Positions 1 to 64,000 of a stretch of 64,000 nt of DNA are shown one piece after another. The first letter of the stretch is position 1. Each line of letters begins with the position of its first letter. Location of the stretch: IMG/VR virus record IMGVR_UViG_3300005076_000001, positions 23,361-87,360 of that record; one strand, given 5' to 3'. This stretch comes from a virus (lineage: Duplodnaviria > Heunggongvirae > Uroviricota > Caudoviricetes). The notes below the pieces were generated by a model. The model ran no database searches and was not told the DNA's origin. It saw nothing but the letters and a program-made list of their open reading frames with translations. The translations under genes were made by a program, and so were the position numbers.

Positions 1-3
1 GAC

Positions 4-540
4 TTGGCCTTTGGTTTGCCTAGTGAGGTTAATAGGAATCCCGATTACTCCGCCTCGTGTCTTATGGGACGAGGTAAATCAGGTAAGTATTATATCGCAC
101 ATGCTGAGAAGTTTCGAGGACTTGTTCACGATGTAACTCAAAAAATCATCAAGACGGCACACGAAGACGGTGATGACGTTGCTCTGCAAATCCCAAAAGA
201 CCCCGGTGGCGGTGGTAGATACATGCATGATGATATGAAACGTCGTCTGGCAGAGGAAGGGGTTTACGCGCACACAGAGGTTATCTCTGGGTGGAGTAGT
301 AAGGTACAGCGTTATATGCCTTTCTGTGCGATGGTGGATTTGGGTATGGTGCATGTTGTTCGTGGCAGTTGGAATGATGACTGGTTACAGGAGAATTTAC
401 ATTTCACAGGTGATAGGAATAAGAAGGATGACTTGTGTGACTGCACTGCATCTGCATTTAAGTTTCTCTCTAAACGTGCGACATTGCCAGTTTTTGAATT
501 CGCAGATATGAGTAGAGCATCAAATATTCCATCTCTGTAA
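4..540 (+). CDS. terminase large subunit, C-terminal nuclease domain (5' end cut by window edge)
   Basis: ORF open to window start; terminase-type C-terminal motifs (KDPGGGG, DDLCDCTASAF); sits immediately upstream of portal gene. Confidence 0.55.
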   Translation: MAFGLPSEVNRNPDYSASCLMGRGKSGKYYIAHAEKFRGLVHDVTQKIIKTAHEDGDDVALQIPKDPGGGGRYMHDDMKRRLAEEGVYAHTEVISGWSSKVQRYMPFCAMVDLGMVHVVRGSWNDDWLQENLHFTGDRNKKDDLCDCTASAFKFLSKRATLPVFEFADMSRASNIPSL

Positions 541-559
541 TGTTTTACATTACACCCTA

Positions 560-587
560 TTGACATTAATACATTTCATGTTATAAT
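560..587 (+). promoter_or_regulatory. sigma70-type promoter TTGACA-N16-TGtTATAAT upstream of portal
   Basis: -35 TTGACA 560-565; extended -10 TGtTATAAT 579-587; same architecture as promoters at 9490 and 14243. Confidence 0.45.
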
Positions 588-604
588 GTTATTATTAAGC
601 AATG

Positions 605-636
605 GAAGAAGCACTTAAAAATAAGTGCTCCTCTTC
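605..636 (+). promoter_or_regulatory. 5' UTR hairpin before portal RBS
   Basis: GCACTTA/TAAGTGC 7-bp stem plus GAAGA/TCTTC extension, AAAA loop, directly upstream of AAGGAGAA RBS. Confidence 0.3.
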
Positions 637-651
637 TTACAAGGAGAACAA

Positions 652-2118
652 ATGGCTGAATTAAATGAAGCCGCTCTTTCTCCCGACGACAATGTAATTC
701 CCCGAATTCGATTTTCAGATGTTGGTGTATTAGGGCTTAAAATTGCAGGTGATAGTGTTGTTGAGGAAGCTAGTCGTAAAATGCGCTTCCCTGAATTCTA
801 TCGCATTGTAGATGAAATGAAAAAAGATGCCACAATTGCAACAGGCACTAATTTCATTCGCACAATGATTAGCGATGCTGAATGGCACGTTAAATGCAAC
901 CCTAATTATTCTGATAAAGCTAAAGAGCGTTCTAAATTCCTCATGCAATGCATGAACGATATGGAACATTCTTGGGCTTCATTCATTTCGGAAGTTACAT
1001 CCTATCATGAATATGGATATGCAATCCATGAGAAAGCATTCCGCTATCGTCTTAAGCGAAACGGTAGTAAATATAATGATGGGCTTGTCGGATTAAAGAG
1101 CCTCAACCCTAGAGCACAATCCACCATCATCAAACATCATTTTGATGAGACAGGTAGTAAGCTTGTAGCTGTTACACAATCTACAGCCAACTCCTCTACC
1201 AACCTTCTTAGCGATAAGCTTAAAGAGAGTGAAATTAAGATTCCTCGTGAACGCTTTCTTCTCTTTACATGCGACAGCCGACTAAACAACCCTCTTGGCA
1301 ATTCTCCTCTCAAATCCATCTATCTAGCTTGGCAAACACGTCGCTCTATTGAAGAGCAAGAGCTTGTTGCCTTGGCTCGTGATTTGAATGGTATTCCGTA
1401 TGTTTCTGTGCCTGCTGCCATTATGTCAGATAATGCTTCTGACGGACAGAAAGCACAATACGAATATGCTAAGAATATGGCTCGTAACCTGCACGCAAAT
1501 AGGCAAGCAGGTATTGTGTTCCCTTCTGACGTTGATGAACAAACGAAGACAAAATACTTCGATATTAAATTGTTGTCAACAGAAAGTGGAAGTACATACG
1601 ACGTAAACAAAATTATTGAGCGTATCAATAACCAAATTCTAACAGCTCTTTCTGCTGACGTTCTCACAATTGGTCAATCTGGTACAGGTTCTTTTAGCCT
1701 TGCAGATAGCAAAGTGAGTTTGACAGAGTTTGCAATTCGTCATCGTCTGAAAGAAATTAAAGACGTTCTCAACCATGACCTCATTCCTGCTTTGTGGAGA
1801 ATGAACGGTTGGGATATGGACGAATTGCCAGAGTTTGATTTTGAAATGCCGGACACCATCACATTGTCTGAATGGGCTAAGGCTGTACAACAGCTTGCTG
1901 CTACATCTAACATTGAGCGTACACGTTCCTTCTTCAACATGGTGAACAAGAAACTTGGTTTGCCTCTTGAAGCCGATGACAAGGAAGTTGATTGGGAAAC
2001 GGTGGTAGTGGATATGGCCTCACGTTCTGGCGATGGTATGGCTGCTGGTATGAATAGTGGAACATCTTCTGGTGCTTCCACTTCTGACAACAGTTCCACC
2101 AACCTAGACAAAGCTTAA
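652..2118 (+). CDS. portal protein
   Basis: ~490 aa ORF between terminase and prohead protease; ATG 652 preceded by AAGGAGAA (ORF track extends upstream to 625). Confidence 0.65.
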   Translation: MAELNEAALSPDDNVIPRIRFSDVGVLGLKIAGDSVVEEASRKMRFPEFYRIVDEMKKDATIATGTNFIRTMISDAEWHVKCNPNYSDKAKERSKFLMQCMNDMEHSWASFISEVTSYHEYGYAIHEKAFRYRLKRNGSKYNDGLVGLKSLNPRAQSTIIKHHFDETGSKLVAVTQSTANSSTNLLSDKLKESEIKIPRERFLLFTCDSRLNNPLGNSPLKSIYLAWQTRRSIEEQELVALARDLNGIPYVSVPAAIMSDNASDGQKAQYEYAKNMARNLHANRQAGIVFPSDVDEQTKTKYFDIKLLSTESGSTYDVNKIIERINNQILTALSADVLTIGQSGTGSFSLADSKVSLTEFAIRHRLKEIKDVLNHDLIPALWRMNGWDMDELPEFDFEMPDTITLSEWAKAVQQLAATSNIERTRSFFNMVNKKLGLPLEADDKEVDWETVVVDMASRSGDGMAAGMNSGTSSGASTSDNSSTNLDKA

Positions 2119-2135
2119 AAGAGAAAAGGAATAGA

Positions 2136-3476
2136 ATGGCACACGAAGCATTCCGAGTAATGCAGAGTTTGTACGACACGCCTCATCTCATCTCTCAAAC
2201 CAGCCTTAATGCGATTGTCTCATATCTTGAAGATCGTGGCAACGGTGTTAGGGCTGAATCTGACGAAGAATCTCCTCGTTCCACATACGGCTACAACCCA
2301 GACACACAGATTGGTATGTTGTCTATTTCTGGTGCTCTGACAAACAAAACTACAGGCATGGAAATGATGTGTGGTGGTGTTAGCTACCAATCACTTGAAG
2401 AGCAAGCTGAAGAGTTGCTTGAAGCTGGTGCTAAGACACTTGTGCAGATGGTTGATAGCGGTGGTGGCGAAGCTTACGGTTGTTTCCAAACAGCCAATCG
2501 TATCCGAGAGATGGCAGATGAATATGGCGCTTCCATCATCAGTTATGTAGATGGGACAGCAGCCTCTGCTGCTTATGGCCTTATTGCCAAGAGTGACAAA
2601 ATCATTCTTAACCCAGATGCAGGTGTTGGAAGTATTGGTGTTGTTATCAAACTGCAAAACGTAGCTAAAGCAAAAGAACAGGCCGGTATTCAAGAGAGTT
2701 TTGTTTACGCTGGTGCTAACAAAATCCCGTATGCAGAAGACGGCTCCTATCGTAAAGAGTTTATTGCTGATTTGCAAGCTCGTGTAGACAAGATGTATGA
2801 ATCCTTTGCTACTCATGTTGCAGAAGGTCGCTCTCTGTCTCTGGAAGCCGTTAAAGCAACAGAAGCAAAAATGTTTATGGCTGATGAAGCTATTTCCCTT
2901 GGCCTAGCAGATGAAGTGATGACTACACACCAGTTTGCTAACGCCCTTGCCGACATGGCGAGTAATGTTAAACAAGAAAGGAAGTCAACAATGTTTGACA
3001 AAATTCTAGGCAAGGCTAAGGCAGAAGATGCTGGCGTCGTAGCCGAACTGGAGGCAAAACTCACCCAGATGGGCGAACAATTCGCTCAAATGGAAGAGCA
3101 ATTTGCTCTGGCAAAACAATCTCTGGAAGCTCATGTAGCTGACGCTGTTGCTCGTGCAGAACAAGCAGAAGCTGTGCTGAAAGCAAAAGAAGAAGCTGAA
3201 CAAGCTAAAGCACAGGCTGCTGAAGAAGCCCGTCTGAGTGCTCGTAAAGAAAAGCTCTCTGCTGCCGTAGGCGATGAGAAAGCTGTTGAAATGTTTGAAG
3301 CTCTGAAGGCCCTGCCGGATGCTGCTTTTGACAGTGTTGTTGATTCTATGTCGGCTGCTGTTGACCAGAAAAACGCACAAATGGATGAAATTGGCTTCAC
3401 TGTAGAACAAGCCTCTACCACACCTGATGTACCACACTTCTCTCAATATCTGAAAATTAAGAAAGAGGATAAGTAA
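2136..3476 (+). CDS. prohead serine protease (S49/ClpP-like) fused to Ala/Glu/Lys-rich coiled-coil scaffold domain
   Basis: Protease core YVDGTAASAAYGLIAKSD...GVGSIGVV resembles S49/ClpP active-site region; C-terminal 150 aa low-complexity AEAK coiled coil typical of scaffolds; lambda C/Nu3 position. Confidence 0.65.
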   Translation: MAHEAFRVMQSLYDTPHLISQTSLNAIVSYLEDRGNGVRAESDEESPRSTYGYNPDTQIGMLSISGALTNKTTGMEMMCGGVSYQSLEEQAEELLEAGAKTLVQMVDSGGGEAYGCFQTANRIREMADEYGASIISYVDGTAASAAYGLIAKSDKIILNPDAGVGSIGVVIKLQNVAKAKEQAGIQESFVYAGANKIPYAEDGSYRKEFIADLQARVDKMYESFATHVAEGRSLSLEAVKATEAKMFMADEAISLGLADEVMTTHQFANALADMASNVKQERKSTMFDKILGKAKAEDAGVVAELEAKLTQMGEQFAQMEEQFALAKQSLEAHVADAVARAEQAEAVLKAKEEAEQAKAQAAEEARLSARKEKLSAAVGDEKAVEMFEALKALPDAAFDSVVDSMSAAVDQKNAQMDEIGFTVEQASTTPDVPHFSQYLKIKKEDK

Positions 3477-3478
3477 TT

Positions 3479-3877
3479 ATGACTAAACTCGCTACTCGTG
3501 GCGCTAAACTGACTGGCGTTCTGGCATGGGAATTTGAGCCGGAGGTTGGCTACAGCCGCTCCACCGCTACCGTAACTGTTGAAGCAGGTATGGACGTAGG
3601 TGCTGTGGTTGTTCTGGCATCTGGTAAATACAAATGGGTTGCTGCTGCTGATGTTGCAACTCTGGCTGCCGATGTTCGCGTTGTTATTGACCCGACCATC
3701 ACCGACGTAGGCACTGGCGATAAGTCGCTGACCCTGCTGGGTAACGAACTGGCTGTTGCTCCTGCAATGGTTACTCGTGCTGGTCTGAAATTCAAAGACG
3801 CTCTGTCTGCCGGTCAAATCGACACTGTTATCACTAAACTGAACGCAAAAGGCATTCGTGCCGTAGCACGAGTGTAA
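3479..3877 (+). CDS. head decoration protein (lambda gpD-like)
   Basis: 132 aa between scaffold and major capsid gene; VLAWEFE...GAVVVLASG similar to gpD core; highly-expressed-gene codon usage. Confidence 0.5.
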   Translation: MTKLATRGAKLTGVLAWEFEPEVGYSRSTATVTVEAGMDVGAVVVLASGKYKWVAAADVATLAADVRVVIDPTITDVGTGDKSLTLLGNELAVAPAMVTRAGLKFKDALSAGQIDTVITKLNAKGIRAVARV

Positions 3878-4611
3878 TGTCCCGTAGTATTGTCTATTGG
3901 GCGCATCTTCCACAGCACACCGATATAACAAAAGAAGGCTATGTTGGTGTGTCTAGGAAGAACCTCTCTAAAAGAGAGCAACAACACAGGCGAGTCTCTG
4001 TAAAAGGCAATAATGTCTTCCATAAAGCCATTAGAAAATACAGAGAAGATATAGTCTTTGATGTTGTTGTCATTGCCTCTTTTGATATTTGCTTGAAGAT
4101 CGAAGCTGCATTACGTCCTGATATTTTCATAGGTTGGAATATGGCAAAGGGAGGCGGTTCTTCTCTACAACCTGTCAACAAGGCACCGTTAAGTCCTGAG
4201 ACAAAGAAGAAAATCTCCGAAGATCACAAAGCAAACGCACAGTTTTATGCCGACCAAGCAAGGCGTGTTCACACAGGAAGAAAACGGAGTGACGAAACTA
4301 AGAGGAAAATTTCATCCTCTTTGACTGGACGCACTTTGAGCGATAACACCAGAAAACTTATATCTGAGAACCGCACACCTCCTAAGAAATGGGAGCACCC
4401 TAACTCTGATATAAAGATGTGGGCTGTTGCCGATGAGCTGTTTGCTTTATGGGTAAACAATGACAAGTGCGGGAGGCAAAGGCTTGCAGAACTCTTCGGA
4501 GTCGGTAAGTACGCAGTTACAGCTATTCAAAAGTGCTTTAGAGAGGGATGGAACCCCTTAGATGATTCCGACTGGCAACACTTCAAATCAAATTACAAGG
4601 AAATAAAATGA
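3877..4611 (+). CDS. GIY-YIG homing endonuclease with three NUMOD3 repeats and C-terminal HTH
   Basis: N-terminal IVYWAHL...GYVGVS...R...H...N GIY-YIG motifs; NUMOD3-like TKKKISEDHK, TKRKISSSLTGR, TRKLISENR; start and stop overlap flanking capsid-module genes; AGA/AGG/ATA codon usage unlike neighbours. Confidence 0.8.
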   Translation: MSRSIVYWAHLPQHTDITKEGYVGVSRKNLSKREQQHRRVSVKGNNVFHKAIRKYREDIVFDVVVIASFDICLKIEAALRPDIFIGWNMAKGGGSSLQPVNKAPLSPETKKKISEDHKANAQFYADQARRVHTGRKRSDETKRKISSSLTGRTLSDNTRKLISENRTPPKKWEHPNSDIKMWAVADELFALWVNNDKCGRQRLAELFGVGKYAVTAIQKCFREGWNPLDDSDWQHFKSNYKEIK

Positions 4612-5648
4612 ATATTCGCTCCTACCTCAACTCTTTTAAAACTGACGAATTTACCGATCAAATCAACCGCGTTGAAAACCAATATGGTTACATCAACTCG
4701 CGTGACTACTTCGGCAATCTGCGTTCCACTGGCTCCACCTCTATTGTTTTCGATGTAAACAAGCACAATATCACCCTGCTGCCGCAAGTGAATCGTGGCG
4801 ATCATTCGTTTACTGACGGTAAAGAACGTGATGTTGAAACTTTCGCTCTGAAACTGGCCTACTTCAAACACCATGATCGTCTGACTAACGAAGACATTCA
4901 AGATTGGCGTCAGCCTGGTAGCATGGATGAAGAAACCTACGCTCGTGCATTTGCTGAAAAAGTAACTGACATGCGTATGGCTGCTGACCAGACCCGTGAA
5001 TACATGAAACTGCAAGCTTTCAAGGGCGTGTTCAAAACCCCTGATGGTAAAGTTGTTGCTGATATGTTCAACGAGTTCGGCGTTACTCAGAAAACTGTAG
5101 ACTTCGCTCTGGGTACTGCTTCCACTAACGTAGACAGCAAAATCCAAGAACTGAAACGCTATATCGCTTCCAACATCAAGCAAGGTGGTAGCATCAACGG
5201 TGTTGAAGTGCTGGTTGACCCATCCTTCTACGACAAGCTGATTTCCCATCCGAACATCAAAGCTGCTTACCAATACTACCTGAACTCTGGTGCTCAACGT
5301 CTGCGTGACGACCTGTCGCAATACATGAGCTGGGGTGTAATGGACTTCTTTGAGCATCGTGGTGTTCGCTTTATCTCCTACGACTCCACCTTCAACCTGC
5401 CGAACGGCACCACTGAAGTTGGTATTGCTACCGATAACGGTCATGCCTACGGTCTGGGTACTCGTGACCTGTTCCGTCAGTATGCTGGCCCATCCAACAA
5501 ACTGTCTGCTGCTAACCAACCTGGTCAAGAGATGTTTGTTCGCACCTATCTGGATGAGCGTGATGAGTATGTAGATTTCGAGCTGGAAATGGCTCCGCTG
5601 TACTTCTGCACCCAACCTGCTTCTCTAGTGAAATTGACAACAAACTAA
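4608..5648 (+). CDS. major capsid protein (lambda gpE-like, HK97 fold)
   Basis: 346 aa; position after decoration gene; lambda E-like length and sequence character; strongly biased codon usage. Confidence 0.75.
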   Translation: MNIRSYLNSFKTDEFTDQINRVENQYGYINSRDYFGNLRSTGSTSIVFDVNKHNITLLPQVNRGDHSFTDGKERDVETFALKLAYFKHHDRLTNEDIQDWRQPGSMDEETYARAFAEKVTDMRMAADQTREYMKLQAFKGVFKTPDGKVVADMFNEFGVTQKTVDFALGTASTNVDSKIQELKRYIASNIKQGGSINGVEVLVDPSFYDKLISHPNIKAAYQYYLNSGAQRLRDDLSQYMSWGVMDFFEHRGVRFISYDSTFNLPNGTTEVGIATDNGHAYGLGTRDLFRQYAGPSNKLSAANQPGQEMFVRTYLDERDEYVDFELEMAPLYFCTQPASLVKLTTN

Positions 5649-5747
5649 GCAATAAAACAACAAGCAGCCTGTGTTCGCATGGGTTGCTGTTTTCTGCTAC
5701 AAAATGTCTCTTCTTCTTTCGAGGAGATATTCTATAGGAGAATTTAC

Positions 5748-6170
5748 ATGGCTTTAGATTTTACAAAAGCCGTTGACAGAGTGAGGTTGAAGGTTGGCGA
5801 TACCAATGAGCTTCAAATCTTCCCTGACACTCTTTATCAGGCTGTTCTAGATAAGAACAATGCTGACGAAGCTGCAACGGCACTTGAAATGGCTCAATAT
5901 ATTCTTGGGTATATTAGTCAACATGGCTTCAGGGAACGTAGTGGAGCTTATGAAGTTTATGGGCGCGAGTGGCTGCAAAGCTACATGGATTTCCTTAAAA
6001 CATTCCTCTTGTCTAGTGGTACAGCTGCTGCTTTGAATGCCAAGATTTACGCTGGTGGTATTAGTATTTCTGACATGGAACAGAATGACCTAAACCCAGA
6101 TAACAACATTGTCCCAACAACAGATTTTGATGAAATGTTTGAGACGTATAATGGCAATCTTCGTTTCTAA
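5748..6170 (+). CDS. head completion / head-tail adaptor candidate
   Basis: 141 aa ORF from ATG 5748 with AGGAGAA RBS, directly downstream of capsid gene. Confidence 0.35.
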   Translation: MALDFTKAVDRVRLKVGDTNELQIFPDTLYQAVLDKNNADEAATALEMAQYILGYISQHGFRERSGAYEVYGREWLQSYMDFLKTFLLSSGTAAALNAKIYAGGISISDMEQNDLNPDNNIVPTTDFDEMFETYNGNLRF

Positions 6171-6618
6171 AGTTAAAATCGACACAAAGGGTTTGGATAA
6201 GCTTGTAAAGCGTGTTGAAGAAATCAAGAAAGCACAGCTTGATGTTGGTTATTTTGATGACATTCATCAAGCCTCTGGCCTTCCTGTTGCAGCCATTGCA
6301 GCAATGAACAATGAGGGTGTTCCAGAGAACAGTACACCTGCTCGTCCATTCGTAACAGAATCTCTCATTATGTCGTTTGAAAATAAAGCAGCAATGCGTC
6401 CTGTACGTTCTTTGCTTGACATTAAGATTCCTCTGAAGCTTACGTTGAGCCGTATTGGTGGACAAGCTGTAGAGCTTTTCAAATGGAACATTTACAATGG
6501 TGCATGGGTTGATAACGCTCCATACACTATTAGCTTGAAAGGCGTCAACTCTCCTCTTGTTGATACGGGAGAAATGGCTGACCTAACACTTTATCGCATT
6601 ACAACCCCATTTGCCTAA
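6151..6618 (+). CDS. structural hypothetical protein (neck/head-tail joining candidate)
   Basis: ATG 6151 overlaps previous stop by 20 nt; operon context. Confidence 0.35.
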   Translation: MAIFVSKVKIDTKGLDKLVKRVEEIKKAQLDVGYFDDIHQASGLPVAAIAAMNNEGVPENSTPARPFVTESLIMSFENKAAMRPVRSLLDIKIPLKLTLSRIGGQAVELFKWNIYNGAWVDNAPYTISLKGVNSPLVDTGEMADLTLYRITTPFA

Positions 6619-6636
6619 AGGCAGAAAGGAAATAAA

Positions 6637-6996
6637 ATGTCCTCTGCTCTTTTCCGTCTTGTTGGGTATGTTGATGTTACATTAAAGCGAAGAGGATTGC
6701 CTACAATTGTAAAAGGTAAGCCTGTTCCTGCAACAGCTACAGATGTTCCGATTAAAGCAAACATTCAACCTGTTGGATATGCAGAGCTAATGCAGCTTCC
6801 TGAAGGTGATAGAAGTAAACAGCTTATCATGCTTATGTCCACATTTGAAATTCGTGACATGAAAGAAGGAAGCTGGGAAGCTGATGAGTTTGAGTGGGAA
6901 GGTGATATGTATGTTGTTCTGAAAAGTCGTCATTATTCGATGCGTGTACGTAACCATTATCAAGCTATTTGTGCTAGAAAGCAAATGGTGAAATAA
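6637..6996 (+). CDS. structural hypothetical protein
   Basis: 119 aa ORF with RBS AAAGGAAA; structural operon. Confidence 0.35.
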   Translation: MSSALFRLVGYVDVTLKRRGLPTIVKGKPVPATATDVPIKANIQPVGYAELMQLPEGDRSKQLIMLMSTFEIRDMKEGSWEADEFEWEGDMYVVLKSRHYSMRVRNHYQAICARKQMVK

Positions 6997-7538
6997 TGAG
7001 CACAGCTTACACAACACTTGAAGACAAGCTGTATGACGCTTTGTATGTTGCAATGGGTAACAATGCGTCCATCCCAATCATTTACGCAAACAGAAACATT
7101 CCAGAGCCAGCAGGAACACACATTGCCATTCGTTCCATCCATCGTAATCCAATGGGGAGAGCACAAAAGTCTTCTCGTGTAGACACAGACGGTAATCTTG
7201 TCAGTGTACAGCATTACGAGTGGTATGTGCAGTTCACAGTTGTTGGTGATGACAGTGGTAATGTCAGTATGGATTTAGCCTCCATCTTCGACAGTGAAGA
7301 AGGGTTGTATCAGTTTGCAAAACAAGGATTATCCTACCTTCGTCGTTCACATATTCGTGATGTTCCAAAAAGCAGGGAAGATGGAAGTTATGTCCTTGCC
7401 TGCAACCAAGATGTTTTCTTCGGAATTGCTCTAGAGATTAAGACAGCTTCGCCTTCAATTAATTACATCAACTACACATCCTCGTATCCATCTTCACAAC
7501 AAGGCGGAAGTACATGGTTGCCATCCACCCCTCCGTAA
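6996..7538 (+). CDS. structural hypothetical protein (tail terminator/neck candidate)
   Basis: 180 aa, ATGA overlap with previous gene; immediately precedes sheath. Confidence 0.35.
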   Translation: MSTAYTTLEDKLYDALYVAMGNNASIPIIYANRNIPEPAGTHIAIRSIHRNPMGRAQKSSRVDTDGNLVSVQHYEWYVQFTVVGDDSGNVSMDLASIFDSEEGLYQFAKQGLSYLRRSHIRDVPKSREDGSYVLACNQDVFFGIALEIKTASPSINYINYTSSYPSSQQGGSTWLPSTPP

Positions 7539-7551
7539 CAAAGGAAATTAA

Positions 7552-8841
7552 ATGAGTAAGGTTTCGGATTTTATCAATATTCAAATTAGCCGTCAAACAC
7601 AATCTGTTTCTCGTGCTAGTTTCTCTGTGCCGATGTATCTGGCTGAACATGCTGGCTTTGCAGATCGTGCTCGCACATTCTCTAGCCTTGACGGTGTAGC
7701 AGAACTGTTTGACAGTGCTTCTCCTGTGTACAAAGCTGCTGAGAAGATGTTTGGTCAAGAGCTTGTTCCACAATCCATTATTATTGGTCGTAAAGCTGTT
7801 GCTGGTGGCACTATCAGTGTGTCTAGTGTTCTAGCCTCCTACACCTACAAACTCACTGTGAATGGTCAAACCATCACCTTCACATCTGATAGCACCCCTA
7901 CTGCAACTGAAATTGTTACTGGCCTGAAAGCTGCTTTCGATGCTGCTACTCCTGCTATTGTTGGTGTAACAGCCACCATCTCTGGCACTACTCTTGTTCT
8001 AGCTGCTTCCGGTGATTGGAGCGTTAAAGCTGGCACCAATCTGTCTCTGGTGTACGATGCATCCACTGAAACTTGGGTTGACGCCCTGAATGCTGTAGCT
8101 GCTGTTAATAGCAATTGGTATGTCTTTGCTGCTAACACTCACGCTAAAGCCGATCAGCTTGCGCTGGCTGCTGCAATTGAAGCACGCAAACAACTCTACT
8201 TCACTTCGACTGCCGATAGCACAGCTAAAGCCACTACCGTAACAGACGTAGGTCAAGCCCTGAAAGACCTCGGCTATGATCGTACACTGGTTATGTGGTC
8301 TGCTGTTGCTGCCACAGAAGAGCCTGAAGTTGCTGTTATGGCTAAGTTTAGTCAATACACCCCCGGCTCTGCAACCCTGATGTACAAGCAATTTGCTGGC
8401 GTCACTGTACAAGCTTTGACCGACAACGAAGTGGCTAACCTGAAAGCTAAGAACTACAACGTATACGAAACTGTTGGTGGCGTAGCGATGTTCTCTGATG
8501 GCGTCATGGCAAGTGGGGAATTTTGTGACACCATGTTCGTCAGTGACTGGTGCGAAGCGCGTATCCGCGAACGTGTATTCTTCAAGCTGGTGAATCTGTT
8601 GAAGCTTGGTTATACACGCGCTGGTGCTGCCATCATCGAGAATGAAATTCGTGCTGTGTTCACAGAAGGTGTTAGCTCTGGTGCATTTAGTCCTGATGTT
8701 CCTGCCATTATCTCCGTACCTGACCCTGTAACCGTTGACCCCAACCTGCGTGCTCAACGTAAACTGGAAGGTATTACGTTTGAATTCCGCCTTGGAAGTG
8801 CGGTGCATCGTGTTGGGATTAAAGGAATTTTGACCGTTTAA
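7552..8841 (+). CDS. tail sheath protein candidate
   Basis: 429 aa protein followed by 174 aa tube-like protein, chaperones, tape measure and Mu-type baseplate genes. Confidence 0.5.
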   Translation: MSKVSDFINIQISRQTQSVSRASFSVPMYLAEHAGFADRARTFSSLDGVAELFDSASPVYKAAEKMFGQELVPQSIIIGRKAVAGGTISVSSVLASYTYKLTVNGQTITFTSDSTPTATEIVTGLKAAFDAATPAIVGVTATISGTTLVLAASGDWSVKAGTNLSLVYDASTETWVDALNAVAAVNSNWYVFAANTHAKADQLALAAAIEARKQLYFTSTADSTAKATTVTDVGQALKDLGYDRTLVMWSAVAATEEPEVAVMAKFSQYTPGSATLMYKQFAGVTVQALTDNEVANLKAKNYNVYETVGGVAMFSDGVMASGEFCDTMFVSDWCEARIRERVFFKLVNLLKLGYTRAGAAIIENEIRAVFTEGVSSGAFSPDVPAIISVPDPVTVDPNLRAQRKLEGITFEFRLGSAVHRVGIKGILTV

Positions 8842-8853
8842 TAGGAGAATAGT

Positions 8854-9378
8854 ATGGCAACTCAAACACTGGCTACATTGGCCCCTGAGGATATTAAGGT
8901 AGTGGTTTCAACCGACACTTTCACCCACATCATCTCTGGTTATTCCGAAGATGCTATGGTGAGTATTGCTCGTAATAGTCCTACTTTTGAGATTTTTGTC
9001 TCGGCTGACAATCAACCGACTCGTGTTTACAAGAGCAACACTTCTGCCACTGTAACACTGACACTGAATCAAACTTCCGTGTCTAACGATGTTCTGTCTC
9101 AGCTTTACATCAACGACAAGAACAGCCGTAACAGCACTGGTTTGTTCCAGATTCAAATCTTGGATATGTCCGGTCGCAGCCGTTACACCTCTGGTCAAGC
9201 CTTCATCGCTGTTGTTCCTGACAGTGCATTTTCCAACTCGATTCAAACCCGTGATTGGCAAATCTTCTGCAACGACATGGAAACAATCATCGGTGGTAAT
9301 GCTCTGATTGGTGATGATGATGCTAACACACTGGCAACGCTTGGTGCAACTGTAGAAGCTAAATGGCGTAGCAACTAA
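8854..9378 (+). CDS. tail tube protein candidate
   Basis: 174 aa, directly after sheath candidate, followed by strong terminator. Confidence 0.5.
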   Translation: MATQTLATLAPEDIKVVVSTDTFTHIISGYSEDAMVSIARNSPTFEIFVSADNQPTRVYKSNTSATVTLTLNQTSVSNDVLSQLYINDKNSRNSTGLFQIQILDMSGRSRYTSGQAFIAVVPDSAFSNSIQTRDWQIFCNDMETIIGGNALIGDDDANTLATLGATVEAKWRSN

Positions 9379-9400
9379 CGTTTGAATAAATCAAACAGGG

Positions 9401-9430
9401 AGGGACATACAGAAATGTATGTCTCTTTTT
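9401..9430 (+). terminator. rho-independent terminator after tube gene
   Basis: AGGGACATACA-gaaa-TGTATGTCTCT stem-loop followed by TTTTCTTTT; same hairpin family as 45225 and 58421. Confidence 0.6.
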
Positions 9431-9489
9431 CTTTTATATTGTAAACACGTTCACACATGTTTGTGCTGTTGAGAAGAGCACATTTGCTC

Positions 9490-9517
9490 TTGACTTTAAG
9501 CGTGTTTATGCTATAAT
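9490..9517 (+). promoter_or_regulatory. sigma70 promoter TTGACT-N16-TGcTATAAT
   Basis: -35 9490-9495; extended -10 9509-9517; 22 nt upstream of ATG 9540. Confidence 0.55.
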
Positions 9518-9539
9518 TGAAATATAAGAAAGGGAATAC

Positions 9540-10016
9540 ATGGTTTACACATATTCCGCAGAAGACGTTGTTGTTCTTATTGGTGGCATGGCTGTAGAAG
9601 GAATTGACACATCTTCCTTCGTTACTGTAACAGCTTCGCAACCTGTATTTAAGACAAAACGCTCTGCTTCCGGCACTATCTCCCGCACTCTCGTAAAGAA
9701 TCAACAATACACTCTCAAGCTACGTCTTGTTCAAACATCTGAATTCAACGATAAATTGTGGATGTTGCTGACAACAGATCGCTATCTTGGCGATGCTATT
9801 TTCCCTCTGTTCATTAAAGACTTCTCTTCTGGTACAGCACTGATTGCAGGTCAAGCTTGGATTTGTGACTTCCCAGAGATTGTCTATTCTGATGGTGTGG
9901 AAATTCGTGAGTGGACAATTGACTTCACATCTGAATCCATCGCTATTTCTGGTGGTACAGATGGCGAGAGCTTCCTTGAAACAGCAATTAAATTGTTCTC
10001 GTCTGGAGTGATTTGA
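9540..10016 (+). CDS. tail protein, unknown role
   Basis: 158 aa, RBS AAGAAAGGGAA; between tube and chaperone genes. Confidence 0.4.
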   Translation: MVYTYSAEDVVVLIGGMAVEGIDTSSFVTVTASQPVFKTKRSASGTISRTLVKNQQYTLKLRLVQTSEFNDKLWMLLTTDRYLGDAIFPLFIKDFSSGTALIAGQAWICDFPEIVYSDGVEIREWTIDFTSESIAISGGTDGESFLETAIKLFSSGVI

Positions 10017-10654
10017 TGAATCTAGACTTAGTTAAAACGTACACACCAGAGAATGTTCAGCTAATTGTTGCAACATCAGATGGAACAAATACACTGTTCA
10101 CTGAATACATTACAGGTTGGAATAGTATCAAAGTGAAGCGAGACAATCAAGTGTTTCGCAAGATTAAAGGTATTCGTGGGACAGCTACACGTTCTCGTAC
10201 ATTTGATAGAAGCTTCTCCATTGAGGTGGGCATTGACCAAAACAGCAAAAGCAATCTTGTTCTAACATCTTTGTTGCGTCTTGATGGTAATGGTGTGCTT
10301 GAAGCTCCTTTGGCTATTCTTCTATCTGACGGTGTAACAGATAATACGTCTATCAGCGATTACGGCAACTTTCAAACACTGACAGGGCAAGAGTTTCCAG
10401 CTAAAGCAGGCACAACCGTTGCAAGCTACAAATGCTATTTGTCTGGCTTTCCTGAAGTGGAATATACAGACGAAGCTGTAGAACGTGTGTGGACATTTGA
10501 ATGTATTGATGCTTCTGAGTACATTGTGGGACGTGGTGCAAGCCTTCGTCAATCTTTGCTTGATGCTGCATCTCCTGTCCTTGATGGGTTGATTTCTCAA
10601 GCATCTAGTGTGGTGAGTAGCAGCTTACCATCTATCACCAAAATTTTCAATTAA
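10013..10654 (+). CDS. tail protein, unknown role
   Basis: 213 aa, ATGA overlap with previous gene. Confidence 0.4.
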   Translation: MMNLDLVKTYTPENVQLIVATSDGTNTLFTEYITGWNSIKVKRDNQVFRKIKGIRGTATRSRTFDRSFSIEVGIDQNSKSNLVLTSLLRLDGNGVLEAPLAILLSDGVTDNTSISDYGNFQTLTGQEFPAKAGTTVASYKCYLSGFPEVEYTDEAVERVWTFECIDASEYIVGRGASLRQSLLDAASPVLDGLISQASSVVSSSLPSITKIFN

Positions 10655-10675
10655 CAAATAAATAAGGAGAGCCTT

Positions 10676-11089
10676 ATGGCACTAACACAAAAAGAAGTAG
10701 AAATTAACGGCAGTAATTATCTGATTACATCGTTCGCTGGCATGAAAGGCTTCAACTACCTGAAACGTCTCACCAAACTTATTGGCCCTGCCCTGATGGC
10801 AGCTAATGGCGAAGGGGATGTTCTGGAAGGTAAGAGTCCAATGCAAGTGGCTGTAGAGGCTCTTGTAGATGCAACAGACAAAGTGGAAGTGGAACAACTC
10901 ATTCTTGATTTGCTGTCCAGTACATCTGTCAACGGCATTATGATCGATGCTAAGAAGTTTGACGATGTGTTTGCTGCCAACTACGGTGCTCTGTTCAAAA
11001 TTCTATTTGAAGTGTTGAAACACAATTACGGAAATTTTATGGAGGCCATTACTACCGTAGACATGCAACAAGTAATGGCAGGCAATTAA
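10676..11089 (+). CDS. tail assembly chaperone (gpG-like)
   Basis: 137 aa immediately upstream of tape measure; carries slippery site near 3' end. Confidence 0.55.
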   Translation: MALTQKEVEINGSNYLITSFAGMKGFNYLKRLTKLIGPALMAANGEGDVLEGKSPMQVAVEALVDATDKVEVEQLILDLLSSTSVNGIMIDAKKFDDVFAANYGALFKILFEVLKHNYGNFMEAITTVDMQQVMAGN

Positions 11090-11298
11090 GTAGAGTTGAA
11101 AAGGAGATACAAGACAAGCTCTCTGTTGATATGATTGTTTTTACCATATGTACAGCAGAACAGCCTCTTGCCCGTCTCTGGGAGTTAGAAACAATTTATT
11201 CTGTTGATGATGTTCTCATTCTTTACGAGATGATGCAAGCTAAATCTGCACTCATTGATGAGGCAAGGAAAGAACAAGAAAGACAGAACAACACGTGA
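10676..11298 (+). CDS. tail assembly chaperone GT-like fusion via programmed -1 frameshift at A_AAT_TTT (11032-11038)
   Basis: -1 frame open from 11011 to TGA 11296-11298, 87 codons beyond heptamer AAATTTT in X_XXY_YYZ register; no start codon in the extension; lies in 260 bp 'gap' before tape measure. Confidence 0.5.
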
Positions 11299-11305
11299 GA
11301 ATGTA

Positions 11306-11335
11306 GCCCTTGCCTTTGTGCAGGGGCTTTTCTTC
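11306..11335 (+). terminator. hairpin plus T-tract between chaperone and tape measure (partial terminator/attenuator)
   Basis: GCCCTTGC-ctttgt-GCAGGGGC followed by TTTTCTTC. Confidence 0.3.
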
Positions 11336-11351
11336 ATAACAAGGAAAATGT

Positions 11352-13508
11352 ATGGCTGAAAAAATTGCCGAGTATTTTGGGGCGTTAGGGTTTCAAGTTA
11401 ATGATAAAGGGCTAAAGGAATTTATCAAACAGCTTGACAATGTAGCCAAGAAAATGCAAGCTGTAACAAAGCTGGCTGTCGCAAGCAGTGGTGCAAGTGG
11501 TATGTCTCTCGGAATGCAGAAGCTAGCAACAGATGCAAAGAAAGCTGCTGACGGTGTAGAGAAGGCTACAACACGTATTACACGCAGTCGAGCGAAGCTT
11601 GGGTTGGTTGGTAAGAAGGCAACAGACATTCCGGCTACAGGAAGTTTGGCAAGCTTTCGTAGTAGAGTGTTGCTACTAAACCAACAAGCAAAGGAAGATG
11701 GTGCTGCAAAAGCTACGCTTGATCGTCTCACGAAGATGAAAGAGATGGCAGAGCAACGAGATGCGCTACGCCTACAACGTCGTCAAGAACGGATGGGAAG
11801 TGAAGATGAACGTCGCTATCAAAACCGCGTCTCTCGCACATATGCTCCCCGCACCTCACGTCTTGACCTCTACCAGAAAGACCTTGCACGTACACAGATG
11901 ATGTACAATGCAGCCCTTGCTGCTGGTGATGGTGGTGCTAAACGATATGCTGAAGCCATTAAGAAGCTACGAAGTGAAATCACATCCCTTAACAGGCAGA
12001 CAATGTTTGGTAAGATGGGTCTGAAAGGTGTTGGTGGATTTGGCTTAGGTGGTTTGGGTAGTGCTCTTGTTCCAATGTTAGGTATGGCTGCTGCTGGCGG
12101 TGCTGCTGGTTTGGGATATTCTGCTGTTGCCCTTAATCAGCAACTTGTAGAGAAGCAAAACATCAACGCACAGTTTGAAGGGTTGTATGGTGGTGCTTCG
12201 CAAGGTAAAGCTGGGTATGGCAGATTCAAGGATTATGCAAACCAGCGTGGTGTTCGTGCAGGCGATGTAGCACAAGATTATCTTGGCTTTATGTACTCTG
12301 CTAAAACCAACCTTGGTCTTGAGGGTGGTGAAAAGATTTTCCAGCAGTTTACAGATTTCGCTCGTGTACGTGGTACAAGTGGTGAACGCTACAAACGTGC
12401 ATTGGCTGCCCTCTCACAAATGGTGTCGAAAAACAGAATCTACTCTGAAGAATTGACACAACAGTTGTCTGAGCATTTGTTTGGTAGTAAAGAGATTTTT
12501 GCAGAAACCATCACGGGTAAAAAAGGCGGTGATGCCATGCAAGAATTGATGAAACAAATGAAATCGGACAAAGGTGTTACAACTTCTGATTGGTTGCCAA
12601 AAGTTACAGAGAAGATGCAGGAGCTTGCAAAAGAGTCCGGTGTTCTCGATAAGATGAGTAATAACCTAGATGCAACTCTGGCACGCCTTAATAACCGCTG
12701 GGGGGATTTCATCGGTAAGATAGAGGAAGTAGGTGTTGCAGATGCAATGGGGCGATTCATTGAAATGCTCACAGGCAAACTGGACATTCTTGAAGACTTC
12801 ATTGTAGAGAATAAAGATTCCATCATCAAACTGATGGATGCTTTCACAAGCTTTGTGGACTTCATTACCTCTAAAGAGTTTGTACTTATTGGTTTGACAG
12901 CAACCTTCACAGCCCTTGGTGCCGCAATTAAAACTAATGCTGTTTGGATGGGTATCCTCACTGGTCCAGCAACACTTGCAGGCTTTGGCAGTTTGATTAA
13001 GGCCATGTGGAGCTTGGCAGCCGCACAAGCTGTAGCGTTTGCTCCTTGGTTATGGCTTGGTACAATGATTGCTGTAACACTCCTCGTTCTTGAAGACTTC
13101 TATTATTGGGTGAATGGTAAACCTAGTTTGATGGGTGAGCTATTTGGCGATGCCGACGACATGTTCAAAGGTCTCGACCAGTTCTTTGATGACATGAAGA
13201 AGAAGTGGGATGAGGTTACGGCAGAAATGACCAAGATGTGGGAGAAATTTAAAACCACTGTAAGTAAGCCTTTTAACTGGCTCGGTAAGAAATGGGACGA
13301 TGTTTCTAAAGGTGCTGGTGAGATGATGAACGATATGGGTATTCGCACAAGCATTGTTGCAAATGCTCCCATGGTTACAGGGCAGCAGACCAAGCCTGCA
13401 CCGACATATCAACTTAATGGTGTAACTATTAATGCAAATGACCCAATGGCGTTAGGTAGAGCCTTACAGCAAGAAACTTCTAAATATTCTATTGGGGTTC
13501 CGCGATGA
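11352..13508 (+). CDS. tail tape measure protein
   Basis: 718 aa, coiled-coil N-terminus, Gly-rich and hydrophobic C-terminal segments, downstream of frameshifted chaperones. Confidence 0.75.
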   Translation: MAEKIAEYFGALGFQVNDKGLKEFIKQLDNVAKKMQAVTKLAVASSGASGMSLGMQKLATDAKKAADGVEKATTRITRSRAKLGLVGKKATDIPATGSLASFRSRVLLLNQQAKEDGAAKATLDRLTKMKEMAEQRDALRLQRRQERMGSEDERRYQNRVSRTYAPRTSRLDLYQKDLARTQMMYNAALAAGDGGAKRYAEAIKKLRSEITSLNRQTMFGKMGLKGVGGFGLGGLGSALVPMLGMAAAGGAAGLGYSAVALNQQLVEKQNINAQFEGLYGGASQGKAGYGRFKDYANQRGVRAGDVAQDYLGFMYSAKTNLGLEGGEKIFQQFTDFARVRGTSGERYKRALAALSQMVSKNRIYSEELTQQLSEHLFGSKEIFAETITGKKGGDAMQELMKQMKSDKGVTTSDWLPKVTEKMQELAKESGVLDKMSNNLDATLARLNNRWGDFIGKIEEVGVADAMGRFIEMLTGKLDILEDFIVENKDSIIKLMDAFTSFVDFITSKEFVLIGLTATFTALGAAIKTNAVWMGILTGPATLAGFGSLIKAMWSLAAAQAVAFAPWLWLGTMIAVTLLVLEDFYYWVNGKPSLMGELFGDADDMFKGLDQFFDDMKKKWDEVTAEMTKMWEKFKTTVSKPFNWLGKKWDDVSKGAGEMMNDMGIRTSIVANAPMVTGQQTKPAPTYQLNGVTINANDPMALGRALQQETSKYSIGVPR

Positions 13509-14224
13509 TTAGTATCCAAAGGCCAAACAAAGACCTTGTCCACCTATCTGTTATTACGTCTTATGGATTGAGTTATAGTAATTCTGTAACAGCACATCCT
13601 GTTGAGAACGGCAGTAAAATATCTGACCACGTTCAGTCCGAAAACCTGAAAGTAAGTTTGAATGGTGTGGTTGTAGATACAGACATTTTCTCTGGTACAA
13701 ATGTTGTCTCTGAACCTGCCATTCTTTCTCAGAACGATGCGTTTACTGTTGTTGCATCGACAGGTAGTAATGTAAAGCTTGGTGGCGATGTTGTCAAAAA
13801 GGCTTTACTTGACGCACGTAACAATAAAGAACTTTGTACCATCATTGATGGCGAGGTAGGTATTACAGGCCGTGCAACAGGTAAGGTGAAAAACGTGTAC
13901 AACAATTGCGTCATTACATCTCTGTCTTTTTCCGAAGGTGTAGATAGTGGCGATGGTGTTGAAGTGAGCTTAACGTTTGAGCAAATTAAACTTGTCACTC
14001 TGCGTGAAGTTGTTGTAAATGTCCCGCCTCAAAAGCAAACAGAGGGTAAAGGCACAACAGGCGGTAACAAGGGAAACACAAAGGACGGAAAAGCAACAAC
14101 CAACACACCCGCACAAAACACAAAACCAAATGAGAAAGGTAAAGCAGAAGGTAGTATTTTGCGAAAAGGTGTTGATAAAGCTCGCGGAACACTTACTGGT
14201 ATTTTAGAGAACGTATTCGGTTGA
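13505..14224 (+). CDS. tail/baseplate protein (Mu gp43-position), low-complexity Lys/Thr/Gly-rich C-terminus
   Basis: 239 aa, ATGA overlap with tape measure. Confidence 0.4.
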   Translation: MISIQRPNKDLVHLSVITSYGLSYSNSVTAHPVENGSKISDHVQSENLKVSLNGVVVDTDIFSGTNVVSEPAILSQNDAFTVVASTGSNVKLGGDVVKKALLDARNNKELCTIIDGEVGITGRATGKVKNVYNNCVITSLSFSEGVDSGDGVEVSLTFEQIKLVTLREVVVNVPPQKQTEGKGTTGGNKGNTKDGKATTNTPAQNTKPNEKGKAEGSILRKGVDKARGTLTGILENVFG

Positions 14225-14242
14225 TACAGTAAGGTGTACTTA

Positions 14243-14270
14243 TTGACTTTACCGATTTATATGGTATAAT
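14243..14270 (+). promoter_or_regulatory. sigma70 promoter TTGACT-N16-TGgTATAAT
   Basis: -35 14243-14248; extended -10 14262-14270. Confidence 0.55.
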
Positions 14271-14326
14271 GTAATAAACAAAGAGAAAGAGGGTTGTTCA
14301 TTCGGCCTTCTTTCTTAGGAGATTTT

Positions 14327-14695
14327 ATGAGTTATTCTTCTTTGCTCGAAGTAGATAGCAGCGAGTTATCTATTCTTGAGCTTCCGCTTTATAGTGATTT
14401 GTCTTATTCTTATTCAACAACATTAGAACAAAAGACATTCACACTCATCATCACATGGAGTACATTTAGCGAGAGTTGGAATTTCTCTCTGAATGATGAA
14501 GACGACGAACCTCTACTAACCAATCAAGCGTTAGTGTGTAGCTTCCCGATTGACCTTCCAATTGCCTCTGGGCTGGAAGGTTATTTGTTGTTAGAACCTA
14601 TTTCCTCCAATTCAAAAGGAAAATGGGATACATTGAAATGGGATTTGTCTTCTAATTATTCTCTCTATTTTGTAACAAAAACAAGCCTTCTGTAA
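14327..14695 (+). CDS. hypothetical Ser/Leu-rich protein in baseplate module
   Basis: ATG 14327 with AGGAGA RBS (track ORF starts 14294); lower GC than neighbours. Confidence 0.35.
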   Translation: MSYSSLLEVDSSELSILELPLYSDLSYSYSTTLEQKTFTLIITWSTFSESWNFSLNDEDDEPLLTNQALVCSFPIDLPIASGLEGYLLLEPISSNSKGKWDTLKWDLSSNYSLYFVTKTSLL

Positions 14696-14704
14696 GGAGA
14701 ATAT

Positions 14705-15733
14705 ATGGCTGAGAATACAACAGAAATTAAGCCACCAGAAGCTACAAGTATTGTCGGCTATGGAGATTATTCTCCTCTTGATAAGACACAATATCAGTTC
14801 ATACGTGTGTATGAGCTTATTATTGGTGATGGCAAAACAAAGAAAGGCTTTTCCATTGCTGATTTGGAAGTGAGCTTTTCCATCAAGAAGTCGGCAAATA
14901 ACAAAGACGCACAAAACACAGCAGATATTTCAATCACAAATTTGTCTGAAGAAACATTAGCTATTCTTGAGAAAGACTATCCTGTTGTCTCTTTGAAAGT
15001 TGGCTATTTGAAAACAGGATTGAAAGAATTGTTCTCCGGTGAAGTGTATGACATGGAGACAAAACGGAATGGCACAGGCAGAGTAACAACACTTAAATGT
15101 ACACCGTTTCAAAGTAAGCTCTCTTTCAATTATGTTTCCGATTTTGTTGCTGCTGGCAACACTGTCGGTAGTGCAATTGAAAAGCTCAGACAAAGTGTTG
15201 ATGGTTTGGCTAAAGGTATTTATCGCTCTGACAAGCTCAACCTAACACTTCCATTCGGTATGCCTATTGCCGGTAGTGCAATGCAAGAGTTGCAACGCAT
15301 TTGCAATGCTTATCTGCTTGAGTATCGTCTAGACAATGGTGCATTGTATATCAGTGACATTGACGGTACAAGCGATAGCAGCGTAAAGAAAGCTCCTGTG
15401 CTTTCTTATACAACAGGTTTGCTTGCTGGCCCTTACAAATCCACAGGACGCATTAAACGTGGCAAGCTTGACCCCCTACGTAAAGAAGGTCTGACAGTTA
15501 AGGCACTTCTAAATCCGACTGTACAAGCTGGTTGGGCTGTTGTGCTAGAAGGTACAGGTGATACAGACGGCACATATAAAGTAGAAGAAGTGACATTCAA
15601 TGGCTCATATCGCGGCTCTGATTGGACAATGGATATTCTTCTTATGACTACGAATGAGTTTGCCAAGATGCGTGCTGAAGATGCAAGGAAAGCTGATAAG
15701 AAGAACAAGAATAAGAAAGAGGAGACGAAATAA
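14705..15733 (+). CDS. baseplate hub protein (Mu gp44 / P2 gpD-like)
   Basis: 342 aa preceding gpV/W/J-like genes; gene order matches Mu/P2 baseplate cluster. Confidence 0.5.
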   Translation: MAENTTEIKPPEATSIVGYGDYSPLDKTQYQFIRVYELIIGDGKTKKGFSIADLEVSFSIKKSANNKDAQNTADISITNLSEETLAILEKDYPVVSLKVGYLKTGLKELFSGEVYDMETKRNGTGRVTTLKCTPFQSKLSFNYVSDFVAAGNTVGSAIEKLRQSVDGLAKGIYRSDKLNLTLPFGMPIAGSAMQELQRICNAYLLEYRLDNGALYISDIDGTSDSSVKKAPVLSYTTGLLAGPYKSTGRIKRGKLDPLRKEGLTVKALLNPTVQAGWAVVLEGTGDTDGTYKVEEVTFNGSYRGSDWTMDILLMTTNEFAKMRAEDARKADKKNKNKKEETK

Positions 15734-16395
15734 TGTCAGCATTTGATGATGCTTTCGAGTGGCTAATGTCCACGACATACACAGCAATGCCAGCTACAGT
15801 TGTTAAGTATGACTTTGACAATCAAATGGTAGATGTAAAGCCAGATATTGGTGTTGTAAAAGAGAATGGTGGTTTGATAGAACGTCCAACAATTGCCGGC
15901 ATTCCGATTTGCTTCCCTTGTTCTACAACATCTGCAATTACATTCCCTCTTCCTGTTGGTAGCAAAGTGCTGGTGGTTTGGAGTATGCGCGGAACAGACA
16001 ATTGGAAACAGAATGGTAGCTCTATTCCTCCAGACTATCGCATGAATGATATTCGCGATGGGTTTGCTATTCCTGCGCCATATCCAATGAATCAAGCCAA
16101 AACAAAATATGGACAATCTCCTGATGATTTGGTGTTGATTCATAACATTGGTGGAAGCCAAACAGAGCTTCATTTGAAAGCCTCTGGTGATATTGTAGCA
16201 AACACACCAACAAAGTTTCAAATCAATTGCAACCAGTTAGAAATTAATGCTGCTTCCACACAAATCAATTCCCCTGTGACAACGAACAGTAGTGTGACAG
16301 CTACAGGCGACGTTGTTGGTGCAGGAATTAGTTTGAGCACACACGTTCATGGTGGCGTTATTGTTGGTGGTAGCAATACAAGTGGGCCTCAATAA
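15733..16395 (+). CDS. baseplate spike protein (gpV / Mu gp45-like)
   Basis: 220 aa; N-terminal MSAFDD...ATVV KYDFDNQMVDVKPD OB-like region typical of gpV; ATGA overlaps. Confidence 0.6.
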   Translation: MSAFDDAFEWLMSTTYTAMPATVVKYDFDNQMVDVKPDIGVVKENGGLIERPTIAGIPICFPCSTTSAITFPLPVGSKVLVVWSMRGTDNWKQNGSSIPPDYRMNDIRDGFAIPAPYPMNQAKTKYGQSPDDLVLIHNIGGSQTELHLKASGDIVANTPTKFQINCNQLEINAASTQINSPVTTNSSVTATGDVVGAGISLSTHVHGGVIVGGSNTSGPQ

Positions 16396-16763
16396 TGGAT
16401 ATTCTCCTTAACGGTGATACAAAAGATGCTGTGTTTCTGAATGGGCAATGTCCTGTTACAGACGAGGCACGGCAATCTACAGCACAACGTCTAACAATTA
16501 AGCTGCGTACATTTGAAGGTGAATGGTTTTTAGACGAGGAATATGGCATTCCTTACATTGGAAAAATTATGGGGCGTGGACGTAAGAAAAGCTCCATCGA
16601 CACAATCTTCCAGCAAGCTATTTTGGAAGAGCCTTATGTTGCTTCCATTGCTTCATTCGCCTCTGATATTGACGCAGCAACACGGACATACTCTGCTGTG
16701 TTCACAACCATTACAAACATGGGTGAAACAACAGAACCAATAACAATTAACTTAGGACTCTAA
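16395..16763 (+). CDS. baseplate wedge protein (gpW / Mu gp46-like)
   Basis: 122 aa between V-like and J-like genes. Confidence 0.5.
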   Translation: MDILLNGDTKDAVFLNGQCPVTDEARQSTAQRLTIKLRTFEGEWFLDEEYGIPYIGKIMGRGRKKSSIDTIFQQAILEEPYVASIASFASDIDAATRTYSAVFTTITNMGETTEPITINLGL

Positions 16764-16764
16764 T

Positions 16765-18210
16765 ATGGCAGGACTTACTGATACAGGTTTTGAAGCATTA
16801 GGGCTTGCCGATGTATTGGAACAGAACAAAGCGTCTGCTGTGTCTTTGTTCCAAGATTTGGTGCCAGAAGGCGAGGTTGTTGATACAACAGATAGTAGTT
16901 TGTTAGGCAGGCTAATAGCTCTTGTCTCTCCTTACCAAGTGGATTTGTGGCAAGCCAACCTCTCTGTATTTCAATCATTCGACCCTGAACAAGCCTATGG
17001 TGTTGCTCTTGACAACATTGTTGCTCTTGCAGGACTTACACGCTTTGCAGCTAAGGCAACAACAGCACAATGCTTGTTTGAGATTGCTCCACTTGTTGTT
17101 CTATCTCCAGCATATCAAGTTAGCAGCTCGAGCACAGGGTACAAGTTTCAACTAACAGAAACTATCACGTATTCGCTAGATGGTGCTTCCTCTCTCACTG
17201 TCACTGTACCAACTGTTGCTAACAGCACCACCTACTCTGTTGCTTACAAAAGTAGTAACACATCTGATACACCAACTGTTCGCAGCTTTACATCTGATGG
17301 CTCTGCAACACAGGACGAAGTGTTAAATGGTATTGTAGCTGCTTTTGCTTCAGATGTAGCTTTTACGGCTACACGTAATGGCACGTCTGTTGTCATTAAG
17401 AGCAACGACCCTCTGCTACGTCGTGATTTCACGCTAACAAACGTAGCTGCGTCTTTTGCTGTACGTGTTGCCACAGTGGAGTGTACACAGAAAGGCGTTA
17501 TCGAGCAAGCTGTAAATACAATTGACACAATCGACACACCTGTCATTGGCTGGAATGGTGTCTCCAATCCTGTGCAAGCTGTTGTTGGTAATGATTTGGA
17601 GACAGATGAAGAGCTGCGTTTGCGCTTCAAACAAAACAAAGCGCGTACATCTACCGGCACTGTAACAGCGCTCTATTCTGCCTTGACGGCATTGGACAGT
17701 GTGAAAGAAGTGAAGGTTGTGGAGAATTTTACCAGCACGACAGATGCTAATGGTTTGCCGCTGAAATCATTCATGTGTGTTGTTGATGGGGGCAACAGCT
17801 CTGATATTGCTAATGCTATCTGGCAAAAGAAACCAGCAGGTATTCAACCCTATGGTAACACAACAGTGAATGTAATTGATAGCCAAGGGTTTGGTCATGA
17901 CATTTCATTTCAACGTGTTGCCGATAAGAATGTTTATGTTGCTGTCAATATTACTACGTACACTGGTGCTCCCCCTACAGCTGTGGAAGATGTGAAGGCA
18001 GCTATTGTTGCCTATCTTGAGGGCTTGAAAATTGGCGACGATGTTGTTTATTCTCGCCTCTATACACCAATCAACTCTGTTGCAGGTGTTCAAGTGAACA
18101 ATTTGTTTATTGGGACAAGTGCAAGTCCGACAGGCACAAGTAATATTGTTGTAGGTTTGACAGAGAAAGCAAACACACAAACATCCTTCATCACTGTAAC
18201 AACTTCGTAA
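16765..18210 (+). CDS. baseplate J-like protein (Mu gp47-like)
   Basis: 481 aa; size, position and sequence character of Baseplate_J family. Confidence 0.65.
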   Translation: MAGLTDTGFEALGLADVLEQNKASAVSLFQDLVPEGEVVDTTDSSLLGRLIALVSPYQVDLWQANLSVFQSFDPEQAYGVALDNIVALAGLTRFAAKATTAQCLFEIAPLVVLSPAYQVSSSSTGYKFQLTETITYSLDGASSLTVTVPTVANSTTYSVAYKSSNTSDTPTVRSFTSDGSATQDEVLNGIVAAFASDVAFTATRNGTSVVIKSNDPLLRRDFTLTNVAASFAVRVATVECTQKGVIEQAVNTIDTIDTPVIGWNGVSNPVQAVVGNDLETDEELRLRFKQNKARTSTGTVTALYSALTALDSVKEVKVVENFTSTTDANGLPLKSFMCVVDGGNSSDIANAIWQKKPAGIQPYGNTTVNVIDSQGFGHDISFQRVADKNVYVAVNITTYTGAPPTAVEDVKAAIVAYLEGLKIGDDVVYSRLYTPINSVAGVQVNNLFIGTSASPTGTSNIVVGLTEKANTQTSFITVTTS

Positions 18211-18219
18211 GGAGAGAAT

Positions 18220-18936
18220 ATGGCGCTCAATCCTTTTAATGAAGTTGATTATTATGTAGAGGCACAAACAAGGTATACAGACGCCTTCAAAGATAAGCCG
18301 ATCTTTGATAAATATCTTCGCTTGATGTTAAATGGATTTCTACCTATTCAGGAAGCAACAAAACAACTTATGCAATTGCGTAGCTTGGATGTTGCCACAG
18401 GAAAGAACCTAGACATTATCGGAGATATTGTAGGTCAAGAACGTATTCTTGTCGATACAGGTTTGTATATCTATTTTGGCATGAATGAGGATGCCACAGC
18501 AGGTGAGCTTGGTACTGCGTCAGACAGCAGCAAAGGTTATCCTTTGTTCTCCATAACAAACGAGTCAACATCTGATTATCGTTATATTGACGATGCAACT
18601 TACCGTCTATTTATCCGAAGTAAGATATTGAAGAACATATCTGGAATTAGTCCAGAGGAGATTATTGAGTTCTTCAACTTCTTGTTCCAAACAGAACAAA
18701 CTCTTCTTGTAGAGGAGTATCCCGCAAAATGTACAATAAGGATTGGCAAAATCTTGTCTTTCCAAGAAGAGCAATTCTTGGCTTATTCTGTATTGAATGG
18801 TGGGTACACAGATAGATTGTTCCCGAAACCAGCCGGAGTGCAGTTTGACTTTGAACAGGCATTGTCTCCATTCTTGTTATTTGATGGCACTGTTGCATAC
18901 AACGGCTCACAAACATACGATGCAGTGAAAGATTAA
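18220..18936 (+). CDS. tail protein (Mu gp48 / P2 gpI-like)
   Basis: 238 aa directly after J-like gene. Confidence 0.45.
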   Translation: MALNPFNEVDYYVEAQTRYTDAFKDKPIFDKYLRLMLNGFLPIQEATKQLMQLRSLDVATGKNLDIIGDIVGQERILVDTGLYIYFGMNEDATAGELGTASDSSKGYPLFSITNESTSDYRYIDDATYRLFIRSKILKNISGISPEEIIEFFNFLFQTEQTLLVEEYPAKCTIRIGKILSFQEEQFLAYSVLNGGYTDRLFPKPAGVQFDFEQALSPFLLFDGTVAYNGSQTYDAVKD

Positions 18937-18945
18937 AGGAATAAT

Positions 18946-19560
18946 ATGGCAGAAATTAACAAACCTTCTCTCGGTGTAGCTTGGGCAGAGAGTGGTAGTA
19001 AAGTGGAACCAAGTGATACAAAGAAGAACACAGGTTGGGTGGTCGAGAAGCCTCCTTATGAAGTGTGGAACTTTATTGAACATCGTCAAGATAAGATGCT
19101 TCAACATATTAACCAACACGGTATTGTTGTGTGGGACACCACAACAGAGTATATTGCTAATAAAAGTTTTGTGCAAGGTTCGGACGGTGTTCTTTACAAG
19201 TGTAAGGTTACAAACGTCAATCAAAATCCTGTTTTAGACACTTCCTTTAGTTATTGGGAGAAGCTCCTTGGTAGGTATGTAGCAGGTACAAATGGTTTCA
19301 ATATCAACGCGAACGGGATTATTGAGCAGTGGGGAAGAGGTTCTTACTCTGGAAATTCAGACGGAACAATAGATGTTTTTTTTAACATCCCATTCCCAAA
19401 TGACTGTTTTAACGTTGTATTGTCTCCCGGAGCGTTTATCGCAGATTCAACATTTGGGGCTGATACCATAGATAACATAAAGTTTAAACTCGGTTATCAC
19501 AAAGCTTCTGGAGGGTCTGTAGTGAATATTGGATACTATTGGCGCGCGATTGGGCATTAG
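18946..19560 (+). CDS. short tail fibre protein
   Basis: 204 aa after baseplate genes; Asn/Gly-rich beta-rich C-terminus. Confidence 0.45.
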   Translation: MAEINKPSLGVAWAESGSKVEPSDTKKNTGWVVEKPPYEVWNFIEHRQDKMLQHINQHGIVVWDTTTEYIANKSFVQGSDGVLYKCKVTNVNQNPVLDTSFSYWEKLLGRYVAGTNGFNINANGIIEQWGRGSYSGNSDGTIDVFFNIPFPNDCFNVVLSPGAFIADSTFGADTIDNIKFKLGYHKASGGSVVNIGYYWRAIGH

Positions 19561-19998
19561 ATGGAGACACTGTTATCGTTCATATTTTCAGCCGAGGGCT
19601 TTGACGGCGTAACTAAAATAGGTGGTGTCTCTGTCCTTCTTCTGTTCATCATCATTTACCTTGTTGTAATGATGAAAGAGAAACTATTTGAAACAGGCGT
19701 AAGACAGAATGTTGTTGAGATGCTACTTAAACAAATAGAAGATGTGAAGAAGGATTTTGAGAACGAACGGGATAAACTAGAAGAAGCATATAAGGAACGT
19801 AATGAAGCTATTTCAGAAGTGAAGAAATGGCAAAGCCTTGCACAACGTCTTGAACGAGATGTTGATGAAATGCGAGAAGAGATAAAGCAAAGCTCTATGT
19901 TCATTCGTTCACTTCTAAATAATATTCATAAATTTACACAAGAGCATCCAGATAAAGCACAATATTTAGATGTTCCTGATTTCCCAGATAAGGACTAA
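19561..19998 (+). CDS. membrane-anchored coiled-coil protein (unknown; inserted in fibre module)
   Basis: N-terminal TM segment VSVLLLFIIIYLVVMM then charged coiled coil; low GC. Confidence 0.4.
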   Translation: METLLSFIFSAEGFDGVTKIGGVSVLLLFIIIYLVVMMKEKLFETGVRQNVVEMLLKQIEDVKKDFENERDKLEEAYKERNEAISEVKKWQSLAQRLERDVDEMREEIKQSSMFIRSLLNNIHKFTQEHPDKAQYLDVPDFPDKD

Positions 19999-20001
19999 TA
20001 A

Positions 20002-21987
20002 ATGGCAAATCTTACACCAACAGCAATTTGGGGTGATGTGTTTCAGATCGAAAAAAACACACCTGTTCTTGGTGGCGCAGGAGGTGTTGCGAACCGGCAG
20101 GCACAAGAACTAGCGAATAGGACACAGTTTCTTTACGAGAATATGGGGGAGGAATTTGCCCCTACCTACGCAGCCCTCCGTGCGTATAACGGCAGTGCCA
20201 CTCGGATGCAGGTTGGGGGCCGCACTAACTATTTTGACGGCGCAGGCGGTATTGTTGTTCGTACTGGTAGCCAGCCTGACAACGACGGCACTGTGTGGGT
20301 AGATGCGCTTGGCCGCAGCTGGGAGCGTCAATTTAGTGGTCCGGTAGATATTCGTTGGTGGGGCGCAAAAGGCGGGAACTATAATTCTTCCCCGGCATTG
20401 CAGGCTGCATACAATTACCTTGTATCTACAGGAAACGGTGGAACCATTCTAGTCCCACCTGCACCTGATGGCTATCGATTGGATACCCCACTTAACTTCA
20501 CTGACGCGTGGGTTCCAATTACTATTAAGGGGATGTCTGGGACAAATATCCCAAGCAATCGACCGAATAACTTCCCCTATGGTTCGCTGTTCTGGGCAAA
20601 CACTGGCGGGGTGTGTATTGATATTGCAGGCCGATGCAATTTTGGTTTGGAAGATATTGTTATCGACACGTTCGATACTACAAAATGCCCTACCCCATCC
20701 AGAATTGGTGTGCTTGGCGCTCGTACTACTACGAGCCAAGATAACCAAAACCACCACTTTAAAAACGTGGCGATTTTCATGAAGTCACAACGCCCCAGCG
20801 CCCCGTCCATCGCGCACTATGCTTATGGTACAGAGCTTGGGTATTACGAGAACTGCTGGTACTTTGCCGACCTTCCGGCAGCGTACTGCTTGGCTAACGT
20901 ACTCGGCGTAACGTCTCCACACCGCACACTTGTGGCAAGCGGCGTTTCCGCTACTGCGAACACCGGTAATGGCTGCCGTTTTGTGACAGTTTCCCCCTCT
21001 GACCCTGCCATCTGGTTTGACGGAACTTACGACAACAGCTTTAAGCAGTCATACTTCTACAATGAAAGTGGCGTATTCACCAATCGCCCCGCGCTGCTTC
21101 TAACTGGCAATAACCACAGTTTGTCGGTTGATACTTTCCAGTGCGAAGAGTTTGCAAACGTCTTTGAGCAGTATGGCTCTTTGTTCAACTCCAAGATTAA
21201 GGGGTTTGTTACAAGCACTAGCTACGCAACAGCAGCTAGCGAAATTGGTCGTTTCACTGGCGCGGCGATTACTGTTGATAACAATTTCGAGATTGAAACA
21301 GGCGGAATTGGCGTAGCTTATGAAGCGTACAAAGGCACCACTGCGGCAAGTTCTGTTTTTGCTAACAACAAGTTCAAGTTAAACCAAACTGGCGGATTTA
21401 ATGTATCTTTTGGTGCTAGCAGTAATGTCGGAAATTTGCACTTTGACAAATGGACGGATGACGTGTCCGTGTTGTTGGGTGGGCTAACCAACTCGACAAA
21501 CATCACTGTAAACGGCAAACAAAAAACAATTGGTGCTGTGAATGTTTCTGAGGGGTTTGTTTTCAAGTATGAAGCCAAGCCAAATAGCACGGCCAACTCA
21601 ATTTTGTCTTTTACCGTTCCAAATGGCGATATTGCATATTGTTATTTTGTTGATTACGTTATTAACTCCAGCGCAAAAGAAGCAGTTAAAACTGGCAGAG
21701 TTCAAGTTTCTGTCGCCAGAAAAACTGACCAAGCCATGGTGCTTACCGCTGAGAAATTGCATGAAAACACACTTCAAGCAGCCGGATCAGAAAGCATAAG
21801 CACTACCTTTTCGGTGTCAGGTATTTTTGATCCTGCAACTGGTACGCAGTATGCTTTTCTAACGTGCAACGCCAACTCTTCTGCTGGTGGAACATCCTAT
21901 ATTCGTGGTAGTGTTAAATCGCTAGGCGCAAGCCTACTAAACTCTCCAATTTACGGAAATCAAAATATAATCATTGGAACGGTATAG
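20002..21987 (+). CDS. tailspike / tail fibre with pectate-lyase-like right-handed beta-helix (probable depolymerase)
   Basis: 661 aa; conserved fibre N-terminal anchor; WWGAKGGNYNSSPALQAAYNYL...GGTILVPP pectate_lyase_3-like; body ~55% GC vs ~42% genome. Confidence 0.6.
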   Translation: MANLTPTAIWGDVFQIEKNTPVLGGAGGVANRQAQELANRTQFLYENMGEEFAPTYAALRAYNGSATRMQVGGRTNYFDGAGGIVVRTGSQPDNDGTVWVDALGRSWERQFSGPVDIRWWGAKGGNYNSSPALQAAYNYLVSTGNGGTILVPPAPDGYRLDTPLNFTDAWVPITIKGMSGTNIPSNRPNNFPYGSLFWANTGGVCIDIAGRCNFGLEDIVIDTFDTTKCPTPSRIGVLGARTTTSQDNQNHHFKNVAIFMKSQRPSAPSIAHYAYGTELGYYENCWYFADLPAAYCLANVLGVTSPHRTLVASGVSATANTGNGCRFVTVSPSDPAIWFDGTYDNSFKQSYFYNESGVFTNRPALLLTGNNHSLSVDTFQCEEFANVFEQYGSLFNSKIKGFVTSTSYATAASEIGRFTGAAITVDNNFEIETGGIGVAYEAYKGTTAASSVFANNKFKLNQTGGFNVSFGASSNVGNLHFDKWTDDVSVLLGGLTNSTNITVNGKQKTIGAVNVSEGFVFKYEAKPNSTANSILSFTVPNGDIAYCYFVDYVINSSAKEAVKTGRVQVSVARKTDQAMVLTAEKLHENTLQAAGSESISTTFSVSGIFDPATGTQYAFLTCNANSSAGGTSYIRGSVKSLGASLLNSPIYGNQNIIIGTV

Positions 21988-22010
21988 ACCTAGTATAAGA
22001 GAATAAAATT

Positions 22011-22448
22011 ATGACTCAAGTTAAAAAACAATTTATAATTTCCGAACGTTCTAACAGTGCTTTGAAAGGCGTTGATAAACGTCTGCAAGATGTTGTTGCA
22101 TTGGCAATTAAATACACAACAGAAGATTTCTTTGTCAATGAAGGATTGCGCAGCCTAGAACGGCAGCGCCTGCTTGTCAAGCAAGGAGCTTCTAAAACAA
22201 TGAACAGCAAGCACATTACAGGTCATGCTGTTGACCTTATTCCTGTTGCTGTCAAAGGTGTTATTCCTTGGAACGACACAAAGAAATTTGATGCAATCGG
22301 TAAGGCAATGATGAAGGCAGCAGCAGAGCTTGGTGTTAAAATTCGTTGGGGCAAGGATTGGAATGGGAACGGAATTGCGGATGAGAAGTTTGTAGATAGT
22401 CCTCATTTTGAATTGCTTGATACAGCATCTTTTGTGAAAGGTTTCTAA
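22011..22448 (+). CDS. endolysin, L-alanyl-D-glutamate peptidase (peptidase M15 family)
   Basis: SKHITGHAVDL...DSPHFEL Zn-binding H-x6-D...H signature of M15/VanY-type phage endolysins. Confidence 0.8.
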   Translation: MTQVKKQFIISERSNSALKGVDKRLQDVVALAIKYTTEDFFVNEGLRSLERQRLLVKQGASKTMNSKHITGHAVDLIPVAVKGVIPWNDTKKFDAIGKAMMKAAAELGVKIRWGKDWNGNGIADEKFVDSPHFELLDTASFVKGF

Positions 22449-22639
22449 TGGAAAAGCTTAAACAATTGAAAGCATATGTGCTTGACTTGCTTGCAGAAGC
22501 TTCTACATGGCGTTCCCTGATGTTCTTTGCTACTTTGGCTACAGGGCATCAAATGGATTGGCCTGAAGAGCAGCAGTTGTTTGTTGCTACGTCAGCAGCA
22601 TACGCTATCGGGTTGATGTTCAAGGACAAGACAAAATGA
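22448..22639 (+). CDS. putative holin
   Basis: 63 aa, two hydrophobic segments, charged C-terminus, between endolysin and spanins. Confidence 0.4.
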   Translation: MEKLKQLKAYVLDLLAEASTWRSLMFFATLATGHQMDWPEEQQLFVATSAAYAIGLMFKDKTK

Positions 22640-22971
22640 ACAAAGTGGCGGAACTTGTCTACAAGCTTGTTCCCGCTCTTCTCATTGTTATTTCTGTATT
22701 CGCTTCTGGCTGGTTTGTACGTGGCTGGAGCGATGCAGAGGACAGGTTGAAAGAAGAGAAGGCAATTGCAGAGCAACGTATTGCAATTGAGAAGCTTGCT
22801 AACAGTACATTGCTTGAACTTAAAGATACATTGTCTGACATTAAGGCTCAAGGGATTAAAGAGCGCACCATCGTTCAGAAAGAGACACAGAAGCCTGTGT
22901 ACAGCCAACAATGCTTTGAACAGAGCGGTGTAGATATTGTCAACCAAATGGCTAAAGGGAACAAGCAATGA
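22636..22971 (+). CDS. i-spanin (Rz-like)
   Basis: N-terminal TM, periplasmic coiled coil; precedes lipoprotein gene. Confidence 0.55.
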   Translation: MNKVAELVYKLVPALLIVISVFASGWFVRGWSDAEDRLKEEKAIAEQRIAIEKLANSTLLELKDTLSDIKAQGIKERTIVQKETQKPVYSQQCFEQSGVDIVNQMAKGNKQ

Positions 22972-23246
22972 AACACATTCTAATTGCATTGTCCGTTGTT
23001 CTTTTGTCTGCTTGCTCTACAACGAAGGTGGTTTTGCCTGCTGAAACATTCAAGCCGGAGCTTACACAAATGTGTTCCCCTGTCTTGGCTGAAATGAAAG
23101 GGGTGGATGGCAAAGCTGTTTTCGTAACATTGCAGGCTTGGCATGAAGAATACAGACGTTGTGAAGCATTGAACAACAGCAAAGCCTCTTACATGCTCAA
23201 GCTACAAGAGCTTGTAAAGAAGCAGAATAGTTTGATTACATTCTAA
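22968..23246 (+). CDS. o-spanin (Rz1-like outer-membrane lipoprotein)
   Basis: Signal peptide with lipobox LSAC; 92 aa; follows i-spanin. Confidence 0.6.
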   Translation: MKHILIALSVVLLSACSTTKVVLPAETFKPELTQMCSPVLAEMKGVDGKAVFVTLQAWHEEYRRCEALNNSKASYMLKLQELVKKQNSLITF

Positions 23247-23251
23247 AACAG

Positions 23252-23277
23252 AAAGCCCTCCAATTAAGGAGGGCTTT
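23252..23277. terminator. bidirectional rho-independent terminator at convergence of + late and - early blocks
   Basis: AAAGCCCTCC-aattaa-GGAGGGCTTT 10-bp stem flanked by A-tract and T-tract. Confidence 0.7.
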
Positions 23278-23294
23278 ATTCTATTGCTTAAATT

Positions 23295-23483
23295 TTAGGC
23301 AAACAAGCCAAGAATGCTACCGAGAGGGGCAAGAACAATACCTGCTGCTCGTGCAATCTGGAGTGTATCAAACAGAGGCAAGGCTTGAACAAATGCAACG
23401 ATGTTCATAATCCAACCAACAAAAGCCGCAATCCAGAGACCCACCACAACCAAACCAAAACCAGCACCAAACAGTTCTTTCAT
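23295..23483 (-). CDS. small membrane protein (2 TM)
   Basis: 62 aa hydrophobic ORF with RBS. Confidence 0.35.
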   Translation of the reverse strand: MKELFGAGFGLVVVGLWIAAFVGWIMNIVAFVQALPLFDTLQIARAAGIVLAPLGSILGLFA

Positions 23484-23497
23484 TTTATTCTCCTTTC

Positions 23498-23776
23498 TTA
23501 CAGATTAGCCAGCTCGGCAGCTTCGTCCATCAGAGCCTTCTGTTCTGTAGCTTGTTGTTTAGCGTACAGAGCAAGAGATTTCTTCAGAGCTTTAATTTGA
23601 CCTTTGTGTTCCTTTCGGCACCAACCGAGGCCATCAATCAAGCTATCAACATCGTCTTTCTGCATTTGCTTGATGTTGTCAATGTCTCGTGCGTTCTTGG
23701 CATATTCGGCACGAGTTGCCTTGTACAGCTCCACTTGATGTGCATTCATGGAAATAGTGAAGTTCAGTTCGTTCAT
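23498..23776 (-). CDS. hypothetical protein
   Basis: 92 aa ORF, operon context downstream of nrdA. Confidence 0.35.
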   Translation of the reverse strand: MNELNFTISMNAHQVELYKATRAEYAKNARDIDNIKQMQKDDVDSLIDGLGWCRKEHKGQIKALKKSLALYAKQQATEQKALMDEAAELANL

Positions 23777-23790
23777 TTGATTCTCCTTAA

Positions 23791-23985
23791 TTAGAATTTA
23801 GAAATACGTTGTTGCAGAATGATAAAGTATTCAGACATTTTAATCAACTGTTTTTGAAGTAGTACGTAATCTTCAATACCAATACTGTCTGCAACAAAAT
23901 CAGGGTTGGTGTAAAGATACTTGTGAAGTTTACTGATTTTCTCGCCAAGCTCGTCTTTCTCTTCTATGACTTCCCAGTTTTGCAT
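23791..23985 (-). CDS. hypothetical protein
   Basis: 64 aa ORF with AAAGGAGAAGAAA RBS. Confidence 0.35.
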   Translation of the reverse strand: MQNWEVIEEKDELGEKISKLHKYLYTNPDFVADSIGIEDYVLLQKQLIKMSEYFIILQQRISKF

Positions 23986-24072
23986 TTTCTTCTCCTTTAA
24001 ATGGAGGCTACGCAGCGTAGCCCCTTCATGTGTTACATATTAAGTTGTTTCAGCCAGTGTGTCAACAACTGT

Positions 24073-25794
24073 TTATTGGCAAGCCAAACATTCACCACTA
24101 CTGCTACTTACAACACCACGACTACTGTAGATGTAGTAGAGAGAAAGAATGTCTTCGTTCTCAAAAGCCTCTTGATGCACTTCAGCAATCAACTCTTCAC
24201 TTGCATTACCAGCAAAGTAGAGGTTGAGCGACTGACCTTGACAAATACGTCGTTGACGTGCTGCTGCCATACGGATAATTGCTTTCTGGTCAATTTCAAA
24301 TGCTGTCTTGAACACAAGCTTCTCTTCGGGTGTCAGCCAATCAACGTGTTGTACACTGCCCTGACCAGTCACAGTATCGCTGATACACTTCTCTACGTCA
24401 AGCCCTTTCTTCTTAATTAGTTCAAGAAGAACAGGATTGATACGATCTACTTCCCCTGCTGCCGTGAGTTGTGTAAAGCTCATCGCCATATCAGGGCCAA
24501 TACCTTCACTAATACCACCGTAAATCAATGCTGTGCTCTTTGTTGGAGCAATAGCAGTACGATGAGTGAAACGTACACCATACCCTTCACACCACTCAGG
24601 TTCGCCAAGAACAGAAGCAAGCCACTTAGAAGCTTCCAGCGATTGCTTATCAATGTGCGCAGCAATTTGGTTAGAAAGCATGTGTGCCTCAAAACCCTCA
24701 AACGGCAACATCTTCTTCTGGAACAGAGTGTGCAAACCACCTTGACCCAGACCAATTGCCCGACCTTTCACGGTGGAAGCAACAGCTTTCTCAAGACCTG
24801 CAATCTTGCTGCCTTTCTCGATAAAGTCACTTACAACACAATCGAGGAACACAGTGGCAACAAAAACAGCATCAGTATCTTTCCATTCGTCCCATTTACT
24901 GTCATTCATCCAAGAAAGCACACAAGTATATGTCAAATCTTTCGAAGAATGCAGCATAATTTCCGAGCAAAGCTGGCTTGCCTTGACATAAAGTTGCTTG
25001 TCTACGTACATTTGTGGGCGTTGTCGATTAACTTTATCCACAAACATGAAGTAGCCACGACCAAACACCATCTTCAGTTTCAGGGCTTTCTTGAACCGGC
25101 GATGTGCTTCCTTGTCTCCGTTGTTTAGTTTATCAACAAACTTGTCCTTGACAATCCAACCAACATTTCGACCATCAGGCTCTTTCTCGATAACACCCAC
25201 GAGTTCGTCAAAGTCACCGTGCTCAATGTCAACGTAACCAGCCCAGCCACCTCGACGGTTACTGCCTTGGCTCACGTCCACCATATCCTGCACAAAGTGT
25301 TCGTAGACAGGCACCAAACCTGCTGCTGTGCCGCCACGAGAGATAGGGCTACCACGAGGACGAATATCACTCAAATCAGTGGCTGTACCGAAACCTTCCT
25401 TGGTGAGCATAGCAACTTCACGATAAGCATCATAGAAGCCCAGCACACTGTCGTCAATAACACTACCTGCACAAGAGACAGAACAACCACGCTCTGTACC
25501 CATGTTGGCGAGAACAGGTGTACTACCAGCCATCCAGCCTTTCCACATAATCTCAAAGAATGCAGATTCCCATGTACGACCTACAGGCCAGTTTTCAGGA
25601 TAGGCTTTAGGGGCATGTTTTGCTGCTGTCTTTGCAATACGCTCAAATTGCTCACGAACATTGGTTGCTTGATAGAGGTATTTATTCTTGAACATCTGCC
25701 AGCCTGCTGTTGCCATCCAATCAGGAATTAGCCCTTCTTGCTGCAACATCTTACGTTCCATGCTCAGTGCTTCATACGCATTCACTACTGTCAT
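24073..25794 (-). CDS. nrdA: ribonucleotide reductase class I large subunit (no ATP cone)
   Basis: 573 aa; active-site region NMGTERGCSVSC; C-terminal redox-active Cys pair in ...GECLACQ; start overlaps nrdB stop. Confidence 0.8.
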   Translation of the reverse strand: MTVVNAYEALSMERKMLQQEGLIPDWMATAGWQMFKNKYLYQATNVREQFERIAKTAAKHAPKAYPENWPVGRTWESAFFEIMWKGWMAGSTPVLANMGTERGCSVSCAGSVIDDSVLGFYDAYREVAMLTKEGFGTATDLSDIRPRGSPISRGGTAAGLVPVYEHFVQDMVDVSQGSNRRGGWAGYVDIEHGDFDELVGVIEKEPDGRNVGWIVKDKFVDKLNNGDKEAHRRFKKALKLKMVFGRGYFMFVDKVNRQRPQMYVDKQLYVKASQLCSEIMLHSSKDLTYTCVLSWMNDSKWDEWKDTDAVFVATVFLDCVVSDFIEKGSKIAGLEKAVASTVKGRAIGLGQGGLHTLFQKKMLPFEGFEAHMLSNQIAAHIDKQSLEASKWLASVLGEPEWCEGYGVRFTHRTAIAPTKSTALIYGGISEGIGPDMAMSFTQLTAAGEVDRINPVLLELIKKKGLDVEKCISDTVTGQGSVQHVDWLTPEEKLVFKTAFEIDQKAIIRMAAARQRRICQGQSLNLYFAGNASEELIAEVHQEAFENEDILSLYYIYSSRGVVSSSSGECLACQ

Positions 25795-26807
25795 TAATTC
25801 GCCCCTTTCTTAGTTTTCCACACAAACCCATCTTCATTCCAGCCACGTTGATATTCACGACCAACGCCAGAAGTAAAGAAGTCAATCATCTGAATCTTTT
25901 GCACACCACTGTAAAACCATTTGGCAATCGGATTATCACCCACAGGGAACATCGCGTCAATGCCCAAATCAGCGAGACAGATGTTCAACCGGCTACGAGC
26001 AAACTCTTTCAACTGATGTGCGTTAATACCTCGTGGGTCGCCTTTGGCACAAAGCATTTCACAAATACGCTCTTCATGCTCCAACACACTGATTGCTGCT
26101 TGCTTAATCTTTTGTTGAATCTCCGCCACTTCTTCTTGGGAAAGTTGAAGCTCTTGCAGTGCAATGTTGTAAAGCAATGCACCAGCTGTTTGGTGCAAAC
26201 CTTCATCAATGGCAGATTGATTAATCCCACGTACAGTGTTGCTAATTAGGTTGTTACCGTTGCTTTGGAAGTTCTTAAACAAGGCAAAGCTACTGAACAG
26301 TACAGCACCTTCCACAAGAGAGAATACAGCCAAGTCAACCAAATCATCAGAGCTATTTACAATCTCATCCAAGAACTCCATACGAGCTTTTAACACAGGG
26401 TCTTCGATGTAACTCTCGTAAAAGCTGTCTACGTTCAGACCAAGTACTTGATTGAGCTTATCATAAAAAACTGCATGTATGCCCTCTTCAACCATGCCAA
26501 ACACTGCGCACAATCGCTGCACTTCAGGGCGCGGGAACATCTTACGAACACGGCCATTCCAGTGTTCACCACCAACAAACAGCTCGTATTTTACAAATAA
26601 CTTCAGAGCCGTCGATACAGCATGTTTCTCTGCCTCTGTCATATTCACCAGAAGGTCTTGCTTGTCTTTCTCTACATCCATCTCTGTTGCTGTCCAAAAG
26701 CAATCCACAAGCTGCTTATCAGCAAGCTCTACAATCTGTGGATAGTAGGTTACGTAGCTTTCTGTTGGTGTAAAAATGCGAGAATTGTATTTTCGAGTCA
26801 TATTCAT
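25794..26807 (-). CDS. nrdB: ribonucleotide reductase small subunit
   Basis: 337 aa ferritin-like di-iron protein immediately upstream of nrdA. Confidence 0.8.
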   Translation of the reverse strand: MNMTRKYNSRIFTPTESYVTYYPQIVELADKQLVDCFWTATEMDVEKDKQDLLVNMTEAEKHAVSTALKLFVKYELFVGGEHWNGRVRKMFPRPEVQRLCAVFGMVEEGIHAVFYDKLNQVLGLNVDSFYESYIEDPVLKARMEFLDEIVNSSDDLVDLAVFSLVEGAVLFSSFALFKNFQSNGNNLISNTVRGINQSAIDEGLHQTAGALLYNIALQELQLSQEEVAEIQQKIKQAAISVLEHEERICEMLCAKGDPRGINAHQLKEFARSRLNICLADLGIDAMFPVGDNPIAKWFYSGVQKIQMIDFFTSGVGREYQRGWNEDGFVWKTKKGAN

Positions 26808-26813
26808 CCTTTA

Positions 26814-27344
26814 TTAAATGTGTTCACAAACAACATCACCTTCACCAATACCACGAATATCTTTCACAACACGCGTCATGGCATTGATGAGCTGTTCAAC
26901 CTGTACACTATCTTTTTCCCATTCAGGGTTGGAAGATTTACGACGTGCAGCATTGCTAAATGTCTTACGTGCAAACTCTTGCAAATCCCTATCCCCAATA
27001 CCTTCTTGGCTTGCTCTAATCATATCGCTACGTAGTTCATCATCTTTCTGGCTGTTAATACGAGCTTCCATTGAAGCATACCTACTGTTCAACCAACCAA
27101 TATCTGTTCGCTCATAACCTGTAACAGAAAAATCCATCACAGCCTCTCCATCTAAATTACGATGTTTATTGAATTGATACTCCACCTCACGATTTAGATT
27201 AATGCCGAGCTCATGCAAGAAAGGGCGTAGCTCTTCATCTGTTTCTTTAGAGATGAATTGCTCTTGTGTCATCTCTTTAAAGCGTGGAATTTTAACAATA
27301 TCTGTGTAGCTTACACGCTTAATACCAATTGTACGAAATGTCAT
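26814..27344 (-). CDS. hypothetical protein
   Basis: 176 aa ORF, operon context. Confidence 0.35.
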   Translation of the reverse strand: MTFRTIGIKRVSYTDIVKIPRFKEMTQEQFISKETDEELRPFLHELGINLNREVEYQFNKHRNLDGEAVMDFSVTGYERTDIGWLNSRYASMEARINSQKDDELRSDMIRASQEGIGDRDLQEFARKTFSNAARRKSSNPEWEKDSVQVEQLINAMTRVVKDIRGIGEGDVVCEHI

Positions 27345-27601
27345 TCCATTTCCTCCATATTTTTCTTAGCTTTTCCAAGTATTTCTTTCCATTCTTCTTG
27401 ACCACTGCCTTCACTGTTCTCAAGAATATATTTTGTTACACTGTCATAAGCTAGCTGTTGTAACAGAAAAGAATATTCTTGTGGAGCATCAAAGCAACGC
27501 TCTTCAATTGTGTACACAACATTCTCGACATTGTCTCCAATAACAAATTTGAAATAAGTGTTAATGGAATGCCCTTGCTCTTTTCGATATAGTGTTTGCA
27601 T
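27341..27601 (-). CDS. hypothetical protein
   Basis: 86 aa ORF. Confidence 0.3.
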   Translation of the reverse strand: MQTLYRKEQGHSINTYFKFVIGDNVENVVYTIEERCFDAPQEYSFLLQQLAYDSVTKYILENSEGSGQEEWKEILGKAKKNMEEME

Positions 27602-28531
27602 TTATTTCTCCTCGTTAGGTAGAAACTCATTCAGTGTAACAGAAACAAAATTGTAAGGCTTGAGGAGCTTGTTGTCGCTCTTGCGTTTCACCACCCACAC
27701 ATCATACACCTCATTGTATTGCTTGTAAACATCTTCTCCCTTGTTTTTATACATCTCTACTGTCTTATCAGCTTCATCTTCTGTGTCGTGGTATTTTGTG
27801 TCATTGTTAGCTGCAACGGCAGACAGGCCACCAAGAACATCATACCCCAACACTTCAGCTTTTGCAATAAGGCCAAGAGATGTGACGAGAACATCATCAA
27901 TACCATCCAGCAGCCCAAGCTTGTCTAGCTCTGTACGCCACTCATAGAAAGTACCATCAGCGTCTTCCCACGTTGTTACCATTGCATCATACGTTTCTTT
28001 AAGCTCTTCATTCACCCGTTCCAGCTGATTCAACAAACTTCCATACGACTGTGGATTGCCAATAATTGCATTAAAGCGTTCAATAGCTCGGAAAGCAAGA
28101 ATCAGCTGCTCTTCACGACGTGTAATTGGAATGTTGCTCAAAGCCATAGATGTGTCCTTTTTGCTGTTGTTAAAGAATCTGTTGATAAGTTCAACATCAG
28201 GATGGTCAAGAGTGGTGAGTTGGTAATCTGTACTGAGGTCTACAATATACCCAACACCACCTTGTTTCACAAACTCATCCCAAACTTTTTGTTCTAGAAC
28301 ATACTTTCCAACATACGCTTCACGAGCATAACCCTTCCAAACACAAACAAGATTGTCTGGTAGATAATCATACTCAAAATCACTCAGTTCCTTTTGTACT
28401 TTGTGGAACAATTCTTTATATTCCTCAGATGCTACGTAAATGATAGCAGCACCTTTATATGGCAGCAATGACATTATTTCTTCTCCTTCATTTAATAAAG
28501 CGTTTTTCACCGTATGTCTGGCCTTTTTCAA
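27602..28531 (-). CDS. hypothetical protein with MazG-like NTP pyrophosphohydrolase-like C-terminal half
   Basis: C-terminal region LERVNEELKETYDAMV...EWRTELDKLGLLDGIDDVL...LGLIAKAEVLG resembles MazG E-x2-E...D motifs. Confidence 0.3.
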   Translation of the reverse strand: MKKARHTVKNALLNEGEEIMSLLPYKGAAIIYVASEEYKELFHKVQKELSDFEYDYLPDNLVCVWKGYAREAYVGKYVLEQKVWDEFVKQGGVGYIVDLSTDYQLTTLDHPDVELINRFFNNSKKDTSMALSNIPITRREEQLILAFRAIERFNAIIGNPQSYGSLLNQLERVNEELKETYDAMVTTWEDADGTFYEWRTELDKLGLLDGIDDVLVTSLGLIAKAEVLGYDVLGGLSAVAANNDTKYHDTEDEADKTVEMYKNKGEDVYKQYNEVYDVWVVKRKSDNKLLKPYNFVSVTLNEFLPNEEK

Positions 28532-28727
28532 TCAACGTGTTTGCGTCTTCTTTACTCACGAAGAAAACATCGCCATTGAAAATCTCTTTACCAACAATAG
28601 CCTCCACGACAACTTGAGGAACGAAATAGCCGTAGCTGTAGTCGTTAGCGATAAACACACGTACAGTGTTGTTCCAACCAGAAGGCATAACCCCTTCTGT
28701 AACACTGATTCTAACTTTGTTTTCCAT
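28488..28727 (-). CDS. hypothetical protein
   Basis: 79 aa ORF downstream of promoter at 28763-28791. Confidence 0.3.
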   Translation of the reverse strand: MENKVRISVTEGVMPSGWNNTVRVFIANDYSYGYFVPQVVVEAIVGKEIFNGDVFFVSKEDANTLIEKGQTYGEKRFIK

Positions 28728-28762
28728 TGGTTTCTCCTTAATTTCCCAACTGACGAATATAC

Positions 28763-28791
28763 ATTATATCATGCACATTACGTCTTGTCTA
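28763..28791 (-). promoter_or_regulatory. sigma70-like promoter TAGACA-N17-TATAAT (minus strand)
   Basis: read on minus strand: TAGACA (plus 28786-28791) N17 TATAAT (plus 28763-28768). Confidence 0.4.
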
Positions 28792-28873
28792 CAATTATTT
28801 CAGAACAATGTGTTTGCAATAAAGAACAACACAATAAGTATAGTAATGTACACGGCAATGCTTTGGAATACGT

Positions 28874-29056
28874 TCATTTCATTTCACCTTTAATGTCGTG
28901 AGCAAAGATTTCCAAGTCTTTAATCACGTAATGATTGCCACCACGACTGCCATCTACCCATACACCTTCTCGTGCAACCTGAAAGCCAACACGTTTAAGG
29001 ATTACGTCCATAACAGCACGTTCAAATTCTTCTTGTGTCTCAAATACAATAGCCAC
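28874..29056 (-). CDS. hypothetical protein
   Basis: Track ORF starts at GTG 29086 inside a terminator hairpin; in-frame GTG near 29056 with AAAGGAGAGA RBS is more plausible. Confidence 0.25.
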   Translation of the reverse strand: MAIVFETQEEFERAVMDVILKRVGFQVAREGVWVDGSRGGNHYVIKDLEIFAHDIKGEMK

Positions 29057-29089
29057 TTCATCTCTCCTTTTGTTAACAGAAAGCACCTC

Positions 29090-29110
29090 CCGTGATTGGG
29101 AGGCACATTT
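29090..29110 (-). terminator. minus-strand terminator after exonuclease gene
   Basis: minus-strand GCCTCCC-aatcac-GGGAGGTGC then TTTCTGTT. Confidence 0.4.
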
Positions 29111-29114
29111 CTCA

Positions 29115-30029
29115 TCAGATTACATTCAACATTGTAACAGACATTTCCTGCTTTGTTCTAACATTTTTACGTGTGCGAGAATATTTCCCACAACATTTAC
29201 ATTGCATTGTCTCAAATGAGGACAAGGCTGTGTGTGAGAGCTTATCGACATGCTTCAGATCAGATGAGCCACACACGACACAACGAACAACAGAATCATT
29301 ATAGTATAGGGAAGCGTTAGGTGCAAACTTATCGTAAGGACGAAGCTTCTTATACACTTCCTCAAGGACAAGAATGTCTTGGACATTATACTCTTCCATC
29401 TCAGCCCATGCTTCTTCATCCATCTGCATAACACGCTTCCACAGAGAGAAGCCAGAATGTTTCATCTTCTGTTCTGTCAAGCCCAGATAAGCAGCAATGG
29501 AATCAAGAGAGTTAGAAGGAAAGCGGAAATTCTGCTTTGCAATCTTCAACGTATCCACCACTTTATGAGGAGCGAAAGGTGTCATGCCATGATACAACAT
29601 GCGTGTAGCAATCGTCGGCATATCGAACTTCACGGCATTGTGCGCAATCACAACCTGAGCACTATCAATAAGCTCTTTCATCTCCTTCACAATGTCATAG
29701 TCATTCTCTGGCTCTTTGACACGAGAGAAAATAATACTATCCTCACCTAACCATTTAGCTGCATAGCACAGAATGTACCCTTCCTTCTCTACATTCTCTT
29801 GTCCAATATTAGCCTTCCATCTGCGGAATGTATAAGCTAAGAATGGTGCTGTCTCAATGTCAATAATGAGAATGCGTGGAGCTTGTGACACAGATTGCGT
29901 ATTGCTTTGCTTTCGATGACTTCTAAGCATATCAGACACTGTACTCTTGCTAACACCAAGACGACGCCCAATCTCACGCCAAGAAATCCCTTGCTTGTCT
30001 AGCTCAATTGCTTGTTGTTTCCAATTCAT
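29115..30029 (-). CDS. DnaQ-like (DEDDh) 3'-5' exonuclease with N-terminal HTH and C-terminal Zn-ribbon
   Basis: HTH ISWREIGRRLGVSKSTVSDML; Exo I ILIIDIETAPF, Exo II VIAHNAVKFD, Exo III YNVQDILVLEEVY; C-terminal CVVCGS...CKCCGK. Confidence 0.55.
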   Translation of the reverse strand: MNWKQQAIELDKQGISWREIGRRLGVSKSTVSDMLRSHRKQSNTQSVSQAPRILIIDIETAPFLAYTFRRWKANIGQENVEKEGYILCYAAKWLGEDSIIFSRVKEPENDYDIVKEMKELIDSAQVVIAHNAVKFDMPTIATRMLYHGMTPFAPHKVVDTLKIAKQNFRFPSNSLDSIAAYLGLTEQKMKHSGFSLWKRVMQMDEEAWAEMEEYNVQDILVLEEVYKKLRPYDKFAPNASLYYNDSVVRCVVCGSSDLKHVDKLSHTALSSFETMQCKCCGKYSRTRKNVRTKQEMSVTMLNVI

Positions 30030-30214
30030 TCAAGTGTCTCCATAACGGTGCGAGAATATACTTTCACAAGACCTAAATTCTGCGCCTCTTTAAAAGTGTA
30101 CGAGGTGTTTTCGTGAATTGCCTCCTCCAAGTCTGCAACAGCCAACTCATAAGTTGCATAGATGTTGTTGTTAATACCTAAATCCCACTCTGCCCAGATA
30201 GTGTACACTTTCAT
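30026..30214 (-). CDS. hypothetical protein
   Basis: 62 aa ORF, ATGA overlap with downstream gene. Confidence 0.3.
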   Translation of the reverse strand: MKVYTIWAEWDLGINNNIYATYELAVADLEEAIHENTSYTFKEAQNLGLVKVYSRTVMETLE

Positions 30215-30231
30215 TCATAATCCTCCTCTGC

Positions 30232-30380
30232 TGCGTTAGCGTGATAACCACATTCCCAGCCATCCCAGTAGGCAATGAGTGCTATGACAGTAGCTTCTGT
30301 CTCGTTAGCTTCAAGCCATCTATTAGCCTCGTCAACAGAAATTCCAACACGTCTTGCAAAGTCAATAACGTCCAGTTTCA
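30232..30380 (-). CDS. small HTH protein (Xis/AlpA-like fold candidate)
   Basis: 49 aa ORF not in track: MKLDVIDFARRVGISVDEANRWLEAN...; ATGA overlap with upstream ORF. Confidence 0.25.
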
Positions 30381-30746
30381 TTGTTTATTCTCCAGCATGT
30401 CAGGGTATTTCTTCATAAGCTCTTTCAGCTTCTTACGCTCTTTCTCCTCCTCTTTACGTTTCTTCTCTTGCTCTTTCCCTACACGAGCTTTCCATTCGTC
30501 TTCTGGCTCATCAACAAAACCAACAAGAACAAGCTCATAACCAGAAGGAAGAATGCGCCACTCAACGTCTCTACCAAACACTTCAATACTGCTACCTCCC
30601 TCCCACCATTCCTCCTTACAAGCCTCCAATGTTTTTGTAAGAGCTTTTTGTAGTTCATCCACACTGTAGGTATCACTGTAGCAGCTTTCGTCGTAAGTGC
30701 CGTGTGCAATGGTGCTACTTCCTACATAAATCTTCTTACGTTCCAT
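30378..30746 (-). CDS. hypothetical protein with Lys/Glu-rich C-terminus
   Basis: 122 aa ORF. Confidence 0.3.
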   Translation of the reverse strand: MERKKIYVGSSTIAHGTYDESCYSDTYSVDELQKALTKTLEACKEEWWEGGSSIEVFGRDVEWRILPSGYELVLVGFVDEPEDEWKARVGKEQEKKRKEEEKERKKLKELMKKYPDMLENKQ

Positions 30747-30942
30747 TATTCGTCTCCTTGATAGTTTTTACTCTGTTGTTCCATCGGTGGATTGCACGGT
30801 TAATCGTTCCACATTCCTTCGTCAGTGTGTGATTATTGCCACACCAGACGCGATACATTCCACGAAAATCCCAATCAATGACAATGGCCTTTGCTCCGCA
30901 CCAGCAATCCTCTATCTCTGGGACAATCACTTTACTCATCAC
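30736..30942 (-). CDS. hypothetical Cys/Trp-rich small protein
   Basis: 68 aa ORF. Confidence 0.3.
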   Translation of the reverse strand: MMSKVIVPEIEDCWCGAKAIVIDWDFRGMYRVWCGNNHTLTKECGTINRAIHRWNNRVKTIKETNNGT

Positions 30943-31526
30943 ATTGTCTCCTTGAGGTAGGTGATTTGTTGTTGAGCTTTCTTAATTGTTTCTTCCAGCT
31001 GCTCAATTTGTTTACGACGTTCACGTTGTTCTTCACTCTCTTCTTGCCAGATAGGCGTTGCGTCGTAGTTGAAATTTGATGTAATGTCTGCACCACCACG
31101 TTCTTTTTCCCAAATCTTCACTGCGCGATAGTGTGTGTCTCCTTCCAAAATATTATACAGAACATTGGAGTGGTAGGTAGACCACACATTTGCCTCAAAA
31201 TAAACAGCGCACACCTCACCCTCAAAATCTAGAAACACACCGCGCTTCCCATTAGCCATTTCAAAACGATTGAAGGGTTTAATGTATTGTTCTACGTCTT
31301 TCATTCTCTTCTCCTCTTTCAATCTAAAAGAATTAATGTACCACTCTTCCTTCTGGTCTACAAAAGGCCACCTAGAAGGGTCTTCTACACGTACTACAAC
31401 TCCGACGAACAAGTCTTTACGTGATTCAACATCTCCCAATACGAGAACATCGAAACTATTCCCGATGACCTCCTGCGCCATGCGGCCGCCAACCCAAGTA
31501 ACAATATCACCTTTCTTAAACATCAT
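30939..31526 (-). CDS. hypothetical protein (N-terminal MFKKGD domain shared with ORF 44304..44744)
   Basis: 195 aa ORF; MMFKKGDIVTWV N-terminus matches MFKKGDVVVF of 44304..44744. Confidence 0.35.
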   Translation of the reverse strand: MMFKKGDIVTWVGGRMAQEVIGNSFDVLVLGDVESRKDLFVGVVVRVEDPSRWPFVDQKEEWYINSFRLKEEKRMKDVEQYIKPFNRFEMANGKRGVFLDFEGEVCAVYFEANVWSTYHSNVLYNILEGDTHYRAVKIWEKERGGADITSNFNYDATPIWQEESEEQRERRKQIEQLEETIKKAQQQITYLKETM

Positions 31527-31543
31527 TCTCTCCTTTACAACAG

Positions 31544-32101
31544 TTAATCTCTAGACAATATATCTCTCAACAGCTTCCTACGCTTTGCTTCACTATTGAT
31601 AGCAACACCAGTATACCCTTTTTCTTGAAGGTAGGCAAGCACCTTTGCCTTGTTTTTTAACATGTCAATAATGGTTGCCTCAGTCTTAGCTTCCTCAAAG
31701 GACACACCAAGACGCTGCCCAAGACTTACAATTCTGTGACACCCCTTGCATAAAATCCTCAAATCACTATCAGCAACCACTAAAAGCTTTTCTACACAAG
31801 ATCGTACATCATCCAGAGATGTAAGGGAAGCTGTTTCTTCAAGGATGTGGTCAACTTCCACTTCGTTCTGCTTAAAAACTTGCTGGCAAATCTCACATTT
31901 GTACGCGTTAACAAAAGGGAAACGTTTCATTGAACGTGGGTTTGTGTTTGGAACACGCATTGCCCTCTTCTTCAAATGCTTTAGACGTACAGGGGATTTA
32001 GACCACCCTTTCCTAATAATCCCCTTAATCCACGAGAAGAAGGCAGAACGTGTCTTCCAAACATCTTGGTTTTCTGCAACGATGAGGTCGATTTTATCCA
32101 T
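31544..32101 (-). CDS. HNH endonuclease
   Basis: CEICQQ...VEVDHI...CKGCHR HNH Zn-finger nuclease signature; ATG 32101 with GAGAAGG RBS. Confidence 0.55.
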   Translation of the reverse strand: MDKIDLIVAENQDVWKTRSAFFSWIKGIIRKGWSKSPVRLKHLKKRAMRVPNTNPRSMKRFPFVNAYKCEICQQVFKQNEVEVDHILEETASLTSLDDVRSCVEKLLVVADSDLRILCKGCHRIVSLGQRLGVSFEEAKTEATIIDMLKNKAKVLAYLQEKGYTGVAINSEAKRRKLLRDILSRD

Positions 32102-33080
32102 ACAACACCTTCTCATACGCTTCACTGAACGTCACTGCATCATCTTCCCAGCGACGCATACGTGCCATATCCCACATTTCAGAGGCAACATATTTCCAAT
32201 CAATCACAATATCATCTCCTCGCCAACCTTGAATTGTTTTTGGCTCTGGGTAGAGTGTTTTGAATATTTGCTCGATTGCAACAAACGCTTCTTTATCATT
32301 CTGCAAGCCACGCAGAATGTCATAAGCCTTCACATCACCCCATTTTACATCAGAGAAGCAACTGGCATTATAATTGTCACTCGTATCTCCGCTACACATT
32401 TGAAAATAGAAGAACAAACGTCCAATACCCCTCACCTTACCCTTACTATCTCGCCACAATTTACCAAACCAATTGCAATTACGAATACCAAGTTCAGGAT
32501 AGTTTGGATTGAACAAGAAGATTGGGCAACCGTTATAATCCTTGTCAACCCCGATCACAACATGGTCTTTCTTCTTGTACGCTTCAATTACACACCAATC
32601 GTCAGCCTCAAGAGAGGTGCATTCAATCGGTTTATATTTAGCCTGCAAATATTGTGTTACATCATCCAAGTATAGAGGTTTTAGCAGGTCAGCACGTTGC
32701 CCTTTGTATTTCAATAGTGTGCTACGTTCTACACGAAAACTATCACCTTTACCAATGAAAGAGACATAGTTGTCAGCGTTAATAGCTTTCAAGCCACCTT
32801 CAAACATCATTTTGGCTGTGTGTAAAACATTCTCGATTGGTTCTGGTGTTTGCACATCAATGATTTCAAAATCGTCTGCAACAAACGGTGATGTACGTCC
32901 TTTGTTAAGCTCTCCAAGCCAACCACCATCTTTGTTCTTGCCACGACCCCAAAACTCTGTCCTGTTTGCAAAAGGGTGTTCTCTACCACTTTGTTTGTGA
33001 ATAGCAACGATGGAGCGTTTCTCTCCCACACCTGCTGCTGCATACTTGATAAAATCTAAATCGACAATAGCTGTTGTCAT
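32094..33080 (-). CDS. 5'-3' exonuclease / flap endonuclease (FEN, T5 D15 / T4 RNase H-like)
   Basis: N-terminal MTTAIVDLDFIKYAAAG; EADDWCVIEAY; VIGVDKDYNGC motifs of PIN-like 5' nucleases; start ATG 33080 with AGGAGAACC RBS. Confidence 0.7.
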   Translation of the reverse strand: MTTAIVDLDFIKYAAAGVGEKRSIVAIHKQSGREHPFANRTEFWGRGKNKDGGWLGELNKGRTSPFVADDFEIIDVQTPEPIENVLHTAKMMFEGGLKAINADNYVSFIGKGDSFRVERSTLLKYKGQRADLLKPLYLDDVTQYLQAKYKPIECTSLEADDWCVIEAYKKKDHVVIGVDKDYNGCPIFLFNPNYPELGIRNCNWFGKLWRDSKGKVRGIGRLFFYFQMCSGDTSDNYNASCFSDVKWGDVKAYDILRGLQNDKEAFVAIEQIFKTLYPEPKTIQGWRGDDIVIDWKYVASEMWDMARMRRWEDDAVTFSEAYEKVLYG

Positions 33081-33640
33081 AGGTTCTCCTTTAGGAAATC
33101 TCGCAAAGCTTGCAATTCCTCTTCGTAATAAAGATTGAATGTAGGGATGTTGTTTTTCTTTGCTAACATGTAAGCTGTGTTTGTGCCACCAGAAACACCT
33201 TCGCCATCTTTCTTTGGCTTTGCATAGCACACAAGAAAATCACTCTTGCTTGTCAAACTACTGCCCAGCACTTGAAACACATTACGTGTATGTAGACGTT
33301 TAGCACCTTGGCTGCAACGCTCCCAAGCTGGGTGAATCTGTGCCACAATACCTTCTGCTGTCTCTACAATGTTCTTGTTTGTCACCAACACATCGTAGCT
33401 GTTAGATAAATGTGGGTTTGAAAACTTAGCCCACGGGATGTAGATTTCTGCAAGCTCTTTCTGGAATACGCCAGATTGTTTTGCAAAAGCCTCTACACCA
33501 AGCTGGAAGGCTTCGTCTGCACCACCAGCTTTGCCAGAACGAAGCACAACGCCTTTACTAGCCAGATAGAAAGCAATGTCTTTCATCTTGTCTAAAATGT
33601 ACTCTGGTGTCTCTCTACTACCAATTCCTGTGTAAATCAT
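33077..33640 (-). CDS. DprA/Smf-like Rossmann-fold (SLOG-type) protein
   Basis: GIGSRETPEYILDKMKDIAFYLASKGVVLRSGKAGGADEAFQLGV matches DprA GSR...GxxVVSGxAxGxDxAAHxGAL core. Confidence 0.45.
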   Translation of the reverse strand: MIYTGIGSRETPEYILDKMKDIAFYLASKGVVLRSGKAGGADEAFQLGVEAFAKQSGVFQKELAEIYIPWAKFSNPHLSNSYDVLVTNKNIVETAEGIVAQIHPAWERCSQGAKRLHTRNVFQVLGSSLTSKSDFLVCYAKPKKDGEGVSGGTNTAYMLAKKNNIPTFNLYYEEELQALRDFLKENL

Positions 33641-33960
33641 TCTTCCTTCGCCTCCCAATAAGCATCAACATCAAACTTATTGTTCTTGTCAAACACCACT
33701 GTCACACGACCACCACAACCATCATAGCAATTCTTGAAAATAATGTAGCTTTCTGTTTCTACAGGTGTACCATGATGCTCGACACCATATGTGTTTCCAT
33801 TTCCGTTGACCAAGTCTTCTTTGTTGTTGTCTGTGTTCCAGTGGACAGCACTGGAAACTGAATACCACAAACAGTCTGTCAAATCGTCAATGTCAGGTGT
33901 GATGAATTTGCTCAGTAAGGTGGCTGCTGCCAGCATTTCTTTAACGTCGTTGTCAGTCAT
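33637..33960 (-). CDS. hypothetical protein
   Basis: 107 aa ORF. Confidence 0.3.
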   Translation of the reverse strand: MTDNDVKEMLAAATLLSKFITPDIDDLTDCLWYSVSSAVHWNTDNNKEDLVNGNGNTYGVEHHGTPVETESYIIFKNCYDGCGGRVTVVFDKNNKFDVDAYWEAKEE

Positions 33961-34585
33961 TTTGTTGCTCCTCTTTCACTTCATACTCCATCAGTGCCTT
34001 ATAAACCCGTGGGTCAACTCTGCCCTTGTAGTGCTCAGCAACAAGCTTCACATACTTTTCCTTTTCTATTTTAAAGAAAGCAAAAGCAGCTTCAGGTGTT
34101 GTGAACTCCTTGTAAACTGTACTCAGGTTCATCGCACCTCTGCGGATTGTTGCAGAATAACGTTCGCCTCTTGACGTGAGTGCAACACCAGTCGGCAACC
34201 CTTTAGTGCATTTCCTGTTCACTTGCAGCAAATTGTTTATAGCAACAGGTACAAAGACACATGTCTCTGGGGAGTATGCTTTACCATTACCGTTAGCCAA
34301 AACATCTTTGTCTAGGTGAAACATCTTTCCGTTATCGTCTAAGGAACAGTATCCAATCTGAGTTTGGCACCACTCCACAAAAGACTGAAAATCGGTAAAG
34401 AGATTAAGAGTCCCTTCATAATAACTCACTTTCGAGTCACTACCAACTGTTCTCCTACGTACACTATAGAATAGTGCAGCAGCGTGCGTTGTTACTTTTA
34501 CATAGGGTTCAGGGTTAAATGCTTTTACCCACAAACCATTCACTTTAAAATCTGGAACATTCTTTCTTGTTATGTATCTGCTCAT
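33953..34585 (-). CDS. HNH-type homing endonuclease with C-terminal AP2 DNA-binding domain
   Basis: FQSFVEW...HLDKDVLANGNGKAYSPETCVFVPVAINN nuclease-like region then AP2-like GVALTSRGERYSATIRRGAMNLSTVYKEFTTPEAAFAFF; paralogous to 45258..46568 and 59761..60342. Confidence 0.5.
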   Translation of the reverse strand: MSRYITRKNVPDFKVNGLWVKAFNPEPYVKVTTHAAALFYSVRRRTVGSDSKVSYYEGTLNLFTDFQSFVEWCQTQIGYCSLDDNGKMFHLDKDVLANGNGKAYSPETCVFVPVAINNLLQVNRKCTKGLPTGVALTSRGERYSATIRRGAMNLSTVYKEFTTPEAAFAFFKIEKEKYVKLVAEHYKGRVDPRVYKALMEYEVKEEQQND

Positions 34586-34595
34586 ATCTTACCCT

Positions 34596-34627
34596 TATAA
34601 ATAAAAACCCCACCCCGAAGGGCAGGG
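34596..34627 (-). terminator. minus-strand rho-independent terminator after SSB-like gene
   Basis: minus-strand GCCCTGCCC-UUCG-GGGTGGGG tetraloop hairpin followed by TTTTTATTT. Confidence 0.55.
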
Positions 34628-34642
34628 CTGATTTAAGCCAGA

Positions 34643-35719
34643 TCACATCCAGTGAATGCTCATTTTGTTTTGCAAACCCAGCGGGGCAAACGGAATATCC
34701 GACTCCAGATCAGCCAAAGGGGTGGCAACTTTCTGTTGCACTTCCTTCTTAACAACTGGAGGAGCAACGTCTTCTACACCATCCTCACCAAGCAGAGTAA
34801 AGATTTCTTGAAGCTCTTTGTTACCTGCAATAGCCTTGGCAGACAGCTCTTTAGCTTTCTCAATCAGTGCTGCTTCATCCATACGTTGCTGAATTGCTTT
34901 TTGCATTTCAGAGCCAGCATAATCTTCAGCCAGAACAATCTTACGCAGGTCAGCCTGACGAATCAGATCAAACTTGCAGCTACCACCGAGTTCTTCTTTT
35001 GGCTCCAGCAGGTCAGTGTCGGTGAAGCTGATTGCCTTCGGAGGAACCAGAGGAGCCGGAGGATTCATGCCTTTCATCAGAGGAACAGGAGATTTCAGAG
35101 AGACATTGTGATAGGTTTTACCATCACTCTTACCAACACTCTCCTTCACTTCCACGTTCATCATAAATGGCTTCCCAAGCAGCAAACCAACATTGTTCAG
35201 GTTTGGGTTGTTGAAGTCAGCAGCAAAAATCACATCCTTAACCAGTTGACCATCTTTGGTTTTGGTTACAGCAGCCAGCTTTGCCCACATAGAAGCAGGG
35301 GCCAGAGTCCAAGGCTTACCTTTGATATAATTGCCTTGGGTATCTCGCGGTGCGACCTCTACGTAGTTGAGACCTTCAGAGATAGCGTAGCCAACTTTGT
35401 GCAGCGGCAGACGAATGTTCTTAACACCAATGTCGTTGCCGTAGTCATGTGTCTGGTCTAGAAGGTCAACATAGGCAGCAATCTTCCGTTCTAAGCCTTT
35501 GTCGCCTTCTTTCGGAATCAAGATTTTCTTGCTACCATCTTCATTCAGTTCTACAACACCTTTACTGTCTTTGGCAAACTTAGGCTGTTTGCGATGCTTA
35601 CCCAGATAAACAAGCAGGCTGACAGCAACAGCATTCAAACCATCTTCAGGAATTACAGGAACGAATTCCTTCTGCTCAGTGTTGTTGGAGGTAGTGCTTA
35701 CTTTACGTTCGTTAAACAT
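34643..35719 (-). CDS. putative ssDNA-binding protein (highly expressed early protein)
   Basis: 358 aa from ATG 35719 with AAAGGAAA RBS; basic N-terminus MFNERKVST; C-terminal acidic tail with DIPF motif; optimal codon usage; own promoter and terminator. Confidence 0.35.
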   Translation of the reverse strand: MFNERKVSTTSNNTEQKEFVPVIPEDGLNAVAVSLLVYLGKHRKQPKFAKDSKGVVELNEDGSKKILIPKEGDKGLERKIAAYVDLLDQTHDYGNDIGVKNIRLPLHKVGYAISEGLNYVEVAPRDTQGNYIKGKPWTLAPASMWAKLAAVTKTKDGQLVKDVIFAADFNNPNLNNVGLLLGKPFMMNVEVKESVGKSDGKTYHNVSLKSPVPLMKGMNPPAPLVPPKAISFTDTDLLEPKEELGGSCKFDLIRQADLRKIVLAEDYAGSEMQKAIQQRMDEAALIEKAKELSAKAIAGNKELQEIFTLLGEDGVEDVAPPVVKKEVQQKVATPLADLESDIPFAPLGLQNKMSIHWM

Positions 35720-35798
35720 ATTGGTATTTCCTTTCATTTAAAATTAAACAATGTGCTTCCACACATTTCTTCGTAGCTGTGTATATCACTACAAAAAC

Positions 35799-35837
35799 AT
35801 TGTCTCACAGATTTGAGAATTTGTCAAGCAATTATTG
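35799..35837 (-). promoter_or_regulatory. early promoter TTGACAAAT-N-TCTGTG family (minus strand) plus GCAATAATTGC palindrome
   Basis: minus-strand TTGACA (plus 35822-35827) N17 GACAAT; shares TTGACAAAT...TCTGTG with promoters at 41063 and 41966. Confidence 0.45.
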
Positions 35838-36614
35838 CATAATCATGTTGCCCTTGAAATCAGAAGGGACAATAAAAACTTTATTCTGACTCTTTGCCAA
35901 CTCCTTCATCACATCCAGCTGTTTATCTGCCAGCAGTTTACTATCCAAAGATTGAGAACGCACACGCAGAGTTTCCGCTTCGACTTTAGCCACTTCCAGT
36001 TCATTCTGAGCTTGCTTCTTACGGTTTTCAGAGGCAGCTACAGCACGAATACTATCTTCTACAGTTGCATCAGTGAGAATGTTGGTGATGTTCACACGCT
36101 CAACGATGATGGTGCCTTTGTCACTCTTGTCAAACTCTTTCTGCAAACTCTCTTTAATGAAAGCTTCCATTTCAGTGCGTTTGTCATTCAACTGCATACT
36201 CGGCACTTTAGCTACAGCTTCGTTAGCAGCAGAGCGAGCCACCTGTTCCACCAAGTTGTACGCTGGATAGCTGATGCTAGTCTCAGCGTCGTAGGCTGTC
36301 GAATTGCTGTATTTCACCACCAAATCAGCAACAGAGGCAGGGTTTACAGCGTAGTAAATGGTTACATCGAAGTCTTGCAGACGTAGGTTGTCGGCTGCTT
36401 TCGGCTTCAGATCAGCCAGTGTAACAGGGATTTGTTTCACAGTGTATTTGCGAACATCCGATGTAACAGAGGTGTAGAACCCTTGTTGTAGTTCTTGTTG
36501 CTCCACTTCACCGCTGAAGGTGGTGCGAACACCAACTTGACCAGTTTCCACAGAGCCACATGCAGCCAGAGACATTGCCACAACAACAGACATTACGATA
36601 GATTTGATTTTCAT
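35832..36614 (-). CDS. SPFH/Band-7 (flotillin/HflC-like) domain lipoprotein
   Basis: Signal peptide MKIKSIVMSVVVAMSLAAC with lipobox; SPFH-like core DFDVTIYYAVNPASVADLVVKY...; C-terminal coiled coil; strong RBS AAGGAGAGAAG. Confidence 0.65.
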   Translation of the reverse strand: MKIKSIVMSVVVAMSLAACGSVETGQVGVRTTFSGEVEQQELQQGFYTSVTSDVRKYTVKQIPVTLADLKPKAADNLRLQDFDVTIYYAVNPASVADLVVKYSNSTAYDAETSISYPAYNLVEQVARSAANEAVAKVPSMQLNDKRTEMEAFIKESLQKEFDKSDKGTIIVERVNITNILTDATVEDSIRAVAASENRKKQAQNELEVAKVEAETLRVRSQSLDSKLLADKQLDVMKELAKSQNKVFIVPSDFKGNMIMQ

Positions 36615-36624
36615 ACTTCTCTCC

Positions 36625-36813
36625 TTAATTAAAATTACCAACAAAAGACAACACAGCACAAACTACAGCACCTATAGCAAGAAGTAGAGAGATGGACAAC
36701 CCTTTCTTCCCAATTTCAATTTTCTCCCTCAAGCTTGTCTTGCGTAGAACATCATAACAGATGTACACAAGAACACAAGACATAAAGTAAAGAATAAGTG
36801 TTTTTGCAATCAT
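36625..36813 (-). CDS. small 2-TM membrane protein (NfeD-like partner candidate of SPFH gene)
   Basis: 62 aa, two hydrophobic helices; immediately upstream, same strand as SPFH gene. Confidence 0.4.
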   Translation of the reverse strand: MIAKTLILYFMSCVLVYICYDVLRKTSLREKIEIGKKGLSISLLLAIGAVVCAVLSFVGNFN

Positions 36814-36848
36814 TCCAGCCTTTCAGAAATAGATGTGTGTAAACGCGG

Positions 36849-37082
36849 CTATTTCAGCCAGCCCAGCTCAATTGCTTTGTTCAGGGCTTTGATGAGGTTT
36901 TGGGCCTGTTCAATAGAACGTACTCGGACACATTCATCTTGATCGTCCCAGATTGCAACATCACCAAACTCATTGCCCAGCTTAAAAGCAACACTGAAAC
37001 CTGCGTCATCCACCGTCTCAGCAAACACAATCTCAGTGATGGATTCTTCCACATCGTTACGAACATCAAATACAGCCATCAC
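36849..37082 (-). CDS. small acidic protein
   Basis: 77 aa, Asp/Glu-rich. Confidence 0.3.
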   Translation of the reverse strand: MMAVFDVRNDVEESITEIVFAETVDDAGFSVAFKLGNEFGDVAIWDDQDECVRVRSIEQAQNLIKALNKAIELGWLK

Positions 37083-37242
37083 TCTTCTCCTTTCTCAAAC
37101 AGTTTAACAGCCTTCTTCAAATCCTTGAGTGTAAATTGACCAATCCCACGAACAGGTTCGTCAGCTTTTACAACAACACTCTCCTTTTCAGGCTGGTCTG
37201 GGTCAAAAACAATCACTTCGCCACCACACACTTGAATTGTAA

Positions 37243-37815
37243 TCATATTTCTTCTCCTTTGTTAACAACATTCCCGAACACATTTATGAGTTCACTCTCA
37301 GCCCCATACAACATAACAGCAACATTCTTATCCTGCTCAAACATTGTTGCTATGTCTTCATTATCTCCCAATCCCCACTCTTTGTCAAGAGAATTTAGAA
37401 GCTTTTCCACTTGCCCAAGCTCCATACGAAGCTGTTTGGCGTTGTAAGAAGCATAACCCATCTCGTACACATAGTCAAGCAGATTGCTTGCATTGACACG
37501 CATAATGACAGTGAAAATGTCCTTCATGCCAACAAGAATGCCTTTTGGGAATTTCTTGTTCTTTACACGGAAATTGATAGGGAGGGCAATATCTAAAGTT
37601 GCCCTGTCCGTCCGTGTGTGGTTTTGCTTCTTAACAATAGCTGCTGTGCAGGCCACAACCACTTTCTGCCATGTTTCAGGAAGAATAGGAGAAAGACGTG
37701 AGTCTATGTATTTAGAAAAACGCCCAACCCCTATTGCATCCTTAGCTTTCTTGTACATCTGTTCCGCTGAGGAACAGCCCTCGAAGAAGGATGTTCCCTG
37801 CCGGTAGTATTCCAT
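37243..37815 (-). CDS. hypothetical protein
   Basis: Track ORF extends to 37917 but that overlaps DNA pol exon 2; internal ATG 37815 has GAGAGGGA RBS. Confidence 0.35.
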   Translation of the reverse strand: MEYYRQGTSFFEGCSSAEQMYKKAKDAIGVGRFSKYIDSRLSPILPETWQKVVVACTAAIVKKQNHTRTDRATLDIALPINFRVKNKKFPKGILVGMKDIFTVIMRVNASNLLDYVYEMGYASYNAKQLRMELGQVEKLLNSLDKEWGLGDNEDIATMFEQDKNVAVMLYGAESELINVFGNVVNKGEEI

Positions 37816-37898
37816 CAATGTCAAATCCCTCTCGCTGGGACGAATGAGAGAGGGGCTTTTCCTAATGCGTTTCTTTTTCCTCACGTCCTTTCTCCATA

Positions 37899-38051
37899 TT
37901 AGTGAACTGAAAACCAAGATTTCCCAATCTTGCCTTCGCCAGCCAAAGGCATTGCTGTCTTCAGCACCTCACCGGCACGCACAAAACCTTGCTCTGCCAT
38001 CTGGCGGATTTCTTCTGCAATCTCAGGACGACACTCAAAACTATATTCATC
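37899..38051 (-). CDS. DNA polymerase exon 2 (C-terminal 50 aa incl. D-E of motif C)
   Basis: minus-strand reading DEYSFECRPEIAEEIRQMAEQGFVRAGEVLKTAMPLAGEGKIGKSWFSVH* aligns to family A pol C-terminus (T7 ...HDEIQVGCRTEEIAQ...EGKMGPNWAICH). Confidence 0.7.
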   Translation of the reverse strand, partial: DEYSFECRPEIAEEIRQMAEQGFVRAGEVLKTAMPLAGEGKIGKSWFSVH

Positions 38052-38277
38052 CAATCTGTTATGTGGTTCGTTACACCACCTTGCATCCCTGCAAGTGTCG
38101 GACTATATCACCATCTCTCACGAGATGCCCCCCGTTTCGAGAGCACTTGCTCCCTACGCCTTTCGGCTAGTCTCTAGGCTTTCAGCTTTCGCTGTTTAGC
38201 ACGGTAAGTTAGCTGTTCTAGCTTTCTCCGTTTAGAGGGGTTTTCAATACGCATCACTGCGCAAGGCCACAATGTCT
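38052..38277 (-). other. group I self-splicing intron (226 nt, no ORF) in DNA polymerase gene
   Basis: 5' exon ends in U (..UACUACCAU); intron starts AGACAUUGUGG (IGS GUGG pairs CCAU giving U.G); R-like GAGACUAG (plus 38167-38174) and S-like GAUAUAGUCC (plus 38100-38109) P7 elements; terminal G; splicing restores HDE motif. Confidence 0.7.
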
Positions 38278-40995
38278 ATGGTAGTAGATTACGCGTTTAA
38301 CTTCGTAACCTTTATAAATATAGTAAGGTCGCCCCTTATCGTCAATGTACATCTCGCCCAACCATGTATCCATGAAACAACAAGCAAGGTCACAAGCAAT
38401 AGCACCACCAGACTGCATGATGATATTAATCAGGCTGTGTTTACTGCGTGTGTTCAGCAACCGTCCATCAATAGCAGGCAGGTGTTTCTTCTTGCCCTTG
38501 GTTTCCCAATACTTCTCCACATTCTCCTTCAGAGCCTTCAGCGCAGGGTTTGAGTCCCAGAACGCATCGTACAGTCGCTTACCTTCTGCCTCCGGCTTAC
38601 CAAGCGTTGTGGCCAGTTTCTTAGGTGAAGAACCATACAACACTGCGTAGCCACCGCTTTTTGCTTTGTTACGCCAAGGTTTGAAACGCGGGTCATCCTT
38701 GTTAAAGTCCACAGCCTTGTAGTCAAAGCCTTTCGTCTCTTCTGGGAAGAAGCTGCATGCCACTTTACTGTGAACATCACCCTCAAGCAACTCTTTTGCG
38801 TATGCACCGTTGTCGTACTTGTGCGTATTACCTGTAATGGTGATGGTGTTGCCCTGCTTCATGACCCAACTACCATGTTTTGTCTTTGGGCACCACACTT
38901 CCTCTGTGCCATAGTAAGATACTGCCATACGCTGCATGGTCACAAAACCTTTCCTGTTCACAGTGACAGTGTTATGTTTACAGCGTACATATTCTCTTGT
39001 AGCAACCGTCAGCATAGCGTCTGTAGCAAGGTACGTGGCGGTCAGGGCGGCATCAAAGTGCTTGCCTTCATTCTGAGAGAATCTCCACCGACCATCCGGA
39101 TTTCCAGCACAAACCTTGTGTGCATTTTCTCCTTCAAAATGACCATCTGCTACCAAGAAACCCTCCAACCACCTTTGCGTTTCTGCCAGTGATTGTTGAC
39201 AGATTCGTTCAGTCCAGTCAATAGAATACTTACCTTTTGCAAACTGCATGTCACAACCGCTGTAGTCGAGTGTTGGTGCATTTACAATAATGTTACAACA
39301 TGTATTCAAGTCTTTTGTCTCAACAACTCTGTCCTCGTAAGTTCGTTTTTGCGTGTTTCTGTATTTTACAAACCACCTGTGGTTGGCAGTTGCTCGTACA
39401 GAAAAATGCGAGTTGCTAATAGTATATGTTTCGGCATCAGAGAACTTGTGCTTGCTTTCTAGTGGTGTCCACTCTTTCTTTTTAGTCTCTGGGTTATATG
39501 CAAGTATATCTTCACCAATGACAAGCTCATTAAAAAACTTCCAACCTGTACGGGTTAGTGCTTGTGCCGACATTGGGACGCAATAATGGCCTGTAATGCG
39601 TTGTTCCAAACCACTGCTGTCAGAGGCTGCAATAACGAAGCCATCTTCAGCACAAAACAAACGCCTAAACTCTTCACCATACACACTACCGACACGAGGC
39701 ACGTTGCAAATTTCACTATGCGCTTGACGATGTGTGTTGGTAATTTTTGTGCTCTTAGGGTTTAGTCGTCCATCCCAATCAAGACGCCACACACCCAACC
39801 AACCCTCAAGCACAGAGAGACGATTACGCAAAGACAGAAAGCGAACAACGTCTTTAGCCAACTCACCTTCAAGAATTTCAAGATTAGGACACAGCTTGCC
39901 CATCTCCTGTAGCTTCGGTGATGTTTGGATAACATCTTTTGTACGCTCGTCTCTGACAGCTTTGCCTTTTGCGTCCTTCTTAATGTTCCAGAAAGTAGGC
40001 ACCCAACCATGCTCTTCTTGTAGCCAAGTTTTCAGATCGTCTTGGTGTTTAAGTTCCATTGGAAGCATAACGTCAAGAACAAGGTTGCCAACAACTTTAT
40101 ACTGCTTACCGTAAAACTCAACAACACCTGTGCTCACCTCTTTACCGTTATGCTTTGCAATAAAGTTTTGCATATGGTGTGAGTAAGAGCCGTCTTTCTT
40201 GTAAGGGTTTTTAGGAAGTGTGTATTCCTTTTCTTCACCTTTGTTCGGACTGCGTGGTGGCAGCTTAGGCTCAACCTTCTCCTTGAGTTCTTCAATCTCT
40301 TTCTCAAGGCGTTCTTTCACCTCAAGAGCAAGCTTCTTGTCAAAAGCATGACCCGTAAACTCTTGTGCTTTCATGAGGAAGAAGCTTTTCTGCCCCATGC
40401 GATAGCTAGGGTGAACCCACGCATCACCGTACATGTCAACAGCCTTACGCCATAGATCGAAGAACACAACAATGTTTGCGTCAACGTCTTGGTCACAATA
40501 CTCTTCCATCAACGGGTGATAGAAAGAAAACTCATGTCCTTTTGTTTCATTGCCAACCATCACACCAATGTCTACGAGGCGCTGGCGATAGTCGATCTTG
40601 TGACTACCAGCTTTGCGCGACAAAGCATCCAAACTGTGTGACTCAAGATCAGGTTCAAGGTACATGGATAGGTAGAGTGTGTCCCAAAACACCACCTCAA
40701 TACCTGCCAGCGTGTCTTTGCCTTTTTTGCCGACGCGAGGTTGTAGGTCGAAATGCTTCCACAACACCCACACATCATAGCCCAAGATATTGTGGCCTAC
40801 GATCAGCGGTTTATCAAACTGAGACAAAAAGTCTACAACGGCTTGTCTCACTTCCTCTTTTGTCATCTGGAACGGACGAAGGCTCAGTATCTTACTGCCA
40901 TCTGCTGTCTTCCAACGCATATACCACACTTGCTTTGATTGCAAATAGAGGTTGTCTGCCTCAATGTCAAATACAATGATGTTACTCCTGTCCAT
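38278..40995 (-). CDS. DNA polymerase, family A (T7 gp5-like) exon 1, with 3'-5' exo domain and an in-frame intein
   Basis: Exo I NIIVFDIEADN, Exo II HNILGYD; motif A DSSGLEQRI; motif B RNKAKSGGYAVLYG; start ATG 40995 with AGGAGAAAG RBS; ORF reads through into intron to TGA 38254. Confidence 0.85.
38827..39582 (-). mobile_element. intein (252 aa) with LAGLIDADG-type motif inserted after pol motif A
   Basis: Begins Cys right after ...EQRITGHY; block B TANHRWF; LEGFLVADGHFEG; ends ...ITITGN followed by Thr; flanks align contiguously to T7 gp5 (AHFMARFDNGEYAHEILNGDIHTK vs GHY/THKYDNGAYAKELLEGDVHSK). Confidence 0.75.
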
Positions 40996-41024
40996 ACTTT
41001 CTCCTCTGTAAACACTCACAAGAA

Positions 41025-41047
41025 GGGACAGCACTATCGCCTGTCCC
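41025..41047 (-). promoter_or_regulatory. 5' UTR hairpin of DNA polymerase mRNA
   Basis: GGGACAG-9nt-CTGTCCC perfect stem between promoter and RBS. Confidence 0.35.
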
Positions 41048-41062
41048 TTTCAATCAGTAGTC

Positions 41063-41091
41063 ACATTACCACAGAAACGTCTATTTGTCAA
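41063..41091 (-). promoter_or_regulatory. early promoter TTGACAAATAGAC...TCTGTGG-TAATGT (minus strand) for DNA polymerase
   Basis: minus-strand TTGACA (plus 41086-41091) N17 TAATGT (plus 41063-41068). Confidence 0.5.
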
Positions 41092-41095
41092 GCTG

Positions 41096-41338
41096 TCAAA
41101 GGGTTGTCCACCAATCTGGAACATAACCCATTGCCACGTCCTTCTTACCTTCTTGTTTGCAGTTTGGACACTCTTTCAACTTAACGTCACCACTTAGCGA
41201 CCACTGATGGTTACAAATCTTACAACGACAATACGTTTGCATCCACAACTGCTTGATAGATACACTACTGTCTTCCGCTGTGAATTTAATCATGTTTTGT
41301 TTCTCCTTTACGATATTTCTCCGTGAACTCATCAACAC
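41096..41338 (-). CDS. Zn-ribbon protein
   Basis: CRCKICNH...CPNCK paired Cys motifs. Confidence 0.3.
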   Translation of the reverse strand: MLMSSRRNIVKEKQNMIKFTAEDSSVSIKQLWMQTYCRCKICNHQWSLSGDVKLKECPNCKQEGKKDVAMGYVPDWWTTL

Positions 41339-41624
41339 TCTTTTTCAACTCAGACATGTTCCGCTTGTGTGCATGATAGCGACGTTCACTATCCTTCTCT
41401 GCCTCTTCTTTCGTAGCAAACAAGAAACGCTCTTCAATTGTGTCAAAATAATTATCAATGTGCGTAAACACTTTAACAACGTAATGCACATGCTCAGAAA
41501 CATCGTTATCAAAGAATGGCGTTACGACAACAACGTCATAGGCTTCTTGGGGTTTGCTAGGCCACAGCTTCATAGCATCTGCTGTACGCCACAGAACATC
41601 ACCTGCTTTGTATTTCGGGTTCAT
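41286..41624 (-). CDS. hypothetical protein (copy B1 of duplicated cassette)
   Basis: 112 aa; paralog of 41983..42360 (PKYKAGDVLWRT, YIDNYF, ERFLFATKEEAEKDSERRYHAHKR). Confidence 0.4.
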   Translation of the reverse strand: MNPKYKAGDVLWRTADAMKLWPSKPQEAYDVVVVTPFFDNDVSEHVHYVVKVFTHIDNYFDTIEERFLFATKEEAEKDSERRYHAHKRNMSELKKSVDEFTEKYRKGETKHD

Positions 41625-41887
41625 ACTTCATCTCCAATAATACCTTCTGGCAAAAGTTGTTCTGTGAACACCAACACTGTTGGTTCTTCTTCCATAAACG
41701 GAACAGCAACGTGCTCCTCTTCAAACACAGCAAGCTGTTCCATCATGTCCTCTTTCTTCCCAAAAATAGCTTCCCAGCCTTTAGCATATTTCTCTTGACC
41801 AGAAGCTTTTGTCTTAATCAAATCCACTGTGCTGTCATCCAGCAATCCTGTGGTCTCAATATCAAAACACCATGCTCCCTTGTCCAT
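41621..41887 (-). CDS. hypothetical protein (copy A1 of duplicated cassette)
   Basis: start ATG 41887 with AAAGGAGAACAG RBS; paralog of 42344..42604 (DLIKTKASGQEKYAKGWEAIFGKK). Confidence 0.4.
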   Translation of the reverse strand: MDKGAWCFDIETTGLLDDSTVDLIKTKASGQEKYAKGWEAIFGKKEDMMEQLAVFEEEHVAVPFMEEEPTVLVFTEQLLPEGIIGDEV

Positions 41888-41965
41888 CTGTTCTCCTTTT
41901 GTAACATTGTTTGCAACGAGGGGCGTGTGACGAACGCAGGGAGCCACACACCCTTCCAAACAACT

Positions 41966-41993
41966 AATGTAACACAGAATGTCTATTTGTCAA
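41966..41993 (-). promoter_or_regulatory. early promoter TTGACAAATAGAC...TCTGTG-TACATT (minus strand)
   Basis: near-identical to pol promoter; minus-strand TTGACA (plus 41988-41993) N16 TACATT. Confidence 0.45.
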
Positions 41994-42360
41994 GAACGGT
42001 ACGTGCTTGTGCAGCCTTTGCTGCAAGCTCTTGCCCACGCTTCTTAGCTTCAGCCAACACACGCTTGTGTGCATGGTAACGCTTCTCACTATCTTTAACA
42101 GCTTCTTCTGCTGTCTCAAACAGACAACGCTCTGGGACAATGCAGAAATAATTGTCAATGTAAGTGTAGACAGTGCAAACATACCACACTTGGCTGTCAA
42201 CATCATGCTTGTCAAGAACAGCTGTCACTTGAACGTCATACGCTTCTTTAGCAGGCTTCTCTCCAACTTTCCACCAAATGTTTTCTGCGTCGCTTGTACG
42301 CCAAACAATTTTACCAATGTTGTATTTTGGGACAATAACTTTATCATTGTTCATTTTCAA
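41983..42360 (-). CDS. hypothetical protein (copy B2)
   Basis: 125 aa paralog of B1. Confidence 0.4.
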   Translation of the reverse strand: MKMNNDKVIVPKYNIGKIVWRTSDAENIWWKVGEKPAKEAYDVQVTAVLDKHDVDSQVWYVCTVYTYIDNYFCIVPERCLFETAEEAVKDSEKRYHAHKRVLAEAKKRGQELAAKAAQARTVLDK

Positions 42361-42604
42361 TCATCCCTTGTGGCAACAAGCCTTCTACAAACTCTTGCAC
42401 ATACGGAACACACTCAACATCGCCCTCCGGTGTTTCAAGAATAAAACGAGCGTCTTTGGAAGAAATGGTTTGTTCCTCTTGTTTCTTCCCAAAAATACGT
42501 TCCCAATTATCTGCATATGCTTTCTGAGAAGAAGCTTTGCTTTTAATCAAATCCCCTGTTACATCGTTTACAGATGTTTTGAATTTCTCTACATCTTTAG
42601 CCAT
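42344..42604 (-). CDS. hypothetical protein (copy A2)
   Basis: 86 aa paralog of A1. Confidence 0.4.
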   Translation of the reverse strand: MAKDVEKFKTSVNDVTGDLIKSKASSQKAYADNWERIFGKKQEEQTISSKDARFILETPEGDVECVPYVQEFVEGLLPQGMIENEQ

Positions 42605-42616
42605 GTTCTTTCTCCT

Positions 42617-43627
42617 TTACGCGTCTTTGTTCTTCAACAGATATGCGTTGCTAATTGCTTTAAAGCTGAAATCACTTGTCAGATGTTTGAACACCAACCC
42701 TTCACGCTTAACACCCTTGTTCATACCTTCGCCTTCGGCCATTTCCAAGAGTTGTTTTACGTCATGTACAAGAACGTATTTGGCGTTAAACACAGGTACA
42801 TGAGGAATACCAAGTTGCTTGCACAAAGCAGCACGCTCCTCTGGAAGCAAATACTGGCGCTTATCAATGTCGTAAACATCGTAAACAAACATGCACAGCT
42901 TGTCAACCTTCTCCCAATTACCTTGAATGTTTGTGTTCAGCATCTCACCTTGGATTGCAAGTTGACGCCCTGTGGAACGGATTTTCTCGTGCAAATTCTC
43001 TTGTTTAGCAATAATCCAGAATGCACTATCACCCTCTTGCAAATCTAGATTGCGACTGCACACACCTTCACGCCAAACATTATCTTCATTCACACTGTAC
43101 ACAGTGATGGAACTTCCGTCAAGTTTCAACGTAACCTCAAATTCTTCACCTTGCATTTGCTCGATAATACGGGACAAATTTTGAACACGTTCTTGGTCTG
43201 TCTTAGGGATGAATGATGGGAAATTCCCTCGTGCCAAACCTGCAAGCTGTGGAGAAATCGGTTTGTCCCACTTCTTGATACCCAGAATCTCGGCGACATC
43301 TGCGCCTTCTTCAAATACATAATCAGCGAAATCTAGAATACTCATTGGTAGCAATAATCCTTGGCTGACAACACCTCGCAGTTTCTTGGTGCGCAGACGA
43401 GCACCTTCTACACCTTCAAACTCTTTACCCTCAAACAAGAAAGAAGCAAGCTCTTTTGGCATCCAAGAATCAATCTCAAAATACACAGCCAAATCGCCTG
43501 CTTTAAACTCTCCCTTCTTAATTACGACATTCCAACCGCCAACGATAGCACACTCAATTGCATCAGCGTCTTTGATAGGTACAACGTCATCAATACGGCG
43601 TACAGTGGCAAGTTTGCGTTCACTCAT
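42617..43627 (-). CDS. ATP-dependent RNA ligase-like nucleotidyltransferase (N-terminal OB-like domain + KxDG NTase)
   Basis: Motif I EVTLKLDGSSITVY (K-x-D-G) resembling T4 Rnl1 KEDGSL; ~150 aa N-terminal domain as in DraRnl-type ligases; separate from the DNA ligase at 58932. Confidence 0.5.
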   Translation of the reverse strand: MSERKLATVRRIDDVVPIKDADAIECAIVGGWNVVIKKGEFKAGDLAVYFEIDSWMPKELASFLFEGKEFEGVEGARLRTKKLRGVVSQGLLLPMSILDFADYVFEEGADVAEILGIKKWDKPISPQLAGLARGNFPSFIPKTDQERVQNLSRIIEQMQGEEFEVTLKLDGSSITVYSVNEDNVWREGVCSRNLDLQEGDSAFWIIAKQENLHEKIRSTGRQLAIQGEMLNTNIQGNWEKVDKLCMFVYDVYDIDKRQYLLPEERAALCKQLGIPHVPVFNAKYVLVHDVKQLLEMAEGEGMNKGVKREGLVFKHLTSDFSFKAISNAYLLKNKDA

Positions 43628-43628
43628 T

Positions 43629-44021
43629 TCATTCTCCTTTACTTAAAATATAAACATCAGCTTGTGCCAACGAACACAAAGCTTCTTCCTTAATATGCAT
43701 ATATTGCATTGTATACAGCTTCATTGCATTACACAAGAACGAAGACATGCGAGAGCAAGCTTGGTGTATTTCTTCTTCGTTATTTCCGTTCAATGCCTCT
43801 ACAATGCGAAAACATTGTACAACAGACTCTGTTGGAATGTCAACAGATGGGTTGTCACTTGTTACATGCCTCAGCTCAAAGAACATCTTAGAAGCTGTCT
43901 TTCGTACAAACACAATCCGGAAAGAACATCCATTTAACACAATCCCTATGTCATTTGGAACATTGTGTGCTAATGAACACAACAACATTTTCAATAACTT
44001 TTCTGGAGAGCTTGTTTTCAT
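43629..44021 (-). CDS. hypothetical protein
   Basis: 130 aa ORF. Confidence 0.3.
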   Translation of the reverse strand: MKTSSPEKLLKMLLCSLAHNVPNDIGIVLNGCSFRIVFVRKTASKMFFELRHVTSDNPSVDIPTESVVQCFRIVEALNGNNEEEIHQACSRMSSFLCNAMKLYTMQYMHIKEEALCSLAQADVYILSKGE

Positions 44022-44335
44022 GACGCATATTCCGAAGGAATGTTCCCTTTCAATTGGTTGATGATAGCGGAAATATCTATCGGCTTTTCCAACAACACCT
44101 CACCCTCAGAGGCATACGCGGCTTTCAAAACAGCCTCATGCACAGCTTCCGCCACAGTTTGCAGGGCTTCGTCAGTGTATAGCTGACGTACTTCGTAACC
44201 GAATTCCTTGATAAGATGTGGGTCTGGTGCAGTAAGCCACCGCGAAACATCTCCGTTATGATTCCTTCGGAACTGGTGATGTGCTGGCTCAATTTTGTTC
44301 ATATTAATTCTCCTTACGCAAAATACGTTCTGCAA
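44018..44335 (-). CDS. hypothetical protein
   Basis: 105 aa ORF. Confidence 0.3.
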   Translation of the reverse strand: MQNVFCVRRINMNKIEPAHHQFRRNHNGDVSRWLTAPDPHLIKEFGYEVRQLYTDEALQTVAEAVHEAVLKAAYASEGEVLLEKPIDISAIINQLKGNIPSEYAS

Positions 44336-44744
44336 TATCTCTATTCACAGGGCAATCGAATGCTGTCCAATACAAAGCGTTACGCTCTGCTTCGATGAGA
44401 CGTTGTTTAAGTTGTTCGTTTTCTTGTTGAAGCTGCAAAACAACATCATCCATCAGGTCGTGGTAGCCTCTGTTTTTCAGACGAAGAAAACCTCCCCACA
44501 CCGTTACATCCTTTTCTTCGTAAAAATCAATGATGACAAAATTCCCTGTTGTACCTTTCACAATGAAGGTGGAATCCAGATCACTAATGTACCAACCATA
44601 CCAATCTCCTCGTGTGGCAAGTACATTTTTCTTATGCTCCTCTGTGAACACAACCACATCACCTTTCTTAAACATTCTCTTTCTCCTCTTTGTTAGTAGC
44701 TTGCTGCAACACCCCAAAACAACGAACAACGTCAGCATAGCCAA
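44304..44744 (-). CDS. hypothetical protein (MFKKGD N-terminal domain; probable start at 44672)
   Basis: internal MFKKGDVVVF matches N-terminus of 30939..31526. Confidence 0.3.
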   Translation of the reverse strand: MAMLTLFVVLGCCSKLLTKRRKRMFKKGDVVVFTEEHKKNVLATRGDWYGWYISDLDSTFIVKGTTGNFVIIDFYEEKDVTVWGGFLRLKNRGYHDLMDDVVLQLQQENEQLKQRLIEAERNALYWTAFDCPVNRDIAERILRKEN

Positions 44745-44868
44745 TACTCTTCAAATGTGCAAGCAATTTCTTGCGTTGTGTTGTAATGTGTCGTTGTGTT
44801 GTAACATCCCCGTCTTCTACAATGAGACGTGCATTATTTTCCAATTGTACGTGCCATATCAGCTTCAT
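44668..44868 (-). CDS. hypothetical protein
   Basis: 66 aa ORF. Confidence 0.25.
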   Translation of the reverse strand: MKLIWHVQLENNARLIVEDGDVTTQRHITTQRKKLLAHLKSIGYADVVRCFGVLQQATNKEEKENV

Positions 44869-45050
44869 TTCAAAAACACCTCACGGGCCAGTTTGAAAAA
44901 GAACTCTTGTGCATCTCTTTCTTCCTCACACATATCTCCTTTATGAACAATCTCCCCACAAGGCGTTTTAATGTCGTAGCTACCTGTGTTGTGATTATAC
45001 CACATTTCAAAACCCATAGCACGTACAATGTCAGATGCTTCTAGTTTCAT
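44865..45050 (-). CDS. hypothetical protein
   Basis: 61 aa ORF. Confidence 0.25.
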   Translation of the reverse strand: MKLEASDIVRAMGFEMWYNHNTGSYDIKTPCGEIVHKGDMCEEERDAQEFFFKLAREVFLK

Positions 45051-45224
45051 TTAGTTTCTCCAATGTTAAACAGTTTCATAAGGCTTCGTTGTACAACGTC
45101 AAAGACATTATACACGAATGTTGCGTACATGTGCAAGAGGGACATTTACTCTCCTTCCGTTCTGTTGATGTGCTCAATATAGAGGATGGGTGGAGGAATG
45201 TCAAGCACAATTTGCAAAAGAAAA

Positions 45225-45248
45225 AGAGCATACAGAAATGTATGCTCT
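45225..45248 (-). terminator. minus-strand terminator (conserved AGAGCATACA hairpin family)
   Basis: AGAGCATACA-gaaa-TGTATGCTCT; on minus strand followed by TTTTTCTTTT; 10 nt downstream of HEG stop. Confidence 0.6.
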
Positions 45249-45257
45249 TGAAGGTTG

Positions 45258-46568
45258 TTACACACGTTCCTTTACAGAGTAGCTCATCAGTGCGTGATAC
45301 GCAGCGGGAATGATATGCTCTTTCCATTTCTCAGCAAGACGTCTGGCATAAGCTTCTTTGCAACCACAATATGCTTCATGGGCTTCCTCTTGAGTTGGGA
45401 AGAATCCAAGGTATTCCCTACCTTTCTCTGTGTTGCAACGAGCAATGTACCCAACTGTCTCATTAGGTGTTTTAGGCTCAATGATGTGTACACCACGCAA
45501 GAACTTGGAGTCGCTCGGCTCGATGAGGAACTTGTTAACTTCTGATGGTAGGAAACAACAGCCTTCTGGCCCGTACACTTTGTTGTTAGGAATCAACAGG
45601 TCTTTGTCAAGTTCAAACTTAGGTAGTTGCCAGTTTGGTTGTGCCAAACCCCATTCAGCGAAGTTATGAAAATTCCACCACCTTTGGTCTACCTCTTTAT
45701 CCTCATAGCTTCTACCTGTTGGTTTTTGCAACTCAAACTCATTGTAACAGCGACTGAACATCCTTACCCAATAACCGTACATCCGCTCTGGTGCATGTTC
45801 ACCACGCTTGCTGCCGCGAGGAACAAACCTGCCAACACCAAAGAAACCTCTACCCTCTACAGACGGCTGCGTTGGTGGTTTAATACCGCCACTCAAAATA
45901 TTAGCAGAAGCATTCCAAGACTCGCTACCATCTTGCCATCGAATGAGAACGTCATGTGGCCCTTCGTAGCCAATAACTTCGCCTTCCCAACCGCTATTTG
46001 TTTTGAACTTTTGCCCAATACGGACAGCGCCTGTCGGATGCCTTACATTACCTTCTTTTAGGTTGTTCCAAGAAGTAACAACTTCACTTCCATCCTCAAA
46101 GGCAACTAGAATCTTTGTGGCGTTTACAAACTGTTTAACCACAACACTCCCGTAGTTGTTCGTAGAGAATACAGTACCAATCTCCGGTTTGCTCTTGGTT
46201 GGATGGCGATTGTGCCCTTGTCGAAGAACTGCAATGTTGGTAGTATGCTCCGTTCCATCGCTCAACCACTTAACACGCATCTCGGAGTTTTTCAATACTT
46301 CCACAATCTCAACAACATCACCGTCATGGCAAGGGAATTGTTGCCCAACGTAAGGCTTACCGAACGTAGGATGAAGTGGGCGCTGTTGTTTAATATAAGT
46401 GCCGGTGGTTGTCACAATAGCCCCGTCAAGGTCGAAACGAACGTCAATGTCCTTTCTTCCTCGGTATGCAACAATCTCAACTTCAAGCCCCTGTTTGTTT
46501 GTATAGCGATAGCCTACAAAATAGGCACCTTTCCTACTACCCATATACCCTCCCAATAAATAAGCCAA
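45258..46568 (-). CDS. HNH-type homing endonuclease with four N-terminal ~50 aa tandem repeats and C-terminal AP2 domain
   Basis: Repeats ending in (R/L)HP; nuclease-like WWNFHNFAEW...LDKDLLIPNNKVYGPEGCCFLPSEVN; AP2-like GREYLGFFPTQEEAHEAY; paralog of 33953..34585. Confidence 0.5.
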   Translation of the reverse strand: MAYLLGGYMGSRKGAYFVGYRYTNKQGLEVEIVAYRGRKDIDVRFDLDGAIVTTTGTYIKQQRPLHPTFGKPYVGQQFPCHDGDVVEIVEVLKNSEMRVKWLSDGTEHTTNIAVLRQGHNRHPTKSKPEIGTVFSTNNYGSVVVKQFVNATKILVAFEDGSEVVTSWNNLKEGNVRHPTGAVRIGQKFKTNSGWEGEVIGYEGPHDVLIRWQDGSESWNASANILSGGIKPPTQPSVEGRGFFGVGRFVPRGSKRGEHAPERMYGYWVRMFSRCYNEFELQKPTGRSYEDKEVDQRWWNFHNFAEWGLAQPNWQLPKFELDKDLLIPNNKVYGPEGCCFLPSEVNKFLIEPSDSKFLRGVHIIEPKTPNETVGYIARCNTEKGREYLGFFPTQEEAHEAYCGCKEAYARRLAEKWKEHIIPAAYHALMSYSVKERV

Positions 46569-46592
46569 CCCGAAGGTTGGCCTTTAGCTTGA

Positions 46593-48347
46593 TTAAAATG
46601 AAACGTCCTGCTTACCCACCCAATCATCGAAGTCGTGCAATGAGTGGGTTTGTCCATCATAGAACAGTTTTCCACACTCACCTGTTGTACCTGCTCCGCG
46701 ATTCTTAGGCATGAAGAGGTTTGTAGTGTTGCGAATTATAGGGTCTTCGTTCATCTTGTCTCGACTTGCAATGATAATCCATGCAGCGGATTTAACAAGC
46801 GTACTACTACCCTGAACACCGCTCTCTGTGCCAACACCACCTTGACTACCATCCTTCTCACCCGTACCAACCTTACGTTGATGGGCAATCAGTATAAAGC
46901 TTACAGGATAGTTTGTCACCATACCCTTCATCCACATCATAAGCTGTGCTTGTTCGTCCACAGTGAGCATATCGAAGCTGTCAGAAATGGTGTCCCATAC
47001 GATGATTTGACAATCACATTGAATGATGAGCTGTTCAATGCGTTGCTTCATAATGTCGATGTGGCAGTCACGATCATCAATTACAAACCAACGATCTGCG
47101 CCGTCTGGTGTACGGAACAGTTCATTAGCCTTCTCAATTACCCACTCTTGTTCAAGAAGCTCAACCTTCTCTTCTTTAGTAAGAGCACCAAGTTTTACAC
47201 CGATATGGCGAGATAACACAAGCTCAGAATACTGGCCCAAGTTCTGTTCCATTGAAATGACGCCAACTTTCAGTTGACCGTTCATTAGCCAATGGTAACA
47301 GCACTCATTGACAATAGTTGATTTTGCTGCACCTGTAAATGCAGAAATCAGGCCAATCGTTCCCAGTGCTGGGCCACCTGCTGTCATGCTGTTAAACTTC
47401 TTCATGAAGGGCGGAAACTCAATACGTGGTGCATGTGCTTCTTTGATAACAGCATCAAGAAAACTACTACTACCTGCAATCCCTTGCGGTACATAAGGTT
47501 TTGCCTTCAAAAACGCATTCAGAAAATGGCGAGAACGATCTTGAATAAGCATCTCGTTAGCGTCTTTAAGGTCAATGTGCATAACGTACATCTTCCCTTT
47601 GGGCAGAACATCTACAAGCTTCTTGACAGCATCTTGACCAGCCTTATCGTTATCATAACAAACAATAATTTGCTCGAAACGATTTAGCCACTCGTAGTGG
47701 TGTTTCAATTGCTTAAAGCTGGCTGTCTCGCCCACAACAGCACTGACGATAGGTGTTGGCTCATACTCGCTGTCTGGCTTGTTAAGCATTGCATACGCAG
47801 ACATTGCATCAACTTCACCAGCGGTGATGAGAATCTTCTTGCTGTTGCTGTTACGGAATTTGTGCTGACCAAACAAATCACTCTCACTGCCCATGCTGCC
47901 AACTGTGTAGAATGTTTTTGGAAGCTGCCTTACTTTAAAGCCCGTCAGAACACCATCTTTGAAGATTGGATAGTATTGCTCAGTTGGCTCACCTGTGGTT
48001 GTGTCAATCTTATGGCGAACGTAAAACGGTGTGTACGCCCAATCAGGAATGCCACGTACTTTGTAGCCTTGTGGTGTGGTGTACCCTTTAATCTTCTCAA
48101 TCTCTTCTTTAGTTAGTGGTTCCTTGCTGCTCACCTCTTCCTCCATTTCATCAGTCCAGTCAAAAACACCAAGCCCACGTCTCTCTAATTCATCGTCGGA
48201 CAACACAGAGAAGCCGCAGCTGAAACAATGACCGCCAAGCCCCTCGCCATAGAAATAAAAGTTATCCCCAGAATGATCTTGGTTGTTCTCACGGCAGCGC
48301 GGGCATGGGTTTTTACCGATTTTAAAATCAACCGCGTAGTGGTTCAC
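46593..48347 (-). CDS. primase-helicase (T7 gp4-like)
   Basis: N-terminal Zn ribbon CPRC...CFSC; TOPRIM-like ITAGEVDAMSAY; Walker A AFTGAAKST; 584 aa. Confidence 0.8.
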   Translation of the reverse strand: MNHYAVDFKIGKNPCPRCRENNQDHSGDNFYFYGEGLGGHCFSCGFSVLSDDELERRGLGVFDWTDEMEEEVSSKEPLTKEEIEKIKGYTTPQGYKVRGIPDWAYTPFYVRHKIDTTTGEPTEQYYPIFKDGVLTGFKVRQLPKTFYTVGSMGSESDLFGQHKFRNSNSKKILITAGEVDAMSAYAMLNKPDSEYEPTPIVSAVVGETASFKQLKHHYEWLNRFEQIIVCYDNDKAGQDAVKKLVDVLPKGKMYVMHIDLKDANEMLIQDRSRHFLNAFLKAKPYVPQGIAGSSSFLDAVIKEAHAPRIEFPPFMKKFNSMTAGGPALGTIGLISAFTGAAKSTIVNECCYHWLMNGQLKVGVISMEQNLGQYSELVLSRHIGVKLGALTKEEKVELLEQEWVIEKANELFRTPDGADRWFVIDDRDCHIDIMKQRIEQLIIQCDCQIIVWDTISDSFDMLTVDEQAQLMMWMKGMVTNYPVSFILIAHQRKVGTGEKDGSQGGVGTESGVQGSSTLVKSAAWIIIASRDKMNEDPIIRNTTNLFMPKNRGAGTTGECGKLFYDGQTHSLHDFDDWVGKQDVSF

Positions 48348-48349
48348 TG

Positions 48350-48691
48350 CTATCGCTCCCCAAGACGAATCAACTCAACAAAATCTTTAGGAAGCTCAAT
48401 CTTTGCCGGTTCATAAACAGAATCCAATGCAACCATAATTGCTTCTTGACGCTTCACAATTTTAGCAACACGACGCAGCTTAACAATTTCAGCCAGAATG
48501 CGTTTATCCTCTTTCTGTTGTTTTGCAAGAGCAACAACGTCTGGATGGTTTGGCGGAAGGCCATCCCGAACGTGATTGTAGATAGTCCTACCAAACATGT
48601 CTTCATAGGCGTATGCCCGGTTTGTTAGCTTACTAAACTCTTTCAAACGCTTTGCAATACGCGATTGCAGAATGGAAATAACGTCTTTCAT
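48350..48691 (-). CDS. hypothetical protein
   Basis: 113 aa ORF upstream of primase-helicase. Confidence 0.3.
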   Translation of the reverse strand: MKDVISILQSRIAKRLKEFSKLTNRAYAYEDMFGRTIYNHVRDGLPPNHPDVVALAKQQKEDKRILAEIVKLRRVAKIVKRQEAIMVALDSVYEPAKIELPKDFVELIRLGER

Positions 48692-48909
48692 TTAATGTCC
48701 TCCAGCAGCTTGATAACAGCGTCTCGGTTGTCGAGTAGGAACTGTGCAATACTGCCGTGGTTGTCTATATCTTCCATAGTATCCAGAGCACTAAGACCCT
48801 GTTTCAAAGTGTTGTACTTCAGCATCATGTCATTGGCACGTTCAGACTTCAAAGTTGCGACAATGTTTTCTGCCTCTTCCAGTTGTTTTTGTTTCTCTTC
48901 ATTCCACAT
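48688..48909 (-). CDS. hypothetical protein
   Basis: 73 aa ORF. Confidence 0.3.
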   Translation of the reverse strand: MWNEEKQKQLEEAENIVATLKSERANDMMLKYNTLKQGLSALDTMEDIDNHGSIAQFLLDNRDAVIKLLEDIK

Positions 48910-48921
48910 TATTTCTTCTCC

Positions 48922-49158
48922 TTAAAGTTTACGAACACGCATTTGCACATTGAGAGGGGAAGCTGGTGCAATTTCAATGATGTGACAAGCACCACAGTTA
49001 GGGCACATTTCAACTTGCTCATTAATGTCTTTTGCAACCTCTGTTGGAACAGATTCGATAGAGAAGTTGCTACAATAACATTCTCCCGCCTTGCTCTGCC
49101 ATTCTAGCAGATTACCACACTCACTGCAACGATCTGTAACACTGTCGTACATACCCAT
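48922..49158 (-). CDS. Zn-ribbon protein
   Basis: CSECG...CPNCGAC. Confidence 0.3.
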   Translation of the reverse strand: MGMYDSVTDRCSECGNLLEWQSKAGECYCSNFSIESVPTEVAKDINEQVEMCPNCGACHIIEIAPASPLNVQMRVRKL

Positions 49159-49529
49159 TATTTCTTCTCCTGTTTGTCTTTAGTTTGTTCATCAAGCCAT
49201 TTCTCCACAACAGCTACACTCTTCGAAGCAAGACGCTGTGCTGTCTCGCTTTTAACAGCTTCCGTAATACCAACACCTGCTGCAATGAGCATAGCATCTT
49301 CTTTGGAAGGAATGAAAGGTTTTGTTGCAGATGTTAGGATGAACACTGTTGCAAAAACAGGCATCCACTTCTTAGCAAGAGCCTTCTCTTCAACCTCGAG
49401 GTCACTTGACACAATCCGCAAGAAACCTAGTGCCAAGAAAAGCGCACCAGCCAACCCTTGCACCCAAGACAATGTTTGAATCAGCGTGTCAAGCCGTGTA
49501 ATCCAATACAAAATCCACAACGATTCCAT
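49158..49529 (-). CDS. membrane protein (holin-like candidate)
   Basis: 123 aa with 3-4 hydrophobic segments and charged C-terminus; directly downstream of secreted cell-wall hydrolase. Confidence 0.35.
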   Translation of the reverse strand: MESLWILYWITRLDTLIQTLSWVQGLAGALFLALGFLRIVSSDLEVEEKALAKKWMPVFATVFILTSATKPFIPSKEDAMLIAAGVGITEAVKSETAQRLASKSVAVVEKWLDEQTKDKQEKK

Positions 49530-50048
49530 TTATTTCTCCATTCGTTTGTAAAACACATGTCCAGATTCAACATACATCCTTTTCATCTTACTTGCCCATG
49601 TTGGACGTACATTCTTGGCATGAAAGAACGTAATGTTGCTGTAATTGCTTTGTCTATTATGCATTGCTCTTCCAAGAATGTCAAGCACAATTTGTATGTT
49701 CTCCTCGTACATTGCATTCTTCGTAAAGCTATACCCTGCTTTGTAGAAGGAAAATTGTGCCTTCTCTCTTAGAATGTCACAAACATGTTTATTCTTCTCT
49801 ATTGCCCTGTTAAGAATGACAACAGCAATTTTCTCCCTGTCTTGTTTGCTCTCTAGCTGCCCTTCAGAGAACAAGGCAGAGGAGAGACAAGCCACACTCC
49901 CCCTCTGTGTCATTGCATGAACATAAGCGTTGTTTGCATTTGCATTAGAAGCAAAGAACATCAGCAAAGACAAAGCAACAATGTAATATAAAACAATACG
50001 AATTATTCTTCTCCTTTTCTTACCAAGTAGTTTGCATGTGTAATCCAA
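49530..50048 (-). CDS. cell-wall hydrolase, SleB/CwlJ (Hydrolase_2) family, with N-terminal signal/SAR-like segment
   Basis: GSVACLSSALFSEGQLESKQDREKIAVVILNRAIEKNKHVCDILREKAQFSF matches Hydrolase_2 core (AVA.VILNR...QFS); N-terminal KKRRRIIRIVLYYIVALSLLMFFASNANA. Confidence 0.6.
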   Translation of the reverse strand: MDYTCKLLGKKRRRIIRIVLYYIVALSLLMFFASNANANNAYVHAMTQRGSVACLSSALFSEGQLESKQDREKIAVVILNRAIEKNKHVCDILREKAQFSFYKAGYSFTKNAMYEENIQIVLDILGRAMHNRQSNYSNITFFHAKNVRPTWASKMKRMYVESGHVFYKRMEK

Positions 50049-50323
50049 CCTAGTTGTGTCTCATTTGAAGACAGTGAGCATGTTTTGGCTTTTGCCAATG
50101 CAGAACGATATTGACGTTCAACATGATCTGTATAGGAGACTAGATGACAGCCCTGTATTGTAACATTCCCTGCTGCTCGGTCATGAAGAGATTGATGTAA
50201 AGCCTCTACAGAATTATCATTTGTCGGACAAACAACCTGTGCATCATAAATAGCCACGCTTTGCAATACAGCATCACTTGCAATAAAGACAGTGCCACCA
50301 CGGATAGTTACCTTACCTGACAT
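50003..50323 (-). CDS. hypothetical protein
   Basis: 106 aa ORF overlapping hydrolase start. Confidence 0.3.
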   Translation of the reverse strand: MSGKVTIRGGTVFIASDAVLQSVAIYDAQVVCPTNDNSVEALHQSLHDRAAGNVTIQGCHLVSYTDHVERQYRSALAKAKTCSLSSNETQLGWITHANYLVRKGEE

Positions 50324-50647
50324 TATTCTTCTCCTTTATACATCTGTTGTACATACATTTCATTCTCAACATTCTCTTCCTCTTGCTCTGCCTCTAAAAC
50401 AATTGTTTCAAATGCGTCATAAGCTAGAAGGCTGTTAATGCTCCCTTGTTTGTGTTTTGGAAGGAACATATGTTCATTCATTATTCTAAACTCTCCAAAT
50501 TACCGTTTTTCATGTTGTAAACAAGCGTGTCTACGTAGTCTCTATCAAAGCCGGGCATTGCAGGAAGCTGTACATCCGCTGGAATAGCGTCGATATACTC
50601 CAAAGCCCATTGCAGAGCTTCCAAGAGATTAGCTGTATTTTCGTCCA

Positions 50648-50878
50648 TCAGTCGAAGTCCTCCACAAAAGCATTCTCAAGCAAATACTCTTTCACAATGT
50701 CATAATACATTTGTTCCAGAGAACGCTTGTCTGGCAAACAAACATCAGAAGGAGCAGGGCAAATGTTTGTCCCCTGAAACACAGCGTCAGCTGTATATAT
50801 TTCAATATCTCCTTCGTAGAATTCATAGCAAATGATGATAGCGGTGCGTTCATCGTACAGCCGGTGCATGTTAGACAT
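50648..50878 (-). CDS. hypothetical protein
   Basis: 76 aa ORF. Confidence 0.3.
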   Translation of the reverse strand: MSNMHRLYDERTAIIICYEFYEGDIEIYTADAVFQGTNICPAPSDVCLPDKRSLEQMYYDIVKEYLLENAFVEDFD

Positions 50879-51077
50879 GTTGCTTTTCCTTCACAAGAGT
50901 TGTTTGTGTGCTAAAGCTGTTCTGCACATGAAGGACAGAATAACGTGTTTTGTGTTTCAATGCAAGAGCTTTTGCTTCTTTCTCTGCTGATTCTTTGTTG
51001 GAATGCAACACACCATTATGTGTCAACATACGGAATGCCCCACCATCTACAATTTCTAGCTTTGCTACAATGTACAT
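50871..51077 (-). CDS. hypothetical protein
   Basis: 68 aa ORF. Confidence 0.3.
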   Translation of the reverse strand: MYIVAKLEIVDGGAFRMLTHNGVLHSNKESAEKEAKALALKHKTRYSVLHVQNSFSTQTTLVKEKQHV

Positions 51078-51511
51078 TATTTGTTCTCCTTAGATTTCTT
51101 AGCACGTTCTTCTTCACGTTTCTTCTTGAAAGCCAATGTTGCTTCAACATCAATACCACCGTGAGCGTCAAGAACAGCTCGCACAACATCTACAGGTACA
51201 TAGCCATACACTGTATCTGTTGGTTGTTCAGGTTGTTCTGCATATTCCATCCATTCATCTGCCTTGAACGAAGGGAAGCCAATCTCGTACTTGAAATACG
51301 GCGTGTCGTAACGAGAAAGCTCATCCAAGAACATGTTCTCACGAGGGGAGCAATACGCATACTCGTTAGCCTGAACACTTACGCTCTCACCATCAACAAG
51401 AATAATGCGTGTACGTCGGCAAGGAATGTTCTCATCCACTTGCATTGTGCTGTAGTTGAAAGCAAAATCTGCTACAAAACGTGCATCTCTGAAGAATTCG
51501 TTAATATCCAT
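51077..51511 (-). CDS. hypothetical protein
   Basis: 144 aa ORF. Confidence 0.35.
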   Translation of the reverse strand: MDINEFFRDARFVADFAFNYSTMQVDENIPCRRTRIILVDGESVSVQANEYAYCSPRENMFLDELSRYDTPYFKYEIGFPSFKADEWMEYAEQPEQPTDTVYGYVPVDVVRAVLDAHGGIDVEATLAFKKKREEERAKKSKENK

Positions 51512-51527
51512 TTGTATATCCTTTCGT

Positions 51528-51728
51528 TCAGTTACGGTCTACAGAAATTTCAAGCAATGTGATGATGTGCTCAAAAGAATCAATAGAGCCTTCAAAATAC
51601 ATGCGTTCTTCTTCGCAGTCTGCCTCTTTGAGGTCTCGCTGAAGGTTTTGCAGTTCATCTTTCAGGTTGCTAATCAGTTGTTGAATTTCTGCTTTCATGT
51701 TTGTTCTCCTAAGAAATAATGTAAACAA
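51528..51728 (-). CDS. hypothetical protein
   Basis: 66 aa ORF. Confidence 0.3.
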   Translation of the reverse strand: MFTLFLRRTNMKAEIQQLISNLKDELQNLQRDLKEADCEEERMYFEGSIDSFEHIITLLEISVDRN

Positions 51729-51841
51729 TTTTGTTGCTGAACATTGGTTTGTACAGCTTCATTGTACGTGGGCTAGAAGCCTTTGTAAAGCGTTTGTTTG
51801 TTACAGGGCGTATGTCCATGTATGCTTTTGTATATGTCATT

Positions 51842-52234
51842 TTACATACCATCAGGACGTGGCGTATAACTAGTTTTCCAGTCTACACCATTTGTATCGA
51901 TGTTAAAAGCTGTGGCGTACACCCATTCACCAGCATAACAACCATTGTGCAAGTCCAAAACTGGTGTTTTCTTGTAGAAATATACGTCGCCATACTTATC
52001 CATCGCAGCTCCAACAATGCTCTTACCCACCCACTCCCACGGAATGATGAGCTGTTTTTGCTTTGTGCGGTAAACAGCAGAAAAGTGAACAGCCAAAGTG
52101 TCAGCTTCTTCCCACACTTCGTAGTGACTGTGGTAGCTCTCAACATTTCCTTTTTGTTTTGCTTCAATAATCACCAGTTGCTCTTCCTTTGCCATGTCAC
52201 GGAATGCCAGCTTTTGTTCGTTCAATACAGTCAT
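51842..52234 (-). CDS. hypothetical protein
   Basis: 130 aa ORF. Confidence 0.35.
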   Translation of the reverse strand: MTVLNEQKLAFRDMAKEEQLVIIEAKQKGNVESYHSHYEVWEEADTLAVHFSAVYRTKQKQLIIPWEWVGKSIVGAAMDKYGDVYFYKKTPVLDLHNGCYAGEWVYATAFNIDTNGVDWKTSYTPRPDGM

Positions 52235-52247
52235 TTGTTATCTCCTT

Positions 52248-52450
52248 TTATGCACAATAACGTGGGAAATCGCTATTTTTCGTAGACAACACCACCTTAG
52301 CCATCTCTGCCAACTTCTTACTCTTGCTTTGGGCTACAAGACGAATGAAATCTTCGTAGAGCTGGTCTTCCATTCCGTGTGCAGCTTCGTAGTCGCCAGC
52401 ACATTCGTTAATGTCGTTTACACGTTTTTGAATTTGTTCCAATGTCATTT
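52248..52450 (-). CDS. hypothetical protein (likely start MTLEQIQ...)
   Basis: track ORF 52248..52625; upstream part is low-complexity. Confidence 0.3.
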
Positions 52451-52634
52451 CTATTTTTCCTTGTTTAGTGTTCTGTTGTCTATTTCTTGGCACACACGTT
52501 CGATACAATTCTGTCGGTTTGTGTGACAGTACCAACTTGTTTTGCAACTGCATTTGCCGCAGCAAAGCACGCCTCTTTCGTCTCAAAAGTAGTAGTAAAA
52601 GAAGTTGCACCACTGTATGTAGCAATCACTGTAA

Positions 52635-52820
52635 TCAAAATCCACATTTCTTTTCTCCTTTAGGTTTTAACTGTATGCCGCCCTCGACACAACGTATGTC
52701 AAATATAGCATTGATGTTCTTGCTTGTCAACTCTTTTACGTATTCTTCTGCCTCTTCCTTTGTATCTCTGTAGCCACACAACATTGTCTTAGGCAGACGT
52801 TGGCAGATGATGTATTTCAT
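52635..52820 (-). CDS. first gene of leftward early operon, hypothetical
   Basis: 61 aa, RBS ACAGGAGAACACCC; directly downstream of promoter/operator. Confidence 0.35.
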   Translation of the reverse strand: MKYIICQRLPKTMLCGYRDTKEEAEEYVKELTSKNINAIFDIRCVEGGIQLKPKGEKKCGF

Positions 52821-52840
52821 TGGGTGTTCTCCTGTTGTTT

Positions 52841-52895
52841 GTTAACATGTCCACGTACTCGTACACATGTTAACTTGCTTGTGAGGGTGTGTCAA
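52841..52895 (-). promoter_or_regulatory. leftward early promoter TTGACA-N17-TAACAT overlapped by perfect 10-bp inverted repeat operator
   Basis: minus-strand TTGACA (plus 52890-52895), TAACAT (plus 52867-52872); IR GTTAACATGT(52841-52850)-N14-ACATGTTAAC(52865-52874) covers -10 to +20. Confidence 0.5.
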
Positions 52896-53233
52896 GCAAA
52901 TTCTTCATGTGCAGATTGTCTCTAAGTTTGTGACAGATTTCTGCTACGCCCTCTTGACAAAACAGCATTCTTGTGAGACACTATGCTTAGTTGGACGTTT
53001 GGCCTACGTACAGGCACTGCCAAATTTTAGGGGGAAGGAAGCACAGACATGTGTTTGCTTCGGCAGTAGGTGTTGTCAGGAACCTCAGAGAATACGCTCA
53101 AGGAACAGGACACACGCTCTCTTTTCTTCATGGAATCTATAAAAATTCTATGGGGGATTAGGGGGTAGTGTGTCTGAATTTCCTAGAGAATATATCTATA
53201 ACATACTAACATACTAAGATACAGGAGATAGAA

Positions 53234-53920
53234 GTGATAAGTTGTAACGTATACATACTAACAGACAAGACAAACAAAGCAGTAAAGATAGGGATAACAA
53301 AGAAACATCCAGATGTACGTATCTCTACTATCAACAAAGAAGCAACGAAGTACAAGTTTGTTCTTCATAAGTTTGAAACAATGTCCACACCAAAGGCAAG
53401 GTGGGTAGAGAACAAGTTGCTTGATGCATTAGAGAAGATGGGTGGCGCTTGGGTTGAAGATGATGATTTTGGTGGTGTAACGGAAGTTGCTACACTTGAT
53501 GTAACCAATGTTGTGTTTGATGCTTGTGTCTCGTATCTAGACAATCTTCTCCTCACTCTGGCAGAACAAGAGTTCAAAGAACGAAGTTACACAGAACTAG
53601 AAAATGACAGCAGTGTTCTCAAAATTCCTCTGAATCTTCTTGGTGCAAAATACCTGCACAACCTTTTCACAGATGCTAAAATTCAACTAGACCTTACACA
53701 CAAGGTTTTGCTGTGCTTGCTAAAGGACGATGGTAACGTAGACCAATCCACACTTGCAGATGTTTGTGGGGTTAGCAGACACTCTGTTTTGCGTGCAATT
53801 TCTATGCTGTCCTCTTGTGGCATTGTCGAGGTTGTTAAGGTGCGAGCAAGCAATGGAGCCGTGTACAACAACTATGTGGTGCATGAAATTGATGGTGTAG
53901 CATTTGTAGCATACAAATAA
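53234..53920 (+). CDS. T5orf172 (GIY-YIG-like) domain + winged-helix DNA-binding protein
   Basis: GTG start with CAGGAGATAGAA RBS; N-terminal VYILTDKTNKAVKIGITKK; C-terminal wHTH LLKDDGNVDQSTLADVCGVSRHSVLRAISML. Confidence 0.45.
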   Translation: MISCNVYILTDKTNKAVKIGITKKHPDVRISTINKEATKYKFVLHKFETMSTPKARWVENKLLDALEKMGGAWVEDDDFGGVTEVATLDVTNVVFDACVSYLDNLLLTLAEQEFKERSYTELENDSSVLKIPLNLLGAKYLHNLFTDAKIQLDLTHKVLLCLLKDDGNVDQSTLADVCGVSRHSVLRAISMLSSCGIVEVVKVRASNGAVYNNYVVHEIDGVAFVAYK

Positions 53921-53933
53921 ATCCATTCTAGCC

Positions 53934-53962
53934 TTGACATGCCCTCTTCGGAGGGCTATTAT
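53934..53962 (+). promoter_or_regulatory. promoter TTGACA-N17-TATTAT with GCCCTC-TTCG-GAGGGC hairpin in spacer
   Basis: -35 53934-53939; -10 53957-53962; hairpin 53941-53956 may also terminate upstream gene. Confidence 0.35.
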
Positions 53963-53998
53963 CCGTATATAGACACTGACAACGTAAGGAGAAACCAA

Positions 53999-54637
53999 AT
54001 GAAATCTATCAACTTAGCCAACCTGAAAGAACAACGCTTTAACAAGCTGCAAGAAAGCCTCTGGCTCGATTACGAATCCTTAACCAAAGCAGGTGCAATT
54101 ATTGCTGGCGGCAGCTTGCGCACACTGATTGACAAAGAAGATGAAGTGTGCGACATTGATCTTTTCTTCAAAGATGAGGAAAGTATTGCTAACACTAAGA
54201 AATTGCTTGAAGACAACGAATACGTTTGTGTGTTCCAATGTCCTCTTGGCTACCTTTCCACTTATTACAAGTTCAGTGAGAAGATTGTTGGTGAACGCTT
54301 TGACGGAAGCCCTGAATACGAAGTGGTGAGTAAGGTGCAACTGATTACACGAGACTTGTATATTGATCTGGAACATGTTGTTTCGTCTTTTGATCTGATG
54401 CCATGTTGTGTTGCAATGGATGATGAACGTATTGTGTTTGCTGATAAATGGGTGAAGAGTGTCAAGAAGAAAATGCTCTACTTGAACAACCTTACCTACC
54501 CTGTTGCTACATTGAATCGAATTGACAAATACAAGCGCAAAGGCTACTATGCCAGTGAAGCATTTTATGTAAACATTATCACAACAATTCAGAGCAGCAG
54601 CTTTGACGGTGACAGAATGTCCTTGTACATCGACTGA
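53999..54637 (+). CDS. nucleotidyltransferase-fold protein (pol beta superfamily, minimal NTase)
   Basis: AGGSLRTLIDKEDEVCDIDLFF matches hG[GS]-x9-13-DhD NTase signature; ATG 53999 with AAGGAGAAACC RBS. Confidence 0.5.
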   Translation: MKSINLANLKEQRFNKLQESLWLDYESLTKAGAIIAGGSLRTLIDKEDEVCDIDLFFKDEESIANTKKLLEDNEYVCVFQCPLGYLSTYYKFSEKIVGERFDGSPEYEVVSKVQLITRDLYIDLEHVVSSFDLMPCCVAMDDERIVFADKWVKSVKKKMLYLNNLTYPVATLNRIDKYKRKGYYASEAFYVNIITTIQSSSFDGDRMSLYID

Positions 54638-54648
54638 GGAGAAATCAA

Positions 54649-54855
54649 ATGAATCATCCACCAATCACAAAAGACTATTTCCACATTGGCTTTGCAGAGA
54701 GTGATGTTGTTCTTGTCACGTTAGCTGATGGACAAAAGACAAAGGCACAATGGGTAGTGAATTACGAAATGGGGACAGGTGTTGTTAGTTGCGGTTGGAT
54801 GCATGAGTGTGGGCTACCGCTTAACAATGTTGTTTCTTGGGAGGAAAGTAAATGA
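54649..54855 (+). CDS. hypothetical protein
   Basis: 68 aa ORF. Confidence 0.3.
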   Translation: MNHPPITKDYFHIGFAESDVVLVTLADGQKTKAQWVVNYEMGTGVVSCGWMHECGLPLNNVVSWEESK

Positions 54856-55235
54856 ACACATTTGTCATAAACAAGAACAACATTGATGAAATATTTGGCA
54901 TGTGCTGTCTGTTCATCTCTCACCACGAAAAGAAGCTTGAACGTCTGAAGCATCAAAGCAACAGCCTGTCTAACATCAGCTTACGTTTCTGGCGTGTTCG
55001 TCTGGATTGTTGGAGCGGTAAGACACGAAACATTGCAACAGTAATGGAGAATGAGTTGTGTCAGTGGATGAAAGATAATGACAAGCTTTACAACCACCTC
55101 ATTGATGCTTTTCGCCTTGCAGAGAATGTTGTGTCTCTGTATTGCAAAGGGTATGAAGAATTTGAAGAAATACACGTAAACAGTGTTGACATGGAAATGG
55201 TGGTGTCGTATGCTTACAAACATGGAAATGAATGA
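54852..55235 (+). CDS. hypothetical protein
   Basis: 127 aa ORF. Confidence 0.3.
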   Translation: MNTFVINKNNIDEIFGMCCLFISHHEKKLERLKHQSNSLSNISLRFWRVRLDCWSGKTRNIATVMENELCQWMKDNDKLYNHLIDAFRLAENVVSLYCKGYEEFEEIHVNSVDMEMVVSYAYKHGNE

Positions 55236-55247
55236 AGGAGAAACAAA

Positions 55248-55466
55248 ATGCTAATTGACGAAACAAACTGGAAACAAGAGCTTGCAAAGCTGAAAGCAAA
55301 ACGTATTCTGATTGTAGAAGAAAAGAAGACACTACTCAGTACACCAGAGAAACAATGGGAACATGGTGTAAATCAAGTATATTGGCGTCAACTTCAGATA
55401 GAAGAACTTGACATTTCTATTGAAACAATAGAGAATGTGTTTGTACATAAACGCTGTTATATTTAG
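55248..55466 (+). CDS. hypothetical protein
   Basis: 72 aa ORF with GGAGAAAC RBS. Confidence 0.3.
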   Translation: MLIDETNWKQELAKLKAKRILIVEEKKTLLSTPEKQWEHGVNQVYWRQLQIEELDISIETIENVFVHKRCYI

Positions 55467-55477
55467 GAGAGAATAAA

Positions 55478-55912
55478 ATGAATGCAAGAGATATTGCTTG
55501 GGAATACCACAATGGTCAGATGTATGGAAACGCAAGCTACATACTGGGTCATGTTTGCGACGTTGTTGATAGGGTTGCTGGGGTAGGAAACCACCTACAT
55601 GTAGCCATTGCCTACCTTCACGACACTATCGAAGATACCTCACTGACGTTGGAAAAGCTACGCAATCTCCTGAAAGAGGACGAAAGCGATAGTGAGTATG
55701 TAGATGCAGTGGTGGATGCCGTTGACGCCTTGACAAAACGTGAAGGGGAAGATTATACTGCGTATATGTCCCGTGTAATGGAAAACAAACATGCGGCTTT
55801 TGTAAAATATTACGACAGTGAATCCAACATGTATGCTTGCATTCATGACGGCGATAATAGACGAGCACAGAAATATCTGAAGAACATGTGTATGTTGAGA
55901 GATTTTGTTTAA
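55478..55912 (+). CDS. HD-domain small alarmone hydrolase (RelA/SpoT-hydrolase / Mesh1-like)
   Basis: EYHNGQ...ILGHVCDV...VAIAYLHDTIEDT...AVDALTK matches (p)ppGpp hydrolase HD motif (H..GQ...H...ALLHDvvEDT). Confidence 0.65.
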   Translation: MNARDIAWEYHNGQMYGNASYILGHVCDVVDRVAGVGNHLHVAIAYLHDTIEDTSLTLEKLRNLLKEDESDSEYVDAVVDAVDALTKREGEDYTAYMSRVMENKHAAFVKYYDSESNMYACIHDGDNRRAQKYLKNMCMLRDFV

Positions 55913-56067
55913 GGGGGCAAGCGTGGACATTGACAAGCGTGAGCGAGATGCTAAAATCTTGACAGGTGGTTTTGTTTGCATGGTGGCATTAGGTTTTGTT
56001 GTATTTATTGCCACTGTACTACTTGTACCTCTTCTATTCTGGCTAGCAAATTAAAGGAGACGATAAC

Positions 56068-56361
56068 ATGAACAAGCAATTTAAAGAGTTTGCTGATATT
56101 GTAAAGACCTACGCACAACCAACTAAGGAGAAGCCCATGAACACACAATCTAGTGACAAACCATTTGTCGGAGCATTCTTTGTCATTTCTTGTGTTGGAG
56201 AGAATGAAGAACGCATTAGCCAATTCTTCTCTCACAAAGAGATGGCTCGTGCATTCATTGAAAGCTGTGACGTTGTAGAGAATGAAATGTTGTACATTGA
56301 TGTTGTAAGAGATGAAGAACATAAGCAATTCTTGCTTGACAACATTGAGAAGATAAAGTAA
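56068..56361 (+). CDS. hypothetical protein
   Basis: 97 aa ORF with AAAGGAGACG RBS. Confidence 0.3.
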   Translation: MNKQFKEFADIVKTYAQPTKEKPMNTQSSDKPFVGAFFVISCVGENEERISQFFSHKEMARAFIESCDVVENEMLYIDVVRDEEHKQFLLDNIEKIK

Positions 56362-56395
56362 TATACAAACACATTGAACGTAGGGAGAGAAAGAA

Positions 56396-57097
56396 ATGAA
56401 ACAACAGAAATTCTTTGTTGGTGATAAAATAGAAAGAACAGACAACTTTATGCAGGAGTTTGGTGGCGAACGTGGTGTTGCTTACACTGTAAAACATGTT
56501 AGTGCCGACGGGTGGTTTATTGTGGTTACGGATGGTTATTCTGTATCAGGAAACCGTTATCCTGAATACTACACCCTCGTAGAACGTGCATGGCAAGAGA
56601 ATGACGGCACACAAGGAGCTGACGAAGACACGTACATTGAAGTCTTGTTCAATGACGCAACAACGCCGTCTATTGTTACAGTTGAGAAAGAGTGGTGGGA
56701 AAATACGAAGGGTATGGTGAAGTGGCGTATTGCCGATGAGTATGAAAACCCAAAAGAGTTTTTTGAGCAGGAACAATCGGCAAATTCTGTGTGTCCACCA
56801 GAAGCACAGCCTCCGGTGTGTGCCATTCCCCCTGCACATGTTGCTCTTGGGGAAGAGCTTGTTGCTGTTGACGTGCAAAAGAAAAACAAATACACTCGTG
56901 AAATCAAGCCGAATGTGTTTGTTGATGTGTATGATGTTCTTCGTGCTTTTAATGTAACAGACCCTTGTCTGAGCCACTTGGCGAAAAAGGCACTTGCAGC
57001 AGGGCAACGTCATCATAAAGACCGCCTGACAGACTTGCAAGACATTAAGGCTAGTATTGAACGTGCAATTGAAATGCACATTGAATGGGAGAAGTGA
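56396..57097 (+). CDS. hypothetical protein
   Basis: 233 aa ORF. Confidence 0.35.
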   Translation: MKQQKFFVGDKIERTDNFMQEFGGERGVAYTVKHVSADGWFIVVTDGYSVSGNRYPEYYTLVERAWQENDGTQGADEDTYIEVLFNDATTPSIVTVEKEWWENTKGMVKWRIADEYENPKEFFEQEQSANSVCPPEAQPPVCAIPPAHVALGEELVAVDVQKKNKYTREIKPNVFVDVYDVLRAFNVTDPCLSHLAKKALAAGQRHHKDRLTDLQDIKASIERAIEMHIEWEK

Positions 57098-57098
57098 A

Positions 57099-57380
57099 AT
57101 GAACACACTTATTTCACAGCTAGAGTACATGGCTTGGAAGCTTACATGGGCTGACAGCAAATGGAAATGTAACATGACAGGTGTAGAATTTACGCTCCCT
57201 ACGGAAGTGAGGAAGGGTGATTTCTACGAATTCGGTAAGAGTTATGTTGATGTTGGAACAGAAAGCTATTCACGTTTTGGAGGTAGTCCTGTTCTTGTAG
57301 AAGCTCCGCACAGGCAGCTTGCTGAAACAATTCGAGAATATGTTGAACAACTGAAAGGAAAGAAAGATGACAACACTTGA
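57099..57380 (+). CDS. hypothetical protein
   Basis: ATG 57099 with GGGAGAAG RBS (track starts 57057). Confidence 0.3.
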   Translation: MNTLISQLEYMAWKLTWADSKWKCNMTGVEFTLPTEVRKGDFYEFGKSYVDVGTESYSRFGGSPVLVEAPHRQLAETIREYVEQLKGKKDDNT

Positions 57381-57672
57381 AGATTTGAAGAAAAAGCTGG
57401 AAGAGGCACAGAGTAATGTCGCTTCTCTTGAGAAAGAGATTGCTTCTAAAACACCACATTTTTGTGGGAAGTTTGACTTCTTGTATCTACTGCCACACCG
57501 CGCTGAGATTGTGCGTCGTTGGTGTGAGAAACATCAACTGCCTTATTCTATTGATGGGGTTTCAGCTTATGGGTTTGCTGGAGGTTATATCAGCATGGAC
57601 GTTTATGTAGATGGCGCTTTTACGTCAGCCCGTCTTCGTGATTTGGCAGATAAGATGGAGGAGAATGTATGA
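57367..57672 (+). CDS. hypothetical protein
   Basis: 101 aa ORF. Confidence 0.3.
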   Translation: MTTLEDLKKKLEEAQSNVASLEKEIASKTPHFCGKFDFLYLLPHRAEIVRRWCEKHQLPYSIDGVSAYGFAGGYISMDVYVDGAFTSARLRDLADKMEENV

Positions 57673-58409
57673 CACAACGTACCGAACAAATTAAAGTGGA
57701 GTTCATTGACAAGATGGGCAGTGACAAGCGCATTTGTAACGCTGCTCGCGTTTCATTTGCCAAGTGGGATGATACTGAAGAAATCACTGAGGCAGATAAG
57801 GGATTGCTTCGTTATCTTGCTACAGGTTTGCCAAAAGCTGAACGTGACGATTGGGAGAAACGTGCAAAAGCACACACTCATTTCACACCTTTCTGCCATG
57901 CAACACTATCTGTTCGTGTAACTGTTCCTATCTTCGTTGCACGACAATTGCACAAACATGTAATCGGTTTGGTGATTAACGAAGAGTCTCGTCGTTACAT
58001 TACAAACGATGTTAAGCTTTTTATTCCAGATGTTGTGCATAAAGCCCCAGCACATGCAAAGCAAGGTGCAAGTGATGAAGAGCACACTGCTATTGTAGTG
58101 AAAGAGGCTAAGTTTGGAGGTGATGATCTGACAGCAAAACAGCTTATTGAACAGCAAACAAATGCTGCTGTCGATGTGTACGAGGCTCTGCTAGACGCAG
58201 GAGTTGCACCAGAAGAAGCACGTATGGTATTGCCTTTGAATACAATGGTGACGTGGATTTGGACAGGCTCTCTTCTGGCTTTCAACCGTGTTTATCAACA
58301 ACGTATTGACAGCCATGCACAGAAGACAGGTACGCAAGAGTTTGCCGAGAAGCTTGGTACAATTCTCTATGAATACTTTCCGCATAGTATGGAAGCACTA
58401 AACAATTAG
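57669..58409 (+). CDS. thyX: flavin-dependent thymidylate synthase
   Basis: 246 aa; ThyX signature HKHVIGLVINEESRRY (RHR-x7-S-x-RY type); C-terminal MVTWIWTGSLLAFNR. Confidence 0.75.
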   Translation: MTQRTEQIKVEFIDKMGSDKRICNAARVSFAKWDDTEEITEADKGLLRYLATGLPKAERDDWEKRAKAHTHFTPFCHATLSVRVTVPIFVARQLHKHVIGLVINEESRRYITNDVKLFIPDVVHKAPAHAKQGASDEEHTAIVVKEAKFGGDDLTAKQLIEQQTNAAVDVYEALLDAGVAPEEARMVLPLNTMVTWIWTGSLLAFNRVYQQRIDSHAQKTGTQEFAEKLGTILYEYFPHSMEALNN

Positions 58410-58420
58410 AAACACACATG

Positions 58421-58450
58421 AGAGCATACATTTCTGTATGCTCTTTTTGT
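58421..58450 (+). terminator. rho-independent terminator (AGAGCATACA hairpin family)
   Basis: AGAGCATACA-tttc-TGTATGCTCT then TTTTTGTTTTTG. Confidence 0.65.
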
Positions 58451-58458
58451 TTTTGTGC

Positions 58459-58487
58459 TTGACAACATGCTTGCTGTGGATTATATT
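58459..58487 (+). promoter_or_regulatory. sigma70 promoter TTGACA-N17-TATATT
   Basis: -35 58459-58464; -10 58482-58487. Confidence 0.5.
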
Positions 58488-58519
58488 AGCTACATCAACA
58501 ACGAAGCAGGAGAAAGAAC

Positions 58520-58765
58520 ATGAAACAATTTCCGTACGCACAGCAAATCATTTGGGAGAATGATGTTGAGCAAATTGAATGGGAAGAGCAGTATGGGAAG
58601 TGCTGGAAATCGACTCTTTACGTTGCCAAAACCCATAACACGAAAGACGTTGTTGTAGGCGGGTTCTCCAGCAGGAATACAATTGGGGATGAGATTTTAG
58701 TGTTCATGACACCTAACGGTAGACAGCTTGAAGTAAGTAAACTCTTGTGCTGGGCAAAGCTATGA
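58520..58765 (+). CDS. hypothetical protein
   Basis: 81 aa ORF. Confidence 0.3.
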   Translation: MKQFPYAQQIIWENDVEQIEWEEQYGKCWKSTLYVAKTHNTKDVVVGGFSSRNTIGDEILVFMTPNGRQLEVSKLLCWAKL

Positions 58766-58932
58766 CAAGTGGCTACTATTTCATTAAGCTAGCTACAAAC
58801 GTAGCCCTTCCAATGTACGTCATATGTCTTGACGAACGCATGTATATTTGGCAGAATGGGAAACAACAATGGCTGCAATTGAAGAAAGAGCAAATAATGG
58901 GTGAACGTCTTACGTATGAGGGAGATAAGTAA
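58747..58932 (+). CDS. hypothetical protein
   Basis: 61 aa ORF. Confidence 0.25.
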   Translation: MLGKAMTSGYYFIKLATNVALPMYVICLDERMYIWQNGKQQWLQLKKEQIMGERLTYEGDK

Positions 58933-59768
58933 TGCTATACAACATCCTCAAACAACTTCAAGAAACACCGAGTACAAACGATAAGCTTTCTATTTTGAAA
59001 GCAAACAAAGACAATGAGACATTGAAAGAATACATGCGTCTTGTTTGTTGCCCTTCTGTCTCGTTTTATATTACAGCAAAGACGTTTCCTGTTGTATCTA
59101 AGATAGGGACACATACATTCCAGTCTCTCATGAATGCTGGGTATTCTCTTGGTACAAAAGAACTTTCTCAACGTCATGTTACAGGACAGGCAGCAAAGAA
59201 TTTTATTGTTGCTACAATGGAAGACCTTGATGAAGAGCACCAACAACTGTACAAAATGCTTCTTCTCAAGGACATTCGTGCGAAAGTGGGGGCAACACTT
59301 GTGAATAAGGTGTGGCCTAATTTGTGTGTCTCTGTTCCATATCAACGCTGCTCTCTTCCAGATGAAAAGACATTGGAGAAGTTTAAGAATGGAGAACAGT
59401 TCTTTGTTCAACTTAAATACGATAGTTCTTTTGCATATGCGTTCAAGTCTCCACGTGAATTTGCCCTTATTACAAGGGCCGGGTCACGATACCCCAAAGA
59501 AATTGCAAGTATCATTACAGAAGACATTCCAGAGAACTACGTGTTGATGGGTGAGTTAGAGGTTGTTTACAAAGGGGAAGTCCTTTCTAGAAAAGATGGC
59601 TGTGGGGTGCTAAATAGCTTGTTGAACGGAGGGCCGTTACCTTCTGGTTGTGGGCTTCAATTAACTGCGTGGGATGTTGTCAGTGTTGAAGAATTTTCAA
59701 AAAGTAAGAGTGACAAACCGTACTGGGAAAGACTCAACCTGCTGAGGGGGATGTTCACGAATGAGTGA
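58932..59768 (+). CDS. ATP-dependent DNA ligase (T4 gp30-like), N-terminal fragment (through motif IIIa)
   Basis: MLYNILKQLQETPSTNDKLSILKANKDNETLKEYMRL ~ T4 ligase N-terminus; VNKVWPNL; motif I region QLKYDSSF; LITRAGSRY; ends where T4 ligase continues. Confidence 0.7.
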   Translation: MLYNILKQLQETPSTNDKLSILKANKDNETLKEYMRLVCCPSVSFYITAKTFPVVSKIGTHTFQSLMNAGYSLGTKELSQRHVTGQAAKNFIVATMEDLDEEHQQLYKMLLLKDIRAKVGATLVNKVWPNLCVSVPYQRCSLPDEKTLEKFKNGEQFFVQLKYDSSFAYAFKSPREFALITRAGSRYPKEIASIITEDIPENYVLMGELEVVYKGEVLSRKDGCGVLNSLLNGGPLPSGCGLQLTAWDVVSVEEFSKSKSDKPYWERLNLLRGMFTNE

Positions 59769-60342
59769 TAATTTACACTGGGAAGATTATTTCTACTACG
59801 ACGAAACAAGTCCTAGTTGTCTAAGGTGGAAAGTTTCTGTGTACAGTGGATGTGGGTTAAAAACACAGAATGTCAGAGAAAACCAAGAAATCCAGCATAA
59901 AGATCGTGAAGGGTATTTTGTTGTTGGGTTGATGAAGAGGAGACATAAAGTACATAGAATAATCTATGAGATGTTCTACGGAGAAATCCCAGAGGGCATG
60001 GTGATAGACCACGTAGATAGAGACAAAGAAAACAACAAGATTGAGAATCTGCGCGCAGTTTCATGCAAAGTTAATTCCAGAAATACTAAAAGATACTCCT
60101 CCAACACGTCTGGGGTGACAGGGGTTAGTTTGCAAACCTCTTATAAGTCTTCAGGAAATTACACAGCGTATGTTGCAAATTGGACAGATTTAGAAGGAGT
60201 AAAACACGGAAAGTCATTTTCCATCCTTAAATATGGGGAAGAATTGGCATTGAAATTGGCCGAGGAGTATAGACGCAGTAAGATTGCGGAGCTTAATGCG
60301 CAAGGAGCTGGGTACAATGACACACATGGGGATGTGCTATGA
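59761..60342 (+). CDS. HNH_3 homing endonuclease with AP2 domain, inserted between ligase halves
   Basis: IDHVDRDKENNKIENLRAVSCKVNSRN HNH_3 motif; AP2-like GVTGVSLQTSYKSSGNYTAYVANW...ELALKLAEEYRR; own SD GAGGGGGA; ATG overlaps ligase-N stop. Confidence 0.75.
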   Translation: MSDNLHWEDYFYYDETSPSCLRWKVSVYSGCGLKTQNVRENQEIQHKDREGYFVVGLMKRRHKVHRIIYEMFYGEIPEGMVIDHVDRDKENNKIENLRAVSCKVNSRNTKRYSSNTSGVTGVSLQTSYKSSGNYTAYVANWTDLEGVKHGKSFSILKYGEELALKLAEEYRRSKIAELNAQGAGYNDTHGDVL

Positions 60343-60839
60343 AAAATATTAAACTCGCAGAAACACACACAGTTACGTCACTGGAGGGTGCTTTTGAGAT
60401 CTATTCCAGATATGTTGAGCAAGGTTATGAGGGTGTGATTATTAAGACAAAAGATTTTTTGTGGAGTTCGTCTACAAGTAAGGAATGTCTCAAGCTGAAA
60501 GTGGAAGCAGAGATTGACTTGATTTGGACAGACAGTGTGGAAGGCAAGGGGAAAGCTGCCGGAATGCTTGGTGCTATGTGCTTGCAAAGCTCTTGTGGAC
60601 GTGTTAAAGTGGATTGTGGCACTGGCTATACAGATGCACAGCGTAAACAGCTTTGGGAAGAACGTAGCAGCCTGCATGGCTCTGTTGTGACGGTGAAAGC
60701 CAACGACCTCGTCTCGAAGGAAGGCAGCAATGTGTTGTCTCTATTCCTACCTGTGTTCATTGAGCTACGTGAGAAGCAAGAGGCAGACAGCTTGGAACGT
60801 ATTGAGCAAATTTTCAATGCTGCTAAACATATTGCTTGA
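60339..60839 (+). CDS. ATP-dependent DNA ligase C-terminal fragment (motifs IV, V and OB domain)
   Basis: EGVIIK (motif IV), CLKLK (motif V), GKGKAAGMLGAM...LFLPVFIELRE aligns with T4 ligase C-terminus; own SD GGGGA; ATGA overlap with HEG stop. Confidence 0.7.
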   Translation: MKNIKLAETHTVTSLEGAFEIYSRYVEQGYEGVIIKTKDFLWSSSTSKECLKLKVEAEIDLIWTDSVEGKGKAAGMLGAMCLQSSCGRVKVDCGTGYTDAQRKQLWEERSSLHGSVVTVKANDLVSKEGSNVLSLFLPVFIELREKQEADSLERIEQIFNAAKHIA

Positions 60840-60899
60840 CACACATTCCTACACAAGCTAATATACAGACATACAAACAATGTAACGAAAGGAAGAGAA

Positions 60900-61040
60900 A
60901 TGAAAGACATTCTGCTTCAGATTGAACAACTGGAAGATGAAGTGATTGTGTGGCAAGAACGCGGCAATGTAACGCTTGCTCGTAAGTTCAAGGAGCAACT
61001 GATTGCTTTGCGTAAACAAGTGTTGAAAGGGGAAGAATGA
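60900..61040 (+). CDS. small hypothetical protein (46 aa)
   Basis: ORF with AAAGGAAGAGAA RBS, not in track (<60 aa). Confidence 0.25.
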   Translation: MKDILLQIEQLEDEVIVWQERGNVTLARKFKEQLIALRKQVLKGEE

Positions 61041-61390
61041 TGCCTCTGACAACACAAGATTTTCTGTATAAAGGGTACAAGAAATTCAAGTCTGTACTTA
61101 ACAATGCTGATTTTGGTTTGCAACGCGTTGTGCGTGATGAGGAAGGGAATAAGAAATACTTCCTAACCGTGTATGCATACGACTTCAGCACATCACAACA
61201 TCAAGCACTAGCACAGCGAGGGATTGTGTTCTCTTACGAGGTGTGTTTGTATACGGAAGATTTTGCACAAGAAGATGGTTACACTACGTTCCATGTAACA
61301 GGTAGTGTTGAAGACATTGAAACATTTGAAAAGTGGATTGAACACATGTACAATAAGCTGAATTGCGTTATTGATGTTCATAACAACTAA
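61037..61390 (+). CDS. hypothetical protein
   Basis: 117 aa ORF, ATGA overlap. Confidence 0.3.
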   Translation: MMPLTTQDFLYKGYKKFKSVLNNADFGLQRVVRDEEGNKKYFLTVYAYDFSTSQHQALAQRGIVFSYEVCLYTEDFAQEDGYTTFHVTGSVEDIETFEKWIEHMYNKLNCVIDVHNN

Positions 61391-61462
61391 GCCGTAAAAA
61401 CAATAGGGGTATATATGTACATATATACATTTGTTTGCCCCTGTTTTATTTAAGGAGAGAAC

Positions 61463-61627
61463 ATGCTATCATTGTTCATACTATCGTGCTTGTGCCTGTT
61501 GTGTGGACTGCTTGTCTCTCGTCTAGGAGATGACAGCAAGAGTGTTCCATTGGCTCTGCTAGGTTTTGCAGCCCTCATTGTAGGGTTTACAGGTGTGATG
61601 GTGTCGTTAGGGTATGTTGCTGTTTAA
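61463..61627 (+). CDS. small membrane protein (54 aa)
   Basis: hydrophobic ORF with TAAGGAGAGAAC RBS, not in track. Confidence 0.3.
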   Translation: MLSLFILSCLCLLCGLLVSRLGDDSKSVPLALLGFAALIVGFTGVMVSLGYVAV

Positions 61628-61639
61628 AGGAGAAAGAGA

Positions 61640-62350
61640 ATGAATAAAATTGAAGTGTTTGAATGTCCTACGTGCAACACGCTGCATCGCACAGAGAAAG
61701 GTGTGCAAGGGTGCATGAAGCTGCACAAAAAGGCAGAAGATAAGCGTGCTGAAGCTCTTGAGCAGAAAAAGCTAGAACAAGAAATCCGCAACATTCCAGC
61801 ACGAGAGGCAGAAAGCTTGGAGCAATTTCTTGACATGGTGTTGGAGCTACAACATAAGGTGCCACACCTTGTTGAAGAAGGGCATGTTACAGCTTACAAA
61901 ATCACTCGCAACCCTTGGCGCTGGGGTGTTGGTGAAGTGGGGCTGGATGTTACGTTTTGGTATAAGAACAAGAAAAGAACTGGTTGGTTTTCCCCGTCAA
62001 CAGTGATGGATTTCTTCGTTGGTTTTAGAACAGGTAGTGGAAGTGGTAACGGAGAAGATGAAATGTCTCTCCAATGTTATTTCGACATTTCTGTTATTGA
62101 TAAAATGCGAGATAAAATCCAAAAAGAATTGGAGAATAAAGAAGAGCTTTCTGCATTTATTCAGCATGTGCAAGAAGAGAATAACAAAGCATTTTATAAT
62201 AGCCCACATATTGTCGAATTAACTACAAAGATTAAAGCGTTAAATACAGAGCTAAATAGGCTTCGTAATGAACTATTTACTGTTCCGACAGAGAATAAAA
62301 TAAACGAGGAGCGGTTGAAATATACGTGGCAATATATTGATGCCCTTTAA
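61640..62350 (+). CDS. hypothetical protein with N-terminal Zn ribbon and coiled coil
   Basis: CPTCNTLH...GCMKLH then KAEDKRAEALEQKKLEQE. Confidence 0.35.
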   Translation: MNKIEVFECPTCNTLHRTEKGVQGCMKLHKKAEDKRAEALEQKKLEQEIRNIPAREAESLEQFLDMVLELQHKVPHLVEEGHVTAYKITRNPWRWGVGEVGLDVTFWYKNKKRTGWFSPSTVMDFFVGFRTGSGSGNGEDEMSLQCYFDISVIDKMRDKIQKELENKEELSAFIQHVQEENNKAFYNSPHIVELTTKIKALNTELNRLRNELFTVPTENKINEERLKYTWQYIDAL

Positions 62351-62774
62351 CTTGTTTTAAAAACCATCCCCGCCTAATTAAGCCCCGCCTTATTTAGGCT
62401 GGGGCATTTCTTATTATGTGAGCGCCAGCACACAACCCTACAACTGACGTATGTTCTACGAACGTGCAGACATTTCCCTAGAAATCGAGGACATTTGTTT
62501 CTAACACTCTTGGAAAGCTATTTACCAAACTACTCAAGGAGTTTATTATACGAGGGCTTTGGAATGGTATTTGTGTTTAAATGGGAGAGGAATCGAGGAA
62601 TAAATTCTGGTGAAGTCTTAAAATGCTTTTCGTAAATAGACAGAGAAATGTAAAACTACTCGACCGACGTGTTTATACAAAATGCTGACGCTGGTTTTGC
62701 TTTTTCGCGCCAGTTCCGTCGTGATTTCTTCCTATAAAACCTTGGAATGGTTTTTGCATTTTTATATAGGCGTA

Positions 62775-62894
62775 AAACATTTATACAATATGCTGACGCA
62801 TATATTGTCTTTTAACAATATGTCGAAACATAGAATATCAACAGACAATATATCGGCGTATATAATGAACAAAGACAATATGTCTAAATACATT
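62775..62894. repeat. iteron array: four direct repeats of ACAATAT(G/A)T... with exact 30-bp period, plus 20-bp direct repeat TTTATACAAnATGCTGACGC
   Basis: ACAATA cores at 62775, 62805, 62835, 62865; second copy of TTTATACAA..ATGCTGACGC at 62664 and 62771; AT-rich, noncoding. Confidence 0.6.
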
Positions 62895-63240
62895 ATATTT
62901 ATATGTAAAATGAATTAGCCCGTGGGCGCTGGCTTTTTAAACCAGTTGCAATCTATTAATAAACATTCCCTTGTTAATTTTACGAAAACGACAGGCACCA
63001 GCCGTCCTGCTCGATTGACTAGCTTCTTCGCGGAGTATACAGGAAATCAGAGAAAAGGCAAGCGGAATATTGAACAGGACGTTAGACAAGAAAGGAATAT
63101 AAAACGGCGTTTTTATGCTTACAAGAATATCGCGCAGCCTTGCCGTCCACCCCGGCAAACTGGCCTTCGAATCAGTAGGAACATTATAAAACAAAAAGAC
63201 AGGACAATGCAAGCCATATCCTACAAACGACAGGCAAAAT

Positions 63241-63268
63241 AAAAGCCCCTTGCGGGGCTTGTTTTGTT
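63241..63268. terminator. bidirectional rho-independent terminator
   Basis: AAAAGCCCC-ttgc-GGGGCTT then GTTTTGTT; A-tract on other side. Confidence 0.65.
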
Positions 63269-63273
63269 CATAT

Positions 63274-63717
63274 TCACAGCCACCAAGGGGCGCGGGCTTC
63301 TACTACTTCTTTCACGCAACCGACGCTAACCCAGATATTAGCACCTTCATGTTGCACACAAACCGTTTCAGGGTCGTATTGATTGAAACGCGCATTGTAT
63401 CCGCCAGCGTCATAATCAACGACAAGCAGCGGCGTTTTGTTTGGCGCTTTACGGCTACGTTGCAATACTACGGTGCAACCAATCAGTTTACTGCCGTAAA
63501 CCTTGGTTTCGTTGGCTTGCCACCAATCGGCAGCTGCCTGTTTTTCTTCTTGTGTAGCATTTACGCGCGCATCATCAAATCGACCATTGTCGTATGCACT
63601 GGCCACGCAGTCCATGTATACCTCTTCGCCATTCCACATAATGGCAAACGTGCGCGCGCCGTCGTTGTCGTTGTAAGTGTGGTCTACTGCTACGCAAACA
63701 GGGGCTTGGGTTTTCAT
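63274..63717 (-). CDS. hypothetical protein encoded by GC-rich moron
   Basis: 147 aa; ~52% GC vs ~42% flanks; own promoter and terminator. Confidence 0.45.
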   Translation of the reverse strand: MKTQAPVCVAVDHTYNDNDGARTFAIMWNGEEVYMDCVASAYDNGRFDDARVNATQEEKQAAADWWQANETKVYGSKLIGCTVVLQRSRKAPNKTPLLVVDYDAGGYNARFNQYDPETVCVQHEGANIWVSVGCVKEVVEARAPWWL

Positions 63718-63745
63718 GATGTTGGCCTTTCGTGCCGTGTTGATA

Positions 63746-63773
63746 AGATAGGTTGATTATAGCAAAGCCGTGT
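63746..63773 (-). promoter_or_regulatory. promoter TTGCAA-N16-TATAAT (minus strand) for moron gene
   Basis: minus-strand TTGCAA (plus 63768-63773), TATAAT (plus 63746-63751); RBS GAAAGG. Confidence 0.5.
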
Positions 63774-63910
63774 AACATTGCAAGCGTTATTTTCACCTTG
63801 TTACAAAATAACAGGCAGCGGTGCCGTGCACCCCCAGCCATGCTGATCGAACCATTAAGGACAGTATACAAAAGAAAAGCAGCAAGCGCAAATTGTTTTT
63901 CGTGGCGTGC

Positions 63911-64000
63911 CTGGTAGCCTTCGGCTTTGCCTTAGCCTGGGCTTCGCCCTGGTAGCCTTCGGCTTTGCCTTAGCCTGGGCTTCGCCCTGGTAGCCTTCGG
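63911..64000. repeat. tandem 38-bp direct repeat (>=2.4 copies, truncated by window end), GC-rich with small hairpins
   Basis: unit CTGGTAGCCTTCGGCTTTGCCTTAGCCTGGGCTTCGCC at 63911-63948, 63949-63986, partial 63987-64000; internal AGCC-TTC-GGCT and AGCC-TG-GGCT mini-hairpins. Confidence 0.6.

Follow-up and report, generated by a model that had tools for sequence, protein, structure and literature searches.

A free-standing GIY-YIG/NUMOD3 homing endonuclease gene at the decoration-capsid junction of an uncultured Ounavirinae-like phage

The DNA analysed here (hereafter the window, 64,000 nt in full) belongs to an uncultured, Ounavirinae-like phage of about 87 kb and opens with the head-morphogenesis module, whose genes, like all features of the module described below, lie on the + strand. 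The C-terminus of the terminase (4..540), a Mu-type portal gene (625..2118) and an S49 protease gene (2136..3476) precede a head decoration (gpD-like) gene of 132 aa (3479..3877), an ATG-initiated ORF of 244 codons given in the ORF list (3877..4611), and the major capsid gene of the lambda gpE type (4608..5648); head-completion, sheath and tube genes lie downstream of the capsid gene. The first-pass annotation placed the middle ORF exactly, including its overlaps with both neighbours (TAATG at 3875-3879 and ATGA at 4608-4611), and was also right to call these neighbours gpD-like and gpE-like. The capsid assignment is supported by a strong Pfam match (Phage_cap_E, E = 2 × 10−68). The decoration gene on the left flank matches lambda gpD (HDPD) weakly (E = 0.0037, under the Pfam cut-off) and the PHROG 'head decoration' family weakly (0.0018), and phage vB_PsaM_M1 has a homologue that carries the annotation of head decoration protein.

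A megablast search of window positions 3000-6000 against 50,697 phage records returned zero matches, and the phage is thus one without a close cultured relative. The nearest cultured relative by protein search was Pseudomonas phage vB_PsaM_M1 (OP714164; Ounavirinae, seawater), which infects Pseudomonas sp. ZM01 and whose capsid protein shares 77% amino acid identity with that of the window. Among uncultured phages, the capsid proteins of two loci, L001 (an 88-kb IMG/VR contig) and L009, are 90% identical to the window's; the L001 decoration protein is 95.5% identical, and its gene directly abuts the capsid gene. Elsewhere in the window, a search for paralogues of the endonuclease found none. 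The window does hold an HNH_3+AP2 candidate endonuclease gene (59761..60342) and a weak HNH candidate (31544..32125), both of which rank in its top ten for rare-codon fraction.

The protein encoded by the ORF at 3877..4611 can be divided into three parts: 1) a GIY-YIG catalytic domain (aa 1-95; 3877..4161) with the motifs IVY (5-7) and YVG (22-24) and the residues R33, H37, E76 and N88, 2) a linker with three NUMOD3 repeats and no zinc finger (4171..4377; cores at nt 4192-4218, 4288-4314 and 4339-4365), and 3) a C-terminal helical, DNA-binding-like domain (aa ~176-244; 4402..4608) with a helix-turn-helix (HTH) and a conserved GWNP..D..W motif. The three NUMOD3 repeats, proposed earlier from the letters, are borne out by Pfam: the whole protein scores above the gathering cut-off for NUMOD3 (PF07460; E = 3.5 × 10−6, 27.3 bits vs. 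20.4), and the linker fragment alone (aa 99-175) matches in three stretches (E = 3.4 × 10−9, 36.9 bits). Their cores, located with a regular expression, read SPETKKKIS (106-114), SDETKRKIS (138-146) and SDNTRKLIS (155-163). Since the endonuclease contains just three Cys residues (aa 72, 198 and 219), it has no CxxC pair.

The Pfam model of the catalytic domain (GIY-YIG, PF01541) matched neither the whole protein nor aa 1-98, even at E ≤ 10, and a PDB search with the single endonuclease sequence gave zero matches; a family profile was needed. The best curated match was TIGR01453, 'group I intron endonuclease' (E = 7.5 × 10−11, 42.5 bits, under its cut-off of 56.05), and the homing endonuclease family PHROG 314 matched the ORF at E = 3 × 10−21. 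Database searches recovered 44 homologues, many with PF01541 and PF07460 together, and PF01541 is present in homologues that share 28-46% identity with the window endonuclease. In an alignment of 32 homologous sequences, Y7, Y22, G24, H37, E76 and N88 are invariant and R33 is at least 90% conserved. The profile of these 32 homologues matches the I-TevI catalytic domain 1MK0 (E = 3.6 × 10−11), with the profile Glu falling on residue 75 (Ala in that mutant). R33, H37, E76 and N88 are the equivalents of I-TevI R27, H31, E75 and N90, so the catalytic set is present. The AlphaFold model (mean pLDDT 87) predicts strands at residues 4-10, 22-26 and 60-67 that form a three-stranded sheet carrying the GIY and YIG motifs, and the predicted structure matches the GIY-YIG alpha/beta fold. 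A look-up of the exact protein sequence retrieved no record. Overall, the ORF is confirmed as a free-standing GIY-YIG/NUMOD3 homing endonuclease gene, a new representative of a known kind. The GIY-YIG identity stated in the first-pass annotation is solid through PHROG 314, the homologues, the conserved residues and the profile match to 1MK0, despite the Pfam miss; for annotation, this means that the subfamily escapes Pfam's GIY-YIG model.

Both ends of the gene are tightly fitted to its neighbours. At the left junction (gtgTAATGtcc, 3872-3882), the decoration stop TAA (3875-3877) and the endonuclease ATG (3877-3879) share one base; the same TAATG occurs in the occupied relatives L007, L008 and L015. 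A Shine-Dalgarno sequence is absent upstream of the endonuclease start, which together with TAATG implies weak, coupled translation. At the right junction (aaaATGAat, 4605-4612), the capsid ATG (4608-4610) overlaps the endonuclease stop TGA (4609-4611), and the capsid ribosome-binding site, AAGGAAA (4597-4603), lies 6 nt upstream of the capsid ATG within the last endonuclease codons (YKEIK*). In all four occupied genomes (the window, L007, L008 and L015), the 3' end of the endonuclease gene falls inside the resident AAGGAAA and encodes ..YKEI, as in L015 (cacAAGGAAAattaaATG). The TAATG start and the end inside the capsid ribosome-binding site place the insertion point immediately after the decoration-gene stop. 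The capsid initiation region (4597..4611) is predicted to be unstructured (−4.6 kcal/mol, z = +0.7). Scans for promoters and terminators around the endonuclease gene gave counts at or under the shuffled expectation, and a promoter-like site at 4582-4609 was not significant. A 10-bp hairpin upstream of the start (3852-3875) was dropped as a regulatory element because it is conserved in neither L007 nor L015.

Codon usage sets the endonuclease gene apart from both flanks, as had been pointed out earlier. AGA and AGG make up 12 of its 19 Arg codons, compared with 0 of 6 in the decoration gene and 0 of 20 in the capsid gene, and ATA accounts for 6 of 15 Ile codons, compared with 0 of 5 and 0 of 14. 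CTG shows the reverse pattern, with 1 of 14 Leu codons in the endonuclease gene vs. 11 of 12 and 21 of 24 in the flanking genes. Across the window, AGR and ATA make up 25% and 10% of the Arg and Ile codons, respectively, and the excess in the endonuclease gene is significant for both (binomial P = 4 × 10−4 and 2 × 10−3, respectively). Its rare-codon fraction (7.4% vs. 1.7%) ranks third among the 74 ORFs of at least 100 aa in the window. The GC content of the gene (42.7%) equals the window mean (42.9%), so the anomaly lies in codon choice only and not in base composition. For this reason, and because other weakly expressed ORFs are likewise rich in rare codons, we rejected codon usage as a dating tool; rare codons are equally expected in any weakly expressed selfish gene and are therefore no clock. 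The codon contrast is real, and what it says is that the gene is of a weakly expressed or selfish class, not that it arrived recently. That the head genes form the most highly expressed operon, as previously suggested, is a reading of their codon bias.

Relatives without the ORF had been named as the comparison that would reveal an empty site, and such relatives exist. Our survey covered 84 loci that code for relatives of the capsid protein and extend at least 900 nt upstream of its gene. In 79 of the 84, a gap of 15-52 nt (median 29) separates the decoration gene from the capsid gene, and in four the slot between the two holds this endonuclease family (L007, L015, the window itself and a distant locus, L080); a fifth occupied slot, L008, is on a truncated contig. 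L001 and L009 lack the ORF and offer a clean empty site, an identical 17-nt spacer (tcgAAGGAAAataataaATG) that contains a stop codon, a ribosome-binding site and a start codon. Their decoration|capsid junction reads ...TAAtcgaaggaaaataataaATG... and includes GCTCGCGTATAATCGAAGGAAAATAATAAATGCTGATTCGCGATTACGTAAATTCTTTTAAAACGACCGAGTGG. The junction of vB_PsaM_M1 is also empty, with a spacer of 35 nt, and the flanking decoration and capsid genes are complete in the empty-site relatives. A scan of metagenome contigs with the capsid protein found one locus, the empty-site L009, and a DNA-pattern scan of viral contigs re-found L001 and nothing else. Here, we show an exact empty site and an insertion polymorphism, which support the view that the endonuclease gene is a sporadic mobile insertion at a fixed decoration|capsid site. 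Its presence among relatives is sporadic rather than conserved, and its codon usage is not co-adapted.

Two pairs of sister phages carry sharper traces of transfer. Between L015 (occupied) and L009 (empty), which come from different source samples, the capsid genes show zero differences over nt 43-1042, and all 12 differences are confined to the start of the gene (nt 6, 9, 18, 21-26, 36, 39 and 42); the decoration genes show 13 differences over 399 positions. This pattern indicates that the insertion brings along a recoded patch of 42 nt at the capsid start, sharply delimited and mostly synonymous. The occupied genomes L007 and L008 are about 3% diverged in their background (80 mismatches in 2,555 nt) and share a mismatch-free tract of 916 nt centred on the endonuclease gene; besides that gene, it takes in 117 nt at the decoration 3' end and 71 nt at the capsid start. 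By our estimate, a run of this length would arise by chance at 3% divergence with a probability of roughly 10−12. Both patterns are those that result from homing with co-conversion (PMC2988022). In addition, the dN/dS of 0.16 between the L007 and L015 endonuclease genes indicates purifying selection on the gene.

The first-pass annotation spoke of a recent mobile insertion. Mobility is well founded in the survey, and recent transfer is evident from sequence comparison in the sister alleles, L015 vs. L009 and L007 vs. L008, to which it is limited. The window copy forms one clade with those of L007/L008 and L015, and its closest same-site relatives (L007 and L015) are only 54-55% identical to it. 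Between the window and the L007/L015 genomes, the portal and protease are 65% and 47% identical, respectively, and the decoration and capsid proteins 88-95%. No empty-site genome with flanks otherwise near-identical to those of the window was found among the relatives. Taken together, the low identity and the lack of such a genome mean that the association between family and site is old; 'recent' is not borne out for this copy, whose divergence is similar to that of the portal and protease between the same genomes.

The recoded start of the capsid gene is also the most divergent part of that gene in the window. Its first 45 nt (4608..4652), with boundaries picked after viewing the alignment, differ from L007 at 22 of 45 positions compared with a gene mean of 16% (permutation P = 5 × 10−5), and from the empty L001 at 15 of 45 compared with 15% for the gene (P = 0.004). 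Positions that separate all three occupied alleles from both empty alleles are −6 and −3 in the decoration gene and +6, +21, +36, +39 and +42 in the capsid gene. We regard the 45-nt patch as a candidate recognition or immunity region. Because the co-conversion tracts end there, and because the fixed and hyper-variable differences lie there, we infer that the site of recognition or cleavage falls between about −120 and +45 relative to the junction, and the candidate target most probably includes capsid codons 1-14. Cleavage in the 3' portion of the decoration gene is a possible alternative, and the hyper-divergence of the capsid start could in part stem from relaxed constraint, either on the N-terminus of the capsid protein or on the region of translation initiation, instead of target-site immunity.

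The endonuclease family is not confined to the decoration|capsid slot. Related phages carry it, always co-oriented, in at least four different slots within the head module: terminase|portal (5 loci), portal|protease (about 10 loci), a slot about 1.3 kb upstream of the capsid gene (2 loci), and decoration|capsid (the window, L007, L008, L015 and L080). The decoration and capsid genes themselves form an island of high identity, being 84-89% identical at the DNA level between the window and L001/L007, compared with 65-78% or unalignable sequence for their neighbours. When scaled by the divergence from M1, the non-synonymous divergence of the decoration gene from L001 is 0.06, compared with 0.2-0.9 for nine other head and tail genes. 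Exchange driven by the endonuclease is a possibility, and no stronger claim is made because L001, which lacks the endonuclease, is just as similar across the island and because strong codon bias may lower divergence. General mosaicism and the strong codon bias each provide an alternative explanation for the island.

Considering these observations together, we propose, with a probability of roughly 85%, that the ORF encodes an intact, probably active, free-standing I-TevI-like GIY-YIG homing endonuclease that spreads by the following mechanism, modelled on how such genes work in T4 and on the analogy with I-TevI and the T4 Seg enzymes (PMC2988022). During co-infection, the enzyme would bind a long asymmetric site at or beside the empty decoration|capsid junction of a related phage; the HTH and the minor-groove-binding NUMOD3 modules would provide the binding, and the tethered GIY-YIG domain would make a nearby double-strand break. 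Recombinational repair, with the endonuclease-carrying genome as template, would then introduce the 0.73-kb gene along with short tracts of flanking DNA. The carrier genome itself is proposed to be immune, since the insertion interrupts its site and ~14 codons at the capsid start are recoded. The endonuclease gene would be transcribed with the late head operon and is probably translated poorly, given its lack of a Shine-Dalgarno sequence, the TAATG coupling to the decoration stop and its rare codons. Such weak translation would limit the damage to head-operon expression, and the capsid gene would retain its own ribosome-binding site, now within the last endonuclease codons. What we say on catalysis, on where the target lies and on expression level is deduced from sequence features and from these analogies.

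The main competing account holds that the gene is a long-time resident, vertically inherited and no longer homing, which may have been domesticated (e.g., to regulate the late head operon by binding DNA, much as I-TevI represses its own promoter) or is simply tolerated, so that the empty sites of relatives represent losses. The divergence of the window copy from those of L007 and L015, akin to that of the portal and protease, is what such residence would give, and the monophyly of the three same-site copies and the GC content at the window mean fit it as well; furthermore, a capsid ribosome-binding site embedded in the 3' end of the endonuclease gene would disfavour deletion. However, the catalytic residues are all intact, and the sister pair is under the constraint described above. 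Losses would need to be both frequent and precise, as 79 of 84 relatives are empty with spacers that look alike, and the sister alleles carry unmistakably recent transfer tracts. We therefore consider long residence without homing unlikely. Still less probable is that the enzyme serves mainly as a weapon or defence nuclease, which would either cut co-infecting phages or satellites, with marker exclusion benefiting the phage, or degrade host DNA. Such a role overlaps mechanistically with homing, since the T4 Seg enzymes exclude T2 markers (PMC2988022), and the high-identity island of decoration and capsid genes would be expected if flanking capsid alleles hitch-hike. Yet no defence-system family was matched beyond generic GIY-YIG structures (the PADLOC library lay outside the search), and three NUMOD3 repeats with an HTH make up an architecture for long, sequence-specific binding that argues against bulk DNA degradation.

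The name of the best curated match, TIGR01453, and the annotation of the M1 homologue as an 'intron-associated endonuclease' could suggest a different origin, namely an ORF within a group I intron that interrupts the capsid gene or a fused decoration-capsid gene. This reading is effectively refuted, and we rejected it because no Rfam group I intron was found anywhere in the window and because there is no space for one: the ORF fills the entire insertion from TAATG to ATGA, which leaves no room for intron RNA. The gene is embedded in neither an intron nor an intein. Decoration and capsid are, moreover, separate complete ORFs in all relatives, and the empty site is merely a 17-nt spacer with a stop, a ribosome-binding site and a start.

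The homing interpretation is in line with what is known of free-standing endonucleases in T4. There, the gap between soc and 56 is home to segF and that between 23 and 24 to segD; five of the free-standing endonuclease ORFs overlap the ORF before them and have no translation initiation region, and co-conversion and marker exclusion are documented (PMC2988022). Like SegF, SegD and SegG, the window gene is a free-standing GIY-YIG gene between conserved essential or structural genes, among them those for capsid and decoration proteins; like the Seg genes in general, it overlaps the upstream ORF, has no translation signals of its own and is sporadic, and the co-conversion of flanking DNA known for them is seen here in the sister alleles (PMC2988022). 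In contrast to the antisense segD, the window gene is co-oriented with the capsid operon, and the host phage is not T4-like. The earlier label 'Seg-like' consequently suits the free-standing arrangement but not the sequence, as T4 Seg proteins are unmatched: a tblastn search of the 50,697 phage records (E ≤ 10−5) returned 30 records, none of them T4-like. The window gene thus appears to work like a Seg gene without being a close homologue, and by sequence it is nearer to the I-TevI family. Differences from I-TevI (T4 td intron; PDB 1LN0/1MK0) are nevertheless clear, in that the window gene is not in an intron, its linker carries three NUMOD3 repeats instead of a zinc finger, and it scores under the TIGR01453 cut-off. 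Its C-terminus has no sequence likeness to the I-TevI HTH, and the GWNP..D..W motif is one that it has in common with certain other phage endonucleases (PHROGs 25551, 7504 and 26163). The 'intron-associated endonuclease' of vB_PsaM_M1 (UZS00918.1) belongs to the same family, with 30% identity across 95% of the length, and, together with the metagenomic homologues P0004-P0010, shows the same domain organisation, down to the GWNP domain at the C-terminus; in the M1 head module it lies in the same orientation in a different slot (portal|protease).

Homing endonuclease genes are known to cluster near capsid genes (PMC10448857), and the element itself is conceptually nothing new, since such genes beside capsid genes are already well documented. 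The island described above fits the picture of nuclease genes at the boundaries of exchange: the 'HEG islands' of Barth et al. 2023 likewise place an endonuclease beside capsid genes within a high-identity block, although their study concerns T5orf172 and IPA-HNH endonucleases, unlike the GIY-YIG enzyme of the window (PMC10448857). We tentatively raise a further scenario, in which this lineage would travel with its own immunity patch (~14 recoded capsid codons) and the family, in its four or more slots, would drive the exchange of decoration and capsid alleles among Ounavirinae-like phages of ~85-90 kb with otherwise diverged genomes. We rate this scenario as the less probable side of an uneven bet; if true, it would explain why the decoration protein is 95% identical between the window and L001, compared with 65% for the portal and 47% for the protease.

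What distinguishes this system is that before-and-after pairs of the insertion exist naturally in public metagenomes, that the empty site is defined to the nucleotide, and that a sharply bounded 42-nt recoded patch sits in an essential gene. The source metagenomes are SRR25131770, DRR345857, SRR28985146, ERZ724503 and IMG 3300033072. The candidate target is short (~65 bp, comprising the decoration stop, the spacer and capsid codons 1-14), making the locus a convenient case for GIY-YIG site choice in structural operons and for phage escape, and a possible source of new long-site nuclease specificity. Should the immunity patch indeed travel with the endonuclease, the hyper-variable capsid start would record an arms race between recognition and escape inside an essential structural gene.

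The window shares an island of high identity, made up of the decoration and capsid genes, with two relatives: L001, whose decoration|capsid site is empty, and L007, where that slot holds a member of the window's GIY-YIG endonuclease family. Across window positions 3450..5650, DNA identity reaches 84-89% with dS of 0.5-0.7, whereas divergence in the portal, protease and tail genes of the same genomes is much greater (dS 1-2.4). The window decoration protein shares 95.5% amino acid identity with that of L001 but only 41% with that of Pseudomonas phage vB_PsaM_M1 (M1), the nearest cultured relative, and the decoration gene was an outlier, with a ratio of 0.06, in a relative-rate comparison of L001 and M1 divergence. 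Directly upstream, the C-terminal third of the S49 protease gene (2136..3476) encodes an Ala/Glu/Lys-rich coiled-coil tail (3001..3450), likely a scaffold-like region. We detected no DNA similarity between this tail and L001, L007 or M1, although its flanks do match, and the window and L001 proteases are only 47% identical. Therefore, a mosaic break lies just upstream of the decoration gene.

On the plus strand, a 10-bp RNA hairpin (arms GCAUUCGUGC/GCACGAGUGU; -18.6 kcal/mol, z -2.5, for a 66-nt context) lies at 3852..3875, stopping one base short of the ATG of the GIY-YIG endonuclease gene (3877..4611), and resembles the upstream hairpins described for some T4-type endonuclease genes. It was not found at the equivalent positions of L007 and L015, two relatives with an occupied slot, and is therefore probably incidental. 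Directly 3' of the capsid-gene stop, a terminator-like stem-loop of 11 pairs followed by a T-run (5663..5688, plus strand) suggests that the highly expressed transcript ends there. The sole Rfam match at the gathering threshold, a 19-nt HIV-1 splice-donor motif at 21070..21088 on the minus strand (30.3 bits against a cut-off of 30, E 0.023), is almost certainly due to chance, and no tRNA genes were found within the 64-kb window.

The window also encodes a homing-endonuclease-type gene of another class (59761..60342, plus strand), with HNH_3 (E 2.5e-19) and AP2 DNA-binding (E 1.4e-8) domains, which likewise uses rare codons, ranking sixth in rare-codon fraction among the 74 window ORFs of at least 100 aa. 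A 192-aa ORF at 31544..32125 (minus strand), which has a weak HNH match (E 0.0013, under the cut-off) and in which AGA and AGG make up 50% of Arg codons, may be a third endonuclease gene. Rare codons in this genome are not confined to mobile genes, because a cell-wall hydrolase gene (49530..50048, minus strand; Hydrolase_2, E 5.8e-10) uses them at 7.6%, as high as the GIY-YIG endonuclease gene.

In L080, a distant relative with 31% capsid-protein identity, one head module contains two members of the GIY-YIG endonuclease family (2808..3506 and 5315..6004). One of them occupies the decoration|capsid slot, where the ATGA overlap seen in the window recurs, indicating that this slot was invaded either independently or anciently. 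Relatives have additional ORFs directly 3' of the capsid gene that are missing from the window and L001: L007 has a 233-aa ORF without a Pfam match (7942..8643), and L011, L013 and L018 encode DUF723 proteins there. In L001, L011 and L013, AP2-domain genes precede the terminase. Overall, the entire head module appears to be an insertion hotspot.

What the first reader, a model, noticed from the sequence alone, without database searches (positions are those of the whole stretch)
11032..11298. Programmed -1 frameshift (A_AAT_TTT) generating a GT-like tail chaperone fusion
The 260 bp apparent gap between the chaperone gene and the tape measure is an 87-codon open -1 frame without a start codon. 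It begins just after a canonical X_XXY_YYZ heptamer, AAATTTT, 50 nt before the gene's stop. This is the conserved dsDNA-phage G/GT arrangement and shows the sequence alone can mislead ORF callers here.
Basis: partly seen in the sequence, partly recalled or inferred. Interest (0 to 1): 0.5.

Follow-up and report, generated by a model that had tools for sequence, protein, structure and literature searches.

The report
Tail chaperone -1 frameshift site
A phage tail-assembly chaperone gene very likely makes a second, longer protein when ribosomes slip back one base at A_AAT_TTT; this is a textbook phage arrangement already proposed for this phage group, so it is ordinary.

Summary
The tail assembly chaperone gene (10676-11089, Pfam Phage_TAC_15) carries AAATTTT at 11032-11038 in the X_XXY_YYZ register. 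The -1 frame is open from 11011 to 11298, ending 53 nt before the tape measure gene.

Comparative evidence supports a programmed -1 frameshift giving a 207-aa fusion:
- All of the roughly 55 related loci checked keep a 48-89-codon -1 extension.
- All carry a T-rich slip motif at the same Phe codon.
- Against a close relative, substitutions move from the third position of frame 0 to the third position of frame -1 across a 58-nt overlap that has no changes.
- dN/dS of the extension is 0.10-0.29.
- No start codon is conserved in the extension.
- One distant relative encodes both halves in a single ORF.

A 9-bp hairpin (11045-11079) starts 6 nt after the heptamer and is kept in the window's clade.

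The kind is known: lambda G/GT, and a 2025 paper proposes the same frameshift at an "invariant GTTTTT" in Vandenendeviridae, distant relatives of this phage. Three details appear new: the canonical AAATTTT replacing GTTTTT, the downstream hairpins, and a conserved terminator-like hairpin before the tape measure gene. No protein data exist. This is a new member of a known kind, of low interest.

The parts
10676..11089 (+). Tail assembly chaperone gene (G-like, 'TAC-N'), 137 aa, frame 0
   Evidence: Pfam PF21822 Phage_TAC_15, E 2.7e-21, 76.8 bits against a cutoff of 22. phrog_1613 tail assembly chaperone, E 2e-27. dN/dS 0.02-0.23 against relatives.
11011..11089 (+). Overlap zone, open in both frame 0 and frame -1 (26 codons)
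   Evidence: There are no substitutions in 11032-11089 against the close relative L072, while the flanks differ at 6-12% of sites.
11032..11038 (+). Slippery heptamer A_AAT_TTT (P-site AAT Asn120, A-site TTT Phe121)
   Evidence: The register is checked. It is the only in-register X_XXY_YYZ in the overlap, and the only in-register AAATTTT in any ORF of the window. It is identical in L072, L001-L012 and L073. The homologous Phe codon carries NGTTTTT, TTTTTTC, TTTTTTT or T_TTT_TTA in more distant relatives.
11039..11044 (+). 6-nt spacer (ATGGAG) between the heptamer and the hairpin
   Evidence: Read directly from the sequence and from the folds.
11045..11079 (+). Putative stimulatory stem-loop: arms 11045-11053 (GCCATTACT) and 11071-11079 (AGTAATGGC), 17-nt loop
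   Evidence: It appears in the MFE and centroid structures in two sequence contexts. Folded alone it gives -12.1 kcal/mol, z -4.24, 0 of 200 shuffles as stable. All 9 pairs are kept in 4 distinct clade sequences, with two A-to-G changes that leave G-U pairs. Arms vary at 2 of 18 columns against 9 of 17 in the loop, Fisher p = 0.012.
11038..11298 (+). T-like extension read in the -1 frame (86 codons plus TGA). The predicted fusion is join(10676..11038,11038..11298), 207 aa, with junction ...HNYGNF|YGGHYYRR...
   Evidence: phrog_4625, E 1.3e-9. dN/dS 0.10-0.29. Substitutions against L072 fall at the third position of frame -1: 18 of 25. It aligns with the extensions of Pseudomonas phages. It is colinear with the single-ORF fusion P0012.
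11131..11298 (+). 55-aa ORF from the first ATG inside the extension. This is what ORF callers report; it is probably not an independent gene.
   Evidence: No SD-like motif lies upstream, and the position is not conserved: L007 has Gly and L013 has Pro there. It would remove the conserved EKEIQDKLSVD segment.
11305..11328 (+). Intrinsic-terminator-like hairpin followed by TTTCTTC, between the extension's stop and the TMP start
   Evidence: 9 pairs, 6 of them G-C. A nearly identical element is present in L072, L001, L011, L007 and L013. It is absent from the Pseudomonas phage relatives.
11352..13508 (+). Tape measure protein gene (718 aa)
   Evidence: Pfam PF20155 TMP_3, E 1.4e-15. Several tape-measure PHROGs also match.
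8854..10654 (+). Context: three tail-tube paralogues (8854-9378, 9540-10016, 10013-10654), downstream of the sheath gene 7552-8841
   Evidence: phrog_280 matches all three. phrog_205 and PF11863 identify the sheath. The triplicated tube locus is described for Vandenendeviridae in PMC12846349.

Best explanation
**The locus.** This is the G/GT-type tail assembly chaperone locus of a contractile-tailed phage distantly related to Vandenendeviridae.

**Products.**
- Most ribosomes translate 10676-11089 and release the 137-aa chaperone.
- A minority pause with tRNA-Asn on AAU in the P site and tRNA-Phe on UUU in the A site.
- The pause is helped by a 9-bp hairpin whose base lies 6 nt downstream.
- These ribosomes slip back one base (AAU to AAA, UUU to UUU) and continue in the -1 frame to TGA at 11296-11298.
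- The result is a 207-aa fusion of chaperone residues 1-121 and an 86-residue T-like extension.

**Function, by analogy with lambda gpG/gpGT.** The shared N-terminal part would coat the tape measure protein, and the extension would recruit tube subunits. The slip frequency would fix the ratio of short to long form.

**What is shown.** The anatomy, its conservation, selection on the -1 frame, and the conservation of the hairpin.

**What is inferred.** The slip itself, its efficiency, the stimulatory role of the hairpin, and the functions of the two domains.
For: 1. The upstream ORF is a TAC and the downstream gene is a TMP.
2. The heptamer is in register and is the only one in the 26-codon overlap.
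3. The +1 frame closes after 5 codons, so only a -1 shift is productive.
4. All of the roughly 55 related loci have a -1 extension of 48-89 codons ending just before the TMP gene.
5. The slip motif sits at the same Phe codon throughout the family: AAATTTT in the window's clade; G/T/C/A-GTTTTT, TTTTTTC, TTTTTTT and T_TTT_TTA elsewhere.
6. Against L072, differences by frame-0 codon position are [1,0,21] in G, 0 in the 58-nt overlap, and [2,18,5] in the extension. The silent position therefore moves to frame -1.
7. dN/dS of the extension is 0.10-0.29.
8. The first start codon in the extension is not conserved. In many loci it lies beyond codon 50.
9. P0012 in locus L075 is a single 222-aa ORF, directly upstream of a TMP gene, that aligns to the predicted fusion across the junction (hhalign probability 98%).
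10. The hairpin lies 6 nt after the heptamer, gives -12.1 kcal/mol and z -4.2, and keeps all its pairs in the clade.
11. The GTTTTT clade has an analogous hairpin 7-9 nt downstream, with C-G to A-U covariation at one pair (12 against 11 sequences). The longest perfect stem averaged 7.17 pairs, against 5.68 +/- 0.17 after shuffling the downstream sequence.
12. In E. coli, H_HH.U_UU.Y heptamers, a class that includes A_AA.U_UU.U, are among the most efficient. The bare U_UU.U tetramer also shifts when a structure follows it (PMC4066793).
13. PMC12846349 argues for the same frameshift in Vandenendeviridae and Andersonviridae.
Against: - There are no protein, ribosome-profiling or reporter data for this phage or for any relative. 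All evidence is comparative.
- The heptamer alone has a chance probability of about 0.06.
- Hairpin support inside the window's clade rests on 4 distinct sequences, with only one-sided (G-U) changes and no double-sided covariation.
- The hairpin boundaries were chosen after seeing the fold. The 141-nt context fold is not unusually stable (z -0.5).
- An ATG at 11131 could in principle start a 55-aa product. In L001 and L011 the equivalent ATG has a GAGG upstream.
- The arm alignment used for covariation in the GTTTTT clade was fitted by me to the best 3' partner.
- The single-ORF fusion rests on one metagenome contig and could be a 1-nt assembly error.
- The host, and therefore its tRNA pool, is unknown.
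Confidence: 0.86

Rival explanations
1. The extension is a separate small gene. It is translated on its own from the ATG at 11131 (55 aa), and no fusion protein is made.
For: ORF 11131-11298 exists. Databases hold it and its relatives as separate 48-79-aa proteins. GenBank records annotate it so. L001 and L011 have a GAGG upstream of the equivalent ATG.
Against: - There is no SD-like motif before 11131.
- The ATG is replaced by Gly in L007 and by Pro in L013.
- In many relatives the first possible start lies beyond codon 50 of about 90.
- Conserved residues (EKEIQDKLSVD) lie upstream of the ATG.
- The -1 frame stays open back into the chaperone gene in every locus.
- A single-ORF fusion exists in one relative.
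Confidence: 0.05
2. The fusion is made, but through transcriptional slippage. RNA polymerase drops one U in the T run, producing an mRNA in which the two halves are in frame.
For: The motif shared across the family is a T run, and some distant relatives have runs of 7 or more T (L068, L070, L071). The in-frame fusion in L075 looks like a slip site with one T fewer.
Against: - The window's run is only 4 T, and the common GTTTTT has 5. From general knowledge of polymerase slippage, such runs are well below the length at which appreciable slippage is seen, about 7-9 identical bases.
- The motif is kept in the codon register needed for tRNA re-pairing.
- A hairpin sits at the spacing typical of ribosomal frameshift stimulators.
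Confidence: 0.04
3. This is a variant of the main mechanism. The effective element is the tetramer U_UUU, with tRNA-Phe slipping alone, as in the NGTTTTT relatives. The AAA of the heptamer would then be incidental rather than part of a tandem two-tRNA slip.
For: Across the family, the base before GTTTTT can be G, T, C or A, and only T_TTT is universal. U_UU.U tetramers frameshift in E. coli when followed by a structure (PMC4066793).
Against: AAATTTT is strictly conserved in the window's clade, although GGA AAT has synonymous alternatives. Heptamers of the class H_HH.U_UU.Y are more efficient than tetramers. Both variants give the same protein, so sequence data cannot separate them.
Confidence: 0.2
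4. The open -1 frame is a chance or decaying remnant, and the extension is not expressed.
For: From base composition alone, 69 open codons occur with P of about 0.018, which is not negligible across a whole genome.
Against: The frame is open in all of the roughly 55 loci at down to about 25% identity. dN/dS is 0.10-0.29, with substitutions concentrated at the third position of frame -1. The extension matches a PHROG family.
Confidence: 0.01

Closest known systems
Phage lambda gpG/gpGT and the conserved G/GT frameshift of long-tailed dsDNA phages (Levin 1993; Xu, Hendrix and Duda 2004, 2013, 2014, as reviewed in PMC5009743)
   Same: Two overlapping ORFs lie directly upstream of the tape measure gene. 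The second ORF is in the -1 frame with no start of its own. [quoted passage not shown] The expected result is a short chaperone and a minor long form that share an N-terminus.
   Different: There is no detectable sequence similarity to lambda G or T. The heptamer is A_AAU_UUU rather than G_GGA_AAG. The phage has a contractile tail. A hairpin follows the site here. From general knowledge, lambda's site is described as working without a strong downstream structure. Two extra tube paralogues separate the first tube gene from the chaperone gene.
TAC-N/TAC-NC locus of Vandenendeviridae (Pakpunavirus, Nankokuvirus and others) and Andersonviridae, proposed -1 frameshift at an 'invariant GTTTTT' (PMC12846349, 2025)
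   Same: The chaperone is homologous (33-43% identity), as is the extension. The gene order is the same, including three tube paralogues. The slip occurs at the same Phe codon.
   Different: The window's clade has AAATTTT, not GTTTTT, so the motif is not invariant once more distant relatives are included. The overlap after the slip is longer (about 50 nt against 24-30 nt). The hairpin has a different sequence and lies wholly upstream of the frame-0 stop, whereas in the GTTTTT clade the stop lies in the hairpin loop. A terminator-like hairpin separates the extension from the TMP gene. The paper does not mention any downstream structure.
Phage P2 gpE/gpE+E' (a myovirus version of the G/GT frameshift; PMC5009743)
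   Same: It is a contractile-tailed phage with a -1 frameshift in the chaperone gene upstream of the tape measure gene.
   Different: It belongs to an unrelated protein family. No sequence comparison with P2 was made here.
Phage T7 gene 10A/10B frameshift and the G_GUU_UUU sites of cardioviruses and arteriviruses (from general knowledge; T7 is cited in PMC12846349)
   Same: These are U-rich -1 slip sites of the GUUUUY type, as in this family's GTTTTT members.
   Different: They are different genes with different stimulators. The window itself uses a canonical X_XXY_YYZ heptamer.

Membership tests
G/GT-type tail assembly chaperone with programmed -1 frameshift | The first ORF is a tail assembly chaperone | tested here: met
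   PF21822 Phage_TAC_15 at 76.8 bits, cutoff 22. phrog_1613, E 2e-27.
G/GT-type tail assembly chaperone with programmed -1 frameshift | The locus lies between the tail tube gene(s) and the tape measure gene, immediately upstream of the latter | tested here: met
   Tube paralogues at 8854-10654, chaperone at 10676-11089, TMP at 11352-13508.
G/GT-type tail assembly chaperone with programmed -1 frameshift | The second ORF overlaps the 3' end of the first in the -1 frame and has no conserved translation start of its own | tested here: met
   The -1 frame is open 11011-11298. The first start is at codon 32, without an SD motif and not conserved across relatives.
G/GT-type tail assembly chaperone with programmed -1 frameshift | A slippery sequence in the correct register lies inside the overlap | tested here: met
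   A_AAT_TTT at 11032-11038 is the only in-register heptamer in the overlap.
G/GT-type tail assembly chaperone with programmed -1 frameshift | The arrangement is conserved in relatives despite sequence divergence, and the extension is under purifying selection | tested here: met
   About 55 loci. dN/dS 0.10-0.29 and a phase switch in substitutions.
G/GT-type tail assembly chaperone with programmed -1 frameshift | The trans-frame protein is made at a low, fixed ratio to the short form | not testable with these tools
   This needs mass spectrometry, western blotting or a reporter assay.
G/GT-type tail assembly chaperone with programmed -1 frameshift | The shared domain binds the tape measure protein, the extension binds the tube protein, and neither is found in virions | not testable with these tools
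   Inferred from lambda (PMC5009743).
Vandenendeviridae/Andersonviridae TAC-N/TAC-NC locus (PMC12846349) | The chaperone and extension proteins are homologous | tested here: met
   tblastn at 33-43% identity to 223 Pseudomonas phage records. Nine records match both halves. Alignment A1.
Vandenendeviridae/Andersonviridae TAC-N/TAC-NC locus (PMC12846349) | An invariant GTTTTT motif lies near the 3' end of TAC-N | tested here: not met
   The window and its clade have AATTTT within AAATTTT. Only T_TTT is shared.
Vandenendeviridae/Andersonviridae TAC-N/TAC-NC locus (PMC12846349) | The phage belongs to the family taxonomically (genome-level relatedness) | tested here: inconclusive
   There is no megablast match to any of 50,697 phage records, and protein identities are only 33-43%. 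The tail-module gene order is shared. No genome-wide comparison was made.

The most novel reading that the evidence does not exclude
In this chaperone family, the slip site and its downstream RNA stimulator may evolve as a replaceable pair anchored at one Phe codon. Most members use NGUUUUU followed 7-9 nt later by a GGUUC(C/A)G...C(G/U)GAACC hairpin whose loop holds the frame-0 stop. The window's clade has swapped both for a canonical A_AAU_UUU and an unrelated 9-bp hairpin, and has added a conserved terminator-like hairpin before the tape measure gene. One relative has dispensed with frameshifting altogether through an in-frame fusion. Neither hairpin is mentioned in the 2025 paper that proposed the frameshift.
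Probability: 0.5. Interest if true: 0.3.

Novelty: new member of a known kind. Interest (0 to 1): 0.2.

Why it matters
The main value is for annotation. The 262-nt 'gap' is not intergenic, and the 55-aa ORF that callers report there is a fragment of the long chaperone isoform. The correct feature is join(10676..11038,11038..11298).

Beyond that, the locus shows that the 'invariant GTTTTT' reported for Vandenendeviridae is not invariant in more distant relatives. It also supplies candidate stimulatory hairpins with some covariation. These could be tested cheaply in reporters to learn how phages set the ratio of short to long chaperone.

None of this changes the general picture of tail assembly.

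Tried and rejected
- **Megablast of 9500-13600 against 50,697 phage records:** no match. Relatives had to be found through proteins.
- **Rfam scan of 10600-11400:** only two chance-level hits, below their gathering scores. No described RNA family covers the hairpin.
- **MAFFT plus RNAalifold on 36 GTTTTT-clade sequences:** no consensus structure, because loop lengths of 6-52 nt misaligned the 3' arms. I replaced this with an anchored search for the 3' partner, a shuffle control and pair counting. That alignment is fitted to the structure.
- **Word-indexed protein search with the extension alone:** only one 55-aa hit. The exhaustive search found 8 hits, including the 222-aa fusion.
- **tRNA genes in the window:** none. 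There is therefore no evidence of phage-encoded tRNA-Asn or tRNA-Phe.
- **SD-like stimulator 10-14 nt upstream of the heptamer, as in dnaX:** none was seen in the sequence.
- **Pseudoknot:** by eye, loop CAACA (11066-11070) could pair with TGTTG (11123-11127). That stretch encodes the conserved LSVD residues and the complement is not kept in L001, so I make no claim. No pseudoknot predictor was available.
- **+1 or -2 shift:** rejected, because the +1 frame closes after 5 codons.
- **Structure prediction of the fusion:** not attempted.

Full report
**1. The observation**

The window holds an ORF at 10676-11089 (137 aa, stop TAA 11087-11089) and a long ORF at 11352-13508. AAATTTT lies at 11032-11038. 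The frame-0 codons are GGA AAT TTT, so it reads A_AAT_TTT in the register that the tandem-slip model requires.

The -1 frame is open from 11011, after TGA 11008-11010, to TGA 11296-11298. After the slip it contributes 86 sense codons. The +1 frame closes after 5 codons.

Two details are not right.
- The -1 frame opens 21 nt before the heptamer, not just after it.
- The frame does contain an ATG, at 11131 (a 55-aa ORF), though not near its beginning.

The last 53 nt of the gap are not coding.

By chance alone the signal is weak. In-register X_XXY_YYZ heptamers occur at 43 of 17,650 codon positions in the window's ORFs, which gives P of about 0.06 for the 26-codon overlap. From base composition, 69 open codons have P of about 0.018.

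**2. What the genes are**

- The first ORF is a tail assembly chaperone: Pfam PF21822 Phage_TAC_15, E 2.7e-21, 76.8 bits against a cutoff of 22, and phrog_1613.
- The downstream gene is a tape measure protein: PF20155, plus many tape-measure PHROGs.
- Upstream lie a tail terminator, a sheath (PF11863, phrog_205) and three tube paralogues (phrog_280). The phage therefore has a contractile tail.
- The -1 extension matches phrog_4625, a family of unknown function, at E 1.3e-9 over residues 22-84.

**3. Relatives**

No phage record matches at the DNA level. At the protein level the predicted fusion matches 226 phage records, 223 of them Pseudomonas phages, at 33-43% identity. In nine records both halves match, in two pieces on one strand.

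Closer relatives come from metagenomes, with chaperones 99%, 74%, 62% and 52% identical. A scan of viral contigs added 52 loci.

In the six GenBank records inspected (Bitten, UAVern, ventosus, XD2, KoPa-4, PAK_P3), the extension is annotated as a separate hypothetical protein and no frameshift is annotated.

**4. Evidence that the extension is translated as part of the chaperone**

(a) In every one of the roughly 55 loci, the -1 frame is open across the chaperone's stop. It runs 48-89 codons further, to just before the TMP gene.

(b) A T-rich slip motif sits at the homologous Phe codon in all of them.
- AAATTTT in the window, L072, L001-L012 and L073.
- GGTTTTT in most others, with TGTTTTT, CGTTTTT and AGTTTTT variants.
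- TTTTTTC or TTTTTTT in the most distant loci.
- T_TTT_TTA in L074.

(c) The window and L072 differ at 48 sites in this locus. By frame-0 codon position the counts are [1,0,21] in the chaperone, none in the 58-nt overlap, and [2,18,5] in the extension. Frame-0 position 2 is frame -1 position 3, so the silent position moves exactly as a -1 shift predicts.

(d) dN/dS of the extension read in frame -1 is 0.10-0.29, similar to the chaperone's 0.02-0.23.

(e) No start codon is conserved in the extension. The window's ATG has no SD motif and is Gly in L007 and Pro in L013. In several loci the first ATG, GTG or TTG lies beyond codon 50 of about 90. Conserved residues lie upstream of the window's ATG.

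(f) An exhaustive profile-free search with the extension found a 222-aa protein, P0012. It carries the extension at residues 155-215.
- It is a single ORF directly upstream of a TMP gene and downstream of a tube-like gene.
- It has a weak TAC_15 match.
- It aligns to the predicted fusions across the junction with hhalign probability 98%.
- Its DNA reads GAG TTT ATG at the junction, which is one T fewer than a T_TTT slip site would have.
- It rests on a single contig, so an assembly error cannot be excluded.

**5. The likely mechanism**

The heptamer places AAU (Asn120) in the P site and UUU (Phe121) in the A site. After a -1 slip the tRNAs face AAA and UUU. The next codon read is UAU at 11038-11040, which gives the junction ...HNYGNF|YGGHYYRR... 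and a 207-aa product.

In E. coli, heptamers of the class H_HH.U_UU.Y, which includes A_AA.U_UU.U, are among the most efficient. The U_UU.U tetramer also shifts when a structure follows it (PMC4066793).

Six nucleotides after the heptamer lies a perfect 9-bp stem, GCCATTACT (11045-11053) paired with AGTAATGGC (11071-11079), with a 17-nt loop.
- It appears in the MFE and centroid folds of both a 69-nt and a 141-nt context.
- Folded alone it gives -12.1 kcal/mol, z -4.24. The boundaries were chosen after the fact.
- In the four distinct sequences of the clade, all nine pairs are kept. Two A-to-G changes leave G-U pairs.
- The arms vary at 2 of 18 columns and the loop at 9 of 17, although both lie in the same doubly coding stretch (Fisher p = 0.012).

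The GTTTTT clade has a hairpin of its own, 7-9 nt downstream: GGTTC(C/A)G paired with C(G/T)GAACC. The frame-0 stop lies in its loop.
- The longest perfect stem averages 7.17 pairs, against 5.68 +/- 0.17 after shuffling the downstream sequence.
- On an arm alignment that I fitted myself, one pair is C-G in 12 sequences and A-U in 11, and two further pairs alternate between C-G and A-U. All measures exceed 500 shuffles and all slid registers.

A modest hairpin at this spacing is what a low-level frameshift stimulator looks like. That the hairpin stimulates the slip is an inference.

**6. Rivals**

- **Independent translation from 11131.** This is contradicted by points (e) and (f) in section 4.
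- **Transcriptional slippage.** It is unlikely for a run of four T. From general knowledge, appreciable polymerase slippage needs about 7-9 identical bases. It cannot be excluded without RNA data.
- **A single-tRNA slip on U_UUU.** This would give the same protein. It is plausible as the ancestral mode, because the base before GTTTTT varies freely. The strict conservation of AAATTTT in the window's clade favours a tandem slip there.
- **A non-expressed remnant.** This is excluded by the selection data.

**7. Comparison with what is known**

This is the G/GT arrangement of lambda and most long-tailed phages. A short chaperone and a rare long form share an N-terminal domain that binds the tape measure protein, and the extension recruits the tube protein (PMC5009743).

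For this protein family specifically, PMC12846349 (December 2025) already argues for a conserved -1 frameshift. That paper analysed 56 Vandenendeviridae alleles and 231 Andersonviridae genomes, and found an open -1 frame in all and an 'invariant GTTTTT'. It mentions no RNA structure.

The window's phage shares the chaperone, the extension, the three tube paralogues and the slip position. It fails the GTTTTT criterion, has a longer overlap, and has a different hairpin.

Whether it belongs to Vandenendeviridae (a family in NCBI taxonomy) was not settled. There is no DNA-level match, and only 33-43% protein identity at this locus.

**8. Verdict**

It is a new member of a known kind. The small additions are the canonical heptamer replacing GTTTTT, the conserved hairpins in both clades, the conserved terminator-like element before the TMP gene, and a possible natural in-frame fusion.

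Interest is low for a specialist. The practical consequence is a corrected annotation.

Noticed in passing
window 11305-11328 (also L072, L001, L011, L007, L013): An intrinsic-terminator-like hairpin (AGCCCTTGCC...GCAGGGGCT followed by TTTCTTC) lies between the extension's stop and the TMP start. It is almost identical in relatives whose chaperones are only 52-74% identical. It is absent from the Pseudomonas phage relatives, where the TMP gene starts 15-30 nt after the stop or overlaps the extension's 3' end (PAK_P3). It may attenuate TMP expression or stabilise the upstream transcript.
   Followed up: partly
window 9397-9430 and 9490-9517: A strong terminator-like hairpin (15 pairs) is followed by a near-consensus promoter (TTGACT, 16 nt, TATAAT, with TG; 11 of 12 matches). 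Both lie between the first tube gene and the second tube paralogue. The PAK_P3 record carries an RNA-seq-supported terminator at the equivalent place.
   Followed up: no
window 8854-9378, 9540-10016, 10013-10654: Three consecutive tail-tube paralogues all match phrog_280. This matches the triplicated tube locus described for Vandenendeviridae.
   Followed up: partly
L001-L005 (relatives), about 1.5-3 kb downstream of the chaperone: The tape measure genes of several close relatives are interrupted by LAGLIDADG or HNH homing endonuclease genes. They are called as two or more pieces, which suggests introns or mobile insertions. L011 (806 aa) and the window (718 aa) have uninterrupted TMP genes.
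   Followed up: no
L075 3001-3669 (Logan SRR7002834 contig, 50.9 kb): A single 222-aa ORF (P0012) joins a TAC-like N-terminal domain to the extension domain through a Pro-rich linker, directly upstream of a TMP gene. No slip site is present and the other frames are closed. It is either a natural in-frame fusion or a 1-nt assembly error at the T run.
   Followed up: partly
whole window: The palindrome AAATTT is about three-fold depleted (16 sites against 48 +/- 6 expected). AAATTTT is depleted as well (8 against 29 +/- 6). This may be restriction-site avoidance. The slip site is the only in-register AAATTTT in any ORF.
   Followed up: no
window 41253-41798 and 41657-42079 (+): Two ORFs overlap by 142 nt. 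The second is in the -1 frame of the first, and an in-register C_CCA_AAA lies at 41759. Neither ORF matches a PHROG family. It is not known whether either is a real gene or whether a second frameshift occurs here.
   Followed up: partly
L007 457-1707: A relative carries a GDSL-lipase gene inserted between the tail tube gene and its paralogues. The window has no gene at that place.
   Followed up: no
GTTTTT-clade relatives (for example L015 1843-1873, L057 1851-1888): A conserved hairpin lies 7-9 nt after the slip site, with the chaperone's stop codon in its loop. A synonymous C/A change in the 5' arm is matched by a Gly/Ser codon change in the 3' arm. The hairpin is not mentioned in the paper that proposed the frameshift.
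   Followed up: yes

Follow-up and report, generated by a model that had tools for sequence, protein, structure and literature searches.

An SPFH/Band 7 lipoprotein gene paired with a small two-helix membrane protein gene in an uncultured myovirus and in distant phages

In several NfeD-SPFH operons, a small partner gene lies upstream of the gene for the SPFH protein. NfeD partners have been reported only for the cytoplasm-facing subfamilies SPFH1, 2 and 5, with none reported for HflK/C or the p-prohibitins and none known for subfamilies SPFH3, 4 and 6-12 (PMC2636767). In solved SPFH cages, the helix CC1 forms the wall and CC2 the cap. The cages of prohibitin and erlin additionally have a cap layer of beta-strands (PMC12624060). 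Reports of SPFH/Band 7 genes in phages go back to 2006 or earlier (PMC1524935), and why a phage should carry such a gene "remains unclear" according to a 2026 paper (PMC13239085), in agreement with the first-pass annotation of the locus described here, which had called such genes poorly characterised in phages.

The window (the whole 64,000-nt stretch of DNA that was analysed) comes from an uncultured ~80-kb myovirus clade. Megablast of the locus and of the surrounding 24 kb against 50,697 phage records gave no match. No cultured phage is a close relative, and the portal protein is only ~41% identical to those of Pseudomonas PAK_P1-like myoviruses. The first-pass annotation had placed two genes here on a common strand; its coordinates and the shared strand hold, and the strand, which it left unstated, is the minus strand. 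The features are as follows.

36625..36813, minus strand: hairpin gene, encoding a 62-aa protein with two transmembrane (TM) segments (listed ORF, hydropathy)
35832..36614, minus strand: SPFH/Band 7 lipoprotein gene, 260 aa plus stop (Band_7, phrog_200)
36558..36614, minus strand: predicted signal peptide and lipobox, residues 1-19, MKIKSIVMSVVVAMSLAA followed by Cys19
35994..36551, minus strand: SPFH (Band 7) domain, residues 22-207 (Pfam match span, AF2)
35892..36068, minus strand: predicted helices CC1 (~183-222) and CC2 (~225-241) (AF2 helices, full-length structural alignment to cage subunits)
35835..35885, minus strand: C-terminal tail NKVFIVPSDFKGNMIMQ (alignment conservation)
36615..36627, minus strand: gene junction TAAGGAGAGAAGT preceding the ATG, in which TAA overlaps AAGGAG
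37236..37388, minus strand: two candidate sigma-70-like promoters (consensus matches)

The surrounding leftward gene cluster is devoted to replication and nucleotide metabolism (DNA polymerase A, an exonuclease, HNH, RNA ligase and RNR), the neighbours at the locus being the hairpin, a 77-aa phrog_4794 protein and a 364-aa protein; the SPFH gene is present in a single copy. The two promoter candidates (TTGACA-17-GATAAT at 37388-37360 and TTAACA-18-TACAAT at 37265-37236) both lie upstream of a unit made up of a 55-aa ORF, a 77-aa ORF, the hairpin gene and the SPFH gene. The promoter evidence is weak, since 16 sigma-70-like matches were found where 9.5 +/- 3.0 are expected from shuffled sequence. 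Placement of the pair in an early region, as had been proposed, is plausible.

The mechanical ORF of the SPFH gene spans 35832..36659 from a GTG start. We take the ATG at 36614 to be the true start because AAGGAG lies 7 nt upstream of it and because this start is common to every homologue. The protein then begins with the signal peptide MKIKSIVMSVVVAMSLAAC and the lipobox L-A-A-C19, followed by Gly-Ser at positions +2 and +3. Cys19, which would be lipidated and become residue 1 of the mature protein, is near-invariant across the homologue alignment; a lipobox is found in 15 of the 16 phage, plasmid and megacontig homologues sampled, and none of these 15 lipoboxes has Asp at +2. Given this Sec/lipobox signal, the protein would be exported. 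A Band_7 HMM search, by which the proposed SPFH assignment could be checked, gave a match well above the cut-off (PF01145, E 3.1e-18, 66.9 bits vs 23.6, residues 22-207); the same Pfam family is present in 41/41 database homologues, and the protein also matches PHROG 200, labelled "lipoprotein" (phrog_200, E 4.9e-37). The lipoprotein is a member of the SPFH/Band 7 superfamily and of the phage PHROG 200 family. The first-pass description of an SPFH lipoprotein with a coiled-coil tail, a strong ribosome-binding site, a signal peptide and a lipobox is confirmed by the Band_7 match, the AAGGAG motif, the signal peptide with L-A-A-C19 and the predicted helices H183-222 and H225-241.

To place the protein among known folds, an AF2 model was generated from an input alignment from which phage-record sequences were left out. 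The model is of moderate confidence (pLDDT 73) and predicts a strand-rich SPFH1, then an alpha/beta SPFH2, then the two helices named above. Searched at full length with Foldseek, it retrieves the cage subunits PHB1/2, HflK/C, erlin, stomatin and QmcA (probability 1.00, TM ~0.55 over 235-295 alignment columns, QmcA at rank 24). A phmmer search of the PDB with the protein returned nothing at E <= 1, so the relation to solved SPFH structures comes via fold comparison only. Since the domain starts 3 residues past the lipidated Cys, it should rest directly on the membrane surface. At the other end of the protein, P250, D252 and G255 of the C-terminal tail are near-invariant, and the tail is a candidate cap beta-strand.

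The upstream protein, referred to here as the hairpin, has TM segments at residues ~5-20 and ~38-62 by hydropathy, joined by the loop DVLRKTSLREKIEIGKK, which is basic (net +3); 13 of 15 hairpins have a loop of net positive charge. The TM segments take up ~41 of its 62 aa and the loop 17; the protein is essentially without a soluble domain, and its length leaves no room for an OB-fold. Its relatives among 5.8 G proteins are only 62-aa proteins at 76-92% identity plus one 48-aa fragment, and an exhaustive HMMER search of 1.84 G representatives (1.84 billion proteins) found none outside its own cluster. Profile searches of both collections (5.8 G word-indexed; 1.84 G) return only proteins of 48-69 aa without a Pfam family. 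The first-pass annotation had called this protein NfeD-like: the length of 62 aa and the two TM segments stand, and the NfeD label does not. An NfeD HMM search gave no match, PF01957 being absent from the Pfam, NCBIfam and PHROGs matches of the window hairpin at E <= 1; 12 hairpins from different clades have no Pfam match to NfeD at E <= 10, and a hairpin profile run against the PDB does not retrieve YbbJ, a solved NfeD. The PHROG matches of the 12 hairpins are limited to phrog_11680 and phrog_23919, neither of which has an annotated function; a relationship to T4 Imm was likewise sought, and none of the 12 hit an annotated PHROG. We rejected an NfeD identity on the grounds that there is no profile match, no OB-fold domain and an exported partner, and an Imm identity on the ground that there is no family match. 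The one NfeD-like trait that the hairpin does have, sharing an operon with an SPFH gene, is not specific to NfeD. The analogy that had been drawn with bacterial SPFH-NfeD modules also falls, since NfeD pairs with cytoplasm-facing SPFH proteins only (PMC2636767), whereas the SPFH domain of the present protein is predicted to be exported.

These results bear on the first functional reading that has to be weighed, a phage copy of an NfeD-SPFH operon, or a mimic of HflK/C, that would enclose or titrate host FtsH and thereby shift the turnover of its substrates. Manipulation of host membrane proteases had been suggested by the first-pass annotation, next to superinfection exclusion and an anti-defence role. 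The best structural matches include HflK/C and prohibitin, which face the periplasm or the intermembrane space and cage AAA proteases there (PMC2636767; PMC13086221), and phage homologues have been annotated by some authors as "regulator of protease activity" or HflC-like (PMC10269572). Identity to HflK/C is nevertheless below phmmer detection, and the locus has one SPFH gene rather than an HflK/HflC pair. The small gene does lie upstream of the SPFH gene, but no hairpin matches NfeD and the OB-fold domain is missing, and NfeD partners are in any case not known for the periplasm-facing SPFH subfamilies (PMC2636767). The anchor is a predicted lipid rather than a TM helix, and because Asp+2 is absent from every lipobox sampled, the E. 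coli rule would move the protein off the inner membrane in which FtsH resides. Mimicry of HflK/C towards FtsH is disfavoured on this sequence evidence, and we regard the reading as a whole as unlikely.

We then asked how constant the association of the two genes is. The SPFH gene is directly preceded by a two-TM ORF of 53-90 aa in 14 of the 18 phage or phage-like lineages sampled: the clade of the window, L041, L042, L043 and L045, the UViGs L008-L010, Burkholderia phage BCSR5, ten Kuttervirus loci, Erwinia phage Bue1, Acinetobacter phages At2 and PhT2, Synechococcus phage B23 and Acinetobacter 107-kb plasmids. The Kuttervirus two-TM ORF is often left unannotated in RefSeq. Four lineages (L002-4, L044, Acinetobacter phage Mithridates and Streptomyces phage Comrade) have the SPFH gene without a hairpin, which shows that the hairpin is not required for the SPFH protein as such. 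As a control, 174 ORFs of at least 150 aa in 19 phage sequences were checked for a partner, i.e., a two-TM ORF of 45-95 aa ending just upstream. Only 12 of the 174 have one, and 11 of these 12 are SPFH genes; among the other ~155 large ORFs checked there is a single case. The pairing of hairpin and SPFH gene is far beyond chance.

The junction of the two genes and their divergence bear on the same question. The gap is 10 nt, and the TAA that ends the hairpin gene overlaps AAGGAG, the Shine-Dalgarno sequence of the SPFH gene, an arrangement also found in L001 and L005; in L020, L021, L006 and L042 the junction is a TAATG or TGATG overlap. The overlap of stop codon and Shine-Dalgarno sequence suggests that the two genes are probably translationally coupled. 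Measured against L005, the hairpin has a dN/dS of 0.15, indicating purifying selection, with 0.028 for the SPFH gene, and the hairpin changes ~4-6x faster than the SPFH gene. At 27% amino-acid identity, where the SPFH protein is at 83%, the hairpin keeps its length of 62 aa and its C-terminal NFN. Both are real genes under selection, and the first-pass proposal that they form a genuine pair is upheld by synteny across very distant phages and by the overlap at the junction.

It could still be argued that the adjacency has no functional meaning, the small ORF being neutral, an independent membrane peptide or unexpressed. Conservation between the hairpins of different clades is near noise, four lineages do without a hairpin and several genome records leave it unannotated. 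The contrast between 14/18 phage-type lineages and ~1 in 155 other large ORFs, the purifying selection, an ORF that stays open and constant in length at so low an identity, and the recurrence of stop/Shine-Dalgarno or stop/start overlaps make such an explanation very improbable. As to ancestry, the hairpins of distant clades have a common architecture with almost no sequence similarity, for which reason their common descent is weakly supported.

The pair does not appear to have been taken over from a bacterial host. The small two-TM gene accompanies 0/15 of the bacterial chromosomal SPFH homologues sampled, and these homologues are TM-anchored rather than lipoproteins. A scan of genome contigs found bacterial relatives only at 32-37% identity, in Woeseiaceae and Alphaproteobacteria MAGs, and a bacterial origin of the pair was rejected, the relatives being this distant, TM-anchored and hairpin-less. 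In this sample, the pair goes with phages and is not an operon borrowed from bacteria. Its carriers are Ackermannviridae, T4-like Acinetobacter phages, jumbo phages, cyanophages and phage-like plasmids as well as the clade of the window, and its positions are variable, or "moron-like", in many unrelated virulent phages. An autonomous cassette with this distribution would also suit a device against host defence or abortive infection, in which a cage and a hairpin shield the membrane from depolarising or permeabilising host effectors, and the fast evolution of the hairpin is as expected of a component in an arms race. Yet such a device would be without a known target, we found no literature linking Band 7 proteins with anti-defence, and PADLOC, whose models cover defence but not anti-defence systems, has no match for either protein; we consider this explanation quite improbable.

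A function in lysis also had to be considered, given that two-TM proteins of ~60-90 aa have the format of class II holins. Here the hairpin would act like a holin/antiholin or pinholin whose lesions are restrained by a ring, or the pair would serve as a PspA- or flotillin-like prop of the envelope. One hairpin has a weak match to the LydA holin (E 0.03) and the hairpins of At2 and PhT2 have basic C-terminal tails, but the window hairpin ends in GNFN, without a charged tail, and neither PHROGs nor Pfam gives it a significant match to a holin. Ackermannviridae have an Rz-like spanin within a few genes of the cassette; in the window, the endolysin (22011-22448) is 13.4 kb away on the opposite strand. 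As for an envelope prop, bacterial SPFH proteins with small membrane partners tie a phage-shock protein to the membrane (YdjG/H-YdjI; PMC8581546), but SPFH proteins of the YdjI type are cytoplasmic and the present one is predicted to be exported. On these grounds, a device for lysis timing or membrane stabilisation seems a minor possibility. Two specific identities were rejected: that of a class II holin or pinholin, because of the missing charged tail, the distance of the endolysin and the lack of a family match, and that of a two-component spanin (Rz/Rz1), because the hairpin has no periplasmic domain and the lipoprotein is an SPFH protein of 260 aa.

The reading that we tentatively prefer, at a little short of an even chance, is that the two genes make up an envelope cassette specific to phages, co-translated and with an SPFH ring that faces the periplasm. 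The lipoprotein would be exported and lipid-anchored and of the prohibitin/HflK/C structural type (SPFH1-SPFH2-CC1-CC2 plus the conserved tail). Its subunits would most likely close into a ring or dome at the periplasmic surface of a membrane, as do those of every solved protein of this architecture. With a CC1 of ~40 aa as x, the published regression of ring size on CC1 length, y = 0.1782x + 10.22 (PMC12624060), would give a ring of ~17 subunits, a value extrapolated below the range of the regression. With no homologue carrying Asp+2, the predicted destination of the lipoprotein in a host of enterobacterial type is the outer membrane, in its inner leaflet. The Lol sorting rule behind this prediction may not apply in the host of the present phage. 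The hairpin would sit in the inner membrane with its basic loop in the cytoplasm and both ends in the periplasm. It would be co-transcribed with the lipoprotein gene and probably translationally coupled to it, and the two products may act together. A physical complex is not obvious, since a hairpin in the inner membrane exposes almost nothing to a lipoprotein in the outer membrane.

Under this preferred reading, the cassette would be expressed before lysis from host-type promoters and would modify the envelope of a cell that is already infected. Among the possible purposes we favour superinfection exclusion or envelope protection, which, taken on its own, we nevertheless hold to be less likely than not. 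The fast-evolving hairpin could have an Imm/gp15-like role in the inner membrane and the lipoprotein a Llp/Cor-like role in the periplasm. T4 Imm and HK97 gp15 are small inner-membrane proteins that block incoming tape-measure pores (bioRxiv 10.64898/2026.03.06.709160), and some outer-membrane lipoproteins, T5 Llp for one, exclude superinfection (PMC9586334). Virion proteomics of a Kuttervirus found 3 peptides of the SPFH lipoprotein (PMC10892097), which could reflect a role outside the cell interior or membrane carry-over.

What is new here is that the phage SPFH lipoprotein nearly always comes with a tiny, coupled two-helix membrane protein that annotation pipelines often miss. The unit of study is thus two genes, and it is available in the cultivable phages CBA120, Det7 and Vi01. 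The fast-evolving hairpin is the kind of component expected at a phage-phage or phage-host interface. Correcting the label also matters, as an annotation of NfeD-SPFH and FtsH control would otherwise propagate. It is possible, if rather less than probable, that the cassette is an unrecognised and widespread envelope system of virulent phages, in which a periplasmic SPFH cage and a hairpin serve exclusion or protection against defences. If so, phage SPFH proteins, unexplained since 2006, would gain a first function, and phages would exclude superinfection, or withstand membrane-targeting defences, by a new mechanism. We know of no earlier lipoprotein-anchored SPFH cage; a lipid-anchored periplasmic ring, if real, would be the first and would be relevant to the structural biology of membrane microdomains.

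Among known systems, the closest are the PHROG 200 proteins of Kuttervirus Vi01, PhiSH19, CBA120 (orf126) and Det7 (gp58) and of Erwinia phage Bue1 (gp092). They are 32-37% identical to the lipoprotein over > 90% of its length, have the same lipobox, length and C-terminal tail, and have an upstream two-TM ORF, un- or poorly annotated, in those phages too. They differ in that identity stays < 40%, with none close at the DNA level among the 50,697 phage records, and in neighbourhood: here a replication operon, in Ackermannviridae the vicinity of a spanin, HU and a helicase. In Kuttervirus, a gene annotated "superinfection exclusion" adjoins the cassette; it encodes a protein of 106 aa that lacks both TM helix and signal peptide and has no relation to the hairpin.

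Similar to the present lipoprotein, E. coli HflK/C (with FtsH) and PHB1/2 have the order SPFH1-SPFH2-CC1-CC2-tail, rank among the best full-length structural matches and carry the SPFH domain on the periplasmic or intermembrane-space side. In contrast to the single, lipid-anchored gene product predicted here, they are hetero-oligomers of two paralogues with N-terminal TM helices in the inner membrane, whereas the lipoprotein has a cleavable lipoprotein signal with Gly+2 and no inner-membrane retention signal. The SPFH-NfeD operons (QmcA-YbbJ of E. coli, FloT-YuaF of B. subtilis, PH1511-PH1510 of Pyrococcus) likewise join a membrane-protein gene to an SPFH gene, but NfeD has PF01957 and a C-terminal OB-fold, which binds its cytoplasm-facing SPFH1/2/5 partner, and the 62-aa hairpin has no such domain. 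B. subtilis YdjG/YdjH-YdjI (SamGHI) combines an SPFH protein with small non-NfeD membrane proteins in one operon (PMC8581546; bioRxiv 10.64898/2026.02.06.704340); it differs in that YdjI is cytosolic and recruits PspA, in being bacterial rather than phage-borne and in having no sequence relation to the hairpin.

With superinfection-exclusion proteins, the pair shares a small, fast-evolving inner-membrane protein (T4 Imm, HK97 gp15) and/or a periplasm-facing lipoprotein (the outer-membrane lipoproteins T5 Llp and phi80 Cor), produced before lysis by a virulent phage. The likeness is one of format only, without sequence or PHROG relation, as Llp and Cor are non-SPFH proteins of ~60-80 aa. Lastly, PM0222 of Pasteurella multocida belongs to a temperate element and has been studied as a virulence factor. 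By description alone it resembles the present lipoprotein, as an HflK/C-like SPFH protein of a prophage island that is found in outer-membrane vesicles and acts in TLR1/2 signalling (PMC9872710), and these findings are compatible with an outer-membrane lipoprotein location for such proteins.

The interval read by the first-pass annotation as an NfeD-like small membrane protein paired with an SPFH lipoprotein (window 35832-36813) holds two genes, both on the minus strand. It encodes an exported, lipid-anchored, cage-type SPFH protein together with a fast-evolving inner-membrane hairpin, i.e., a protein with two transmembrane (TM) segments, in a phage-specific cassette:

36625..36813, minus strand: hairpin ORF, 62 aa, MIAKTLILYFMSCVLVYICYDVLRKTSLREKIEIGKKGLSISLLLAIGAVVCAVLSFVGNFN
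35832..36614, minus strand: SPFH lipoprotein gene, 260 aa, ATG start (35832..36659, minus strand, 275 aa with a GTG start in the mechanical ORF listing)

We set the SPFH start at the ATG at 36614 because it has AAGGAG 7 nt ahead of it and is the Met at which the alignment of every homologue begins. The TAA stop of the hairpin sits within this Shine-Dalgarno sequence (TAAGGAG), which makes predicted translational coupling of the two genes probable, and the two products are probably co-translated.

The N-terminus of the SPFH protein, MKIKSIVMSVVVAMSLAA|CGS, is a classical lipoprotein signal. Pfam Band_7, the HMM proposed as a check, matched above its gathering score (E 3.1e-18, residues 22-207), and PHROG 200 'lipoprotein' matched at E 4.9e-37; NCBIfam and PADLOC searches added nothing further, and phmmer found no solved structure. 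An AlphaFold2 monomer model (alignment of 20 homologues, pLDDT 73) runs from a strand-rich SPFH1 through an alpha/beta SPFH2 to a 40-residue helix (CC1, 183-222) and a second helix (225-241), followed by a conserved tail (VFIVPSDFKG). The lipoprotein with a strong ribosome-binding site, signal peptide, lipobox and coiled-coil tail described at first pass was thus borne out, and that observation itself was largely correct. Foldseek matched the model along its whole length, with probability 1.00, to subunits of human prohibitin, E. coli HflK/C, erlin, stomatin and QmcA, all of which form closed domes on membranes. Extrapolated from this monomer model, a published regression between CC1 length and subunit number (y = 0.1782x + 10.22; PMC12624060) would give a ring of about 17 subunits.

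Since the SPFH domain begins 3 residues past the lipidated Cys, it should lie against the periplasmic side of the membrane that carries the anchor, be it the inner or the outer one. Under the Lol rule of E. coli, lipoproteins lacking Asp at +2 go to the inner leaflet of the outer membrane. Asp was absent from this position in all 15 related lipoboxes, which predicts that location for the SPFH lipoprotein, by a rule that is E. coli's and may not be the host's. Mimicry of FtsH/HflK/C by the cassette, which we consider quite unlikely, is disfavoured by the kind of anchor, by the sorting signal and by the presence of just one SPFH gene. An HflK/C-like protein from a Pasteurella prophage island is released in outer-membrane vesicles and engages TLR1/2 signalling (PMC9872710), as could be expected of a lipoprotein that resides in the outer membrane.

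The hairpin has two hydrophobic segments joined by a loop of 17 residues whose net charge is +3. Basic loops lie on the cytoplasmic side by the positive-inside rule, so the loop is predicted to be cytoplasmic and the two short ends periplasmic; the loop is net positive in 13 of the 15 hairpins compared. An NfeD identity does not hold for this protein: searches of Pfam, NCBIfam and PHROGs gave no NfeD match, and at 62 residues it is too short to hold the OB-fold by which NfeD is defined. A tblastn search of phage records gave no match, its relatives among 5.8 G proteins were only 62-aa proteins (76-92% identity) and one 48-aa fragment, and exhaustive HMMER over 1.84 G representatives retrieved nothing outside its own cluster. 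Twelve positional equivalents in other phages did not match NfeD even at E <= 10, and their joint profile did not find YbbJ in the PDB, retrieving only Pfam-less proteins of 48-69 aa. The framing as a bacterial microdomain module was also mistaken, since NfeD partners are found only for the cytoplasm-facing SPFH1/2/5 subfamilies and not for HflK/C or p-prohibitins (Hinderhofer et al., PMC2636767), and since the hairpin ORF was absent in 15/15 bacterial chromosomal homologues (Woeseiaceae and Alphaproteobacteria MAGs), all TM-anchored and 32-37% identical to the window protein.

The upstream region of SPFH homologues was inspected in every locus fetched, and a same-strand two-TM ORF of 53-90 aa, usually abutting or overlapping the SPFH start, was found in 14 lineages.

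Loci with a hairpin ORF upstream of the SPFH gene
Window clade: L005, L001
Four metagenomic phage contigs (SPFH 58-66% identity): L041, L042, L043, L045
Burkholderia jumbo phage BCSR5: L007, tRNA between the two genes
UViGs: L008-L010
Ten Kuttervirus genomes: L006, L011-L019
Erwinia phage Bue1: L020
Acinetobacter phages At2 and T4-like PhT2: L021, L022
Synechococcus phage B23: L024, SPFH protein TM-anchored
Acinetobacter 107-kb non-mobilizable plasmids: L046

Two RefSeq records have a gap in their annotation where this ORF lies:

L006 2232-2450 (Salmonella phage dinky NC_049504, record about 61266-61484): hairpin ORF, 69-72 aa in Kuttervirus
L020 1271-1465 (Erwinia phage Bue1 NC_048702): hairpin ORF, 64 aa

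A few other records list it as hypothetical (e.g., SeF6a_053), and its absence from annotation looks like a systematic omission.

As a control, 174 ORFs of 150 aa or more from 19 phage sequences were compared: only 12 follow a two-TM ORF in this way, 11 of them being SPFH genes. That the adjacency is meaningless is very improbable. The remaining case is a 54-aa two-TM ORF (window 61463-61627, plus strand) directly before a 236-aa ORF (61640-62350, plus strand) with only a weak coiled-coil-type match to SbcC.

No hairpin was found upstream of the SPFH gene in Acinetobacter phage Mithridates, Streptomyces phage Comrade, L002-L004 (144-560-kb contigs, where the upstream gene is TnpB) or L044. The SPFH proteins of L002 and L044 share 65-66% identity with the one in L043, which does have the hairpin, from which we infer that L002 and L044 probably lost it secondarily. 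The L002-L004/L044 group (ENA and Logan contigs, the largest near 560 kb; 56% identity between their SPFH lipoproteins and that of the window) carries mostly Pfam-less genes; the TnpB is IS605-type, and the L044 SPFH gene lies inside a TerD/TerD/TerD/TerC cluster. Contig sizes and TerD repeats recall Enterobacteriaceae megaplasmids (bioRxiv 10.1101/2025.09.30.679422). Separately, the cassette occurs on 27 A. baumannii plasmids, non-mobilizable and roughly 107-108 kb in size (L046 2269-3274, e.g., NZ_CP035046); its neighbours there, a 3'-5' exonuclease and many hypothetical proteins, look phage-like, and the plasmids may therefore be phage-plasmids.

The hairpin ORF is a genuine gene and evolves fast. 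Between the window and L005, dN/dS is 0.15 for the hairpin and 0.028 for SPFH (dN 0.036 and 0.0083). Against L001, amino-acid identity is 27% and 83% (dN 0.81 and 0.13), yet exactly 62 codons and the C-terminal NFN are kept. Cross-clade hairpin similarity is weak and mostly detectable only where SPFH identity is at least about 50%, with BCSR5 against Kuttervirus and Bue1 as exceptions and a marginal window-Kuttervirus match. This pattern fits co-divergence at a higher rate in the hairpin, which does not itself prove common descent of the hairpins.

The cassette belongs to a long run of leftward genes that encodes DNA polymerase A, a DNA polymerase exonuclease subunit, RNA ligase and RNR, along with an exonuclease, an HNH endonuclease and a 364-aa SSB-like protein. 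Sigma-70-like consensus matches occur upstream (37388-37360, 37265-37236) and just past the SPFH stop (35827-35799), and the first predicted terminator-like hairpin is at 34629-34606. The cassette is outside the lysis cluster, given an endolysin on the other strand:

22011-22448, opposite strand to the cassette: endolysin

A lysis-timing or membrane-stabilising role is unlikely. The cassette's neighbours vary among phages: in Kuttervirus they are spanin and HU, in L042/L043 they are NAPRTase, ProQ and a P-type ATPase, and in L041 there is RNR. The pair thus behaves as an autonomous cassette. The L042/L043 genes (L043 5066-8725, L042 1-533, L043 1-1366), with the P-type cation ATPase split into pieces and a ProQ-domain gene, are unusual auxiliary genes.

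Several other window genes drew attention. Just downstream of SPFH, the 364-aa protein (34643-35737, minus strand; PHROG matches only to families of unknown function) carries a DIPF motif close to its C-terminus, with another 17 residues after it, and its 214-aa L001 counterpart ends …EEDIPF, an acidic tail of the sort that single-stranded DNA-binding proteins typically have. The DNA polymerase A ORF (38254-41034, minus strand) is 926 aa versus 704 aa for DNA_pol_A at the matching L001 position, indicating that a stretch of roughly 220 aa is a putative internal insertion; no intein, Hint or homing-endonuclease domain was matched in Pfam at E <= 1e-3. Its abrupt end (…YYHRHCGLAQ) suggests an interrupted or split gene. 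An ATP-dependent DNA ligase (58932-60839, plus strand) is in N-terminal (58932-59768) and C-terminal (60339-60839) parts, both phrog_114, split by an HNH endonuclease ORF (59761-60342), apparently the insertion of a homing endonuclease; another HNH gene is found at 33953-34585 (minus strand).

Phage SPFH ORFs were listed in 2006 (PMC1524935) and reported for Vi01-like phages in 2011 (PMC3220722); later genome papers offer only speculation (PMC10269572) or state that the reason for its presence in a phage genome 'remains unclear' (PMC13239085). The window protein is a new, divergent member of this known, uncharacterised family. Our literature search found no description of the small conserved partner, which seems not to have been reported before; with it, the orphan annotation becomes a defined system of two genes, testable in cultivable phages. 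The search also found no link between Band 7 and anti-defence, and an anti-defence role is improbable.

We tentatively favour superinfection exclusion or envelope protection as a possible function, in which the SPFH protein would assemble as a ring, the cassette would be expressed before lysis, and both products would act jointly on the infected cell's envelope. The main difficulty is that the hairpin has almost no periplasmic exposure, making a physical link to an outer-membrane-anchored ring hard. The hairpin's rate of change fits an interface under conflict, and exclusion or envelope protection is favoured because both components share the format of known exclusion proteins. The SPFH lipoprotein has that of T5 Llp, a periplasm-facing exclusion lipoprotein, and the hairpin that of T4 Imm and HK97 gp15, small inner-membrane proteins that block tape-measure pores (bioRxiv 10.64898/2026.03.06.709160).
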